Assembly (NCBI GenBank): GCA_001244265.2
Contig: CDLV01000014.1
Coordinates: forward strand, 186,001 to 250,000
DNA from: Microbotryum violaceum
Lineage: Eukaryota
Length of the DNA: 64,000 bases
Direction of reading: 5' to 3'
This document shows positions 1 through 64,000 of this stretch, in pieces. Both the position numbers and the translations under genes were made by a program. The notes below the pieces were generated by a model, which was not told where the DNA came from, made no database searches, and was given only the letters and a program-made list of their open reading frames with translations. How positions within the stretch are numbered: the stretch's first letter is position 1; each line of letters begins with the position of its first letter.

Positions 1-1980
1 TTCCGCATCTCGTAGTCGCAAGGCCAGTGGTCTGCCCTATAACTCGTCCGCCGCGACCGCCGGCTCCTTGCAAACCCGACGACAGCAACTTCTCTTGGCC
101 CTGCTCGAAAACGAGATGGACCGCCTGAAGCTGTGGACCAACCCGCTGCTCGATCCGAAGCGAGGCGCCATCCCCACTCCCCGCTCGACCGCCTCCGATG
201 CAAATTGGGTTCGAATGGCCAACATCGCGTGGTCGCACTGGCCCGGCGTGGCCGTGCAGCTGCCCGAACGCACCAAGCTGCCTGCCGTTGCGGCCGAGGT
301 CACCCGCCTCGTCCGATCAAACCCGCTTCGAGCGCAGCACATTCCTGATGCGTTGCAATACTTCGTCGGGGATAAGATCAGTCCCGAGTCCGAACGCCAC
401 CTGCGCGTGCTGCTCTTCTGGGCTCCTGTATCTGTCATCTCGGCGCTTCGATTTCTGTTCCCACTTTTCGAAGGCGATCCGATCCTCTTGCAGTACGCCC
501 TGCGCGTCCTCGAGCACCACCCCGTCGAGATCACCTTCTTCTACATCCCCCAGGTCGTCCAAGCGTTGCGCTTCGATGAACTTGGCTACGCCGAGCGTTT
601 CATCTTCGAGACGTCCAAGATCTCGCAGCTCTTCTGCCACCAGATTATCTGGAACATGAAAGCCAACGCTTACCGTGGAGATGACGGTGATGTTGAGGAC
701 CCCATGAAGCCGACGCTGGATCGCATGGTCGACATGATCGTCTCCTCGCTGTCCGGTGACGCGAAGGACTTCTTCCAGCGCGAGTTCGCCTTCTTTAATG
801 AAGTCACCTCGATCTCGGCGAAGCTCAAACCGTTCATCAAGTCTTCTAAGCACGAGAAGAAGGCAAAGATCGACGAAGAGATGGCCAAGATCAAAGTCGA
901 CGTTGGGGTTTACCTTCCTTCGAACCCCGATGGTATCGTGGTCGATGTCGATCGCAAGTCCGGTCGACCGCTTCAATCCCACGCCAAGGCTCCTTTCATG
1001 GCGACCTTCAAGGTTCGTCGCGATCACAAGCGCAGCGTCACGGCCGATCTCGATGCCCAAGATGCGCTCATTGAGGATGGGGAATCGAGCGGTCAGGTCC
1101 AGCCCAAGTCTTTCGACACGTGGCAATCCGCAATTTTCAAGGTCGGCGACGATTGTCGTCAGGATGTGCTCGCCTTGCAAATCATCGCCATGCATAAGAA
1201 CATCTTCACCGCCCTCGGTCTAGACTTGCTGGTCACGCCTTATCGTGTCACCGCGACAGGTCCTGGGTGTGGTGTGATCGATGTCATCCCCAACGCGACC
1301 TCGCGGGATGAGATGGGTCGCGCCAAGGTCAATGACCTCAAGAGCTTCTTCGTGCTCAAATACGGTAGCCCCGACGGCATCGAGTTCCAACGCGCTCGCA
1401 ACAACTTTATCCAGTCCATGGCGGCGTATTCGCTATTGTGCTACATTGTGCAGATCAAGGATCGCCACAACGGTAACATCATGATTGACGGAAAGGGGTG
1501 CATCACTCACATTGGTCAGTCCCGTGCTGCTAATCCCTTTACAGTTGTCCTTTCTGGTGTCTAACAAGTGATATTTTGTACTTGTCAGATTTCGGATTTT
1601 TGTTCGACATTGGCCCTGGTGGCGTCAAATTTGAGCCGTCGTCTTTCAAATTGTCGCACGAGATGATGGTCCTAATGGGCGGCAAGGATTCGGTCGGGTT
1701 CCGCCACTTCTCGGAACTTACCGTCAAATCGTTCCTCGCGTGCCGACCTTATGCGCAGCAGATCGTCGATACGGCAAGGCTCATGCTCGCGGCTGAATTC
1801 CCGTCGTTCAAGGGTGAACCGACGATGCAACGCCTGACAGAACGATTCCGCCTCGAACTGCGCGAAGACGAGGCGGCCGAGTACATGAAGGGCGTGATTG
1901 CGAACGCGCATGAGAACCCTCGCTCGATCGTCTACGACATCTTCCAGGAGAAGACGAACGGTATTCCTTATGTTCGGTAG
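1..1980 (+). CDS. STT4: Phosphatidylinositol 4-kinase (STT4 / PI4KIII-alpha type), 3' portion; 5' end lies outside the window
   Basis: ORFs 68-1564 and 1576-1980 are joined by intron 1515-1588 (GTCAGT...CTAAC...CAG), restoring HIDFGF. Kinase motifs PLQSHAKAPF, FKVGDDCRQD and IKDRHNGNIM are present, with C-terminal TNGIPY. Confidence 0.95.
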
Positions 1981-2177
1981 TTCTTGCGTGTGTGTGCGGG
2001 TATGGTATCGTGAGTTTCTTTGAATCAGTTTTTGCAATCTCAACTCGGGATGTTAGTGGCGTGCATTGGAACCAAGAAGTGAAGGCCAGTTGATCGAATG
2101 TTACAACACGATGAAAGAAACGTCAAACAAACTCTAAAACTGCAAAAACTTCATGTGTTCACTGCCACACAGTCCTC

Positions 2178-4992
2178 TCACTCCATCCTGGTGGGTATGT
2201 CCTGGTAGCTCTGCTTTTCGTCCACGGCCTGCATCTCCTTCATTGCCGCGACAAATCGAGCACCTCCGGGCCTGACGGAGCTGAACGAAGAGAGGAGGAA
2301 GATGCGGGCAAGCAAAAGCCAGACTATGATGAGCACAATCGACACCCAATCGCTGGGCAAGCGTCCACCGGTTGGGATGGTCAATGTTATCCGTTCGAGC
2401 GTGCGGGAAAGCTTGCTCTTGCCGAGCCACGATCGCAGCCCCAGCTTTTGCTTGCGCTGCATGATGTCAAGCAAAGTCGGGGCCATAATTTCAAGCATCG
2501 ACCAGTCCTGCACGATATCGGTAGCCTCCACAGGTCGCCCAAAGTCGGTCCTGGCCCAATCTTGGAACGTCACTCTTTGTGCATTGACCACCTTCCGCGC
2601 CTCGTCACTGGAGAAGAGATCCCATTTCTGATCCGGCGACTCGTCGATAAACCGGTTGAGACGCTTGGTCAGGGAATAATCTTGTCGATAATGCATCAAC
2701 ACCCCTTGACCATATTGTGCGAGCTCGGATTTGGCCATCCCCTCTGGCAAGGCGCAGTCCATCATGTTTGGTGCCCCCGACCACTTGGGCCAAGCCCCCT
2801 CTTCGGCGTAGACCTTGCCCACAGCCCCCGGTGTTATAACGAGAGATGTTCCGACTCCGAATTCCTGCAAGAGCTCGCGGGCGCACAGAGCGTCATCGGT
2901 GCCTCTCCGCTCGTCTTGACCAAATGTCGAGGAACATACACCGCGCGTTACGGCCCATTCGGTGAAGCCGAGGCCGGGAAGATGGATACCGGCAGACCAC
3001 CATGCCCATGGGTCGATGATCGTTTTTGACCTCAGGCCGGCGATGTGAAACTCGTGCATTCGCACCGGAGAGACGTACGGGAGAGGTATCCCTGCTCCAG
3101 GCCGATTAAAGTCAAAGTCGGGGAACTTGCGCTTGAGGTCGAGCAGCGCGGGCGTGTCGTTCGGAGGCTGATCATACCGGGGAGCGCAGTTGAGGCACCC
3201 AAATGCCGAGAGGAACTCGAAAGCCGCGGGGCGAAGACCTACCGCCATCTCTTTGAAGTTGAGTCCGAGTTTGTTCGCTTCTTTGAGTTCGATAGTACCA
3301 GGCCAGTAGTCGAAGTGGTAGGTAGAGTACATCCACTCGGTAAGAGGGGTGCTGTGGCGCGACGTCGGCGCCGGAGGCCACGCTTTCCCGTGGGCCGGCT
3401 TGAGAAAGATGTACTCGTCCCAATCGATAGTGCTCGTCCATCGGTGACCGTCGGCCATGGCGCGGAACACGCAATCTTGAAGTGCCGCCGTTTGACCATT
3501 GTACCAAAGCCTGACATCCTGCTCGCCGCTGCTGTAATCGCCCATCTCGAACTCTACCTCCGGAGTGAGCTCGTTCACGCCTGGGAGGTTCCACAGGCTC
3601 GGCTCGACTTGAAACTTCCGAGAGGCATGATGTCCGACGATGTTACTCTTCTTCCATCCCTGAGGTAGACCCCATCGAACCAGCTCGATCCCATCCGGGT
3701 TGCGGTCCACGAGCCCGCGTAGGGTCTCGAGAGTTTTTGGCCCGGGATCAAGCAGATAGATGTAGTATTTAGAGAACCCAAGGGCTTGATAGTGAGCCAT
3801 ATGGTGGGCCATCACAGCTGTTGATCAAGAGAGTGTCAGAAAGATGATAACCTGCTCGTCTTAAAGGTGTAATGTTAGACTCACGAGCGAAGACATCACC
3901 CGTTAGTGGGGCCAAACAGATAGCAGCCGAGCCATTCCCAGAACGATGAGCCTCGGTGTCGAGTCGAGGGATTGCGGTCACTGGCACAAAGACGTCGGCT
4001 GGAGGCGGCAGGTCGACCAGTGATAGTGTGGCATAGCTGTGAGCGTAAGCCCAATCCGCCGGTCAGGCACCGTCATAGAAGAGCGACCGAGATGACACAG
4101 CCCACCACTTACATATCGGAATTCTCCCAATCCAGCTGGGCATCCGAATACGCCTCGAGTGGACAATGAAACATGACGCTGACCAAGTCCTTCTCTTCTT
4201 CGTGGGAGTCGGGGAGGGCATTCAGCCTCGTCGGAGTGACTGTGAACGAGGTTCGCCCGTGAATTCGGTCGCGTAGTACGATGTGGCACTGCAGCAGCAA
4301 CGGAACCTGGGGAAACGACCCTGATGGGTACGACATGTAGCCCTTCCCTTTCATTTGAGCGATGATGGCGACTTGTGGAGGTTCGGGTCTCGACTGGGTC
4401 GCATTCTCGGTCGAACCTTCACGCTTAATAATAAGCGGCCGCGGGTCGACCCAGGCGCTCGTAAGCCACACCTGAGCGGAGTCCGAAAGATAGGAGTGAT
4501 TCGAATCAGCAGCGATCACGGGTGTACGTGAGCCGCGAGAGTCCAACCTACCTCATCGTAGGGTGCAGGTGCCTTGTACTCTTCGAGGTGCCGCAGCCGC
4601 AATGGAGCAATTACACCACCCTTCGCGAGCCGAGTCGTGCGGGCCTCGATGCGGTCGAAGTTGTGCCAGGACAGCGCCTTGGAGTCCGCAGTTGCAGCCA
4701 GCCCTGACGATGGCAGAGCCCTGTGGATGAGGGTGCGAACGCGAGAGATTGGCCTCTTTTGACCTAAGAATACTCTTGGGTAGAGCACCACCGTCAGAAC
4801 GACGAAGGCAACGGCCCAAAATAATCGCACGGGCAACCGAGCTCGTCTCGGCGATGGAATGTTGCGCGGTGACAAGGGCGGCAGAGGTGCAGCATCGCTC
4901 GCACCATCTGTGACGGGAACGCATGCGATACTCAACATCGACCGTCGCCCATTTCTCGTGGGTGTTGGTGGTGCCGACGCAGTGCCGTTCAT
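2178..4992 (-). CDS. Multi-exon glycosyltransferase family 92 (DUF23)-like membrane protein
   Basis: 545-aa ORF with 'HMAHYQALGFSKYYIY' and 'GQTAALQDCVFRA...WTSTIDWDEYIF' (GT-A DxD motif as in GT92). Upstream ORFs (4516-4992, 4109-4546, 3978-4289) supply an N-terminal TM helix (LFWAVAFVVLTVVLY). A C-terminal hydrophobic helix is also present. Start and exon boundaries are approximate. Confidence 0.6.
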
Positions 4993-6035
4993 TGTTCTGG
5001 CGGGGCCTCCCAGTCGCAGGAACCTCGGCACCAAGGGCAAGAGCAGCCGAAAGACAGGCGAGACCACGTAGGCGTACCGGTCGGCTCGGGGGGCGTTCCG
5101 GACGAGTGGTGTATTAACTTGGCCTCGTCTCGATGGCCACGAGTTGATGGAGCGTTTTCTCACACTCTGCGACGTCGCTGAGAAGTCGCGAGAGGAAGAA
5201 CCTTGAGCGGCCATGGGTCCCGTTGTTCTTTGAAGACCAACTGAAACCGTACGCAGCAAGGAACCGAGGGCAGATCTTCGGGATGTCTGCCACGTGCCCT
5301 CTTCCACGGAGGCCGGGGACTCGCGGGGGGACAACAAAGGCGCAACTCCGCGGAGTCGACGGGCGCGCACCTGCCTCTTTTGGCGCGTAATGAGGCATCA
5401 TGTCTCAGATGGCTGTACTAATGGCTGTACGACGAGGCATAACAGATGTCCACCCGCATTATGCCGGAGAGGTCATCGCCTTGGTGACCACTGATATTTT
5501 TGCTTTGTTTTTTGGTGACTTTACAGACCGTGTAGTACGAGGCTGAGCAATTTCGCTGGGTCCTTTTTGGCAGGGCCACTTTACCTTCGCAGATGCACTT
5601 GGGAGACATTCTCGTCTCGAAGAAACCCACGCCACGGCCCCTGCCGGTGGCCCCGGCGGCGGGCCCCGGCGGCGACCGGTGTTTTTCGATAGTGCGAGCA
5701 GCACCCGTGTGGCTAGTAATTCCTGGTTTGGTTCACGCAAAAATCTCGCAGCGGTTTGGTTTTCAACCACAGGTTTTGCAGAGGCTGAGTTTGGAGATTA
5801 GGTGAACGAAGCCACGCCGGGAGGTCCGCGCGCGATTTCGGGAGAGGTCAATTCTTGTGGCTTCGCTAGGTCTTGGACTGGGTGATCAGGCCAACTCACA
5901 GCGCACTCCGGAAACGATCCGAATTTAGTCCCGTATACAAATGACTCCACCTGCTAGCTGACCGGTGGCGAATACATTGCCAAGATACAGAGCGCATCAC
6001 CCAGGCCGAGCGAAATTGGACTCCTTTTCCCCCTC

Positions 6036-8947
6036 TCAGTCTTCCCGTGAAGCCGCCAACTTGAACGCTAGTTCTTCATCCTTTCTCTCGCGTTCTTCCT
6101 TTTCTTCCTTTTCCCTTTCCTCCCACTGCCTTGCCATCAGCTCGTTCCTCTTCTCTTCCTCCACTCTCATCTTCTCCTCCTCTTCCAACAGCTTCCTCAC
6201 CACCTCCTCGTCCTCCCTCGCTTTCTGGATTCGCACCTGATCTTCCGCAGCTCCAGCTTCTTCAGCGAGTGAAGCGGCGAGCCGAGCGTCTTCCTGTTCC
6301 TGTTGGAAGCGAAACAACGATCGAGCTTGATCGGCGAGCATGACGGGATCGACCGAACTCGACTTGGTCGCGGAAGGTTTCGCTGACGAACCAGCTCCCG
6401 AGGACGTCGATGCCGATAAAGAGGTCGGAAGATACGATGACTGGGTGAGTGTCTTGAGTGATGGTGAAAGAGTCGGTGACGAAGGCGAGGGTACAGGCTC
6501 GGCTTTCTGCTTGCCCTTGTCCTTCGATTTGGGCGTTGCTGCCTCCACGTTCGGGCTCAGCTCCAAGGACGACATCCGCGAGGTTGAAGTCGACGCCGAG
6601 CCGAGCGGGAGCGAGCCATGTCGAGGTGGAGGCGCAACGAACTCTGGAGATACGGCTGGTGATGCTGATACGACAGGGCTCGGCGCATTATACGGCGTTT
6701 TCGGTGGTCGAGGTGGAGCCTCGGGCGAAAAGTTCCCGGGCGAAATGCTGGGACTTGGAGAGCTGCGCGACTGCGTAATGTCAATCCGCGGCGACGAGGC
6801 TAAGTATGATGGCGAGTGTGCATCAGAGTTGCGATGGGTAGAGGACTGGTCAGGGACCCGCAGCGGTGGTTGTGGGTCGTATTGAGAACGATTGGGTTGA
6901 TCTGAAGCGGCGGGATAGGAGGGCTGATACATGTGTTGGTACTGCTGCAAGTCTTCTCGGCGGAATTGTTGATGTTGCTGTTGGCTGGTTCGACGATACT
7001 CTTGTGGGCACATTTGCTGCTGTTGTAGTGGTTGCTGAGGTGGTTGCTGATGTGTTTGTGGTTGTGGGATGATTTGGTGGGATTGATGATGTTGGACTTG
7101 GTGCGCATGCTGGTACGGTGGCATCAGCTGCTGCAGACCAGTATTAGGTTGGGGGTTTTGGAGCATATAATTGGAAACGACGGTCCCTATGTCCTCGAGG
7201 CTTGGCGAAGACTGCGGATGTTGAGCAGGAGGAGGCGGCTGGAGGACGCCTACCTCGGTGCATGCTGCTCCAGCGCCGTAAGATTGTCGTTGTGGATACG
7301 CAACTAGACTTGCGCCCGGCGGACTGGGCAATGGCCGACGACTGGCAGATGATGCCGTTTCTTGTGAAGGAAGCTGTTCAGGTATCGATAGCGACGACAT
7401 TTGCCTAACGAGTGTAGGGGGCTGCTGCGCATAGGACCCAGATATTGGCCCCAATGGCGAGTGAGACGGAGGTCTCGAGCCAGGCACGAGGCTCGGAGGA
7501 AAGTTATTCCGAGTAGGTGATGGCCGGGACTCTGGCGCACTGGAGAAGGTCATGGCCGAAGTCGCATCTTCAGTCGCATTGGAGGGGCGGTTGAAGGTGA
7601 TGGCTTGCGGAGGGTCCGTCTGCTGGACAGCTTCCGGCTGCGCATACTTGGAAGGTCTTGGAACGGGATCAAAGCGTCCTGCCGGTCGTTGCAGCATTGG
7701 GCGGGTAGCCAAATGCCCAGGTTGTAGTCGTGTGCTCGGATCGAGCCTTGAGGGCCGCCGCTGCAGGGAGGAAAGATTCGTCGGCACAGGTAACGGAGCA
7801 GTGATCGTCGAAGCAGGTCGTGTTGAGGGCCCAGTCATCGACTTGGTGTTCTTTGAAATAGGAGCGAGTTCATCAGTATCCCTCTCGTGATGAAATGTGG
7901 GGCCTCATCTGCTCACTGGACGATAGATTGCTGGGTAGAAAGTCTACGGAGGTTAGGCGAGAGTCGGTCAGCATGTTCTCTAGTCTGACGCTTCCAGATT
8001 CGATGCCTTGGGCGCACCATCTCTAGGAATACCTCTCCCGCAAATTTTCCATCCCTCTGGAGCTGGACCCAGTCTGCGAAGTAGAGAGTTTTGTACAATT
8101 CAACTTGTGCCCCAACTTGGTGCCCTTACCCGCAGCGGCGCAAATTCTGCAGCTCCAGCCCTAGAGCGCCTGGATAGACAGGGCATTGAACGTACCATCG
8201 AATTCGTAGGTGCCCGTATCCTTATTCCGGACCCAGTTTTTACTATCGACAACCGAGACCTGTCCCTGTCCTACGAGTTGATCGTCGCCGGCTCGACCGG
8301 ATGTTTCATCACGGATCTTGACCAAGAGAGGCTCGGTCGGTGCCTTTGTCGTCTCGGCGGCATGCACCACGAAGCGAAACTCTTCGTCCCAGACTAGGTA
8401 TCAATCCGTAGACTATGAGCTCAAGCGTATATTTTAGCGCCTAGACTAAGACGCACTGACCTGGATTCTGCGGGTCCCTTGGATCGACTCGGGTCGACTC
8501 TACCCCACCTGGCGACTCTGTTAATTCGACCGTACAAAGCGGGGACTGCAGCAACGTAACATGGTGGGAATCGTCAGCGACACGATCATGTGGCACGGAC
8601 GAGTCACTCGAGCCCGCACCTTGACCGTTTCATCGAGGTGTTGTGCTGATGTAAGCCCCAAGGTCGTCGCCATCACCGAGAGCGAGCCAGACACGTGAGT
8701 TCTCGTCCATTCCCATCCACTATCGCAGCACTTGGTCCTTCCGAATTCAAGACATACCTCGCAGCACCACGACAATCAATTGTCCCACCTCGCGCTTCCT
8801 GACAGCCGGTGGAGGGGCTGGACCAGCGAGCAGTTCGGGCAGAGGAGGCGGTGCTTCGGGCAATGAGTCGACCACCGGCGTCGGCCGATTCACCAGGTCC
8901 AACATGGAGCCAGAAGACACGTGGGGAATTGGTTGTAGCCATGACAT
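6036..8947 (-). CDS. C2-domain protein with a long Pro/Gln/Ser-rich tail, Inn1/Fic1-like (cytokinesis ingression protein)
   Basis: Exons read EVGQLIVVVLRG|, ...LLVKIRDETSGRAGDDQLVGQGQVSV...YEFD|, DWVQLQRDGKFAGEVFLEM| (a C2 fold), followed by a 600-aa PxxP-rich low-complexity ORF. This matches the Inn1/Fic1 architecture. Confidence 0.7.
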
Positions 8948-9775
8948 CTGGCCTCAAGAGGTTTGACAGAAATTGTTGGCGTTGAAGCGCAGAATGAACC
9001 CGCGCAAGCCGTGTAAGGTAACAACCGACCAACCGGCAACCGCCGAACGTCGCCAGTCGGTCCGAGACGGTCCGAGCTTTTTCGCTAGCGGACTCAACTT
9101 TCAGTACGGTTTATCCTCGGACTTTGTTCTACCCAAACCATGAAAAAACAGAGAAGAGGAGACCAGTCGGAGCCGCTGTGCAACGCGGTCTGCTACGTGC
9201 ACGTGAAAAAAAAGAGAAAAAAGCAAACACAATGAACCCCCCCCCCCACATCCCCACTTCCTCTCCATCATCCCCATCTTCGCGTGGGTGCGCGGTGAAT
9301 TGGTGATGGTGCGACGTGGTGCGACGTGGTGCGAGGCGAAGGGACGTTGGACAGCGCGTGCCCGGTGGTGGGTCACGCGGTCACGAGCCACCTACTAGCC
9401 AGTATGAGAAAATCGCCACTACTGTGTCAGGAGAGGTCGACAGTTGAGACCAGAAGGCGTGAGAAGGGACCTAAGAAGCAAGAAGTGGCGCGTTGGGATA
9501 GGCCCGGGCGCGTGGCAATGTACCAGAATGTACCAGAATGTATCAGTTACTAAGCTCGACGCCCCAGAGGGAGGGCTTAGTTGAGCTTAACCAGTCACCT
9601 ATGCGGGTCAAATTAAGCCTGCCAAGAAAACTAGGTCGCGCGTAACGCGTAAGTAGCGGACTCGATCGATCATCGCTTGGGCTGACTCTCGCTCACTCGA
9701 TTACCAACCATCCGCTGGAAGAGTGTCGAAGCAGCACATCAAAAGCTCGTCAGATCGTAATGAGATATGATTTCG

Positions 9776-10996
9776 TCACCCCTGCTGGGCCATCGCACTG
9801 AGCACCTGCAACGTTCTCTCAAAAATCGCATTTGTTTCCTCTTCTGCAGTCCGGTCCTCATCCTCGCCCCTTCGTGCATCGTCATCCGAGTCGGGATACT
9901 CCAAATCCGGGTCAAAGCCTTTCTTCAACTCTGTCGAATGACGCGGGAAAGTCGCTGTCGAGAGGGGTACTGGGGGTGGCTTGAAGTGGACTTCGACCGA
10001 AGCCGGAATATCGTCCTGGGCCTCTTCCTCCATAACGTCAACTTCCTCGAAGCCATCCTCTTCGTCCTCGTCGTCGCCGTCGTCTTCCCCATCTTCTTCC
10101 ATCTTGATGCTCTCACCTTCCATCGTCCCCGGGCCTAGGTCACCATTTCCTTCCATTCTGACAACCTCACGAGGCGAATCCTCTTCTCCATAGCCATCAT
10201 CCAAATCGCCGAGCCCGACCTGTTCCAAAGCATTCCTTTCCTCGCCATCCCATCTCCTGGGCTGCACAACCTCCCCTCGTGGATTGTACGCCTTCCTCCT
10301 CTCCGACTCGAACGAAGCGATCCCCAATGCCATGGCGGTCGATCGGCGAATCTCACCGATCAAACTCGAAAGTCGAGCGCGAACGGTCCAACTCGTGCTC
10401 GTACTCGAACTGGCAATCGAGATCTCCTCGAGGTCGGAAGGGAGTTTTTCTGGACCTGAAGGGCCTGGTAGCCGCAATAGTAGTATCTTGATCCATGCTT
10501 GGTCAAACGTCTTGAGAGTCGTCCACAGGATTGGCAAGGTTGCCTCGGGGATCGGATAGGCTTTGATCGCGGGTGCGAGTAATCCCGTCAAGGTCAGTGC
10601 GTATGCGATTCGTAGCGAATGGGAAGGTTCGATCGGTGGGATCGTCAGGATCATGTTGGTGAGGAGGTTAGTGAGCTGCGTGTATGCGTGGACAGGGAGG
10701 TTGAGAACCTGGATCAGCTGCTCGTCTCATGTGGGGAGCCAGCCGGGAGCCTACGAAGCGGGGCATTTAAGGTACAGACTTACGGTCCCCAAATAAGACG
10801 CCAGAGTGCGATGGGCCGAGTTGGGTGAGGAACGTGATTCGAACGCTTGGGAGAGCAGCAAGAGTTGTTGATCGAGGAAGAGTACGAGTCGCGATTCTTG
10901 TCGCTCGGTCAATGCCTGGAGTGGGGAACCAGCCGAGGAAGAGACCCCTGTGGCCGCCTCGTCTTGGCAGGCTGAGGTCGAGGCAGAAAGCGCCAT
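9776..10996 (-). CDS. Tfb6-like protein (TFIIH-associated), two exons
   Basis: 'ESRLVLFLDQQLLLLSQAF', 'LRIAYALTLTG', 'TLKTFDQAW' and 'WTVRARLSSLIGEIR' resemble the Tfb6 family pattern, with an acidic C-terminus. GTAAGT donor near 10783. Confidence 0.5.
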
Positions 10997-11248
10997 TTTG
11001 TTTTCTGACCAGCGCGATCGAGACAGGGGCCAAATGCGGAAGAGAAGAGCCAGCCAGAATGATCGCCGACCAGACCGGCTCAGGCTCTCGGCGCACTCTC
11101 GGCGACGCTATTCGTCGCCTCGATCAGCTTCGATCAGCGGAGCGGTCCGAGCGCCTTCGCAGCCCGTGATGATCGTCACCGCGGGTCGGCGGAACTGCTC
11201 CTCCACTTGCTTGCCTGCTGCTTCATCTCTTTCCCAAAGCAAATTACC

Positions 11249-12606
11249 ATGGCAACCAAAGACAAGAAGAGCAAGGCTAAAGCCAAGCCTCCCTCACCCT
11301 CCCAATCTGCATCATCGTCTTCGGCTTCAAGCAGCAGCAGCAGCAGCGCCAGCAGCGAGAGTGAGAGCGACAGCGACAGCCAGCAGCAGCCACGACCAGC
11401 CGCTGCGGCAGCTGTTGTAGGCACTCCTGTCGTTCCTTCGAGGTCGTCGTGAGTCCATTCTCCAGCGGATCTACTCCTGCACCTCCCTATTGTGCTGAAT
11501 TTCGGCTCAATCGCCCTCACCAGCAAATACACCCCCCCACCAGGCTACAAAGCACTGCGCTCATCCGCTGTATCGACCTCGGCCATCCCACTCGACTATG
11601 ACAAACTAGCGTCCTCTTCGGCAAAAAATCAACAGATTTGGTTGGTGCGACTACCTCGTGGCGTAGGTCCCTTCAGCCTCGTCTTTCCGGAAGGGTCAAG
11701 TTCTTCAGCTAACCAGACCTCACGCGCTCCAGTTGAAACCCTCAGCATTAGACGGACAAACGCTGCAACTCCCATCGGGAAGCGATGCAACATCCGACGA
11801 TTTTGTCTCGGACGAGCCTCTGGCACGGTTCACCAAGCACTCGGTGCCATACTCGGTACACCAAGTCCCATCGTCTTCGTTGGCACCTTCTTCGGTCGGG
11901 AGTGAGATGCAACACTTTGTTCCGATTGTGCCCAGGGGTTCCAAGAACGGGAAACTATACCAGGGTGAGCTTCTCTTCTCGAGCCTTGCATTCGAACGTC
12001 ACACTCGAATCATTGCGCTGACGAATCCTTCACCCGTGCGCAGCTCCTCTCCCCGTCTCTCGACAGCTCTACATCACTCGCTCGACCGAACCCACGCACC
12101 TCCCCTCCCTCACCCACCCTCACTCCGAAGCAAGCTCCCAAGCCTCGTCCCTCATCGCGTCGCAACCCTCCCCCGTCCCCGGTGCATTGCTCACCTCGTC
12201 CCAATTGCTCCAACCTCCGACCTCGGACGAGATTCAACGACTCCTTAGTCGGAAACAACGCATCGTACCTGAAGGGATTGAATTGAAGTACCGTCCCATC
12301 CTCAGTGGGGCAAGAGGGATTGTAGGCGGGAAAGGAACGTACCATTCGGCTGGGGTGCATCTGAAGAAGTACTTGGTGCATGAAGATGTCGAGATGCAAA
12401 ACGACGAGAAGGAAGCGGGAGAAGCTCACTTGGAAGCTCATTTGCAGACGGCGACGACTCGATTCGACAAGGACGAAGGTGTCGAGGTCAAGGAAGGGGG
12501 GATGCTCGATATCGTCGATCAAGGTCAGATCGAGAGCAAGAAGAAGAGGAAAGGGGTTGATGACCAGAGTAAGAAGAACAAGAAGAAGAAGGTCTCGTCG
12601 GGCTGA
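11249..12606 (+). CDS. RNA polymerase I subunit A34.5 (RPA34)-like, multi-exon
   Basis: 'YTPPPGYKAL', 'QIWLVRLPRG', 'LKPSALDG', 'PEGIELKYRP' and a Lys-rich C-terminal tail, typical of RNA_polI_A34. Confidence 0.65.
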
Positions 12607-12958
12607 AGTTCTCACTATAGCTTCCCGGTGGGGGGATGCAATGGATGGATTGTAGAGTAAATCGGATTGACGATGCGAGACATCAACAAAGTCAGGGGTC
12701 TTTCTTAGGTCCCCGGGGAGTTGACTCGGCCCAGGTGAGATTAAGTTCATACGTAGATGTGGGATAATAGCGAACGTCCGAAGCGAAAGACAAGAAAGAA
12801 AAGGAGGAAAATGGCTAACGAAAAACCCTGAGGGGGATGGATGAATGTAGTTGACAACAGGTGATGAAGCAGAGACGAGAGAAAGTCGAAGGATTGAAGC
12901 TAAAGCGCACCGAGAGGAAAGATAATAGGCACACGACGGACGAAAATCGACGAGGCCT

Positions 12959-13921
12959 TCATTGCGGTTTTCCATTCGGATATTTGGCTTGATAATCTTT
13001 TTCGCGTCGGAACAAGAGCTGTACACAACGATGGCGATCAGGATCGAACCTCAGACGGTAAGGACTCGCCTTGCAAAAACGACTGGGTTCTAGAACTTAC
13101 GATGTGCGGTTCCGGTGCGTGACATTCGAAGTGCGACCATCCCAGTGATTGTTGAATGCCTATTTGTTTCATCCCGTATCGAAGGAAATCAGTTGCAAAC
13201 CCCACAGGAAGAGGCAGCGAGCGTGGCGTACCGATGCCTCGCCACTCCGAATCGGTCAGCAGTCGCAATACTTGGCCATCAGGTTGAAAGTACTGGCAAC
13301 AGAAGTCACCTTGCGTGTCAGCTCCGAGAACAAAAAGATTGCTTGAAGGCGGGCGTAACTCACATTTGCAGGGACTTGTGAGGTTGTAGCCGATGCCCGG
13401 TAGCCGAGTGAGAACGCAGAAGTCGTTGGAAGGTCAGTACATGACCCACTTCGCAGTGAAACATGGCTGCCACGCATGGCCTATTACAACTGACTGAGTT
13501 TGAGTAGTCCCTGCATGGTCAAGATAGTTCAAGTCAGTGCCAATTTGAACGCAGTGGAGAAGTGCCTCGAGTTCCCCAACTGTCGAGTGGTGGAAAGCGA
13601 CTGACCTTGGGCAGAATCACGTGCCGATACTCATATGTATCGTCCGAGTATCGATCCGAGTAGTGCTGCATGCGTTACCGTGTCGCCATGACGTTTGAAA
13701 AGAAGGACCAATGACGCAAAGGCAAGGCATGCCGAAGAGAACAGGAACGATTCAGGTCAGTCTGTCACGCAGAGGTATTACAGCCGCCCATCCATATCGG
13801 TGGACCGCTCCAGATACCAAACGCACGATTCGGTCAACGTAGTCCTCGTCTAGAATTGCGATCGGTCATACGTGGCAGGCAGGGCATGCGTACGGCGTCG
13901 GATCGGTGTAGGGATTGCCAT
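12959..13921 (-). CDS. CKS1: Cyclin-dependent kinase regulatory subunit, seven exons
   Basis: Spliced product [105 protein letters not shown], which carries the canonical Cks1/Suc1 signatures. Confidence 0.93.
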
Positions 13922-14651
13922 GGCGCCCGCGACGGGAATGGAATGGCGACGCGATTCGACGCGACGACGCGTCATGTGCGAAGCCCAAGTGGGACCGAGC
14001 GAGTGCAGGAAGAGGTAGCGAGACAGAATCAGCAAGCAAGAACATCACCAGCCTCATTCACCCACGCAGAACTCACATGTGGCTCCTTCACCGGTAGGCA
14101 TCTTTGGTCGCTGGTCTCTGGTGTAGTGAGATGTAGGCGGGCGGCGAGGGATGCGCCGAACCGGGCTGCACGATGGACACGCCTTGACGTCGCCCCCCGT
14201 CGATAGCCCGCAGCTTAGGACTCCCTCGCGCTCAAAATCGCGTCCAGTCGCAAGGTCGATCTCCCGCGCGCCGGAGGGGTGTGAGGTCGGTAAAGTCGTC
14301 CGCGAGGGAGAAGTACAATGCAGCCAAATTCGTTTATTTACCGCTGATCCATCTCTTGTCGACTCAAGTCGGGTGAGAACGAATTCAGTAGGGAAAAGAA
14401 TACAAGCATCACCGGTGGAAGGGGTCAAAAGGCGGACAGGTAAGTTCCAGCAAGACTTGAAGGCGCTGCTGCGCATTTGCCCACCCCGCCCGTGCAATCC
14501 ACCTGGAAGTGTACATCCGAGTATTCCAATGCAATTCAAAGTAAATTGGCTTTTAAAGCCGCTAACTAGTAATTTCACAAAGACACAGCCACTCTCCCCT
14601 ATCTTCCCTCGGTAACATCCGAGGCCATTCCCGTTCCGACCAGCAAGTTGC

Positions 14652-15413
14652 TCAAACAGCCAATCCCTTAGTCAAGAAGGCACACTGCCTGACCACAACG
14701 TGTGAGTCCTTCAAGGTCGAGTCCAACCAGGCGATCGCCTGAGGCGAGTACAAAGACTGGGTTTGGGCGTGCGTTGTTCTACCGTTGCGGGTTGTGAACT
14801 CGATCCTAGCACCTTCGTCGCACCACGTCTGTGCCGTCTTGAGCGCGGGCCCGTACGGGACCGTCTCGTCGGTACTCGTGTGGAACATGTAGAGCTGAGG
14901 GCGCGTGGGAGTCTCCTTGGGGTTCGTGGCGAGATTTCCCATGTTCATGTACTTGGCGACGATGGGATCCTTCAAGAGGTTGGGCCCGAGGCTCGTGAAG
15001 TTGGTGGTGAGCAGTGAAACGCCAGCGAACGATCCAAAGTCGGCGATCGCGCATTGAGATTGGGCCGTGGCGATCGCAGCTTTTCCCTGAGCGGTCGCAA
15101 TTTGCTTCCGGTTTGAGCGTAGAAAGGATCCTTGTCGGGGAAGGTAGTCGAATTAACCACGACTGCGGTTGGGTGGAAGCGGTAACCGGTATCAGAAAAG
15201 AGAGCGTCGGAGAGCGAGGTACAGCTTCGACAGACCACCCAGATACTATTTCTAGCCTGAGAGAGGATCCGCGTGGTAATCGGACTGACCTGGGACAGGG
15301 GTAGCGGCGACAGCAGAAAGTGAAGCGAAAATGCTTGCGGCGACGAAGGCAATCCAAGCGCCGGTCAGTAGACGTGAGCTACCATTGCGAGAAGACCCGG
15401 TGTGGCCGAACAT
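14652..15413 (-). pseudogene. Secretory lipase (LIP family) pseudogene with a large internal deletion
   Basis: Signal-peptide-like N-terminus (WIAFVAASIFASLSAVAA) and 'PDKDPFY' are joined out of frame near 15105-15112 to a C-terminal part containing 'ETPTRPQLYMFHTSTDETVP', 'TWCDEGARIEF' and 'THAQ...AIAWL'. The GxSxG nucleophile region is absent. Confidence 0.7.
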
Positions 15414-15991
15414 GGCGGACTGGTGCAACTGTTGGGAGATGAAAGGGAATAGCGGAGATGGCAAGAGGAAGAGAAGGGTCGAATGCGGAGAATGGGGAAA
15501 ATATGGACGACACGGCGGTGGGTTGTAGGAACCCCACACGCTTAAGTCGGACGAGGCCCCACACCGGGGTGCGGTCCGCCGATCGTTGAGAAGTTACAGT
15601 GTGTGAGCGAGGTGCTGGCGGGGTTCGTGGACCTGTCGCGGGCCCGGGTCACGGGTACCACATAAGCGATCACATTTGACTCTGTCGCTGTTGCTTCGGG
15701 CTGCTTGATCATCACATCGTTCTCTGCACGTTCTGGAAGCGTGATTGGCCTACAGGCGTGAAGCTGCAGGCAGTTCAAATGAAAGTGATGCTATTCTGGG
15801 TTTGGCCGCGTGAGCGCGCGAAGCCCATCCATGGCGGTGATCGATGATTGTGCGCTTCTGAGACGCTGAGACAGTGGGCCTCGCTTCCGGCGACGGGCCC
15901 GAGGCCGAGTGCTGCGGGCCCGGGGCCGCCGGTCACGAGGCAGCAAACAGCATCGAAGGTGCACTCTTTGGCCTAGAGCGTCTAATGGTAC

Positions 15992-17460
15992 CTATACTAC
16001 CCTGATGCTAACTACACATCGGAAACGTGGGGAAAGGCTTTGACGGGCGCCAGTTGACGGGTCAAGACATAACCCTGCATTTAAATTGACAACAGCTTCC
16101 TGCTCTCCCGACCTACCGATATCTGGTCTATTCGACGCAAGACAGCGCTGCTTCGACAACTTCTGCGCATGTCTCCTGCCCGATCCCTCCCTCCACTCCT
16201 CGTACCAGTAGGTAGCTGTACTGTACTCGCACGATTGTGGTTCTCGGTACATCAAGCCCTCAAAATTTATTTCTCTCACCTCCAGCTGTTGACGATTGAT
16301 GCCAGGTCTGCGTCCTACTTCCTGATTTGACGGCCTCTTCGCTGAAAATTTGCTTCGCGATCGCGTTGAATGCCGGGATTAAGGTGTTCACGAGCTCCGA
16401 AACATGGGTTTCGAAATTCTCTAAGTCTATATAACACAGCCTGGGAAGCAAAACTTTGTCTTCAATGCTCCGACTCTGCGTGCATCTGAGATCGAGTCGA
16501 TCGCAGCACGCCTACTAGACGGAGCGACGCCACCGGGGCGGCACAGGGAGCGTGGCACCAGGTGTGCGCTTCCTAAGACTATGGGTATAGTTTGTATCAT
16601 CCGTGTCCCAGAAACCTCCCATTGTATCGGCAATTGAAGGCGATGACCAACTAAGTATCGCAGAACCGACGCGAGCGCGGAACATAGACTTCCGATAAGA
16701 GAGAGGTAGCGACGCCGAGAAGTCAGGACCACAATGCAGAGCGAGTGATGAGAAAGCTCCAAGAGTGAACAGTCACGCGGGTAAAAACGCCGGCGCGCTT
16801 CCTAACTCAAACAGACCAAACTTCAGTACCAAAGTGACTAATGCCTAAACGCAGCGCGCCCGCGCAGATACCACAGGCACAGCATATCAGATGACACTCA
16901 GATTCAATAAGGCACCGCCACGACTTGAGCCCCTTTCGACTTGGGCTTCGCCCAAAGGTCAGCCGGTACAAAGCCGCATTTCGCAAATTCTTGTGTGCCA
17001 GCCTTCGCCAATTTCTCGATGCCGTAAAGAAATCCGTAAGTTTCGCACAAGGTTTCCTTCTCTGATACGTTGTCCTGGAATGGAGAGAAGGTGAGCAGTG
17101 ATGGGTAGTGGGTTAGCTCGACCTTGATTGGTTCTAATTCCACTGGCTTCATCCACTGACCTGGTCGCAGCTGTGGGTGAGATCCATGGTACGATCATTC
17201 ACCAACAAGCGCATGAAGTGCACCGGCGTAGAAGTGAGCTTGGACTTCAAGTCTCACCAGAATCCGTTACCAGTGGCGCTCGACCACCATTTGACCGGCG
17301 AAAGGGACTATTTGACTGATGACGAACGATCGCATTGGGCATGGCGGGGTCGTGCTCAGAGCAGCGTCCTGGAAGAGTCCTAGCAGCGTCATAACGGCAA
17401 GCAGCTGATCGTCGGAGGTGAAGTCAAGTTCTTCAGAAGAGGGGACAATGGCTCAAACTC
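15992..17460 (-). pseudogene. Eroded coding remnant(s) of unknown family
   Basis: Protein-like frames interrupted by stops, plus one well-formed intron (GTCAGT at ~17160, GCTAAC, TTCCAG at ~17075). No recognisable motif. Confidence 0.25.
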
Positions 17461-17598
17461 TCGTTCTGCACTCCTTCTCGGGGAAGAAATATGCAAGAGC
17501 CAATCAGGGAGGCCCATGCGTCAAACATTTTCCACAAGAGTACATTACACCGCTCAATACGTGTCTAGATCCAACACCTAATACTTCAAACATCTGAT

Positions 17599-18200
17599 TT
17601 ATATGGTAAAAATGGCCTGACAGTGAGAATCGTTATAAGGTACGTATTCCTGTGTCAATCCCTTCGTCAAAAATGAGCAACTTGCGATGAGCGGCGTTTT
17701 GCTCTTCAGAGCCGAGTCGAGCCGTGTGATCGCTCCTATTCCTCATAGCACTCGCGTTTCGATACGATCCGTCCCGGCAATTCGAGTGGTGAACATGGTC
17801 TTAGAGACGGATGAACGAAGGAGCTGAGCGTCCTTGAAGCTGTCTTGGGTTGGAACAGGTAAAGGGTCTGCGGTCGCGTCGGAGTCCCTCTACGATTCGA
17901 GCCCAGGTGTTTGCCCAGACTCGGGAAGTTGGTGTTCAGAAAATCGACGCCATCGTACATTGCGATGTCCTCGATCGAAAACTGCGCTTGAGATTGGAGG
18001 AGGGTCACTTTACCCTCGGCGGCCGCAAGTGCCTGGGAGCGCGAGTACAAGTCAGTGTAAGATGCGGATCCGATACGCTACACCGGCGACCGCGAGGCTG
18101 GCATGTTGGGCTCCACGTTTCCGGAATGCCACGGGGGCCAGAGCCCTGTAGGGTGCCCACCATGAAAGGAGGTGTATGACTTTCGGTCGGCGCAATGATA
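17599..18200 (-). pseudogene. Second, more decayed secretory lipase remnant (C-terminal half), paralogous to 14652-15413
   Basis: Collinear similarity to the first copy: 'AAEGKVTLLQSQAQFSIEDIAMYDGVDFLNTNFPSLG' vs 'TAQGKAAIATAQSQCAIADFGSFAGVSLLTTNFTSLG'; 'GTPTRPQTLYLF' vs 'ETPTRPQLYMF'; 'AITRLDSALK...CSFLTKGL' vs 'AIAWLDSTLK...CAFLTKGL'. Frameshifts and an in-frame stop are present. Confidence 0.65.
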
Positions 18201-18435
18201 CATAACTTCATGTTATCTTGCTTACATCGTCGACTACTCCTTCGCCTCTCGTCGAGGGGATGTGTTGACAGGAGTCACCCCGCACGCTGGCCAATTCAAC
18301 TCCACCCAGCGACTTCTCAGGCTCGAGACTAAAGTATAGGCTCGAGACTAATCTCAGAACTAGATTACTTGCGCCTAATTATGTACGTGGCCCATCTGAT
18401 ATAAAATATGGACACGTTTACCTGCAAAGGTCGGT

Positions 18436-19739
18436 CTATCCACCTCCGGTCGATCTGTTTGCCTCGGAACGGAGCCACACAGAATCAAAGTCGCTCTGCA
18501 CCCGATCTGCGTCAGGCCGATCAGACAACGTTACCAACAACCGCCTGTCAAATCTCTTTGCGAGGATATCCGCAATGATCGCGCCGATAGTCTTCTGCTC
18601 TTCGTGTTGCAGACTAAGCAGGTCGTCACCCTTCCAGAAGGTCCTGAGATCGAGCACCCGCAGCGTGGAAGGGAGATGATACAGCACAGGCACCATATTC
18701 ACGGGATTCAGCACAATCCTAAGACGGGTGACCGGTATACGTCGGAGCAAGGGAGTGTCGGCGTCATCTTGGTTAGGAAGGAAAAGCCCGCTGGAAAAGC
18801 AGAGCGTGTGCACCTGGGCAACCGATAACCCGTCCATGTCCAGTGAGTCCAATCTAGGGCATTCGTCTGCGAGGATGGCGAGCAGCTGGGCGAACCGCGT
18901 CTCATTAAGATCCCTTAGGTACGCGAGCTCCAGATGTTGGATCGTCGTGCAACACATGCTGAGCCCGGCAGCGACGTGAGTCGAAGGCTGTGGTAGACCG
19001 ATGTTGCGCAAGGCTAGGTGTGTGATCGAGGCAAACGTCTGAGCCCAAGATACAGGTGCAGGGAGCGAATTAGCCTTGAACGAAGTTGCCGAGATGACCA
19101 AATTTTCGAGCACTGGAGCAAGCCAGGAAGGGAACAGACGACGTGTGAGCGACGGGAGTACGGTCGTGAGGCTCTCGGTGCCGATTGAGATCCGGACTGA
19201 CCACCTGAGCCCATAATATGTTTTGGTCGCAGGTCATCGATCCTATGCAGCACCAGCTTTCGCAAGTTGGGTAGTAGAGAGAGTAACCGGGCGATGGCGG
19301 GGCCCCAGTGCTTCTCGTTCGTTCGGAGACACACGATGTAGAGCGAGTGGATTGACAATGACCAGTCCACGGCGTCGTCACATTGATCTTGATTGGACCG
19401 CAGGTTATTGGCACCATGCTCAATGTTAGTGAGGATTCGGTGGTTTCGATAAACCTTCGTACGAGATCGTTCCGAGAGTAGGGTGGTCAACTCGGCCAAG
19501 CTCTGCAACGAGGTGACACATGGCGCGGTGCCATAGAGTGCCGCGAGTGCTGGCCAGGTGAAGGACGAGTGCGATGCAGCGGCTTGGACGAGATTGGCTT
19601 GGACTCGACGCGTCGTCGGCGCACGTAAAGACAAGGACGGCTGGGTTGGACCTGGTCCAAGCTTGAAAATTGGTCGGTCGGCTGGCACGACGAGCAGCTC
19701 GAAGATGCTGAGGAGCACCTCGGGCGGCAAACAATCCAT
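18436..19739 (-). CDS. F-box / leucine-rich-repeat-like protein, two exons
   Basis: N-terminal 'MDCLPPEVLLSIFELL' F-box-like motif and LxxLxL units (LPNLRKLVLH, ITHLALRN, IQHLELAY, LDSLDMD, LRVLDLR). Intron ~19112-19202. Confidence 0.7.
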
Positions 19740-19938
19740 TCGAGCTGCGAAGCCCTAAGGCCTGGGTACCATGCTCTGGCTTCCAGGAGGCCCGAGACCC
19801 CTGGGAAGTTTTTGCTGGTCAGGGGTCTGGGAGTCTGAAGCTAGTGAACCTTGAGGACGTCGTACCGGAGAGCGCCTAGCCGAACGCCCAAAGGTGATCA
19901 GTGATCGAGCCTGTCGCTCGCTCCTTTTGTCTGGCGCG

Positions 19939-19971
<33 letters not shown>
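19939..19971. repeat. Tandem heptamer (GCTGAGC)x4.7 in the divergent F-box/peptidase intergenic region
   Basis: gctgagc-gctgagc-gctgagc-gctgagc-gctga read directly from the sequence. Confidence 0.9.
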
Positions 19972-20104
19972 TCTGAACAGAACGGCCGAGCGCGGCCGAG
20001 CGCTTCCCTTTCTCCTTTCGAGTTCGCGCTTGTTCCCGATCGTCATCACTCGCACGCTGCTTCTCGTGTGGCCCGCGTTGCTCGCTGTGTGTACTCTTAC
20101 GCGA

Positions 20105-23100
20105 ATGCTGTCGACCGCAGTAGCTGCCAGAAGACCGCTCTCAGCTCTTGCTTCGTCCCGTTCGCCATCCTCGTTCGGTCGCCCCTTTGCTGCCCTCGCT
20201 TCGTCATCGCGGTCAAGCTCGTCTGGCACCTCGAATCGCGCAGTAACTCGCTCGGACACCCGCTCCACCTCACTGCTCTCCTATCCCCATTTTTGGTCGC
20301 ACAACCCCTCCCTGTTCTCGCGTTCTGCTTCTTGCTCAGTCGCACGTCGATCGTGTCCTCTTTTCTTGGTTCGCAACATGGCCACCCAGCTCAACGGCAC
20401 GACCACCACCAATGGACTCAGCAATGGCCGTGGTACCCCTCGGTCCCGTCAGCCCAATGCGCCTTCGCCCTTCATCATCACCGACGGCGACCCGCTCGAC
20501 CACCTCCTCGATGGTTACAAGGTTCGCAACGACCTCGACATTCCTTATGCCGTCTTTGAGCACGAGATCGAGAACAGTCCGAACGACGATCGTCAGCATC
20601 GGTCAGTGCTAATCAGCTCGCTCTGTCCGCTGACGGAACGAATCACTGACCTACTTGCCCTTGTTTCCCACTCTTCCAGCCTCGTGATGCTGAAGAATGG
20701 CATGGAAGTGTTGCTCATCTCGGACCCCAAGGCGGACAAGGCCGCAGCCGCGATGGACGTCAAGGTTGGCCATCTATCCGATCCCGAGGACCTCCAAGGC
20801 CTGGCCCATTTTTGCGAGCATCTCATGTTCATGGGAACCGAAAAAGTGCGGTTTCATTGTCGGCACAATACGTACCGCGCCTTTGCTAACCCGCCTATCC
20901 GTCCTTGCAAACAGTACCCGAAGGAAAACGATTACACCGAGTTCCTGACCCAGCACTCGGGCTCATCCAACGCCTTCACTGGGCTCGATCAGACATGCTA
21001 TTACTTTGATGTCGAACCCGCCTCTCTGTTTCCCGCACTGGACCGGTTCGCGCAGTTCTTCATTGCTCCGCTCTTTGATCCATCCTGCACGGCGAGGGAG
21101 GCCAATGCTGTTCACTCGGAAAACTCCAAAAACTTGCAGTCCGATATGTGGAGGTTCTTCCAGCTCGATAAGAGCACCAGCTCAAAGTCACATGCTTACT
21201 GGCGCTTTGGGACGGGTAACAAGGACAGTCTCGGCTTTGAACCGCCGAGGGAAGGGCTCGATGTGAGGGAGCGCTTGCTCGACTGGCAGGCCAAGCATTA
21301 TAGTGCCAACATTTGCAAACTCGTTGTTCTCGCCAAAGGTCAGTACTATCTTCCTGTGTCATGATCGTCAACATAGGCTGATTTTCTCTTACCCACGCTC
21401 TCCGAAGACCCCTTGGACGTGTTAACTCGCCAAGTCGTCGAAACGTTCTCTCCCGCACCGAACCGCCACCTCTCCGCGCCCGAGTTTCCCGGGTCGCCGT
21501 ACTCTGCCGACGAGGTACAGCGAATCCTCTACGTCAAATCGGTCAAGGATACCCGCCACCTTGAACTGAGCTTCCCCTTCCCCGACGAATCGGCATACTA
21601 CGCCACCAAACCTGGCAGTTTCTTATCACATCTGATCGGACACGAAGGCGAAGGCTCGATCCTCAGTCTGTTGAAGAAGAAGGGGTGGGCCAACTCCATG
21701 TCGGCTGGCGCGGGCAACGGTGCCCGTGGTTTCGAGTTCTTCAAGATCAACGTCGACCTCACTGTCGAAGGCCTCCAGCACCACGAAGACGTGTCCGCTG
21801 TCATCTTCGCCTACTTCGACCTTTTGAGGTCTCACCCGCCTTCCGAATGGGCATTCGATGAAGTAGCGCAGTTGTCGAAACTCGCTTTCCGCTTCAAGGA
21901 GAAGGGATCGCCAACGAACACCGCGATGGGTTTGGCCCTGTCCATGTCCAAGCCCTTCCCACGAGAAAAGCTCTTGTCGGCCCCTTGGCTGAGCACTGAA
22001 TGGAACCCCGAGATTGTTGTCGACTTGATTGGCAAGCTCAAGCCGGAGAACTGCAGGATTCTCGTTGCTGCGAATGAGCCGATCGGGGATCGGGTCTATG
22101 ATCAGAAGGAACGGTGGTACGGCACAGAGTACACGATCGAGCCCATGTCGGACAAGTTGCTTAAGGTGAGCGAAACTTATGTACACGGTGCACTCCAAGC
22201 TCTGCTGACCAACTCGGATCCTTTTTCCAGCATGCCTCGGCCGAAACCTACCCGGAGTTGCATATGCCCAAACCCAATGCGTTTGTTCCGAAAGATATCG
22301 AAATTAAGAACAAGACTGAAGTGGAAAAGGTACGCTCTCTCTAATCCTCAGGCACCATTGACTGTGACTGACCTTCGCCTGACCCCTCTGCAGCCGGCCA
22401 AACGACCTCTCAGCCTGCGCAACACGCCGATCGCTCGCTTGTGGTACAAGAAGGACGATCGGTGGTGGGTCCCTCGAGCAGGCGTGTTTGTCCTTATCCG
22501 ATCCCCGATCGTCGACGACACTCCCCTGCACTCGGTCCAATCCCGACTCGTTACCGAGCTCGTTCGTGATGCTCTCGCGGAGTACTCGTACGACGCCGAA
22601 TTGGCCGGCCTGAGCTACACTTTCGAAATCCAGGGTGGTGGTATCATTGTCACCTTCGACGGCTACAACGACAAGCTTCCGTTATTGGCGCAAGTCGTCA
22701 TTGACAAATTAATGAACTTTACGATCGATCCCGAGCGATATGAGCTGATCATGGATCAGGTGAGCGAGAACAGCTAGTCATCGTTGCGTAACTCTTAGCT
22801 GACTCTTTTGGTTTCCGACCCATTCAGCTCCGACGCGCCTATACCAACAACCGACTCGACCAACCTTACAACCATGCCATGTTCACAGCGGGCTACCTGA
22901 CGACCGAGACGATGTGGACGCGTGAGGAGCAACTCGAAGAGCTGGCCAACATCACCGTTGAGAACCTCACCGAGTACAAGACCAACATCTTCAAGCGAGG
23001 TCACATCGAGATGCTTGTACACGGGAACATGCTGAAGGACGAAGCCATTTCGATGTGCAAGATGGTCGAGACGACCGTCAATCCCCAGCCACTTACCCTG

Positions 23101-24042
23101 GAGGAGCTTCGATCCCGACGAGCCCTCATCCCTCACCGTGGTGACGCTTTGACACGCTCCCCTGTTTACAACCCGTCGAACGATCAATCCGCGATTGAGC
23201 AACTGACTTATATCGGTAATATCTACGACGACCTCGAGCGGTGCAAGCTTTCTCTGTTTGCGACGATCGTCTCGGAACCCTTGTTCGACACATTGCGCAC
23301 ACAGCAACAACTAGGCTACATCGTCAGTTCTGGCACGCGCCGTTCAATTGGCTTCATAGCGTTCCGCCTCATCGTCCAGTCCGATCGAGATGCGACGTAC
23401 GTCGAGCAGCGCGTCGATGACTTTTGGTCCGAATACCTCACCGTCCTCGAGACCATGTCGGACGAAGAGTTTGGCAAATACCGCAGCGCCGTTGTTTCCA
23501 AGAAGTTGGAAGACCACAAAAACATGTGGGAGGAGTCGTCCTTCTTCTGGTTGGCGATCCAAGCGGGGTGGTACGACTTTGAGCAAAAGGCGAGGGATGC
23601 GACGGTCGTCGAAAGCTTGACTAAGGACGATATCATTGATTTCTTTAAGCGCCACTTCTTGGACAAGGAGAACAGGAGGAGGATTTCAGTTCATTTGAAC
23701 TCACAACGGTTGGATACCGATCGACTGGCGCGCTTGGGCCCGCTGGTGCAGCAGATGGGCCTACCCGTTCCGCAGGAGGAGATGCAAAAGCTCGTCGCCT
23801 CCCGACCGACGTTGGAGCAGCTCAAGTCCGTCGCTGGAGAAATGCTGAAGCAAGCGGGGCAAGACGAGGCAATGGTCGAGGCCGTTTTGGCTCAGGTCGA
23901 ACAAGTCTTGACGACAAGGACCGCCCCGGACGGTGTCAAAGTCGTCGAGGAGGCCCAACGCACCGAGTTCAAAAACTCGCTCGAGCCTGGTCCTTACGCC
24001 ACGCCCGTGGCCGAATATTCCGATTTACTCCAAAAGTTCTAG
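20105..24042 (+). CDS. STE23: M16A zinc metalloprotease (insulysin/IDE, Ste23-like), multi-exon
   Basis: Inverted zincin motif 'GLAHFCEHLMFMGT', 'SNAFT', 'SHLIGHEGEGS', 'LWYKKDDRWWVP' and 'FDTLRTQQQLGYIV' across ORFs 20030-21364, 21413-22777 and 22879-24042. Alternative ATG at 20378. Confidence 0.92.
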
Positions 24043-24255
24043 AAAGCGATGCTTCTTGTCTTTAACGTATGTAGATTTGACACTACCCCACTTGTGCTTA
24101 TATCAATATGCACCGCTAGTCTCATCCGCTCTGTGCAACGATTGCGCGATCTCGCACAAGCTGAACGCTGAGGGAAGATGGGAACGACTTGAATGCAAAC
24201 AAACTTGATGCGAACGGGACGAGGTTGAGTACATATACAAAAATGGAATAGCTGT

Positions 24256-27200
24256 TCAACTCTGGGCTCTGCCTGACTCTCCGTCCTCGGGTTCCTCCAA
24301 GCCCCAACCCGCTTCATCGGCCGTTTCATCCTCGGCAACGGCTTCTGAGGACGTGTTGATTTGTGCATGCGACGCAGGTGGCTTGTCATTCCGTATCCAA
24401 GCCGGTCTTGAAGCCGTGATCGAGGGGGTTGACGTAGCTTCGATTAGAGCGGCGGGCAGAAGACCGCCGCTCTCCTGGGTTGGCCCGTCGTCCGTCCAGG
24501 GGTTGAGTGCAGATTCTTCCTCGTTCGAGGTTGCTTCGGTCATATGGGGCCTCGCGGGAATCGGTGGCTTGGGTTTGGCAATGGGCGCCGTTTCCATTTC
24601 GGGCGTTGCAGCATCCGCCGCGAGTGGTGGCGGTGGGGTGGTCTGTCGTGCTGCTATGCTGCTTGCTGTTGGCGGCTCGAACACCTCAGTGGTGCTTGGC
24701 TTCTCGGACCGGTCCGAGAAAGATGACGGTGGCCCAAACGGAGCTGCGTCACTCGATGTTTCCGATGCGCCATTTACAGAAGCAGTGTTCGGCGATGTGG
24801 AAGGCGGCGGCACAACCGCTGCAGTTTCCGGAGCTGGTGCAGGCGCGGCCATGTGATCTGCAGCAATCGCCTTCCTTTTGGCATCGTCTCGGATCCCAGG
24901 AATCGCCATCATTGTCGCCGGCCGATAAACACGAGCTGGTGCGTTCGGGGGAGATGTAGGTGATTTATGTGTCGTGGTAGGCAGTGGGCGAGGAATCGGT
25001 TCTGTTGGGGATCCGGCGGCTAACGTAGCGACAGCAGAGATCTTGGTCGTCGGGGACGAGGCGGCAGGGGTGAAGTGCGTCTTTGAAGGGGAAGAGGCCA
25101 ACGAATTCTTCTTCGCTCGACCTCCATCACCATTCTCGACCGAAATGGAACCGTCTCCCACAATGGCGACAGGTGCTGAACCCGCCGTTGAAACAGGGTG
25201 GAAATATTCACCCCCGCTGGCCGCGGTCGACTTACTTGCTCGATAGTCTCGGTACGAGCCATCAGCCGCCTTGCCCAAAGTCGGATCGCTCGTGGATGAG
25301 AGTAACGACTGGCCGTCATCTTGTGGAGGCGAGCTGACGTCTTCGTCAATCTTTCGCCGAGCACTCCAGTTTGCTCCCCAGCGCTTCATGGCATCTTTGG
25401 CTTGAGCCACTCCAGCGGCAATCGCTTCTTTATCGGAAGCCTTCGTGCGCCACGACGAAATGATGGAATTGGCCGTGCCAGACACTGGCGGTACAACATT
25501 GCTATCCATCGTTCGTCGAGGCGGAGGGAGTGGGAGTGGAGGCGGTGTCGACGGTTCGGGTCGTGGCTTCGCGAACGAAGGCCGACTGACGGGGGAGACG
25601 TGACTGATGATGGAGTCCCGAGACGATGTCGAGGAGACGGAGCGGGTATGTGCATTCTTGGCAATAGTGCTTGGTTGGGGCAATATGGTGATGGGTGCTG
25701 TTTCCTGGGTTGTGCTCATAGCCGCTGAAGTGATCGGCGCTGTTGCGTCACTCGTCGAGCTTTCGAGGAGATCGACGGAGCTCGCGCCAGGTGAGTCCGT
25801 CAACTTCTTCTCTGTCAGACTTGCAAATGACGTTCCCGTCGTTGCCACCGAGTCTAACGGTGGAGGAACTTCGCCGGAGGCCGAGTTCAAAATAGGGGCA
25901 GTCAGAGAAAGCCCCGCGAGAGCGGGTTTTGTCGCTTCTGCGGGCGGTGAAGGCGCTTCGACCAACACGTCAGGCGATTTGGTGGCAGTAGTGCTTGAGG
26001 GTAGTCCAACGTCGGCCACAGCTTGCTCGACGATGGTCTTCTCGCGCTCACGGCTACGAGCACGAGCTTGTAGCATTTCGCGTAACCTGGCGGCTGAATC
26101 ATGACTTGTCGAAGCAACGGAAGGCACCTGCTCCGACGAACCTGACCGTGGCCTCGATGGGAAGTTCAATTTCGAGGTCTTCACGGGTGAGGTTGAAGGA
26201 GAAGCCGCGTCGGCCGTGGCAACAGAAGAAGAACGATTGTTCCCAAACCACGTTCTCCGCGTGTCCAAGGCTGTGATCGTCGGTGGACTTGAAGCAGTTG
26301 CCTCCTTCGCAGCCGACCTATTCTCGCGCCAGGACGCCAGGCTGAACGATGAGAGACTGGTTGACGATGAGTTGGTCCCATCTTTTTCCAGAGTTCCATT
26401 TTTCTCCAAAGCCGACATATCCAGTGGACTCGAGTCGCCCTCGCTTGACCGCCTTCTCCAAGGCCGCATTCGTGTTGTTGATGCTGACTCTTCATCACCC
26501 GTCGCAGAAGTGGTCGTGTCGTGGGCGCCCTTCTTCCCGCCGACGGTTGGAACCGTTTCGATCAAGCTCGGATCGGCCTCAGCATTCTCGGATTGTCCGA
26601 CGACAGGTGCATCAGCCGGGGCTGGCTCGGACAAGTCGGGCTCTTTGCGTAGTGCGTCACCCCAGATACCTCCTCGAGTGAAAAAAGGCTGCGAGTTGAA
26701 GAATGGAATGTCGTCCATATGTGGGACCACGATCGACTCCATGATCTATTGTACATTTTGGAAGAATTGGTCAGACGGTGTTTCAGAACAAATCAACAAA
26801 GATGAGCCCACTTACGACCTCTCTCAGCCTCGACTCGATCGGGCTCGTAATCATGCTCCACTTAATCTGACGCGTCGAAACGACGGGTTCGACACTCAAC
26901 TTCATCTTCGGCATAGATGTAAATCCGAACCAAAGTCGGTTACTCGGCGGTCGCTTGATCTTGAACAGCATTGTTCCTTCCAGCTCTTTGAGGACGACGG
27001 CGAGGACGAGTTGCACGGAATACGGCTTGAACCTTGATCCCAGGTTGATCGTCGCGACGGTCTCGATTGTGATGCGGAGATCGCCGACGTACGAGAGATG
27101 CACCTCCATGCTCGCGTCGCCTTCGGCTGTCAGCTCCTTGAGCATTGGCTTTGAGAATAATGGCGCGGCGGATCCGACGTTAACCTCTCGGACTTTGATT

Positions 27201-28108
27201 TCGGACAGCATCGAAGGGGTTTTGACTCGCTTCAGTTTTCGCACGATACGTGAAACGATGTACTCCTCCAAGGAGGACGTGCGATAGACGGCCAAGAAGA
27301 TTCGGCCGAGCAGCGCATTGAACCACCGCATTGGGATAGAGTCTGGTTGCTGGTCGATACCTTCCACCAGGCGAGCCATGTCATCAGGATCAAACAAAGA
27401 TTGATCCTTGGCTAGCGCTGCAGCAGATGCCGTCCCTCTGCCCATCTTGCTGGCTTGTTCGAGCGAGTGTAACCAGTCCTCCTTATCCGAGTTGACCTGC
27501 GCAAAGAGAAACCACGGAAGCAGCGCCGAGGGCTCCAGATCATGGGTCTTGTCTTCAGCGCCCTCGTAGCACTGCGCAAGAAGATTGTCGTCGTCTTGGA
27601 TCGGCTTGAGGCAGATGGCATTCCTCTTGACAAAAAGCTCGCCGTCCAAGCCGGTGCCGTCAGGGTAGATGACGAGTTTATGCGCCGACACCTCAATCGC
27701 GGCCCAACAATCGAGCTGCTGTTCGTTCTCAAACAAGAAGAGGATGTTTTGCTTCAAGACGGCGTAGAATCGCTCCTTAGGTTTCGTGCGGCGAGGATCT
27801 CTCGATCGATTGTCCATGAAGGACCGATACCCGCTTGCGAGCATGCCGACATACGTGCCGTCATTACTGCCGAGCCACGGTTCGTAGGTTCGACGAACGA
27901 TGAGCCACCCCGCGCGGTAAAGTGTGACGGGTTCGGTCTCTTCCTCCGATGTTACCTGGACGGCTGGGATACCCGTCTTGGCGGACGAAGTGACGGGTAC
28001 GATCTGGGAAGTGTAGAAGAGGAAGCCGAGCAGGGCGGCGAGCAGGATCGGTACAAAGGTGAGACCTCCTAGGATGAAGGCAAACCCGACAACCAAAAAA
28101 CTGAGCAT
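24256..28108 (-). CDS. TM-PH-SMP membrane-contact-site lipid transfer protein (Nvj2/TEX2-like)
   Basis: N-terminal TM ('[10 protein letters not shown]'), PH-like '[16 protein letters not shown]...[13 protein letters not shown]...NSDKEDW', SMP-type '[12 protein letters not shown]...[14 protein letters not shown]...[14 protein letters not shown]', and a long disordered tail. Intron ~26748-26815. Confidence 0.85.
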
Positions 28109-28944
28109 CTGTGCATAATAGCGTGTGAACGTGTCAGTGCTCTGATCATCAAGACTGCTCCAAGTGAGCCGGCGTCCCCGGTATGTGGAGCGCCAGGAGC
28201 AGCGCTGAAGCGAGTAACTGGACCGACTCCGTGCTATTTTGCAGCTCATCCGCACGTCCAAGTGACCCATAAATTTGCATGCTATACTTGAACATCTGCA
28301 GCCAGGTTGTACCCCATGGGCGGTGCACCAGAGCACACGGTCGTACGAGTCACCCTGGCGGTCCCCCACCTCTTCGCGAGTGATGCAGTCGATCCAAGTC
28401 ACACAGCCATCGATGATGGGCAGCGAAATAACTCACGTTATCGTTCTTCCCGTCACGGGTCTATCTTGGGGCTAAAGGTACAACGGCGAAGGCGCGAGCC
28501 GGAATAACGACACGTGCTCAGCAACACGACGGGGGAGACTCGAGGATGACGTGGGTCGTGTTGCCGCCCATGCAACGCTAAAGATCCAAGTGTCGAGAGG
28601 GGACGGGCCGAGGGGTGAGTCCAATTTGGACCCTCGAACACGTTGCGAAGGGGTGAAGAAGGAGGCAGCGGTGAGAGGAGGCGAGAGGAGAGGAGGCGAA
28701 CAGACGTCCGATGACGACGGCAAAGAGCTCCTCGCTAGTCCTGGCAGCTGTCCTCACGAGTCGGCGCTGCGCTCCTCTCTCTCTTCCGGTAGCACTCGCT
28801 TAAGCGTGATCTGGTTTCGAAAATAGGATTACAGACGCCACATCCGGGCGAATCAAAAAATGGGCAGAAAAATAAGGAGCGACTCGAAGAAAGAAAGCTC
28901 CAACAACACGCACAAGCACACACACGAGCAATAACGCGCACCGT

Positions 28945-30926
28945 TCACTCGGCGGCCTTCTTGTCCTTCTTCTTCTTCTTCTTCTCCTTCTCCTCACCTT
29001 CACCCTCCGTCATGACCATCGACTCGTCGCCCGCACCCGATGCCGCCAACTTGGCCTTCTTGGCCGCTTTTTTCTCCTCTTTCCGCTTCTTACGCTCCTC
29101 CTCCGTCTCCTCCACCGCGACCGCCGCTTCGGACTCGGGCTCGGCTTCGGCCTTGCGCTGCAAAAAGTGGATGATTACAGAATAGATCAATTTTCATCAT
29201 TCCCATTCGCTGTGAATTAGCCATGCCACAACAGTAGCTCACCTTCTTATCCTTCTTGGCCTTCTTCTCGGCTTTGGCATTCTCGACCACACTTTCGACG
29301 GCGGTAGCGCTCGTCGAGGCCGTGGGAGGCGGCACGATCTCGGTCGCGACCGGTTGAGTAGGGATTGTCGTCGGCGCTGCGGCCGAAGAAGCGCCCAACC
29401 CTTCGCCTTGCTTGGAGTAGTCGACGTACTCGGACTTCCACCCAGCAGGGGTCTTCTCGTTCACTCGCCCGTGCTTGTCCAGCTTGCCGTCCTTGACCAT
29501 CTTCTTCTTCTCCTGCGCCTTGGGACCCAGTCCCCACTTGCGAGGGTATGTGTCGCGGTCCATAATGCATCGCTTGACCTTGGCGACGACGCCGTGGTCG
29601 CAAGTCGAGAGCTCGACGGTCGTCATTTGCGCAATGCCGATCGCGATTGCCTCTCCCTTGGTCGTCATCAACACGACCTCCTCGTTGAGCTCGATGTCAG
29701 ATTCTGCAAATGACAGTCCGAATCGTTAGGTCTCGTTCGACGCCATCCGCGGTGGGAGAGACTGACCGTATCGAAGAAGACCAGGGATCATGAGTTTGGC
29801 ACCGTAGCAGACGGCGTTGACGGCGCTGTCCTTGACGACGATACGCTTGTACCCGACAAGCAGACTCTCCAGGGGTCGAACAACTCGTCGCAGGTAAGAT
29901 TCTGTCCCGAAAAAAGAGGCTAGATGAGTATGGCTGCCCCTGCGTAGATCCCGGGGCAGGCAAAGCCCGTGAACTGACCATCGCGCGTGTTGTCGTAGAG
30001 CCATTGCGCATCGAGCACATCGTGCATCGTGACAATGTCATCGCCCTCGCCCATCGCACCCGATCGTACTCGTCGGAGCTCCTGCATGTGACCACCGCAT
30101 CCGAGCAAGAGACCCAAGTGCACGCACAAGGTACGAATGTAGGTTCCGGCCTCGCAGGAAACCCAGAAGACACCCAGGTGACGGTCGTTGTCGAACTCGA
30201 TCAGCTTGGCCTGGTAGATGGTGCGCACTCGCAATTGACGCTTGACGGCCGAGATCAAGGGGGGTCGCTGGAAGAGCGCACCGGTGAGGGTCTCGAGCGC
30301 GCGGGCGAGGGCCTTCTCGCCATCGATACCTGCGTGGAGACGAACAACGCAAACGTACTCCTTCCCTGCGCCCTGTTGCGATTTGACAAGACGGGTAGCC
30401 CGGTCGATGCAGACCGTCAAGCAGCCAGTGACCTTGGGGTCAAGCGTACCCGAGTGTCCGGTTTTCTCTACGCGGAGGATGCGACGGATCCATGCGACGA
30501 CTTCGTGCGAGGACGGGTTCGACGGCTTGTCGAGGTTGATGACACCGGTTTTGATGTATGAGACGAGGTCCCGCTTCAAAGGTGAGCTTCCGGCAGGGAT
30601 GGGAGTAAAATGAGCGCCTGCGATGATGGTCGAGTGAGTATGCAGACTTGTGCATGAGCAAGGCACATCATGAGCCAGCAGTGACCAGAAAATTACTGAC
30701 TTCGAACCAAGAGTTTGTCATAGTTCTTGAGGAGCAGGGGCCAGTCCTTGGTGTTGAGTGTCGGGGTGACGCTCTCCGGCTTGATCGCAAAGCTAAGGAC
30801 GATGAGCCGACGATGCAGCGTCAGCAACAAAGTACTACAGCCACGGTGATTGTGGCCGCCCCAGGCCTCAGTAACATGGAATGCTCACTCGGAAGTCAGT
30901 TGAGTGTTGGCGATGGAGGAAGACAT
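28945..30926 (-). CDS. CBF5: H/ACA snoRNP pseudouridine synthase (dyskerin), multi-exon
   Basis: '[17 protein letters not shown]', catalytic '[12 protein letters not shown]', PUA domain '[18 protein letters not shown]', '[17 protein letters not shown]' and a KKE-rich tail. Confidence 0.97.
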
Positions 30927-31363
30927 GGCTGCGGAGGTACGGCCAAACTGCTCGTTTGCGGGCTGGCGGGCTGGCGGGCTGAGCTGGGACGCTGCGAAGG
31001 CTTTCGAGAACGGGGAGGGGAGGGGCAAACGACTCGGGATGAGATCAAGTGACCGTGGGTAATCTACCCTCTTGCGCAAAAATCAAGAGAGGGCTTGGGG
31101 GCTGTAGAAAGGGACGAGTCGACTTGTGCTACACAAGCGGTTCGAGTCTTTGTCGCAGCTTGGGGCGGCGACTACGAGCAAAGACACGGTGCCGCAAGGG
31201 TTCTCACTAGCGCAAACGACTCCCTACTATTGCGACTTGGCATTTGGCCATTAGTAACTCCCAGAGTGAAAAAAGAGCCAATACAGTACTGGTAAACACA
31301 ACACGGCATTCGCTACATTCAAGTCGATTTGAGAAGAGAACATGACATAACAACATACTTCCA

Positions 31364-34300
31364 TCATACAACCAAGAGGCTTCCATGCTCCCGCCTGACC
31401 GCAACTTGAACTCGCCCGACCACATCCCGAAACCTCTGCCACCACACCTTGCCCTTCTCACCCCCGCCTGCGGACAAGACCGTCTTCTCGAGCCCGTACT
31501 GCTCTTCCAAGATGATCGACCACCACTTGAGCACATCGACCGCCTTCTTCACGTCGTGCCCCTTCTCCCTCTCGCAACACTTCTCCAAGAACTTGGCCAC
31601 GCGCTCGACGTCAGCAGAGTCGGGTAATTCAGGCGAGGCGCACCACGCCTCGATCTTTCTGAACACCTCGTCCGTCGAGCTTTGCTTCTGAAACCGGACC
31701 TGCGCTCGAAACGCGACGGGCACAATCGCGATCCCCATGGCGTTCTTTTGCGCGTTCGAAGTTGTTGACGAAGAAGCGCCGCCGGCTTTTTTGGTACGAT
31801 CCGACAAGACCGTCAGCGCCTTGAGCTTCCTCTTTTCGATTGCACGGTTGCGCAACTGCTCTAATTTGACGTCGTAAGGGAGGTTATCCAACCACGCTCG
31901 ATCGATGCCCAGTAGGTTCAGCTGTTGGTCGGTGACCGTCGTTGGCGACAGTTGTAAGAGCGGGTCGACTTTGGCGGCCGGCGGTGGAACGGGTCGCTCG
32001 GGAGGGGTAGGCGACAGCTCGATCACCTCATTCGGTTCCGATTTGGCTCGCAGCTTTGACTTTGTTGGGCCAGTCTTGGCAAGCGTCGCCTTGGTCACAA
32101 AAGTGCTCACTCCGAAAACGCCTTTCGCTCCCGTTTGGCGTTTAGGGGCGAACTTGGCCTTGCGTGCATCGGCAAGGGCCTCGTCCTGCATCTCCCGAGG
32201 CATCGACCGAAAGACCTCAACGTCGAAGCCGTAATGTCGGAGCTCGGCCTCGTCGGTCTGAGACGTCGTGGGTGGCGGCGGCGGTGCCACTTTGCGCCGA
32301 GCGTTGAACAAGTTCGGCGCAGGCGCCTTCACTAGCTTGGCGTTGGGCTTCGTGGACTTAAACGGAGGAGGTGCCACGCTCGGAGTTAGAGAGGACCGGG
32401 TCGACCGAGTGGGCGGCGGTGGAGGCGCAAGGACCTTGACGTCGTCGGAATCCGAGTCACTGAGTGTGATCACCGACGGCTCCTTCTTCATGACTTTGCT
32501 CCGAGTCTGATGTGCCAGCGGGACAGGCGATGACGCGGATTCGTTACTTAGCAAGACTTGGGGTCGAGAAGGTCCATCGGAGAGCTCGACGGGTGGGACA
32601 GTCAGCGGAGGTGTGATCTGCTTCCCACTCGAACGTGACGTCGACTTGGTCACGGCGCCGAATGAGAGCTTGCCCTGCCCCTTCTCCAGGACGACGTCGA
32701 CTGACTGGCCGTTCTTTTCAAGCTTGTGCAGCTGTATCGCGATTCCGCGCAGTTCTCTACACGGTACTTGCGTCTTCAAGAGCAGTTCCAAGGCGACCTG
32801 GCCGACAATTTGGCCGTCGTCCGTCCCTTTCCCACCTGGACCCGCGATAGCGGATGATACCGACGATGTGAGACACCAGCCGTGACCCAGAAATTTGGGT
32901 GTCTCAAGTGGTGCGTCCGGGTGGCGCTGCATAATCTTGATCGTCAGCTTGCGAGCTTGCATGTCGATTTCCTTGAGGCGACGGGCGGTTTCGACCCCGA
33001 GCTCGAGCATAAAGCGCTTGACCTGCTCGTTCTGCTCGAATCGAATACCATAGTTAACCTCGGTCGACACGGATTGTCGCACTTTGCCGACATCCAGCTC
33101 GCGGCTGTCGATCCCTTTGGCAAATAGGGAGAATTTTTCCCCATTCTGCTTCCCCAGCACACGCGTCAGCTCTGAATGTCGAGTTTTAATTAGACCGCCC
33201 ACGGTTGTGACATTGAGCTCATCTTTGAGCTTGTCGCGAGTGCTCCATCCAATACCGGGCAAAGCGTCGACGTCAAGGGGCTCGAGATGAGAAGCGACCA
33301 ATTCCGGCGTCAAATGAAAAGCTGAGGCCGGCTTAGCCTTCCTGGAAGCCAAACGAGCGAGCAGGATGTTGTGAGAGATCCCGATCGAGGCCGAGCATCC
33401 CGTCGCTTCGAAGATCTCGGCTCGGATGCGATGTGCGTAGTCGAGCAGCGGGTCTTGCGATGAAGTCGGTGCTGCCATGGGCTTGACTTCCATCAACACC
33501 TCGTCGACCGAAACGGCTTGCAACAGCACCGAGTGCTTGAGCAGGATGCGGTAGAACTTTGACGAGATACTCTTGTAAAGTTCAAAGTCGAATGTGATCG
33601 TCTTGATTTCAGGACATAGCTCACGTGCACGACCCAGGCTCATCCCGTTCGCAACGCCCTTGGCCCTTGTCTCGTAGGAACAGCTCGCGATCTCGCTGGT
33701 GCTCGTCTCGCTGTCCTGGCCGGCCTGGGCATGGCAGACAGCGACGGGCTTGCCTCGTAGATCCGGCCGCTTGGTCAAACCGGCACTGACGAAGAAGCAG
33801 TCGAAGTCGACGTGCATAATCGTGCGGGCATCACTGGGTAGGCCAGTCAGTTTCGTGGTGCGCTGTGGTGGGCCCGAGCTCGATTGTAGCCGGGCAACCA
33901 ATGCCTTAAGCTCCTCTTTCCAAGTCGAAATGTGGTGTAGTCGAGACTGTGCGAAGTAAGTCGAGAGAAAATCCTCAGATACCGACGTGTGCTTGGCCAT
34001 CCAGACGGGGTCATCGAGCAGCGCCGTGGTCCGATTGTTGATGAGGCGCCGCGGTAGGTAGGGATGGGTGTCGGCTTCGCCAGTGGCCGCATCAATCTTC
34101 GGGGGGTATATTTGGCCTTTCGGCTTCGTGGGCGATTTGGGCTTGGTGGACGGCTGGCCTGCTGAGCGAGGTTGGAAAAAGTTGGCTGCAGGCGAAGATT
34201 TCGATGACGCCGCGGCCTCGGCGGCCAGGGCATCTTCAGCCAAGCGCCTGCCTCGTTCGGAAAGGCTCTCCATCGTTTCTGTGTTGGCATTGTTTGACTG

Positions 34301-35394
34301 GGGGACTTGCAACTCCTCGTGAGAGCTTGCGTCGGGCTCGTCTTCGATGATGGCGATCGGAATCGTTCGTTTCGTAGGTCTCTCCGGGACCACGTCACTC
34401 GGATCGAGTGCAGAGTTGGATGACGTCGATGTCGTCAAATCATCGGCTTCGTGAGACCTCTTTTTGCCGCTGAACATCCCGAACAAGCTCGGTTGTGCCC
34501 TTTGCGTCCCCAGTCTCGACTCCTCGTGGTCGTAACCAAACCTCGGCGTCGTCTTGGTCTCGGCCGTTGAAACTGCCAGCAAAGCGTAGCGCTTCCAGTC
34601 GAGCAGCTTGCCCGCCTCCACGGACTCCAAGATCCAGACTGGGGTTGCGATCTTGTACTGGCGAAACTCGTGGCGCTTCTTGGGTGTCAGCTCCGAGGCG
34701 ACAATGTGAGTGACCATGCTCTTGCGATCGAGGTAAGGCACGTAGATACCTCCGTGCAGGGTGAGTAGACGACTGAGCTCTTGGACTGTCGCTTCTTTGG
34801 TGTATCCGTTGATCTGTGGCCAAGATGGTCGCTTTGTTTAGCTCTCACCCAGAGACTGTCTTGCGCTTACGGTAGCGAACATGGTCTCAGACTGACGTAG
34901 ACGGCCAGCCCTTTGAGGAACTGTGGCTTCTCCTCCCCACCGTGGTCTTCCTTGAATGCGGCTTGTTGCACCATCAACTTTCTTCTCTTGTTGTGCAAGT
35001 ATAGACCCTGCGGTAATGATCATGTCGGACGTCTGAAGGTCAGCAATGTCGCACGGGGTCTCAACCGGCCGCCGTTGTCGCTCCTGGAGTGACGTACGCC
35101 CTGGCCGAAACCTGTCACACCGTATTCATTCCCATCCCTGTAGTCGCCCTTTGCTTCGGGCGGTGGTAGCTTGTACCTCACTGTGATCGGCTTGTCGTCG
35201 TCGTCATCGCCGCCGGTTCCCTGTTCGCTGCCTGGCTTCGGCGACGACGTTGAGTGAAGCAAGACCGGGTCCAGCTGCCGCAACAGGTCTGCTTCAAAGT
35301 CCTGGTCAGAGTCGGAGAAGTAGTCGTGTTTGTCTTCGTCAAGTTCTGACATGGATTTGTGACTGTTGGCCACATCAGGTCTAACCGAACCCAT
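31364..35394 (-). CDS. REV1: Y-family translesion polymerase / dCMP transferase with N-terminal BRCT domain
   Basis: BRCT 'AVY|INGYT...LHGG...THIVAS...TPVWILES', N-digit 'SRLHHISTWK', 'MHVDFDCFFVS', 'SEIASCSYETR', 'VSVDE', 'LPGIGW' and 'VSTEVNYGIRF'. Two short 5' exons. Confidence 0.95.
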
Positions 35395-35627
35395 CAGACA
35401 GAGCGCCGGCTGGGTATCCCTCCACCCACGGAAGCTGGGTCCGGGGTGAATGTTAAGAGAGCAAGAAGTGAGTGAAGACGCGCCGCGGGGACGTCTGGTC
35501 GCGCAATGTCAAAATGGCACCACTGCCACAGAGAGGTCCACCTTGAAGACATTCTCCTGACAAGCTTGAGACAGCTACACCAAAATTTAATCGCAACACT
35601 AGACAAGTACTTCACGCCTGAGCCGCC

Positions 35628-36545
35628 TCATTGGTCTGTTATTGCTTCCGGGGCTCTTTCGAGCTCGGCCGCGTTCAGCTTTGCACTGAGGACGACCCAG
35701 CCATCTTCGATGTCGTCGTGCGCCAAGAATACAACCCTTGTCATTGGCGAACTAATACTGATACTGGGCCGGGAGCGACGTGTGTCGAGCGTTGCAGCCG
35801 TGTGGGACCAGTTCTGGCCGAGCGAAGCGAACGGCTTGAGAGCAGCAGCCGGAGTGGATTTCCTGCAAGCGACTCGTCGGATCATTCCGCACCATTTGTA
35901 CCCCAAGTTTTTAGCTCGACGTGATGTCCTCTGAGTATACTCTGAAGGATGATGGGCGAGACTTGACGCGTCAGAATCTGCTGCCAGCGAGCTGTGGCTG
36001 CCCCCGCCGGCCTCGAAACTCTTGCCCGCCCATGTAGAGGAACAAGATGCAGGGCGTGTCGGTATCAAGGGGAGCTCCCTGTCTTTCAAACGGGAGAATG
36101 TGGAAAGTGTGGTTGTCGAAGCCCTAGGTGATGTGTGCGGAGCTGAAAGATGAAGCAGGGTGAGTCGGGACCTCAAGGAGGCGGTGGCAGTGTTCGGCCT
36201 CACTGGATATGTTCGGCAATCCATCAGCCCAGCTAATCCCTTCCACTGCGAGTCAACAAGGCAGTCCACGTGTTAGCTTTCATATCGGTTGCAAAAGTTC
36301 AAACTTCTTCCTCGTGCCACTCTGTTGACGTCGCCTCTGATCCGCTTCTGCCGTCTGTGTCGGACCTGGCTGATGACGATGAACTCACGCAGCAATTGTC
36401 TGATCAGCTTGGAAGTGAAACTTGACAGATCGGACGGCTTGCGCATGATTCGTCGACTTTTAGATGTGCTCTCGGGTTCGTCATAACGTCCTGCTTCGGA
36501 GGTGTGTACTGTTTCCAGAAGTATCTCGTGTTCGGCCTCGGCCAT
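35628..36545 (-). CDS. Hypothetical two-exon orphan protein (~265 aa)
   Basis: ATG at 36545. Intron 36365-36246 (GTCCGA...GCTAAC...CAG) joins 60 codons in frame to the ORF ending at 35628. Ser/Thr/Arg-rich, no recognisable domain. Confidence 0.35.
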
Positions 36546-37954
36546 AGTGTGCGTGGCGGCTCGTGTCGCAGCCGCCGCACGTTGGGGCTTGTCTTCGCCA
36601 TGAGAATGTAAGACCCTCACTGACAGGGTGACGGGTGGGGTTGCTGGTTCAGGCCGCGTGATGGTGGCCCTGGTCGGTTCGAGCGTGAACACGCAATCCA
36701 GCGAAGGACGCTGTTGACGGGAGGGACGGGTGCCCACTCTGAAAGGCCGTGAAATGGTGGCCCCTCTCGATTCGGGTGAGGCGAGGGCGGTGGTGGTCGA
36801 CCGGCGGCGTGTCTCGCGCGTAGGCTGGGTCGAGGATCGCCAGGATGACCACCACGACGACTTGGTGCTCATCCTCGCTCGATGGATGGTGTATCGACCT
36901 GAAAGGCCACAAGTGACTGCCGACTTGCGGCTGGGTGAGCTCAACGTTCCCGATACGTCTGCGAAGCCCAACCGAGTGATCGGGCAGGTGTCAGAACTCG
37001 CCAGCGTGCCCCGCCGCCCTGAAGGGCCCGTGCGCACTCGGACATCTTGTGATCAGGAGCTGGAACTGCACAGTGTTCGGAGTTAGCGGCTAAGTTTTGG
37101 ATCTCATCTAGCAGACTTACGATTTCCTTGGAAGCTAACTAGTCGACACCAAGAAGGTGAAAACTCGGCCGTGGCGCCCCGAAAAAGGAATTTGAGTGAC
37201 AAGAGGACCTCTTGTCCGGTAGAACATCTAGCGCCGGTGCGGTCACAGCTCGGACCTCGCGTAATCGAGCCACGTTATTCCGACCGAAAAAGTTACATCT
37301 AAGATGTACTGGTGGCATTACTGGGGCGGGGGTCCAATATGGTTGGAATAAGCCAAGCTTTGACTAGCTGTAATACCAAAGTCGGCAACTAGGGATCTTC
37401 TCGCGCCCAAATCGAGTCGCAAGCGGAAATCACGGGGTTCGGGGGCATCTCCTTTCCGGTCGGCTCGGCACGTCACGAGTGCTTTCGTCGCCGCGGGCGA
37501 TGGCTCGACGCGAGGCGGGCTGACGAGGGGTGCTGACCGCGTTTTCTTCTGCTCTCTCGCTCGGTCGCACCAAACTAGTCCCGCTCGCCGCGCTCCAGTG
37601 TGAGCGTCCCACGACTCACCATTCCGCCTCGTCTCGGTCTGCCAGCTCGTCCCGCGTCTTTTATCACCTCGGCTACGTCAGCCCCATTTTCGTCGATCAG
37701 TCTATCGCCTTCAACCCTTGTAACGCTTGTTCTGCTTCCTCTCGTTGATGATGAGTCACCGTGAGTGTGCACCATTCCCGAGCGAGCGAACGAACGAACG
37801 AGCGAGCGAAGCAACGGTTTCTCTCGTCGTGCAATGACTGGAGTCGGAGGCGCTACTGGCGCGGTTCGAGGCACGTCTCGCTGCTCCGGCGCTGCTCTCG
37901 AGGCTGCACCTGCTCGCTCAGGGCTCGTCGTCGGCTCGGAGAGCTCTTCTCGTT

Positions 37955-40900
37955 ATGACTCTATTCATCCCTGGAGCTCCACTGCTAATGCTCCCTTCTC
38001 TCCATCCACACCTATGCGCCCTTGAGCCTGGTCCAGGCCCTACTTCCCCACAGTCATGCATCAGGGCCGAGCAGCACTTACCGGCGGAGGCGACGGAGGC
38101 GTTTGTAGCGGCTAAGGATGTCAAGGCCTCGGCGGAGGAGACTAATGAGCCTCAGCGAGGTCAGTCCACTCATCTTTCGAGCACTATCTGAGCCTCTCTC
38201 TATCCAGGCGAACATCAACTGACGACATGACGGCACTATTTCGCATTGTTGTCGGGGCAACGCCGACTGCCCTGCCTCAGCCTCAAGCGCTGGGTCCTCG
38301 TCGTCGTCCGAAAAAGAGGGGTGCACCCCAACTGGCCTCGATCGATCGCCGCAGCTCGTCGACGAGTCGGGCAGCGACGACCACAAGCCTCAGCCGCTCG
38401 AAAATGATGACCTCGATCTCAGCCTGGCATCAATCCCTTCCCTTGATTACCTCTCTCTCGACGACGACGACGACGACGACGACGACGGCGACCCACATGG
38501 TGATCACCGATTCGGGCTTTCCTCCACGTCGTCGTGCCGCTCCAACGTCACCCTCTTCTCCCCCTCGTTGACGTCGAGCGACGAGTTTGCGCACAGCAAC
38601 GACTCCCCCTTCGGCCTCACTCATTCTAGACTCGCTCCAACGGCTCGGCCATTCGTCTTTGTTCCTAAAGCTCACCGTAGCGAAGCGGATGGTGCCGCAA
38701 AGGAGCAAGCGCCACGAGACCGAGCGGCGCTTCTGCCCACTGCCCCGGTCGCCAGCACCATTCCCGGCGCTTTCGAGCCGAAACAATCGCGCCAATCCCT
38801 TGCTCCTTTGAATGTGGAGTTAAGCACCCATCCATTGACTCCCCAATTTGCCGATTTGCGCTCAAAAGCAAACTTAGACGGCGTCGAACAATGGCGAAAG
38901 CTCACGGCGGCGGATCCGAAGGCAAGCACCTGGTCGTTCGATGAAGTCGGACATCTGACGAGCGAAGGCGCGCGCTACAACATCGCGGACGAGATTTTGC
39001 GACTTCAATCTCAGGCGGATCAGGAGTCATTGACCCTCGAGCAGGCTGCAGACATGACGTGCCACTCTCCCTCGCACAAGCTTCAAAGTGGTCACTGGTC
39101 GAATGAGACCGTTTGGCCAGAGCCATCCAGCTCCAATTCGCTCGATCGACCGGCTGCGTTTCCTACCTTTCCACGAGGACTATCTCCAATTTCTTCGAAC
39201 AGTGACGCATTTTCGCGTCGACCTCACAACTCCTCACCTGATGACGGCCTTTCCAACCTTCCCCGACCCATCCGCACTCGCAATTCAAGTCTTGAATCTA
39301 GTAAATATGCGTACATCAAACCTGGGGTGTTCCGAGAAGCTTCGACGTATGTCTCTCACCCTGATTCAGAGTTTGAACGGCTCCGAGGCGAGTCTCATGG
39401 GCCCGGTGGCGCTACGCAGCCCCTCGTCTCCCCCGAGTCCACCCCAGCTCCACTCCCAACTCGTGCCCGAGCTCGATCGATGCTGGCTTCGTCGTCGGAA
39501 CTGGCGATGCACGATGCCTTGTACCTCGAAACGCGCAACACGTTCATTCGTCAGGCTCTCATCAACAAGGGTCTCCCTGCCACGCTTGCAAATCAGGAGG
39601 CTATGATCTCGCTGTTTGACCAAGCGATGCGATCCGACTCCCCCTTGTCGCTTTTGGCCGACTTGAACGAGCCTCCTGGCGTGAGCTCCTTCGAGCCCTT
39701 CTCCGAGCACAGGCGCGCGTCGGTAGATGTCGTCGCTTCGCACTCGGCGCGGGCTCCGCTCAACGACGGCCTAGGAGGCCCTCACTCTGGCAACAGAAAA
39801 CACGGTCTTTACAAGACCGAGCTTTGTCGTGGCTGGGAGGAGAAAGGCTCGTGTCGATACGGTAGCAAGTGCCAGTTCGCGCACGGGGTCGAAGATTTAC
39901 GCTACCTTAACAGGCACCCCAAGGTGCGTAGAGGCACGCCTTTGCTTCTGAAGCTACCTGAAGCTAATTTTTGAATGTTGATGATCCCCTTAGTTCAAAT
40001 CAGAGGTGTGCCGAACGTTTTGGCTTCATGGTTCGTGCCCGTACGGTCGTCGGTGAGTGACAGAGTTGCTGCGCACGCTTCGCAGCTCGAGAACTGATCT
40101 ATGTCTACTCGCTTTAGCTGTTGCTTTATTCACACCACCGTACCTCCCGAGTCTTCCCTTCACAAGCAATCTTCTGCAACTTCGCCAGCCTCTTGCCCAT
40201 CGCCCTCTGAATCCTTCCACGGCAACGACTCGACCATTTCGGACCGTCGAGACTCCTCAAAGCAAGAGGCAAGGACTGGCAACTCAGTGCCATCAATCGC
40301 AAGTCTCGGATTTGGTCCAGCTTTGTCGAGCTATCTCGCGCCCTCGGTCACGACCTCCGTTCCACTGCCGACGCCGAACATAAAGCGCGTGGACCACGAC
40401 GCTGACGCGATGTGGTCCGAGCTCGGTCACGATTCGACGGGCGTCTCCTCCCTGGGATCTCGGCTAGGCGGTCATTCGAAGCACTCTTCGGAGCCCATCT
40501 CATCGGTCGGCCTTGGTCTCCGCACACCGAATCCTAGCGAGGTACCTCCTACCTTTCAATCCCCTCCTCGCTCGCGCCTTCAACGTCTGGCGAGCTTTCC
40601 GTCCAGTGCTTTCTCATCCGTCGCACGCACGCAGTCGGACGACTTTCCCGGTCGCCCAACCGAGCATCCTGCGCGCTCAAATGGCTACAGTCCTTCCAAA
40701 GACCTCTTGCACAGCCGACAGGGCAGTATCTCTTCTGTGGCCTCTTTCAACTCGTCTTGCTCGGGTTCAAGCTCCACGTCTTTCGCCTCGCTCGCCCAGA
40801 ACCGCTCTCTCCGCAACGCTTCGCTCTCTCGAACCAAAAGCTTCGGTTCCCTGGACCTCTTCCCTCAGGAAGTTAATGGTCTGTCCCTGCAACGCGTCGG

Positions 40901-41012
40901 TAGTTCTTGGCTCGGTGGAGCAGGCTTGAGCACCAAAGTCCGCATGCTCAGCTCGAACGGCGCAACTGGCGACGGCCGCGTTCAAGCTCGCGCTCTTGAT
41001 TGGGACGGTTGA
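37955..41012 (+). CDS. Tandem CCCH zinc-finger mRNA-binding protein (TTP/Zfs1/Cth2 family)
   Basis: '[26 protein letters not shown]...[29 protein letters not shown]' after removing introns ~39924-39993 and ~40053-40117. A putative first intron 38160-38280 links ATG 37955 in frame. (GAC)8 encodes poly-Asp at ~38460. Confidence 0.88.
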
Positions 41013-42002
41013 CTTTCTGCGCGCATGCCCTCTTTCCACACCTCTTTGTTATAAATTCGAGTCGTACTATATGTGAGTTTATCATTGTTTCCTCCGCATG
41101 GTCTGCTCGATGCTGTTTGTTTGTATCACTGTCGTTATGACGATCATCTCCGCCTCTTTCTGTTCGCTGCTTTTTCGCATGCTTGCATATTTCTTGTATC
41201 TCTTAGATCTCTTCCTACCCCTTCTGGTTTTCCGTCTCTACTTCCTTCCTCATAGAGTGCCGGCTTTTTTTTTTTACCATCGGACAACTCCGGCGGATCC
41301 ATTCCAACACACCTAAATGCAAAACAAGTCGGATCTAAAGTGCAGTATATAACTGTAATTTAGGGTCGGCGGAATTCTTATGCAGTACAACCGCTTGAGC
41401 ATTTTAAGTGGTATTTTGGGTGCACCACTTCATTGCCACAAGGCCGACACCAACTTTGCAACCCAACATAACCCTACTTTCCATTTCCCCTTTTGGTGTG
41501 AGTCAGCTTCACGAGCGAGGATTTTACTTTTCCCCAGTCCGAAGACACGCAAGCGGGACAAATTACCCGCAGTCCGCAGTCCGACGTTGGTGCCTTCTTC
41601 ACGTGACTTGCACGTGACTTCTGGTCAGCCACGAGCCCAGTTTCGCAAAACTCTGCAACTATATCGTTCTCGCACAGCCGCTGCGTGAGGTGACTCATTC
41701 GTATTGATGCAGTGCTTCCAAGCCAAAGAGTGATCCACAGAAGAGGGGATCCAGCGAACGGGGTAGGCGTCTGGCTTGGAAGACACATCCGAGACAGGGG
41801 TACTCAGAGCTGTGGTCTCAACTCGAGGTCCAAGAAAATTGGTAATGAGATCACAAGGAAGATAGGGACACAAAGGTGAGGTAATCTATAATAGGTGAGT
41901 CGGAGGTTACGCCTTCATGACTGATCACGAAATCATGCAGAACTGAAGAGCGAGCCCGGCAACTCGCTGGAGCGAGAACGAGCGCGAACCCTTACCAAGG
42001 GT

Positions 42003-44135
42003 CTATTGGATCCACTTGGACCTCGCCCGAAGCCTGGGCCCGGTTCGGATCAAGAGGTACAATAACGGTACCATGATGAAGGTCAGCCCTGAAAGCACTG
42101 AGCACCCCACCCCGAGCCCGAGCGCATTGAAGTAGTAACCTCCGAAGAGAGGAAACATACTGGCGAAACTTGAACGGAAGAGATCGTTGCCTGCCAGGAT
42201 TGACGCGGCCAACGTGGGTGGGTAGGAGCTCGAGATGTACACGAGGATGCATTGAAAGATGAGGAAGATGCCGGGGAGGTATAGACCCGCTCCGATTGTG
42301 GGGACGATCCAGTGCGTTTCTTCCTCGCCAGCCCAGCCGAACATGAGGAGTGACACGGGAATGAAGAGGCCGGCGACGACCCCGAGTTCGAGGCGTGCTT
42401 CGGGGACAAAGCCAGGTCGATCCATTCGGGGATTGAAGTGGTAGACCACGTAGAGAACGTAGAGCCCAAAGGTGATGAGGCCAGAAACGATAAAGGCCAG
42501 GTAAGGTAAACCAGAGATACCGAGGGAGAAGCGATACGTCTCGTTGTAAACGATCGGGAATGCTTCGAACCAGAGGTAGAAGCAGGCGTACACCAAGGCG
42601 ATATACGAGTTGGCGAAGAGCACCGCTGGCTCAGCAGTAAGCTGGAACGCACGTTTAAGATTACTCCGGGCCAGTTGAACGAAATTCTCCCCCGCAATGG
42701 CGTCGATCTCTGCCTGGGTCCGGAAACGACTGTCACCCGTGCGGAGGCGGAGGCGCTCAGCCCGGCGGATGAGGATTGTTGACTCGAGGGTCTCGGGGAG
42801 TAGGAAGGAGAGTACGAGAAAGGCGAAACCAGAGATCCACATCAGCTCCCAGTTCGGCCAGGTCCATCCTTTGGCTTGCGCTGCGAATGATCCCTTCGAG
42901 ATGATGAGCGCAGAGCTGAAGGTCAGTCGCAGTTGGCCGACTCCTAAGTCGAGCTAATTTTGACCTACGATTACGGGGCCAAGTACGGGGCCAGATACCG
43001 CTCCTATGCTCCAGACGCCGATAGCAATTGGAGCATGTCGGGGACCAAAAAGGTCGAACATGCTAGCCCCTTTTACAATGCAAAGGGTGTGAGTTTCTGA
43101 CTTCAAGGACCACACAGGTCGTGCGGAGGCATGGAGGCACGCACCTCCTGTCGCTATTGCGGGTGACCCGGCGAAACCAGAGGCGAAGCGGAAGACGAGG
43201 ATTGTCGCCATATTTGGTGCAAACACAATGGGGAACTGGAAGATAAAAAAGAAGAGGAGGCCGATGATGTAGACAGGGGTTCGGCCCTGTCGAGGCATCT
43301 CTTGAAGGGGGGCGAGGAACATAGGCCCGATGCCGTAAGCGAGCACTGCAAAGACGGAGGGCAAGTCATGAGCCCCACTGTAATCGTAGTCATAGGTTGT
43401 AGCCCGTCCTAGGTGCCTAACCAGTACAGACACAAAGAAGGCATCCCCTCCAGCCGGAATGTATCCTTTCCAGTATATGATGTACTCACCGAACAACGAT
43501 AGCCCGAGGGTCGCAACGACTGGAGAGATATCAAAGTTATCCAACAGACCCGGAATGGAGGGTGTAAAGATTGGACCACCGATGTATACACTGAATGTGA
43601 GGAAGGCAACCAAGCTAGCGACAAAGCTCTTCTTTCCTGTCGACCAGTTCATCGGACGATCAGGGTCGTTGTCCTCGAACTCGACGAGGAAAGGGTTCTT
43701 CACGAGAGGCGCGGGCGAGGGTCTGGCGGCTTCCTCGTTCGCATTGCCCTTGTCGATGTCGATGTCGGAGATAAGTATCCGGGGAACCGGAGGTGCAGGT
43801 GGGGATGTAGGGTGCTCGACACTGACTCGACCCGTATCAAAGTCCAAGACCACTTGGGGGGGATCGGGGTCTCGCTCGCCGGTAGAATCCTCCTCCTCTT
43901 CCTCGGCAATGTCCTGCAACGAAGAAACGGAACGGTTGCTTCTGCTCCCATCGATAGAAGCAGCAGCGGCGTTATCATCGAAAGGATCACGGACGGTAGA
44001 GGCATCCAAAGCAGCGCGGTAGCGTTCCGGAAGAACGTAGTGGGGGCGTTGGTCTGCGAAGGGTAAGAAGTGACCGCGTGTGAGGCGGTTAAACAACTGG
44101 CCGATAGTCGAATCGCGAATGATATCTGGCGCCAT
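42003..44135 (-). CDS. MFS multidrug transporter, DHA1 family (Flr1/Caf5/Mdr1-like), multi-exon
   Basis: 'MAPDIIRDSTIGQ', 'DPDRPMNWSTGKK', 'YGIGPMFLAPLQEMP..GRTPVY', 'GFAGSPAIATGG', 'GPVLGP', 'LPETLESTILIRRA', 'PEARL' and 'ASILAGNDLFRS', with multiple TM helices. Confidence 0.93.
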
Positions 44136-44516
44136 GGTCGGAGATGGTTCAAGTCAAAGCGCAGGTGATGCAAAAGGTTATCAAGGAAGTAAGAGAGCGC
44201 ACGGCGGCTATTTTGAAAGCGAAATTTGGTCGCTGAGTCTGTGGCGAGAGTTTCGGCGCGCCGACGGGCTGGGTGCGAGGCAGGGGTGAAAGTCCGGAAC
44301 AGACGGTGCGCTGCGCAGAGAGTGGTGTCTGACCTTTCTGAGTCAGCCTCGGGGCCGACGGTCTCGCAGAACGGACGCCGGTATGGGTGTCACAGGAATG
44401 CTCCGAACAAAGCCTAGCATCTCATAAGAAACAGTGAAAGTCACGCCCCGTGGAAGAGGCTGTCTCAGTCTCAAGCGTAGGAACTTCCTGCGTATATCAC
44501 TGAGGGTCGGTTAATT

Positions 44517-44940
44517 CCGGTAATACCCATTCTGAAGGATATTACCCAGGTCTCACCTGGGTATTGTCCCGAGCGCGCCTGGGTAATACCCAGCTGACGG
44601 GTAATACCCAGGCGCGCGGTATTAACCCCACGTCGGGCATTAACTCTCTGACGGGTATTACCCATCTCCGCGGGTAATACCCAGCCGACGGGGAATACCC
44701 GGGCGCGCGGTAATACCCCCAGCCGGGTATTAACTTTGACATGGGTAATACCCAGCTTACGGGTAATACCCAGTCGAGGGTAATACCCGGCTGGGGGTTA
44801 ATACCCAGCTGAATGGGGTTAATACCCAGCTGAAGGGGGTAATACCCAGCTGAAGGGGTAATAACCAGGCGCGCGGTAATACCCCCAGCCGGGTATTAAC
44901 TTTGACATGGGTAATATCTGCCTGGATGGTTATTCCCCGG
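44517..44940. repeat. Left subterminal array of about 22-23 GGGTAWTACCC-like palindromic units at ~17-21 bp spacing
   Basis: Counted by eye. Includes a ~49-bp duplicated block (44702-44750 and 44868-44916) and tandem 'ggggt(t)aatacccagctgaa' units at ~44794-44866. Confidence 0.92.
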
Positions 44941-45089
44941 CCTCCGGGTTTCTTCTGTACGTGCAGCGTGGTTACTACCGGGTCTGGGTTGTTACCACCG
45001 CAATACCACCACTCGGATGTCTAGAACTTCTCTGTAACACTCTTGCCTCTGGCAGTGGATGAAACAGACGAGTGAAGGAAGCCAGTGTA

Positions 45090-48000
45090 TTATTCCAGGT
45101 TCAGAAAATTGGGCCGAGCTTCGTCATCCATCCGGTCAAAGATGTACTCCCGGGACTCCTCTCGACCAACCCTCCGATGTATGCGACCAGCTGAGCCGAG
45201 GATGCACCGCAGATCCACAATCTCGACCGCTCCTGAAGCACGTTTACCTTGAGTGAAAAACAAATTCTGATGCTTGTGCCCTCCTACAACAGACAAAGCC
45301 TTCCTCTTTTGCCGCTTTGGCGTCGGCTTGGCAATCGGGGCCCGTTCGACCGTGTCGACAGGTTGCAAGTGGCTCAAACCAAGCGACCTTACCTTCCCAA
45401 GCAGGAAGTTCTATGAAGCGAGAGGAATGTGTCAGGGTCGTAAGGCCGCCTGGCACAACCAAGTGCGAATGCGCGCACCTGCTCCCCATATCGGAACTCA
45501 TAAATCGCCAAAAGTTGACCAAAATGTTTGACACGATCGGCTCCTTCGCCTTCACGAGGGAACGCCTGAGAGTTGTCTCTTGCACGACGTCGACTACTGT
45601 CTATCAATAGATCGTACTGAAAATGCTTCCTCAGCGTAACTGTAATCGTAACCTGGTACTATAACTTACTGAGATCCATGAAGCATCCCGTGTGTCTGCA
45701 GAAACTCTTGCATGCTTTGACAGTCGCTTCGCCGCCGCAATCCGGTCCCGTCCAGAGTCCATGCGGTAGCCTTCAAAAGAATTGATCGACAAGCTCAAAA
45801 TTGATGTCCTGATTGCGTCAACCTATGCGGCAGTGAGCCGCAGATTAGCAATTCGAAATGCCGGATGGATCTGAACCAAATGTGAATACGCACCTTTCGC
45901 TTGAAGACCACAGGGGCCAGCTGACCAAACAATTCGCGTGCAATGAATTGCGCAACTCGCATTACATCGTTGATACCCGGTCCCTGCTTCAGCTTGTCAC
46001 TGCGCCGTCCGTAAAGACCCAAAGCTTCGGCCCCCGAGTCCCCATTTTCACTCGAAGCTTGTCGTGATGCGGCCGCGGACGAACCGCGCATTTGATCTCC
46101 CGTTGCGTTCATGAATAACCCCCGTGACTGTTGCATCTGCTTGTCCTGCTAATGCTTCATCAGTGCCGGTACAGTGATGGGATAAGAGAAGCGAGGAAAG
46201 CGCGAACACGCCATTTGCAAAGCAGCATCCGCACACACATCTGCATGGGTTACAGAGAAGTGGTCAGAGATTTTACATCGCAATCAACTCGTATTCCTTG
46301 GGCAGAGCATTACTGACAACAATTCACTGCTTCATACGGTAGACAATGAGCCTTGCTTGCAACACGCTTGACCGTTTGGTTGAGCTGCTCCATGGCAAAG
46401 CACCAAGTCATGGCAGGTGGCCCATGCCATTCGATGAAATCGGCTATGTGTAAGACCGCATGAACCGAGTGCGGCAAATTGATCAAGTGAACTGATTTCC
46501 CTGAGTAATATAATCTGAAGCCGAGGTAAACAAGGCAGATTAGGGTCAGATGACTGAGGTCCTTCAGGGAAGAGTGGCACCGTGAGGGCTTACAATTCAA
46601 ACTCGGTACACCAGGAGGCTATGTCACGTCGAAGAGCGCCATCCTTGGCTACATCCTCCTTGTTGATTTTCATAGCCATGCAATCTTTAACCCACCTCCG
46701 AAGCGCCAGGAAGTGGGCGAAATATTTGGCGGGCAGTCAATCATGAAGAACACAGGGGCCAACATAGAGAATCCAGTTCGACCAATCCTCTGCAGTCATT
46801 GCTCCAGTCTGTAGGTGGATGTTGGGCATCTTTCGAGCGAATAGGCTGGGTATTGTCTTTGCGCCGTTGGTAATTTCCTGGCCAATGTCCTCCCATATTT
46901 TGTTTGGTATCACCCAGTCAGGTAAGTCGGTCCCAAGCGCTTCGTCTACTGCGGCCGCGGACGTCGTTGCTTCTGCACTAGCCGCCGATGTCACCTTTCC
47001 TTGCGCGGATCTGCCTCTCTGAGCTTGTGGCGCCTGGATCTTGTAACCCTTTGATTTCTGAGCCGCCAAGTCACCATGCCACATATTGAAGAGCTTTCGA
47101 GCGACGTTTTCGAAGACAGCGTGCATGAAGTCCGAAGGTCCGTCTTGATGAAGCGAAAATCCAGGAAGGTGCGCCGCCGAGCTCAGCTTGCTGAGGCCGA
47201 ATGTAGATTTTTTTTCCGATGCCGCTTCGCGGATCGTTGCTTCCGAACGCATGGGAAGATCCAAAGCGGTCAGATCAGATCGGTTCGCATGCGATGAGTC
47301 GAGAGGCATCTTGAGGGGGTAGTATTGTGATTGTGGGCAGCAGCGCATGGAACCCTTGAATGAGGCAGACTCGGCAAGGCCATTTGGCGGTTGGACCCTT
47401 GAAACCAAGCATCTTTGAGAGAGCAGGTCCGTCGCCTCCAATCACGTGTATGAACCATCGCTGTCGCACCATGGTCTGTCAATGCGGCAATGTGAATCAG
47501 TCTCCACGGGGCGGAGGATATGCAGGACTTAACTCGGCGACGCTATTACACACCTCTGTAACACCGTCAAAGACCATGTGTCCGTTTCTAGCCGATGCTC
47601 GAGCATCTTCGTAGAGGGGATGAAGAAATGAATCAATGTCTTTGGGGCCCTTGGGGCCGGGTATGATGCCGACGGTCATGAGATGCTTCTTCTTGTAACG
47701 TATCTCTGGCGGTAGGTTGTAATTGATCATCATGATTGGCCAGCATTCGCTCTGAGTCTTGTTGAATAGTTGAATGCCATCGGTGAACAGCCCGAACGCG
47801 ACGTCGACATCGTTCTCATAATACTTGACGTTGATTGTAGAGACGGTCGGTTGGGATGCACCTGCGATAGGTGGGTTCGTCCATGATATGTTCTGATCCA
47901 GCTTCTCGCGATAACGATCACCGTCAAATAAGTCCACGACCTCTTGAGGATCTCGATTGCGCTCAAAGTCGGATCGATAACCCATCAAGGAGGCGTACAC

Positions 48001-49287
48001 TCGATCGCGCAGGTAGATGTTTAAGCACACGTCGGGCGACAGGTACAGAAATGTATTTTGAGGATGGCCATTTTGATCCAGTTTCGGCGAACTGCGTACT
48101 GGACAACGTGTCAATGCTTCTCTCGGCCCAGTGAAAGCAACACAGGTCTTGACGCAGCAGGGTATCCGAACAGGCTTCAAGCCTAAATCGACGAACTGTC
48201 AGCGAACACTGCGCTTTCAAGATCAAGAACGGAATGCAACCCGACTACTTACCTGTCAATGCAAACACTCGAGCACGTACTTTCTGCAAACTAGGCCGAC
48301 TCCCAAGTACCTCCCAGATTTTGCTCGCCTGGCGCGTCATCTTGTACATATGTCGAAAAGAAAAGTCATACAGTGTGTCCACGTCGTAGTACGGGAGAGC
48401 CTTGGCTGAAGGCAGTGGAGCAGAGGTTCACATCAGGGACGCAGCACTCGCCTACTCACTAGCAACATTCAATTTATGATATGAATCTCACCCAACTCGA
48501 TCTCTTGGCGAACTTCCTCCTCTGCCACTGCGCGCTCCTGGGAGCTGGACAATCGGGATGTGGTGGGTGTGTTGTAGACACCATTGGCATCCAACCGTTG
48601 ATCCCCTCCCAAAGTTCCTCGACGACAAGTGGATCGTCGTCGTCGAATGGGAGCGAGCTCGAACTGTAATTGTCGAGGGGCTGCAGGGCGGGGGATGTCG
48701 TCTCCAAAGCGGAAGTCATTTCAAACAGTTGTGTCTGGCGAAGTACGTCTTGGTCCGACTCCAGTGCATGGCCTTCGAAACTGTCCATTGACCCCCCCAT
48801 CCAAGAAGCTCGCTCGAAATCGTAATCGCCTTCAGGGATCTGGGGAAGCTCGGGGCTGATGTTCATACTGAATTCTTCGCTCTCGTAGGGCAGCGATGGT
48901 GAGTTTGGTGCATTGGTGTGCGAAATATTACTCGAGACGCTGCCATAGGCTTGTGTGTCGTTTGAAAGCGTCGAGTCATTGAGCTGAGCGCCCATCGAAG
49001 AACGCCTTTCGCGACACGATTCGCTCGGCGGATTGGGTATATTTTTGTGGCGAGCGGGTTGCGAATCAACTGGGTGTAGGTCGTGGGGGCTGGAATAATT
49101 GAGACTGGGGACCAGGCGGTGCTAGAAGCATCGATGGCTGCCGCGGTACCTCGAGAATGGCAGCCTCTTCGGTAGCGCGGGGTTCATTAGGTTGTCGAGC
49201 GTGATGGCGGTAGAAGGTCGCTTTTGACACTGAAGCCCCTTTGCACCAGGAACAAGGGCATGGGCGAGAGGTTGTGTTGCCCGCCAT
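45090..49287 (-). pseudogene. Transposase (Transposase_21/Tnp2, TnpD-like), intron-containing, disrupted by frameshifts and stops
   Basis: N-terminal 'CPCSWC...SKATFYRH', 'CVKTCVAFTGP', 'LFTDGIQLF...WPIMMINYNLPPEIRY...IIPGPKGPKDIDSFLHPL', 'GDGPALSKMLGFKG...PCRVC', 'DFMHAVFENV', 'HAVLHIADFIEWHGP...WCFAMEQ' and 'VDLRCILGSAGRI...YIFDR'. Frameshifts near 49085 and 47350, stop at 46737-46739. Confidence 0.88.
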
Positions 49288-49487
49288 GGCGGAGCGAACG
49301 AGCGGTGCACGTTTACCACCGTTGAGGGTCCGGAAGAAGACTTTGCAAAAATTGTGGCGCAGTCGGCGCAGTCGTGCAGTTTGCGTGCGCGTCTTCGTTT
49401 CTCTGTTTCTCTCTTTCCCTCCTTCCGCCCACGTGTTCAGTCCTTCTCCCACCCACCATTCATCCACTGCCACACGGGAGCGCCGCA

Positions 49488-51031
49488 ATGGCAGGATCTG
49501 CATCAGACAAGGACAAAGAGAACCAAAGACGGAATGGGAAGGGCACTGGTGAGCTCAGCATGCAGTACTTGTTCTGATTCAAGGATTTGCTTCGCCAGGT
49601 TCGGGCTCAGGTTCGGGCTCAGGTTCGGGCTCAGGTTCGGGCTCAGGTTCGGGCTCAGGTTCGGGCTCAGGTTCGGGCTCAGGTTCGGGCTCAGGTTCGG
49701 GCTCAGCTGGTTCGGGCTCAAGCGCTCAGACCTCAGGAGGCCTCAAGCTTGGGCCGAGTCTCGTTCGGGCTAAGTCAGCCACATTTTCGCTGACGTGTGC
49801 CGCATCGGTCCACTGCAGCCAGAAAATACATTGATGCCGACGGCATGTACGCACGAAAAGACAAGGGCAATATGGGCTTGCGTGATTATACTTGCAAGCG
49901 CGGGCAAATTGACAAAATCTATTACAATTGGGTTCGCGTAAGTGCCGGCAAGTCCAGCGAGCAGAGCCCCACTACCGACTAGCTCTGACATCCCTGTGCC
50001 ACTCGTAACCTTCCTCGACCCAGTCGGTGGTGCGGGACGCACTAGTAGTGGCAGGGATCAGGACACCTACCCCGGTCCAGCTGTATGGGCCGCTTGCGGA
50101 GATCAACCAGGAGTGGTCCCCCAACCACGACCTGCCCGAAAACTACGATCTCAAGGACGCCTTCAGACTCATCTCTGCCAATACTAGCACAAACACAGTC
50201 TTGTGGGGGAATCTCTCCCTTTGAAGCAACGAGAAATCGTCAAGTATGTAAGTAACACTCCCCCCCCCGGTCGTCACCTTGTTGTGCGCTCGCTTGCGTG
50301 CTGACCAATTACTCCTCCATTGGCACTTGGTCAGATTCGCGAACGGGCTGGTTTCCTTGCGGTCACATCCGGCGACTGGCTCTATGAAGAACTCGTCATC
50401 GATGTCTTGGCAAATATTCGGTCCGCCTGGAAATTAGCGTACGATCGCGAAGTGTGCCGGCTTGCGGGAATCAAAGGTCAGCTCTCCAAAGCAGACATAG
50501 CGACACTCCGCAGTAGGCATGGTGAAGGTCCCAGTCGGAAAGTTAGCCCCTTCTTCTCAACCAGATCGGACTGGATGGTATGCACTGATGAGACCGTGAT
50601 GACTCCTTCAGAGCCAAGACGGGGTCTATTCGGCTTCAGATACAGGCACAAGCGACCTCGAAGAGGAAGAAGTGCTGGCAACTAGGAACAGGACCCTAGT
50701 GCCCAAGAAGCGAGGAGCGCGCCAAGGAGCAGGATCGCCACAATTGTCGCAGGAGACTCAACAAACAAGCCCCCACGTGGGTTCAAGCGGCCAACGTTCG
50801 ACTCCTGCAGCCAGCGGTGTCAGAGGCCCGGGCCCGCCAAGAAACAAGAAGAAGAAGACCGAACACAAGGCTAACAGAAGCCAACAGACCAACCCAAAGA
50901 GAGACCTTGGCAACGGTCGAGCTGAAGAAGAAGAAGACGAGGATCAGGGACAGGATGAAGAAGAAGTCGAAGGAAGTGGAACGGTCTCCAAGGACTTGAG
51001 GAAGCGGAGCACGCGCGGCAGCTGCGGATGA
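49488..51031 (+). pseudogene. Second transposon gene of unknown function (candidate TnpA-like accessory protein), about five exons, one apparent frameshift
   Basis: ATG at 49488. Introns with GTGAGC/GTAAGT/GTTAGC donors and CAG acceptors. Exons include MAGSASDKDKENQRRNGKGT, (GS)n, RKYIDADG...YYNWVR, SVVRDAL...WGNLS, IRERAGFLAVTSGDWLYEELVIDVLANIRSAWK and a Lys/Glu-rich tail. Frame break at ~50218-50224. Confidence 0.6.
49596..49703. repeat. Minisatellite (CAGGTTCGGGCT)x9, perfect, followed by a degenerate unit
   Basis: Read directly from the sequence. Encodes (GSGS)n in the spliced frame of the second transposon gene. Confidence 0.97.
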
Positions 51032-51317
51032 TTTGGATGCCAACGATCCAAACTATCCGGCTACGGGTCAAAGATGGTAACGGAGGTAGACACTTGCTAG
51101 ATAAATACTACAACATCTGGCATGCAATACAAAAAGGCTGCATTAACATTAGTAATATGAACGCGAGCATTAGTAATTTATGATACAGACCCTAATGAGT
51201 AAGCTAATGCCAATTGAGCTCGCACTAGCATTTAATGATACAGAACCTAATGAGCAAGCTAATGTGAACTAAGCTCGATCACGCTCCCGAAAAGAGCCCC
51301 TATTGAGACTTTTTGGA

Positions 51318-51440
51318 TGGTATTACCCATTAAAATTGGAAATACCCGAACCGAAGGGAATACCGTCTGCTTGGGTAATACCCATCCTGATGGGTAATAC
51401 CGCAGCCCAGTCAATACCCATTCAGATGGGTATTCCCCGC
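51318..51440. repeat. Right subterminal array of about 7 GGGTAWTACCC-like units
   Basis: ggtattaccc, gaaataccc, gggaatacc, gggtaataccc, gggtaatacc, tcaataccc and gggtattcccc at ~18-20 bp spacing. Confidence 0.85.
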
Positions 51441-51865
51441 CAAAAACGTCGCTCAGTGGTATGGCAGCAGACCAGGCTGCGGTGGGCCCGCTCTACCTGC
51501 GGCTGAGGAGGGCCGAAAGGTGGCGGCTAGTAATTAAGTAGTAGCGACGCCGAGCAGGCTGCGAATCTGTGCCATGATGTGTACTGAAGAGTGGAGCCCC
51601 AACTGGGAGCAGGTGATACCAATCGGTGATCAGGTCATCCCATTTGTTTCTGACACTTTACATCATCTCCGCTTCGCGGCTTCGGGCCTCGGATACTCCG
51701 CCTCAGTCCCGGCCGCCCCGCCGGCGGCAGTCGTCGGCTGACGTTCCAAGTGCCTGAGAGAGTGCCTCCACTGCCCCTCGATTGTGGGGCGTGGGGTGTC
51801 ATTAAGCATTGCCGGCGACGCTCTCACTCCGGACCCCTCATCACGCCCACTCACCACATTCAAGC

Positions 51866-53125
51866 ATGTCGACCTACCCACCCATCAAGCTCTCAGATGG
51901 CAAAGAGATCCCGGGCATCGGCTATGGCGTCGGTACGGCCTGGTTCGGCCGCGGCGGGATCGACACCGAGCTCGTCGAGGCGATCGTCCTCGCGCTCAAG
52001 ACGGGCTACACCCACATCGACGGGGCACAGGCCTATGGAAACGAAACCAGCGTCGGAGAGGCTCTGAAGCAGGCCGCTATCCCGCGCGAGAAACTATTCA
52101 GTTAGTCGTTCTTTTGGCTTGGTTGGTCCCTCCCCGCCAGCGCCGCGGGAAGAAGTGGGGGAGGGCCGCCGCTCGGAAGTAGCGATAAGCGAGCAGGCGG
52201 CTGTTGCCAAGAAGTGATGAGTGACTGACCGGCTCTTCAAGGTGAAACACTGCACAGTCACGACCAAAGTTGGAGGAAAGGGTCTCAAAGATATCGGAGC
52301 CTCTTGCCGCAAGTCCTTGCAGGAGATGGGAATCAACTACGCTGATCTGTGAGCTCATAAGTGACCTCAATGAGATCGATTGTTCCGATTTCAAGAGGCA
52401 TTGAGCACTGACCCAACTGTTTTGCGCTAATTCATCAGCTACCTCATTCACTGGCCCTACGACTTTGGCAAGGACGGCGTCCCGACGGCCGAAGACTGCT
52501 GGAAAGAGATGGAGAAAGTCAAGGCCGAGGGCTTGATCAAGTCGATCGGTGTATCCAACTACCGCATCCAAGATTTGGAAAAGACTCTCGCTGTGGCCAA
52601 GGATCGACCAGTTGTGAACCAGATCGAGTTTCACCCGCGAGTGTTTGAGAAGGCCGAGCCCTTGTTCGAATTCAGTGAGTTCTCGCCGCAAATGGACTCG
52701 ACTTGCTTGAAAAAAGGTCGGAGCTCCTCTGAGCGATCTCAAATTCACATTGTTTTGTTCAATTTTTCACTCACGCAGTGAAAAAAGAAGGAATCGCTCT
52801 CGAAGCGTACGGCCCCACGACGCCCTTGACAAAGTTGGTCGGCGAGCCGCTCGACTCGGTCTTGAAGCAAGTCGCCACGACGGTCTCTTCTCGCACCGGC
52901 TCCAACGCGACCGTCGAGCCTTCTCAGGTGCTGCTCTTGCTTGCGCACCAACTGGGCGCTGTCGTCATCACGACCTCGAGTAAGGAGTGGAGGATGCAGC
53001 AGCAGCTTGAATCGGCTGGCCTACCCAAGTTGACCGAGGCCGAAATCGATCAGATTCGAAAGGCCGCCACGCCGCAGCAGAGGAGGTTCATGCAGCACAT
53101 GGACAATGATGCACCGGCTTATTAG
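51866..53125 (+). CDS. Aldo-keto reductase, four exons
   Basis: 'IPGIGYGVGT', 'GYTHIDGAQAYGNE', 'REKLF|.TTK', 'L|YLIHWP', 'EGLIKSIGVSNY' and 'PVVNQIEFHP'. The D-Y-K-H catalytic tetrad is present. Confidence 0.93.
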
Positions 53126-53598
53126 ACTGGGTTAGATGTTCCCTATAAAATGGTGGAAGTTAATTAAGCCCAATGGAACAGCTATTGCCGACTTCTCGTT
53201 CGATCCGGGAGACACAATCACAGAAATAGGTTGTAGTGATTACGGCTTCGAAGAACATACGCTTAGCATGTGTTCCCCTAGCTGCCGCCGTGGGCCCTAC
53301 CCTCGCTCACCATACTCCGGGAAAGACAGGGATGGGCTTTCTATTTGCTTTTTGAGCTACTTCTGTTCTCCCTCGCCTTTCGATCGCACCCCCCGTCACG
53401 AATGCAAATTGGTCGGTGATGTAGTTGGCCGTCACGAACACCGAGACAACCCCTTCGGTTGCCAAACGGCTGAATGAGCCGCATTCTCAGAGCGGGTCAA
53501 AGACGAACGAACACAAGCATGCGATTGCACTTGTCACAAGGAAAGGCTAAAGTCTGATTCTCATTCTGTGATGTACACGACAAAACCTCATTCCTTCC

Positions 53599-56500
53599 TT
53601 AAGGTACATACTTGTCTCCGAGGTCTGTAGTGATGATGATTTCAAGTGAAAGGTCAGCGTCAAAAGTGAGAAGCAGTCGTCACGAGTCAACTCACATCGC
53701 CACGAGATCTTGGTCGTCTCCTTCAATCCGGAAACTTTGACAACCCTCTTCTCGCCAGGGATGAGGTCCAAGGCGTTGTCACTCAGCTTGACGTCGTCCG
53801 AGAACCAAAGCGTCCACCCCTTGACGGGTCGCTCGGCTTGGACCGTAATCTCTCCCTTGGCCACATCGACCTTGACGTCCAAGTTGACAGCCTTCTCGTC
53901 AGGCAGGACTAAGAACTTGTACGGTTCAGGGTAGACCAAGAATCTCGACAAAACTTCCTTGGTCTTGGGATCGACGATCTTGGCCGTGACGACAACCGCA
54001 GCCGCGGGGTTTTTGTTGTATTTGGGGACATCCTTTTTGATCAACTCGCTCGACTGGTTCGCGGCCAAATTGAAGTCCGTCGACTCTTCCAACATCTTTT
54101 CACCCGAAAGCAACTCGAACGCCTCGACGACAAGAGTGACCGGCAGTTCCTTGACGAGACCGTTGACGGCCCAGATCTCGACCCATTCAGAATCGACAAA
54201 GACCGAAGTCTTAAAATCTTCGGGGTACTCGCGCTTGTTGTAGCGCTTCATACCGCAGGCGATGGGTGCCATCGATTGCTTGATCGCGTAGTAGGCAGGC
54301 TTGGGTCGTTCGTAATAGTCGACAATGGACCACGAGCTGGAGTTCGGGAATGGTGGAATGAGTTTCAATGATTGAGTCAGCTAGCTTCGATAAACAAGGT
54401 GAGGTTTGCTGTAATGCGACTCACGTGCAGGGATAGACATCGTTGAGTTGCCACACCAAGGCACCAGAGCAGTAAGCTCGGCCAGGGCCCTTGAACTCGC
54501 GGCGGAACAATCGGTATGCGGTCGACAAGGTCTCAGCCTGGATGAACTGCGTCGCAAAGACGTAATCCTCAATTTTGAACGAGTGACGGATGTTTTCGAC
54601 GAGGTAGAGCTCGAGACGGCGCTCGTACCCGTCGGCTTTGTTGTGGCTAGCGACGGTTCGGCTCTGGACGTGGCGCTCGGACTCGTCGCCATCGATGAAA
54701 TCGTCCATAGTTCGGATGTCGGGAAGACCTTGCATACCAAACTCGGAGACGAAGCGACCGCTGTATAAGACAGAGCACAACGAGAGTAAGTTTGTGTCTC
54801 GCTTCCTCCGCATTTGGGAGCCGAAACGACTCAACGCACCTCAAAAGATCCCAATCCTGGTACCTCTGCTGCGAGCCATGCCAGACGTTCCATTGGTGAA
54901 TATCACCCACGGTCTTGTCCGTGGTATCCTTGCCCCCCCAAGGACTTCCAGGGTGGTAGAAGACATCGGTGAGGGCGTTGACGACCTTAGGCAAGGTGTG
55001 CTCGTAGATTTCACGAGCAGGGAAGTTCGTCTTGGTCCAGTCGCTCGTGTGGTCCTCTGGGTCGTATTCGAGTTTGCACGATTCGGCGACCTCTGTTGGT
55101 TGCGAGTGCGCCTGTGTCAGTTGTCTCATTTCAGAGCTTGAACCGATAAAGACACCTACGGTAGTCCTCGTTGTTACCAGCGTAGATCGACATGCAAGGG
55201 TGCGAGCGGATGCGCAGCACCGCTGCCTCGGCCTCTCGTCGGACACTCTCCACAAACTCGGGGAAGGCGGGGTACGCTCCACATCCAAACATAAAGTCTT
55301 GCCAGACAAGAATTCCCATCTCGTCGCACGTGTCGTAGAAACAGTCGTGCTCGTAGATACCACCAGCCCACACGCGGATCATGTTCTGGTTCGACTCGCT
55401 GAGCAGTTGCAGCCACGAGCGGTAGCGCTCTTCGGTTCCGTTGGTGATGAAGTTGTCGATGGGAATCCAGTTGGAGCCACCGCAGAACTGCGCGACGTTG
55501 TTGACCTCAAAGTAAAACGAGGTACCTTCATGGTCCTTGAGGGGCTCCTGGATGAGGCGCAATCGTCGGAAACCGAATCGCTTTGACACGGTTTGCAGAA
55601 CCTTGCCATCCTCGGACACGAGATCACATTGGGCGGTGTAGAGAGGTTGAGCACCGAGTCCGACGGACCACCAAAGCTCGATCTCATCGGCCTTGAAGGA
55701 CCATTCAGCCTTCTCGTTCGAGTTGCCCCCGGTCGAGACCTTTCTGAAGACCTTGCCAGCAGGGTCGAGCACGGTGAGGTTGGTCGTCAATTGCTTGTTG
55801 GTCAGTTGAACCTCGAGCGAAAGAGTCGCATCGAGCTTCTCCGAGACCAGAGCGACAGGGTGCAAGTCGAGGATTCGGTCGGCAAAGATCTCGACGCGGA
55901 CTTCCTTCCACGGACCCGCGGTCATGAGAGTCGGTCCCCAGTCCCAGCCCCAACCGTAACCCGCTTTTCGGACGAACAAACGAGCGGCATCGCCATTCCA
56001 CAGAGGCATGTGCTTGCCCTTGCCCAAGTGCTGCATAGCACAGATGTCAGAGAGAGAGAAGCGCCTGAAGTCTTTAGTCAAGCGTGTCGGCGATCACGAC
56101 AAGTCCAAACGAAAGGGACGGCCACGAACCTTTTGCTCAATCATTCGGCCCTTGATGACTGCCGAGGTGAAGACAAACACAAGGTGATTCTCCCCTTGCT
56201 TGACCTGTTCCGAGACGGTGACACTGGGGGGAAAAGGTGGCATGTCCGAGACGGTGATGAGTCACAGCTTCAGGATGTGTGGGGCGCGGCTCTCAAGGAG
56301 TATTCCAACTGACCGCTCGGGAGTGAACATGTTGTCGCTCTCCAGAATCTTCTTGCCATTCACTACAAACCAGATAGTCTCAAGATCAGTCCTGGCCGCA
56401 TTCAATGGGCTTCACCATGACTCGCTAGCACTGTACGACTCACAAAAGACGGTAGCGAACGTGTCGAGGCCCTCAAAGACGAGGTCGACCTTGTCGTTCT

Positions 56501-56945
56501 TTTGGGGTGCTTGTTCGAGTTTGAAGCTGGTACGATACAGCCAGTCCTCTTCTCCGACCCATTGCACGAGCTGTAGGCCGATCGTCGCAGCGCGAGTGGT
56601 CAGCACTTGGCCAATAGGCGTGTGGACTGGGCCGAACATCGCCTCGAATCGAGGGGCCGCACCCCCACTTTTGGGCGGGGGCCGAGGTTCCCTGGAACGG
56701 CTCTACAGCAGAATGAAGGGCCTTTGCGGGGCGTTTACCTCATCGTTGCACTTCTTGTAAGGATCGGGGATCTTTCCGACGGCCAAGAGCTCGACCTGAA
56801 TCATGGACGGCATCTGCACACACGTGGTCCAGCCCGACTGGAGCGCCTTTTCGCCGACGATCTGCTCGGGCGAACTGAGCGCCTTGACCGGCGACTGGCG
56901 CCATTCCCACTTGGAAGCGTCCGAGGAGAGATTCAGCGTCTTCAT
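53599..56945 (-). CDS. GH2 beta-mannosidase, probably intracellular, multi-exon
   Basis: 'GKIPDPY', 'FEGLDTFATV', 'RKAGYGWGWDWGP', 'GGSNWIP', 'NMIRVWAGGIYE', 'VWQDFMFGC', acid/base 'GNNE', nucleophile 'RFVSEFGMQG' and 'WQLND'. No hydrophobic signal peptide. Confidence 0.93.
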
Positions 56946-57800
56946 CGTCGGTGGGATACGTCGTTGTTCTTGAGATGGGGTCAAAAAAGCGGCGACGGTA
57001 AGGGAGAGCGGGAAGAGAAAGGGGAGCGGGGAGGAAGATCCCGATCGATCAAAGAGTAGGCAAAGGAGAGCGTCCGAAAACTGTTTAAGCGAAGTTCAAC
57101 CGCGAACCGCAATTTTGCCAGTGCATTCAACAGCCCGCGCGAGGTTCGCGAAGAGAGCCCGTTCTAAAAAAGAGCGGCTAGCTGCAAGAGCACATGTGAC
57201 CTTGGTGCCGGCTGCCAGGCATCTTGAACCGCCAGGCTGGCACCTCTTAAACTCGCGCTGGGCTGGCGCGCCGGCACCGGTCATTAACCCGGTCGCCCAG
57301 AGATCCAGAGACCCTTGCGAGCTGGGTATACGCGGATGCTGGCCTGTGCGCTCGGTCAACGGCCCCGACGATCCGCCGGCCAGTTCTTTCCCAGGCGCTG
57401 CCCGAGGCCCGCCGCTTCCGCGCCGTGTCCGAAGCTCTCTCGCCGGCAACAGTTGAGGCCGACGGTGAAAGTCACACCCTCACAAGGGCCGAGCGCGGGC
57501 AAAAAGGAGCGCCACCTTTTGAGCGTGTGAGCGTGGTTTTAGGCGTGGATCGGACCATGGAGAGGTCGGTCCCCGGTTTCTAAAGGGGGAAAAGCAGACC
57601 TATGTTGCGGGCGTGGGCAAATTGCGGAGGTCGGTGCCTTCAGATATCGGGGGCTTGGATCGCTTTCCCATCCGATTCCACCACCGGATCTTTCGGCATC
57701 GAGCTTTCACTCATCCTTATCTTCGCTTGAATCGCTTCCTCCGGTCCCCCTCTCCCTCGGCATCTCGCGCCTACTACAGTCTGTGTATCGGATTGCCTCG

Positions 57801-59829
57801 ATGCCACACTCGTCCGCACCCTTGGCTCTGCCGCGTGGCTTCCGACATGGCTTTGCAACCGCCTCCTATCAGGTACGTTCGCCGTCGACCTTGTTTACCG
57901 GCTGGGCCGCTCGCTCTATCCGCCTCGCGGCCTCGGCCTTCCTCTGACGCCCCGGGTGCGAACCCAAGGCAAGGGCGACAGACGAGACCGCGGCGCGCGC
58001 CTGACCATACGCGGTCCAACGAGCTAGAGCTGACATAATGGTTGCTGGGCTCGATAGATCGAAGGTAGCGTCGATGTCGACGGTCGAGGAAGCACCGTCT
58101 GGGACGACATGTGCCAACGCAAAAACGAGGACGGCTCGCTCAAGGTCGTCGACGGCACTGACGGCAGCCTCGCGACCGACTCCTACCGTCGCTACAGCGA
58201 GGACATTGCCCTCATGAAGAGCTACGGCGCCAACTGCTACGTGAGTTGACAACCAGTCTTATTGTGACGATCCATGGTCCCTCACCCGGATCGGCTGGAT
58301 TACACACAAGTGCACGAACCTCCGCAAGCTGCATGACAGAAATAACCGGCTGCTCACACCCCCACCCCCTCTCCCCGCCGGTCAATAGCGATTCAGCATC
58401 GCTTGGGCCCGCATCATCCCTCTCGGTGGTGCAAGTGACCCCGTGAACCCCCTTGGAATTAAAGTGGGTCTTCGTCCACAGTCCCGAATGTGCCACTTCA
58501 TTGCAAGTCGCTCACGCCTTCCCCCCCCCCCCCCCACCCCTCGTCCCCCACTATGGCGAAAACCCTGCCACTCTTCCTCTCCCCAACTAGTTCTATTCGG
58601 ATCTCATCGACGAGCTGCTTGCCAACGGGATCGAGCCTCTAGTTACTCTCTATCATTGGGATACCCCTTCGGCGTTGCAAGAACGTTACAACGGCTGGCT
58701 CGATGGCGAGCAAATCACGCGCGATTTCGTCAACTACGCTCGAGTCTGCTTCGACGCCTTCGGTGATCGCGTCAAGTGCTGGATCACCCTGAACGAGCCT
58801 TACTGCGAGTCCATCCTCGGTCACTTGTTGGGGATCCACGCCCCCGGCCGAACATCCAACCGAGCGCAGTCCGCCGTCGGCGATTCGGTCCACGAGCCTT
58901 GGATCGCCGGCCACAACCAGATCCTCGCCCATGCCCACGTCTCGGACCTGTACAACAAGCAATATCGACACAGGGCCATCGGCGGTCGAGGTCAGATCAG
59001 TATCGCCTTGAACGGTGACTGGAATGAGCCCTACGATCAGGAACCGGCGACGATCGCTGCGGCCCAACGAGCGAACGAAGCCTGGGTTGCCTGGTTCGCC
59101 GACCCCATCTACCTCGGTCGGGACTACCCCGCCAGTCTTCGCGCCCAACTCGGTTCGCGGTTACCCCAGTTCACATCGGCTGAGCTTGATTTGCTCAAGG
59201 CCAACATTCCCGAGTTCTACGGCATGAACCACTACACGACGAACCTAGTCAAGCCCCTGTCCGAACCGGCGGACGCGCTCAACTACAACGGCAACGTCTC
59301 ATTGCACCACACCTACCCCGACACGGGCAAGTTGATCGGCACACCTTCGCAATGCTCATGGCACTTCAACGTCCCCTGGGGTTTCCGCAAGCTCCTCGGC
59401 TGGATCTGGGACCGCTACCACGTCCCGATCGTTGTGACCGAGAACGGGTACCCCGTCACGGACGAGAACAACTTTTCGCTACAGAAGGCAATCGACGATA
59501 CCGAGCGCTGCAATTTCTACGAGTCTTACCTCAACGAGATGGAGAAGGCCATGTTGCTCGACGGCGTCGACGTGAGGGGTTACTGCGCTTGGTCGTTGTT
59601 GGACAACTTTGAATGGGCCGAAGGGTACATCCCTCGGTTCGGGTGCACCCACGTCGACTACAAGACGATGAAGCGGACACCCAAGAAGAGTTCCAAGGTC
59701 ATTAGGGAATGGTTCGCTGCGCGGGAAGCCAAGGGCTCGTCCTCGACTGCGTCCATGATCCCTTCGAGCGTCGTCAACCTCATGAAGAACTCCAACTTTG
59801 AAGTTTCGGCCGAAGCCGTCATCGCTTGA
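57801..59829 (+). CDS. GH1 beta-glucosidase, probably intracellular, four exons
   Basis: 'LPRGFRHGFATASYQ|IEG', 'RFSIAWARIIP', 'TLYHWD', catalytic 'TLNEP' and 'VTENG', and 'WSLLDNFEWAEGY..RFG'. Confidence 0.95.
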
Positions 59830-60153
59830 GCGCTTCTCGAGCGGTAGAAGAAGGGTCTAGAGCCCTATTTCCTGATACCTCTTTCTTTGCGTTCGTGATT
59901 CTGTTTGCATAGACTATCAGACGATTTAGTACGTAGAGGGCCATTGTTTCTGCTCCGTCCTTCCTCCATCTATCAATTCTTAAACTCTGGCTCTTTCTAT
60001 CATTTTGTACAATCAATCGTGTGGCGCATGCAATACCTGACCATTTATTTGCCCCCATCGTATCGAAGATGCGTTCGTCGTCCCCTGGAGAGAATGTACA
60101 CATTCCAACACGAAAAAGCTACACTCCCTAAGATATGCGTTCCCCGTGCCGAC

Positions 60154-62472
60154 TCAATACTCGCCTTCGAGTTCGTTCGCAAAGTACAGAATACATTCCC
60201 TGATCCCAGCCAGCGTGGTCCACTTCGGCTGCCACCCCAATTCTTGCCTCGCCCTCGAAATATCCGGTCTACGTCTCGGCGGATCGTCAACGACAGCAGC
60301 CTCGTAAATAATTACCGACATTTCATTCTCATCCACCTGCGCCGCTTTGCCCATCGCCGACGTTTCGGCAAGTGGTCTTCCATCGGTCAAGCTCAACTTC
60401 TCATTCGTTTCCCTCAACGAAGGCGAAAAATACGCCTCGTACTCGTCCTCGCGTCTGGACAAATCCGAACGACGAGGAATCTCACCGTCCTTTCGCATCT
60501 TGTGAACGGTGTCGCGGATGAGGTGCGCCCATTCGGCCACGGTCGCTTCGTCCTCGGAACCGATGTTGACCGGTTCGACAAAGGTCGAGGCCATCAGTGC
60601 GATCAAGCCGGAGACCAAATCATGCACAAACTGTATGAGATTAGGACGACAGCACCACAGTTAGATACTGATCTTCCGGAGCAGATGTCGTAAGTCACGA
60701 TCATTGAAAGCCTACCATCAAAGACCTTGTTGCTGTCCCATCGCCGTAGATCCGGATCGGCTCCCGCTTCAAAGCCGCTACGATAAAGTTGGACACCAAT
60801 CTCCCATCGTCCATATTCATCCTCGGGCCGTAGCAGTTGAAGATGCGTGCAACGCGGACATCGACTCCGTCTTGACGATGATAGCCGTACGTCAGGGCTT
60901 CCGCGACTCGTTTGCCTGAATAGCAAAAACAATCAGGTGAGATCCAAATTTTGAACGAAGGGCAACACCAAAGCGCACCTTCGTCATAACACGCCCTCGG
61001 TCCCACAGGATTGACATGACCCCAGTACGTTTCCTGCTGGGGATGTTGTTCGGGACTGCCGTAAATCTCACTCGTCGAGGAGAGGAGGAACCGCGCTTTG
61101 ACACGCTTCGCTAGACCAAGCATGTTGAACGTGCCGAGGAAGTTGGTCTTGAGCGTCTTGACCGCGTTGGCTTGGTACGCTCTGCGCGTGAGTGCAGAGA
61201 AGGACGTTCTGAGTCAGGATTTCCAAGGGGGAGGATGCTTTGATCGAGGTGAGAGGACTAACTTGGGTGAAGCGGGACAAGCGAGATGATAAATCTGATC
61301 GACTTCGACCATGAAGGGTTCGGTCACATCGGCTCGAACCAATTCGAAATTGGGATGGCCGACTGGTCCGCATGAGAATGTGGAGCACAAGTCAGCCTTT
61401 GCGTTCGCTTCGTCTTGATCGGAGCCCCCACCACTTACCCCAGTGGGAGATGGACGTTTTGGAACCGGAGAAAAAGTTGTCGAGTACAACGACATCGTGG
61501 CCCGAGCACATCAAGCGATCCTGGAAAGGTGAACCATAGCCATGTTGAACACCGCCTCTTGTTCGATCAAGTGAGCAACATGATTCACTCACGACCAAAT
61601 GACTACCGACGAAGCCCGCTCCGCCGGTCACCAGGACCCTCCTCCGATCCTTCTGGGCTAGCCTCCGTACCGGCGGGAACGTCGACCTCTGCGTGAAGCT
61701 GACGGAGCGAAACGAGGCGCCCGACGATCGCCTCGAGTGATGACCGCCGTATGCGGTGGAGGATCCGTCGCTGCTATGCAGCATCGGAGCGGTCGAGGGA
61801 TGGTCGTAACCGGGTTGCAGGACAGGGGTCGAAGGGCACGGGTCGTTCCCAAAATCCGAGTCAGAGCTGGCTTGAATAGCGGATTGTGAAAGGTATAAAG
61901 ATTGGAGCTGATTGGGAGCCAAAGAGGACGTCAGATGACAAAAAGTAGCGCTCGATCCCATTCTCAACACCCACCAAGTCCAAGGGCAGTCCATCGATGG
62001 AGGAAATGGCGTTGCCTTTCCGGTCGACGGTCGGCGCCAGCACGATCGAGCCATTGCTGGCATGGCTACGCAAACTGAGGTCGCTGCACCTCTTGGACAG
62101 CCGATGCCGAGCCTGTGCCTGTGCTTGTGCGACCCTCTTGGGTGTGCCTCCGACGGATGACCTCGGTGTGAATGGCCCCGCTAGTCGAGTCAGCCTGTCG
62201 TCGTCGATGTCTTGGTCTGTGTCCCGGTCATTCTCCTGCTCAGGCCTCCTAGGATCTTGATCGTGATCGAGCTCGTGGTGTTGGCTCTCGATCAAAGACG
62301 ATCCCCGCTGAGGGAACGCCTGCTGCTGGTGCCGCAAGAGCGGTTCGTGCGAACGATCAAGCGAGTCCGAGTCCGAGTCGGCCTTGGTTGGGGTGTTGGA
62401 CCGCGACGAGGCTTTGATCGTGTCCGCTCGAGAGAGCGGCATCCATCTTGGTGGAGAGTCAGGTTCGGCCAT
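60154..62472 (-). CDS. UXS1: UDP-glucuronate decarboxylase (UDP-xylose synthase), multi-exon
   Basis: '[21 protein letters not shown]', '[12 protein letters not shown]', 'STSEIYG', '[21 protein letters not shown]', '[10 protein letters not shown]...DGRLVSNFI' and '[10 protein letters not shown]'. Confidence 0.95.
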
Positions 62473-62874
62473 CGTTTTTTGGGCAAAGTCGACCGCCGAG
62501 AGCACAAGCTGCAGCGCAAACGCGGCGAGGCGAGGCGAGCGACGGTCACAGTTCACGCGTTCATGCGTTCACAATTCACACGAAAAGGGACTGCTCGACT
62601 CTGCTCGACTGCTAGTGCTCACTCAGGTACTCAGGTGCAGACGGCGATCAGCCGAGTTGGGCGAACGCTGGCCAAGGGCGATCATTTCCCGTATCGGATG
62701 CATAGTGTGGAATTCTTTAGGTCTTACTAGTTTTTACCCCTCGCAAAATTAACCGAGGACGAACTTGGGTAGGCGAAAATCGCCTTTTGTAATTTATCAT
62801 CATAGCTCGGTTCCTTTTCTTGGTCATGCCAGCCAGAGAAGAAACAAGTAGAGCTTCGTTCCTCACTACCACGC

Positions 62875-64000
62875 TCAAAGCGTGTTCTCGGTCAACAAAT
62901 CCTTGAGCGACTCTTGCACGCGCTTCTTCATCGTCACCTCGCCGCAGCGCACCCACACGCGCGGGTCGTAGTACTTCTTGTTGGGGCCGTCGGGTTTTTC
63001 GGGGTTGCCGACCTGCGTCTCGAGGTACGCGGCCTTCTCCTTGAAGTAGTCGCGGAAGCCGATCATGTAGCCCCATTGCGCGTCCGTGTCGACGTTCATC
63101 TGTTTCAAAAAAGCAGACTCTACATCAGTCACGATGCCACATACCACTAGGGACGCAACTGCACTGACCTTGATCACACCGTTCTGAACAGCGGTCGAGA
63201 TCTCCTCCTTGGTCGAGCCGGATCCACCGTGGAAGACGAGGTAGCTGTTGGACCACGCTGTCGATCAGCCAACGCCGCGAAGAAAGGTTAAAGCTCTCAT
63301 GTTTGCTCAACTTACATGGGAAGAGGGTTCTTGGACTTGAGCTGCTCGTGGCAGTACTTTTGGTGCTTGGCCAACAACTCGGGCTGCAATTTGACGTTTC
63401 CGGGCTTGTACACACCGTGGACGTTACCGAACGCGGCCGCGATCGAGAACATGGGCGAGATGGGCGACAGCGCGTTGTGGATGTCGAGGATGTCCTCGGG
63501 CTGGGTGTAGAGTGACGCGTTGTCGACGCCCGTGTTATCGACGCCATCCTCCTCACCACCGGTGATGCCGATCTCCATCTCGAGCCATTGGTCGATCTTG
63601 GCCATGCGCTTGAAGTACTTGACGCACGTCTCAATGTTCTCCTCCTTGGACTCTTCCGAGAGGTCGAGCATGTGCGACGAGAACAAGGGCTCGCCGTGGG
63701 CCTTGTAGTACGCCTCGTCGGCCTCGAGCATCCCTGTGGTGAATCGGGTCAGCTCCTTCCTGACCGCTTTCAAATCTGGTATGAGAATGTCCGTTTCGAC
63801 TGACCATCGAACCAAGGCAAAAGTTTCTTGGCGCAGTGGTCAGAGTGGATGACGACGGGGCTGAAAAAGATGAACAGCGCACAACATCAGTGCCCGAGAC
63901 TTGCTGGTGACGGCTCGCTGCTCACCGGTTACTCACATGCCGTAAGCGGGGGCAATAGCGCGGATGTAGTGAGCGGCCGCGACAGCGCCGGCGATCGAAC
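62875..64000 (-). CDS. FBA1: Class II fructose-bisphosphate aldolase, 3' portion; 5' end lies outside the window
   Basis: 'VIHSDHCAKKLLPWFD', 'PLFSSHMLDLSEE', 'EMEIGITGGEEDGVDN', 'FGNVHGVYKPGNV', 'VFHGGSGS' and 'PNKKYYDPRVWVR'. Confidence 0.97.

Follow-up and report, generated by a model that had tools for sequence, protein, structure and literature searches.

The maize element En/Spm produces its two proteins, TnpA and TnpD, from one co-oriented, alternatively spliced transcript that starts near one end. In MuDR, which belongs to another superfamily, the transposase and accessory genes (mudrA and mudrB) lie on opposite strands inside one pair of terminal inverted repeats (TIRs), and are convergent and TIR-driven. 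SmTRC1 (DeMarco 2006, PMC1636069) combines a Transposase_21 protein with a second, fast-evolving protein without detectable homologues, which its authors proposed as a TnpA analogue; both come from alternatively spliced co-oriented transcripts, the termini start CCC, and some copies have a 2-bp direct repeat beside them. Fungal EnSpm elements from Pucciniomycotina, the group that includes Microbotryum, and from Agaricomycotina have 5'-CAC..GTG-3' termini, a CMC-type transposase with a C(2)C motif and, commonly, extra genes, as described in excerpts of PMC12730594 (Kojima 2025) and PMC5751038 (Muszewska 2017). Within the excerpts of PMC12730594, the extra gene described is a TET/JBP dioxygenase, and the IS3EU families, of another superfamily, encode a transposase and an alpha-kinase in opposite orientation.

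We describe here a structurally full-length element of 6,961 bp at 44498-51458 of the 64-kb window (the whole stretch of Microbotryum violaceum contig CDLV01000014.1 that was analysed, 64,000 nucleotides), examined as a single copy. It is very probably a full-length copy of a Microbotryum-restricted EnSpm/CACTA (CMC) cut-and-paste family with two divergent genes, both inactivated, to which we assign roles by analogy with maize En/Spm. With En/Spm it shares CACT-type ends, asymmetric subterminal arrays in which a short motif recurs both directly and inverted, and a Transposase_21 (TnpD-type) DDE transposase alongside a second element-encoded protein. Unlike En/Spm, with its co-oriented single transcript, it carries its genes on opposite strands (transposase minus from 49287, partner plus from 49488), with central starts 200 bp apart and 3' ends toward the termini; moreover, the partner has no similarity to TnpA or any Pfam family, the termini are CACTG rather than CACTA, and the perfect TIR is just 7 bp. 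It resembles the fungal EnSpm elements in its basidiomycete host, its CAC..GTG termini, its C(2)C-bearing transposase and its possession of an extra gene, but that gene, compared by description, differs from the TET/JBP dioxygenase. The protein pair is a point of likeness to SmTRC1, as is the opposite orientation of the two genes to MuDR and IS3EU, although the genes here diverge from the centre in contrast to the convergent ones of MuDR.

Since CACTA is already listed among the Microbotryum TIR elements (excerpts of bioRxiv 10.1101/2022.08.03.502670) and fungal EnSpm families carrying additional genes are documented (excerpts of PMC12730594), this kind of element is known; what is unusual is confined to an outward-pointing transposase and a lineage-specific partner that start from the middle of the element. 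Literature searches on Microbotryum CACTA/EnSpm families returned superfamily-level mentions only, with no described family, and those on CACTA elements with oppositely oriented ORFs returned nothing relevant. The copy is inactive and bears on no long-standing open question. Anther-smut DNA transposons are little characterised past superfamily counts, the build-up of transposable elements on Microbotryum mating-type chromosomes is under active study, and repeat annotation in the genus would gain from a full-length EnSpm reference that is curated and covers the ends, the arrays and both genes. Outward-facing genes with an orphan partner add modestly, and in a testable way, to the variety of CACTA architectures.

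Termini, subterminal arrays and transposase

The ends and arrays are as follows.

44498..44530, plus strand: left terminus, a perfect 7-bp CACTGAG (44498-44504), then an imperfect terminal inverted repeat
51452..51458, minus strand: right terminus, CTCAGTG, the reverse complement of CACTGAG; may reach G 51459 if the target site duplication (TSD) is TAT
44519..44979, no strand: left subterminal array, 22 sites of GGTAATACCCA with at most 2 mismatches
51319..51437, no strand: right subterminal array, 6 sites of GGTAATACCCA, direct and inverted

A sequence-only reading had proposed a complete CACTA/EnSpm-type element ending in CACTGAG and its reverse complement, and both termini are found where it placed them (44498-44504 on the plus strand and 51452-51458). 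Compared in ungapped register, the ends match at 7/7 positions and then at 24/33, including AATACCCAT (binomial p about 3e-8); the CACTGAG 7-mer by itself is not rare, occurring 9 times in the window where 10.2 occurrences are expected. The pair CACTGAG/CTCAGTG has the CAC(TA/TG)...GTG form of EnSpm/CACTA termini. The arrays are asymmetric as claimed, the left one having 22 sites and the right one 6. In the left array, which lies past the transposase gene's 3' end, sites are spaced 15-24 bp apart with a few larger gaps, mostly as direct and some as inverted copies, and TRF finds a period of 18 and 16.6 copies; a unit of about 18 bp falls within the 10-20 bp of EnSpm/CACTA subterminal repeats, which are likewise direct and inverted. 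All 34 matches to GGTAATACCC (at most 1 mismatch) lie within 44519-44900 or 51318-51437, as against 1.09 expected by chance, while the 35 merged sites of GGTAATACCCA (at most 2 mismatches) comprise 22 left, 6 right and 2 internal ones, and the other 5, all weak, fall outside the element.

The transposase gene has these parts.

45090..49287, minus strand: transposase gene (EnSpm/CACTA DDE, PF02992), nine exons; a pseudogene here
48491-48406, 48280-48196, 47553-47476 and 46593-46554, minus strand: four of its eight GT-AG introns, from a splice-junction search
46317-46241, 45893-45823, 45669-45617 and 45478-45411, minus strand: the remaining four GT-AG introns, from the same search

A minus-strand transposase starting at 49287 had been predicted, and two results bear it out. 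The minus-strand ORF 47497-48198 matches PF02992 (Transposase_21) at 55.3 bits (E 6.6e-15, cutoff 28.6), which places the element in the superfamily, and the whole of P0001, a 1221-aa Microbotryum model that is itself a gene prediction, aligns (aa 1-1221) from 49287 to 45093 in 11 HSPs. Together with the CAC..GTG termini and the arrays, the PF02992 match upholds the EnSpm/CACTA assignment. The catalytic and zinc-type residues invariant across 8 fungal and plant relatives (D449, D539, C558, C561 and D640-M-H) are kept in the window's transposase; C558-x2-C561 is invariant in the 8 aligned transposases and present here, while the H(3-4)H pair was not placed with confidence. The closest proteins to the element's genes are Microbotryum gene models at 93-98% identity, and the nearest non-Microbotryum transposase found is just 39% identical over the catalytic ORF. 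The clusters of the transposase matches represent 15 member sequences, as expected for a multi-copy element.

At the symmetric boundaries the flanks of this one copy are TAT and GTA, giving the AT and GT dinucleotides and the lack of a 3-bp match that had been noted earlier; a 3-bp TSD is typical of EnSpm/CACTA elements. Placing the right end at 51459 gives a perfect 3-bp TAT/TAT in this copy, whereas shifting both ends out by one base, to 44497 and 51459, leaves TA/TA flanks and outermost bases T and G. The latter boundaries would place the element outside EnSpm proper, in a neighbouring CMCT lineage whose duplications are 2-bp TA (ESTA-like or Mirage-like); in the excerpts of PMC12730594, ESTA has TA TSDs as its defining feature and is recorded from Pucciniomycotina. 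We regard this assignment as unlikely: a 2-bp match reached by moving the ends counts for little (each trial yields one with probability 1/16), and in the same excerpts CAC..GTG termini are the EnSpm signature and ESTA transposases are tied to their relatives solely via HHpred similarity to RAG1, whereas P0001, the closest full model at 97% identity, matches Transposase_21 at 65.5 bits (E 5e-18), well above the cutoff of 28.6.

Plavaka membership is excluded by the termini, which are CACTG..CAGTG here but 5'-TGT..ACA-3' in PlavakaA and 5'-CATCA..TGATG-3' in PlavakaB (excerpts of PMC12730594, section 3.2.2). Membership of the TET+ fungal DNA transposons was also rejected, as a Pfam search of the 22 element ORFs detected the transposase domain only, besides sub-threshold matches on a Gly-Ser repeat, and no TET/JBP.

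Outward-facing genes and the accessory protein

The central spacer and the second gene comprise the following.

49288..49487, no strand: spacer between the divergent ATGs, 200 bp, including a pyrimidine-rich stretch around 49390-49430; a putative promoter for both genes
49488..51031, plus strand: accessory gene, without known domain, six exons and five GT-AG introns; broken here
49488-49548, 49740-49773, 49823-49937, 50024-50247, 50335-50541 and 50612-50999, plus strand: accessory exons, with canonical splice sites
49596..49720, plus strand: 12-bp microsatellite, 10.2 copies, within accessory intron 1

The outward-facing two-gene arrangement is real in the present copy: the genes stand head to head, and the separation, first put at about 200 bp, is exactly 200 bp between ATGs. 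The spliced plus-strand gene proposed from 49488 has an ATG there, five GT-AG introns, and matches to the annotated Microbotryum proteins P0011 and P0012 at 90-93% identity across the query ORF. Its stop lies at 50999 in the frame of the relatives; the frame in the window continues to a stop at 51029-51031, which sets the end given above. The intron 1 microsatellite encodes Gly-Ser repeats in one frame and is partly treated as coding in gene model P0014; matches of ORF 49553-49834 to the Pfam families TrAA12 and CFAP143 fall on it, below cutoffs, and were rejected.

The accessory product is a helical protein of about 340 aa with a charged disordered tail, whose named relatives are all from Microbotryum. 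It has three matches, all to Microbotryum gene models (86-93% identity), and a search of 1.84 billion proteins gave only 10 representatives at E<=1e-3, including a spurious repeat protein. Among diverged relatives, at 57-68% identity, the named ones come from M. lychnidis-dioicae and M. saponariae, and P0016, P0018 and P0019 are without a name. The cluster represents 8 member sequences, as expected for a multi-copy element, and P0013 is an accessory fragment fused to a Copia gag at another locus.

The partner had been thought unrelated to TnpA or known families, and the Pfam results agree: P0011, P0012 and the window's accessory ORFs match no family at E<=0.1, TnpA-type families (Transposase_24 or related) included, and PriX (E 0.17) is the only match at E<=1. 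There were no matches to PHROGs, and none to PDB sequences at E<=10; the ESM Atlas gave just unnamed basidiomycete clusters at 0.87-0.88, under the 0.9 lead threshold. An AlphaFold2 model from an 11-row alignment has a mean pLDDT of 48.5 and a pTM of 0.26, and with a model of this quality the 78 Foldseek matches against PDB at E<=10, none of them at E<=0.001, are meaningless. No DNA-binding domain was detectable by Pfam, PDB sequences or Foldseek.

By analogy with maize En/Spm, the transposase of intact copies would cut the CACTG ends, and one protein, most likely the accessory one standing in for TnpA, would bind the GGGTAATACCC repeats and join the ends; that TnpA-like role is assigned by pure analogy. 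The accessory protein is a candidate for an end-binding counterpart of TnpA that arose independently. The 200-bp central spacer, from its geometry only a candidate shared bidirectional promoter, would drive both genes. We tentatively suggest, as one possibility, a Microbotryum-specific EnSpm lineage in which the TnpA-type partner has been replaced by an unrelated, fast-evolving helical protein, and a terminal promoter by a central bidirectional one. If so, the control of expression would be uncoupled from the subterminal repeats, through which maize En/Spm regulates itself; and if the copies all shared this layout and Repbase did not contain it, it would constitute an undescribed architectural variant of CACTA elements.

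The plus-strand gene might instead be a passenger, a captured host or orphan gene with no role in transposition, leaving the transposase alone to recognise termini and repeats. Its want of a domain, a fold match or a named homologue beyond Microbotryum would agree with this, and passive pick-up of extra genes is documented in fungal DNA transposons, EnSpm among them (excerpts of PMC12730594). We consider such an origin rather doubtful, however, as the gene is multi-copy (with its cluster of 8, its Copia gag fusion, and its diverged paralogues, which where named belong to two other Microbotryum species), lies inside the TIRs with its start 200 bp from that of the transposase, and decays together with the transposase in the present copy. 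A transposon gene fits these observations better than does a host gene.

Decay and genomic setting of the copy

The lesions are listed below.

49068-49066, 46739-46737 and 46151-46149, minus strand: premature transposase stops, by base substitution
near 49001, 48608, 47352 and 47325, minus strand: transposase frame changes, with no space for an intron
exon 6, minus strand: 15-nt in-frame deletion in the transposase, from comparison with relatives
near 50215, plus strand: 1-nt deletion in the accessory gene leading to a stop at 50219-50221, with a second frame change near 50975, from comparison with relatives

The element had been called complete, which holds for its structure; autonomy is contradicted by the stops and frameshifts that both genes carry in comparison with their closest relatives. 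For the transposase these amount to 3 premature stops, 4 frame changes and the 15-nt deletion. Of these frame changes, the N-terminal pair (near 49001 and 48608) derives from the P0001 comparison alone, whereas the reading lost near 47352 and 47325 is conserved in 8/8 aligned transposases, with Y576 and P578 invariant. An intron at aa 565-576 was considered at the latter site, but no plausible candidate bridges it (the best has 37 nt and a GC donor), and it was read as two frame changes. Both genes are thus inactivated here, and the copy is therefore unable to move autonomously.

The ratio (TTG+CAA)/(TCG+CGA) is 1.02 in the element as compared to 0.53-0.70 across all 44 flank windows, and the stop at R771 is a change of the TCG-to-TTG type. 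RIP-like TCG-to-TTG mutation thus appears to have affected the element's family; RIP-like hypermutation of TCG has been reported among the repeats of Microbotryum.

Four of the six frame changes fall at short homopolymers (GGG; a single T for the expected TT; GGG; CCC) and could in principle be repeat-specific polishing errors, so that the lesions would be artefacts of assembly or polishing in repeated sequence and the copy really intact and autonomous. This seems to us very improbable. Three lesions are stop-creating base substitutions, one of the frame changes is a loss of about 8 nt, to which the 15-nt deletion is added, and TCG depletion is typical of mutated repeats; furthermore, long host ORFs of the same window are unbroken (e.g. 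1157 aa at 31367-34837 and 829 aa at 24259-26745), which makes a general assembly indel error unlikely.

A search of 44000-52000 gave no Rfam matches. All three direct-repeat families of at least 40 nt in the window fall within the element. It occupies a spacer, about 110 bp upstream of an ORF resembling MFS transporters, and its surroundings are otherwise unique and gene-rich.

Termini, subterminal arrays and genomic setting

The element at 44498–51458 shows EnSpm/CACTA anatomy with two divergently oriented genes, both inactivated, and its identification as an EnSpm/CACTA element is very probable. The termini and asymmetric subterminal arrays that a sequence-only reading had claimed are real and well above chance, as judged by matching the ends in register and by motif counts against expectation.

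Features of the element and its surroundings
42957–44389, minus: ORFs of an MFS-transporter-like gene adjoining the element on its left
44498–44504: left terminus, CACTGAG
44519–44979: left subterminal array, 22 sites of GGTAATACCCA with at most two mismatches
51319–51437: right subterminal array, 6 such sites
51452–51458: right terminus, reverse complement of CACTGAG
Right neighbour: a region without Pfam matches, then a GH2 mannosidase gene

The CACTGAG heptamer by itself is not rare (9 window sites versus 10.2 expected). Compared in ungapped register, the ends agree at 7/7 positions, and at 24 of 33 including AATACCCAT (p about 3e-8). With up to one mismatch allowed, GGTAATACCC has 34 matches, every one of them inside 44519–44900 or 51318–51437, against 1.09 expected, while GGTAATACCCA with at most two mismatches yields 35 sites: the 28 in the arrays, 2 internal and 5, all weak, outside the element. 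Array units occur in direct and inverted orientation, and Tandem Repeats Finder describes the left array as 16.6 copies of an 18-bp period. An A+T-richer stretch (51130–51270) follows the accessory gene, ahead of the right array; in it two similar segments of ∼50–60 bp, each with ‘aatgatacaga(a/c)cctaatgag’, can be seen by eye; the repeat tools did not report them at the thresholds applied.

The element is a lone insertion within unique DNA, and all three direct-repeat families of at least 40 nt in the 64-kb window lie inside it. Window G+C is 0.55–0.60, and Pfam searches with 100 long ORFs from outside the element find ordinary housekeeping genes, with matches including PI3-kinase, M16 insulinase, dyskerin-type pseudouridine synthase, REV1, GH1, GH2 mannosidase and class-II aldolase. 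The insertion lies ∼110 bp upstream of the MFS-transporter-like long ORF (gap 44390–44497), so that this gene is cut off from most of its former upstream sequence. At symmetric boundaries the flanks read ...TATAT on the left and GTATG... on the right, that is AT versus GT with no 3-bp match, just as the sequence-only reading had them. A perfect TAT/TAT repeat appears when the right end takes in G 51459, and a perfect TA/TA repeat when both boundaries shift outward by one base; for this one copy, neither is statistically compelling once boundary shifts are allowed.

Two divergently oriented genes

Among 22 element ORFs, Pfam Transposase_21 matches one, 47497–48198 on the minus strand (E = 6.6e-15), whose best database match at 97% identity is P0001, a 1221-aa M. 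silenes-dioicae gene model in a cluster of 15 sequences. All P0001 residues map onto the window from 49287 down to 45093, in agreement with the proposed minus-strand transposase start, and the P0001-guided model has eight GT–AG introns and nine exons. In an alignment of P0001, covering most of its length, with a Peniophora protein of 1052 aa and six fungal and plant relatives that are shorter, D449, D539, C558, C561 and D640-M-H are invariant in all eight sequences and kept in the window translation. Element proteins are 93–98% identical to M. silenes-dioicae and M. lychnidis-dioicae gene models, which assigns the DNA to an anther smut or a very near relative. The top non-Microbotryum match has 39% identity over the catalytic ORF, a figure that bears limited weight because the search was word-based. 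The transposase frame is open further upstream of the annotated ATG (49288–49554, minus strand), where a second in-frame ATG near 49503 would overlap the first exon of the accessory gene on the opposite strand; the database model begins at 49287.

The plus-strand accessory gene likewise starts where proposed, with an ATG at 49488, a short first exon ending in a GTGAGC donor, and five GT–AG introns, three with GTAAGT or GTGAGC donors. Its 126-aa ORF at 50305–50682 has three protein matches, each of them a gene model from Microbotryum: P0011 (245 aa, labelled a ‘variant’), P0012 (342 aa, in a cluster of 8) and P0013 (M. silenes-dioicae), in which a Copia gag domain is fused to an accessory-gene fragment. 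Among 1.84 billion representatives, P0012 has no more than 10 protein matches at E ≤ 1e-3, of which one is a spurious repeat protein, and a search of shorter proteins gave three named matches at 68–76% identity, two from M. lychnidis-dioicae and one from M. saponariae. On these results the accessory gene is a real, annotated, multi-copy, spliced gene restricted to Microbotryum. A second M. silenes-dioicae gene model, P0002, joins a transposase fragment to Copia gag-integrase; the fusions in P0002 and P0013 indicate nested Copia insertions in other copies of the family.

The accessory protein has no match in Pfam, PHROG or PDB. Its predicted structure is poor (pLDDT 48.5), with helices at residues 113–206 and a long disordered charged tail, and a fold search with this model gave no match at E ≤ 0.001. 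Intron 1 contains a near-perfect 12-bp microsatellite (49596–49720; 10.2 copies, 97% matches) that reads as a Gly–Ser repeat in one frame, and gene model P0014 treats part of it as coding. Sub-threshold Pfam matches to TrAA12 and CFAP143 were produced by this microsatellite and were rejected.

Exactly 200 bp (49288–49487) separate the start codons, in line with the ∼200 bp first estimated. Since the 3′ ends of both genes lie toward the termini, gene geometry implies a central start of transcription, probably at a putative shared bidirectional promoter in the spacer. In maize En/Spm, DDE cut-and-paste occurs at the element ends, and a second protein on the subterminal repeats pairs those ends. 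By analogy, intact family members would move by DDE cut-and-paste, excising and inserting at their CACTG ends, with the second protein binding the subterminal repeats and pairing the ends. The orphan accessory protein is the obvious, if decidedly tentative, candidate for this role of the maize protein TnpA, suggested by its position, multi-copy behaviour and basic/acidic tail.

Relation to known elements

The element shares the transposase, termini and subterminal arrays of EnSpm; its termini are not those of Plavaka, it lacks the TET/JBP of TET/JBP-carrying fungal elements, and it departs from the maize En/Spm layout, in which a single transcript yields both proteins. A 2006 study reported fungal CACTA relatives (PMC1636069); the number of fungal CMC families in Repbase had reached 28 by 2017, with Pucciniomycotina showing expansions (PMC5751038, Table 1), and Microbotryum genome annotations include CACTA among their TIR classes (bioRxiv 10.1101/2022.08.03.502670, supplementary figure legend). 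In fungal EnSpm as described by Kojima 2025, termini are CAC..GTG, TSDs are 3 bp long and further genes have been captured; the paper also describes oppositely oriented genes in other superfamilies (PMC12730594). Our search of printed main texts, as distinct from Repbase, Dfam and paper supplements, found neither a description of this family nor a head-to-head CACTA layout. Within a known superfamily this is an ordinary, decayed member whose gene arrangement is mildly unusual and whose partner gene is an orphan; how interesting it is hinges on whether the layout is constant, what the true TSD is, whether MITEs exist and what status the family has.

Decay of the copy

The sequence-only reading had called this a complete two-gene transposon. 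Its interpretation stands for the structure (ends, arrays and both genes, with EnSpm/CACTA anatomy and a divergent, non-maize layout) and fails for coding: stops and frame changes interrupt both genes, and this copy is, on its sequence, dead.

Lesions in the two genes (transposase scored against P0001; accessory gene against P0011, P0012, P0014 and the more distant P0015 to P0019)
49068–49066, minus: transposase in-frame stop, residue 74
46739–46737, minus: transposase in-frame stop, residue 771
46151–46149, minus: transposase in-frame stop, residue 928
Near 49001, 48608, 47352 and 47325: transposase frame changes, adjoining matches too close for any intron
Transposase: 15-nt in-frame deletion
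Near 50215: accessory gene 1-nt deletion in a C run, leading to a stop at 50219–50221
Near 50975: second accessory gene frame change

In the catalytic region, two frame changes break the reading G-V ... Y-x-P-L, which is conserved in 8/8 aligned transposases, so a peculiarity of the P0001 model does not explain them; for the two N-terminal ones, P0001 is the only basis. A generally error-prone assembly is unlikely, since host ORFs of 1157, 829 and 622 aa run uninterrupted within the window. TCG is depleted relative to TTG in the element, where (TTG+CAA)/(TCG+CGA) is 1.02 versus 0.53–0.70 in all 44 equal-sized flank windows, and G+C is lower (0.53 versus 0.56 in the flanks). RIP-like hypermutation at TCG has been reported in Microbotryum repeats (PMC12730594; bioRxiv 10.1101/2022.08.03.502670); the TCG depletion is consistent with this process, as is the stop at R771, a TCG-to-TTG type change.
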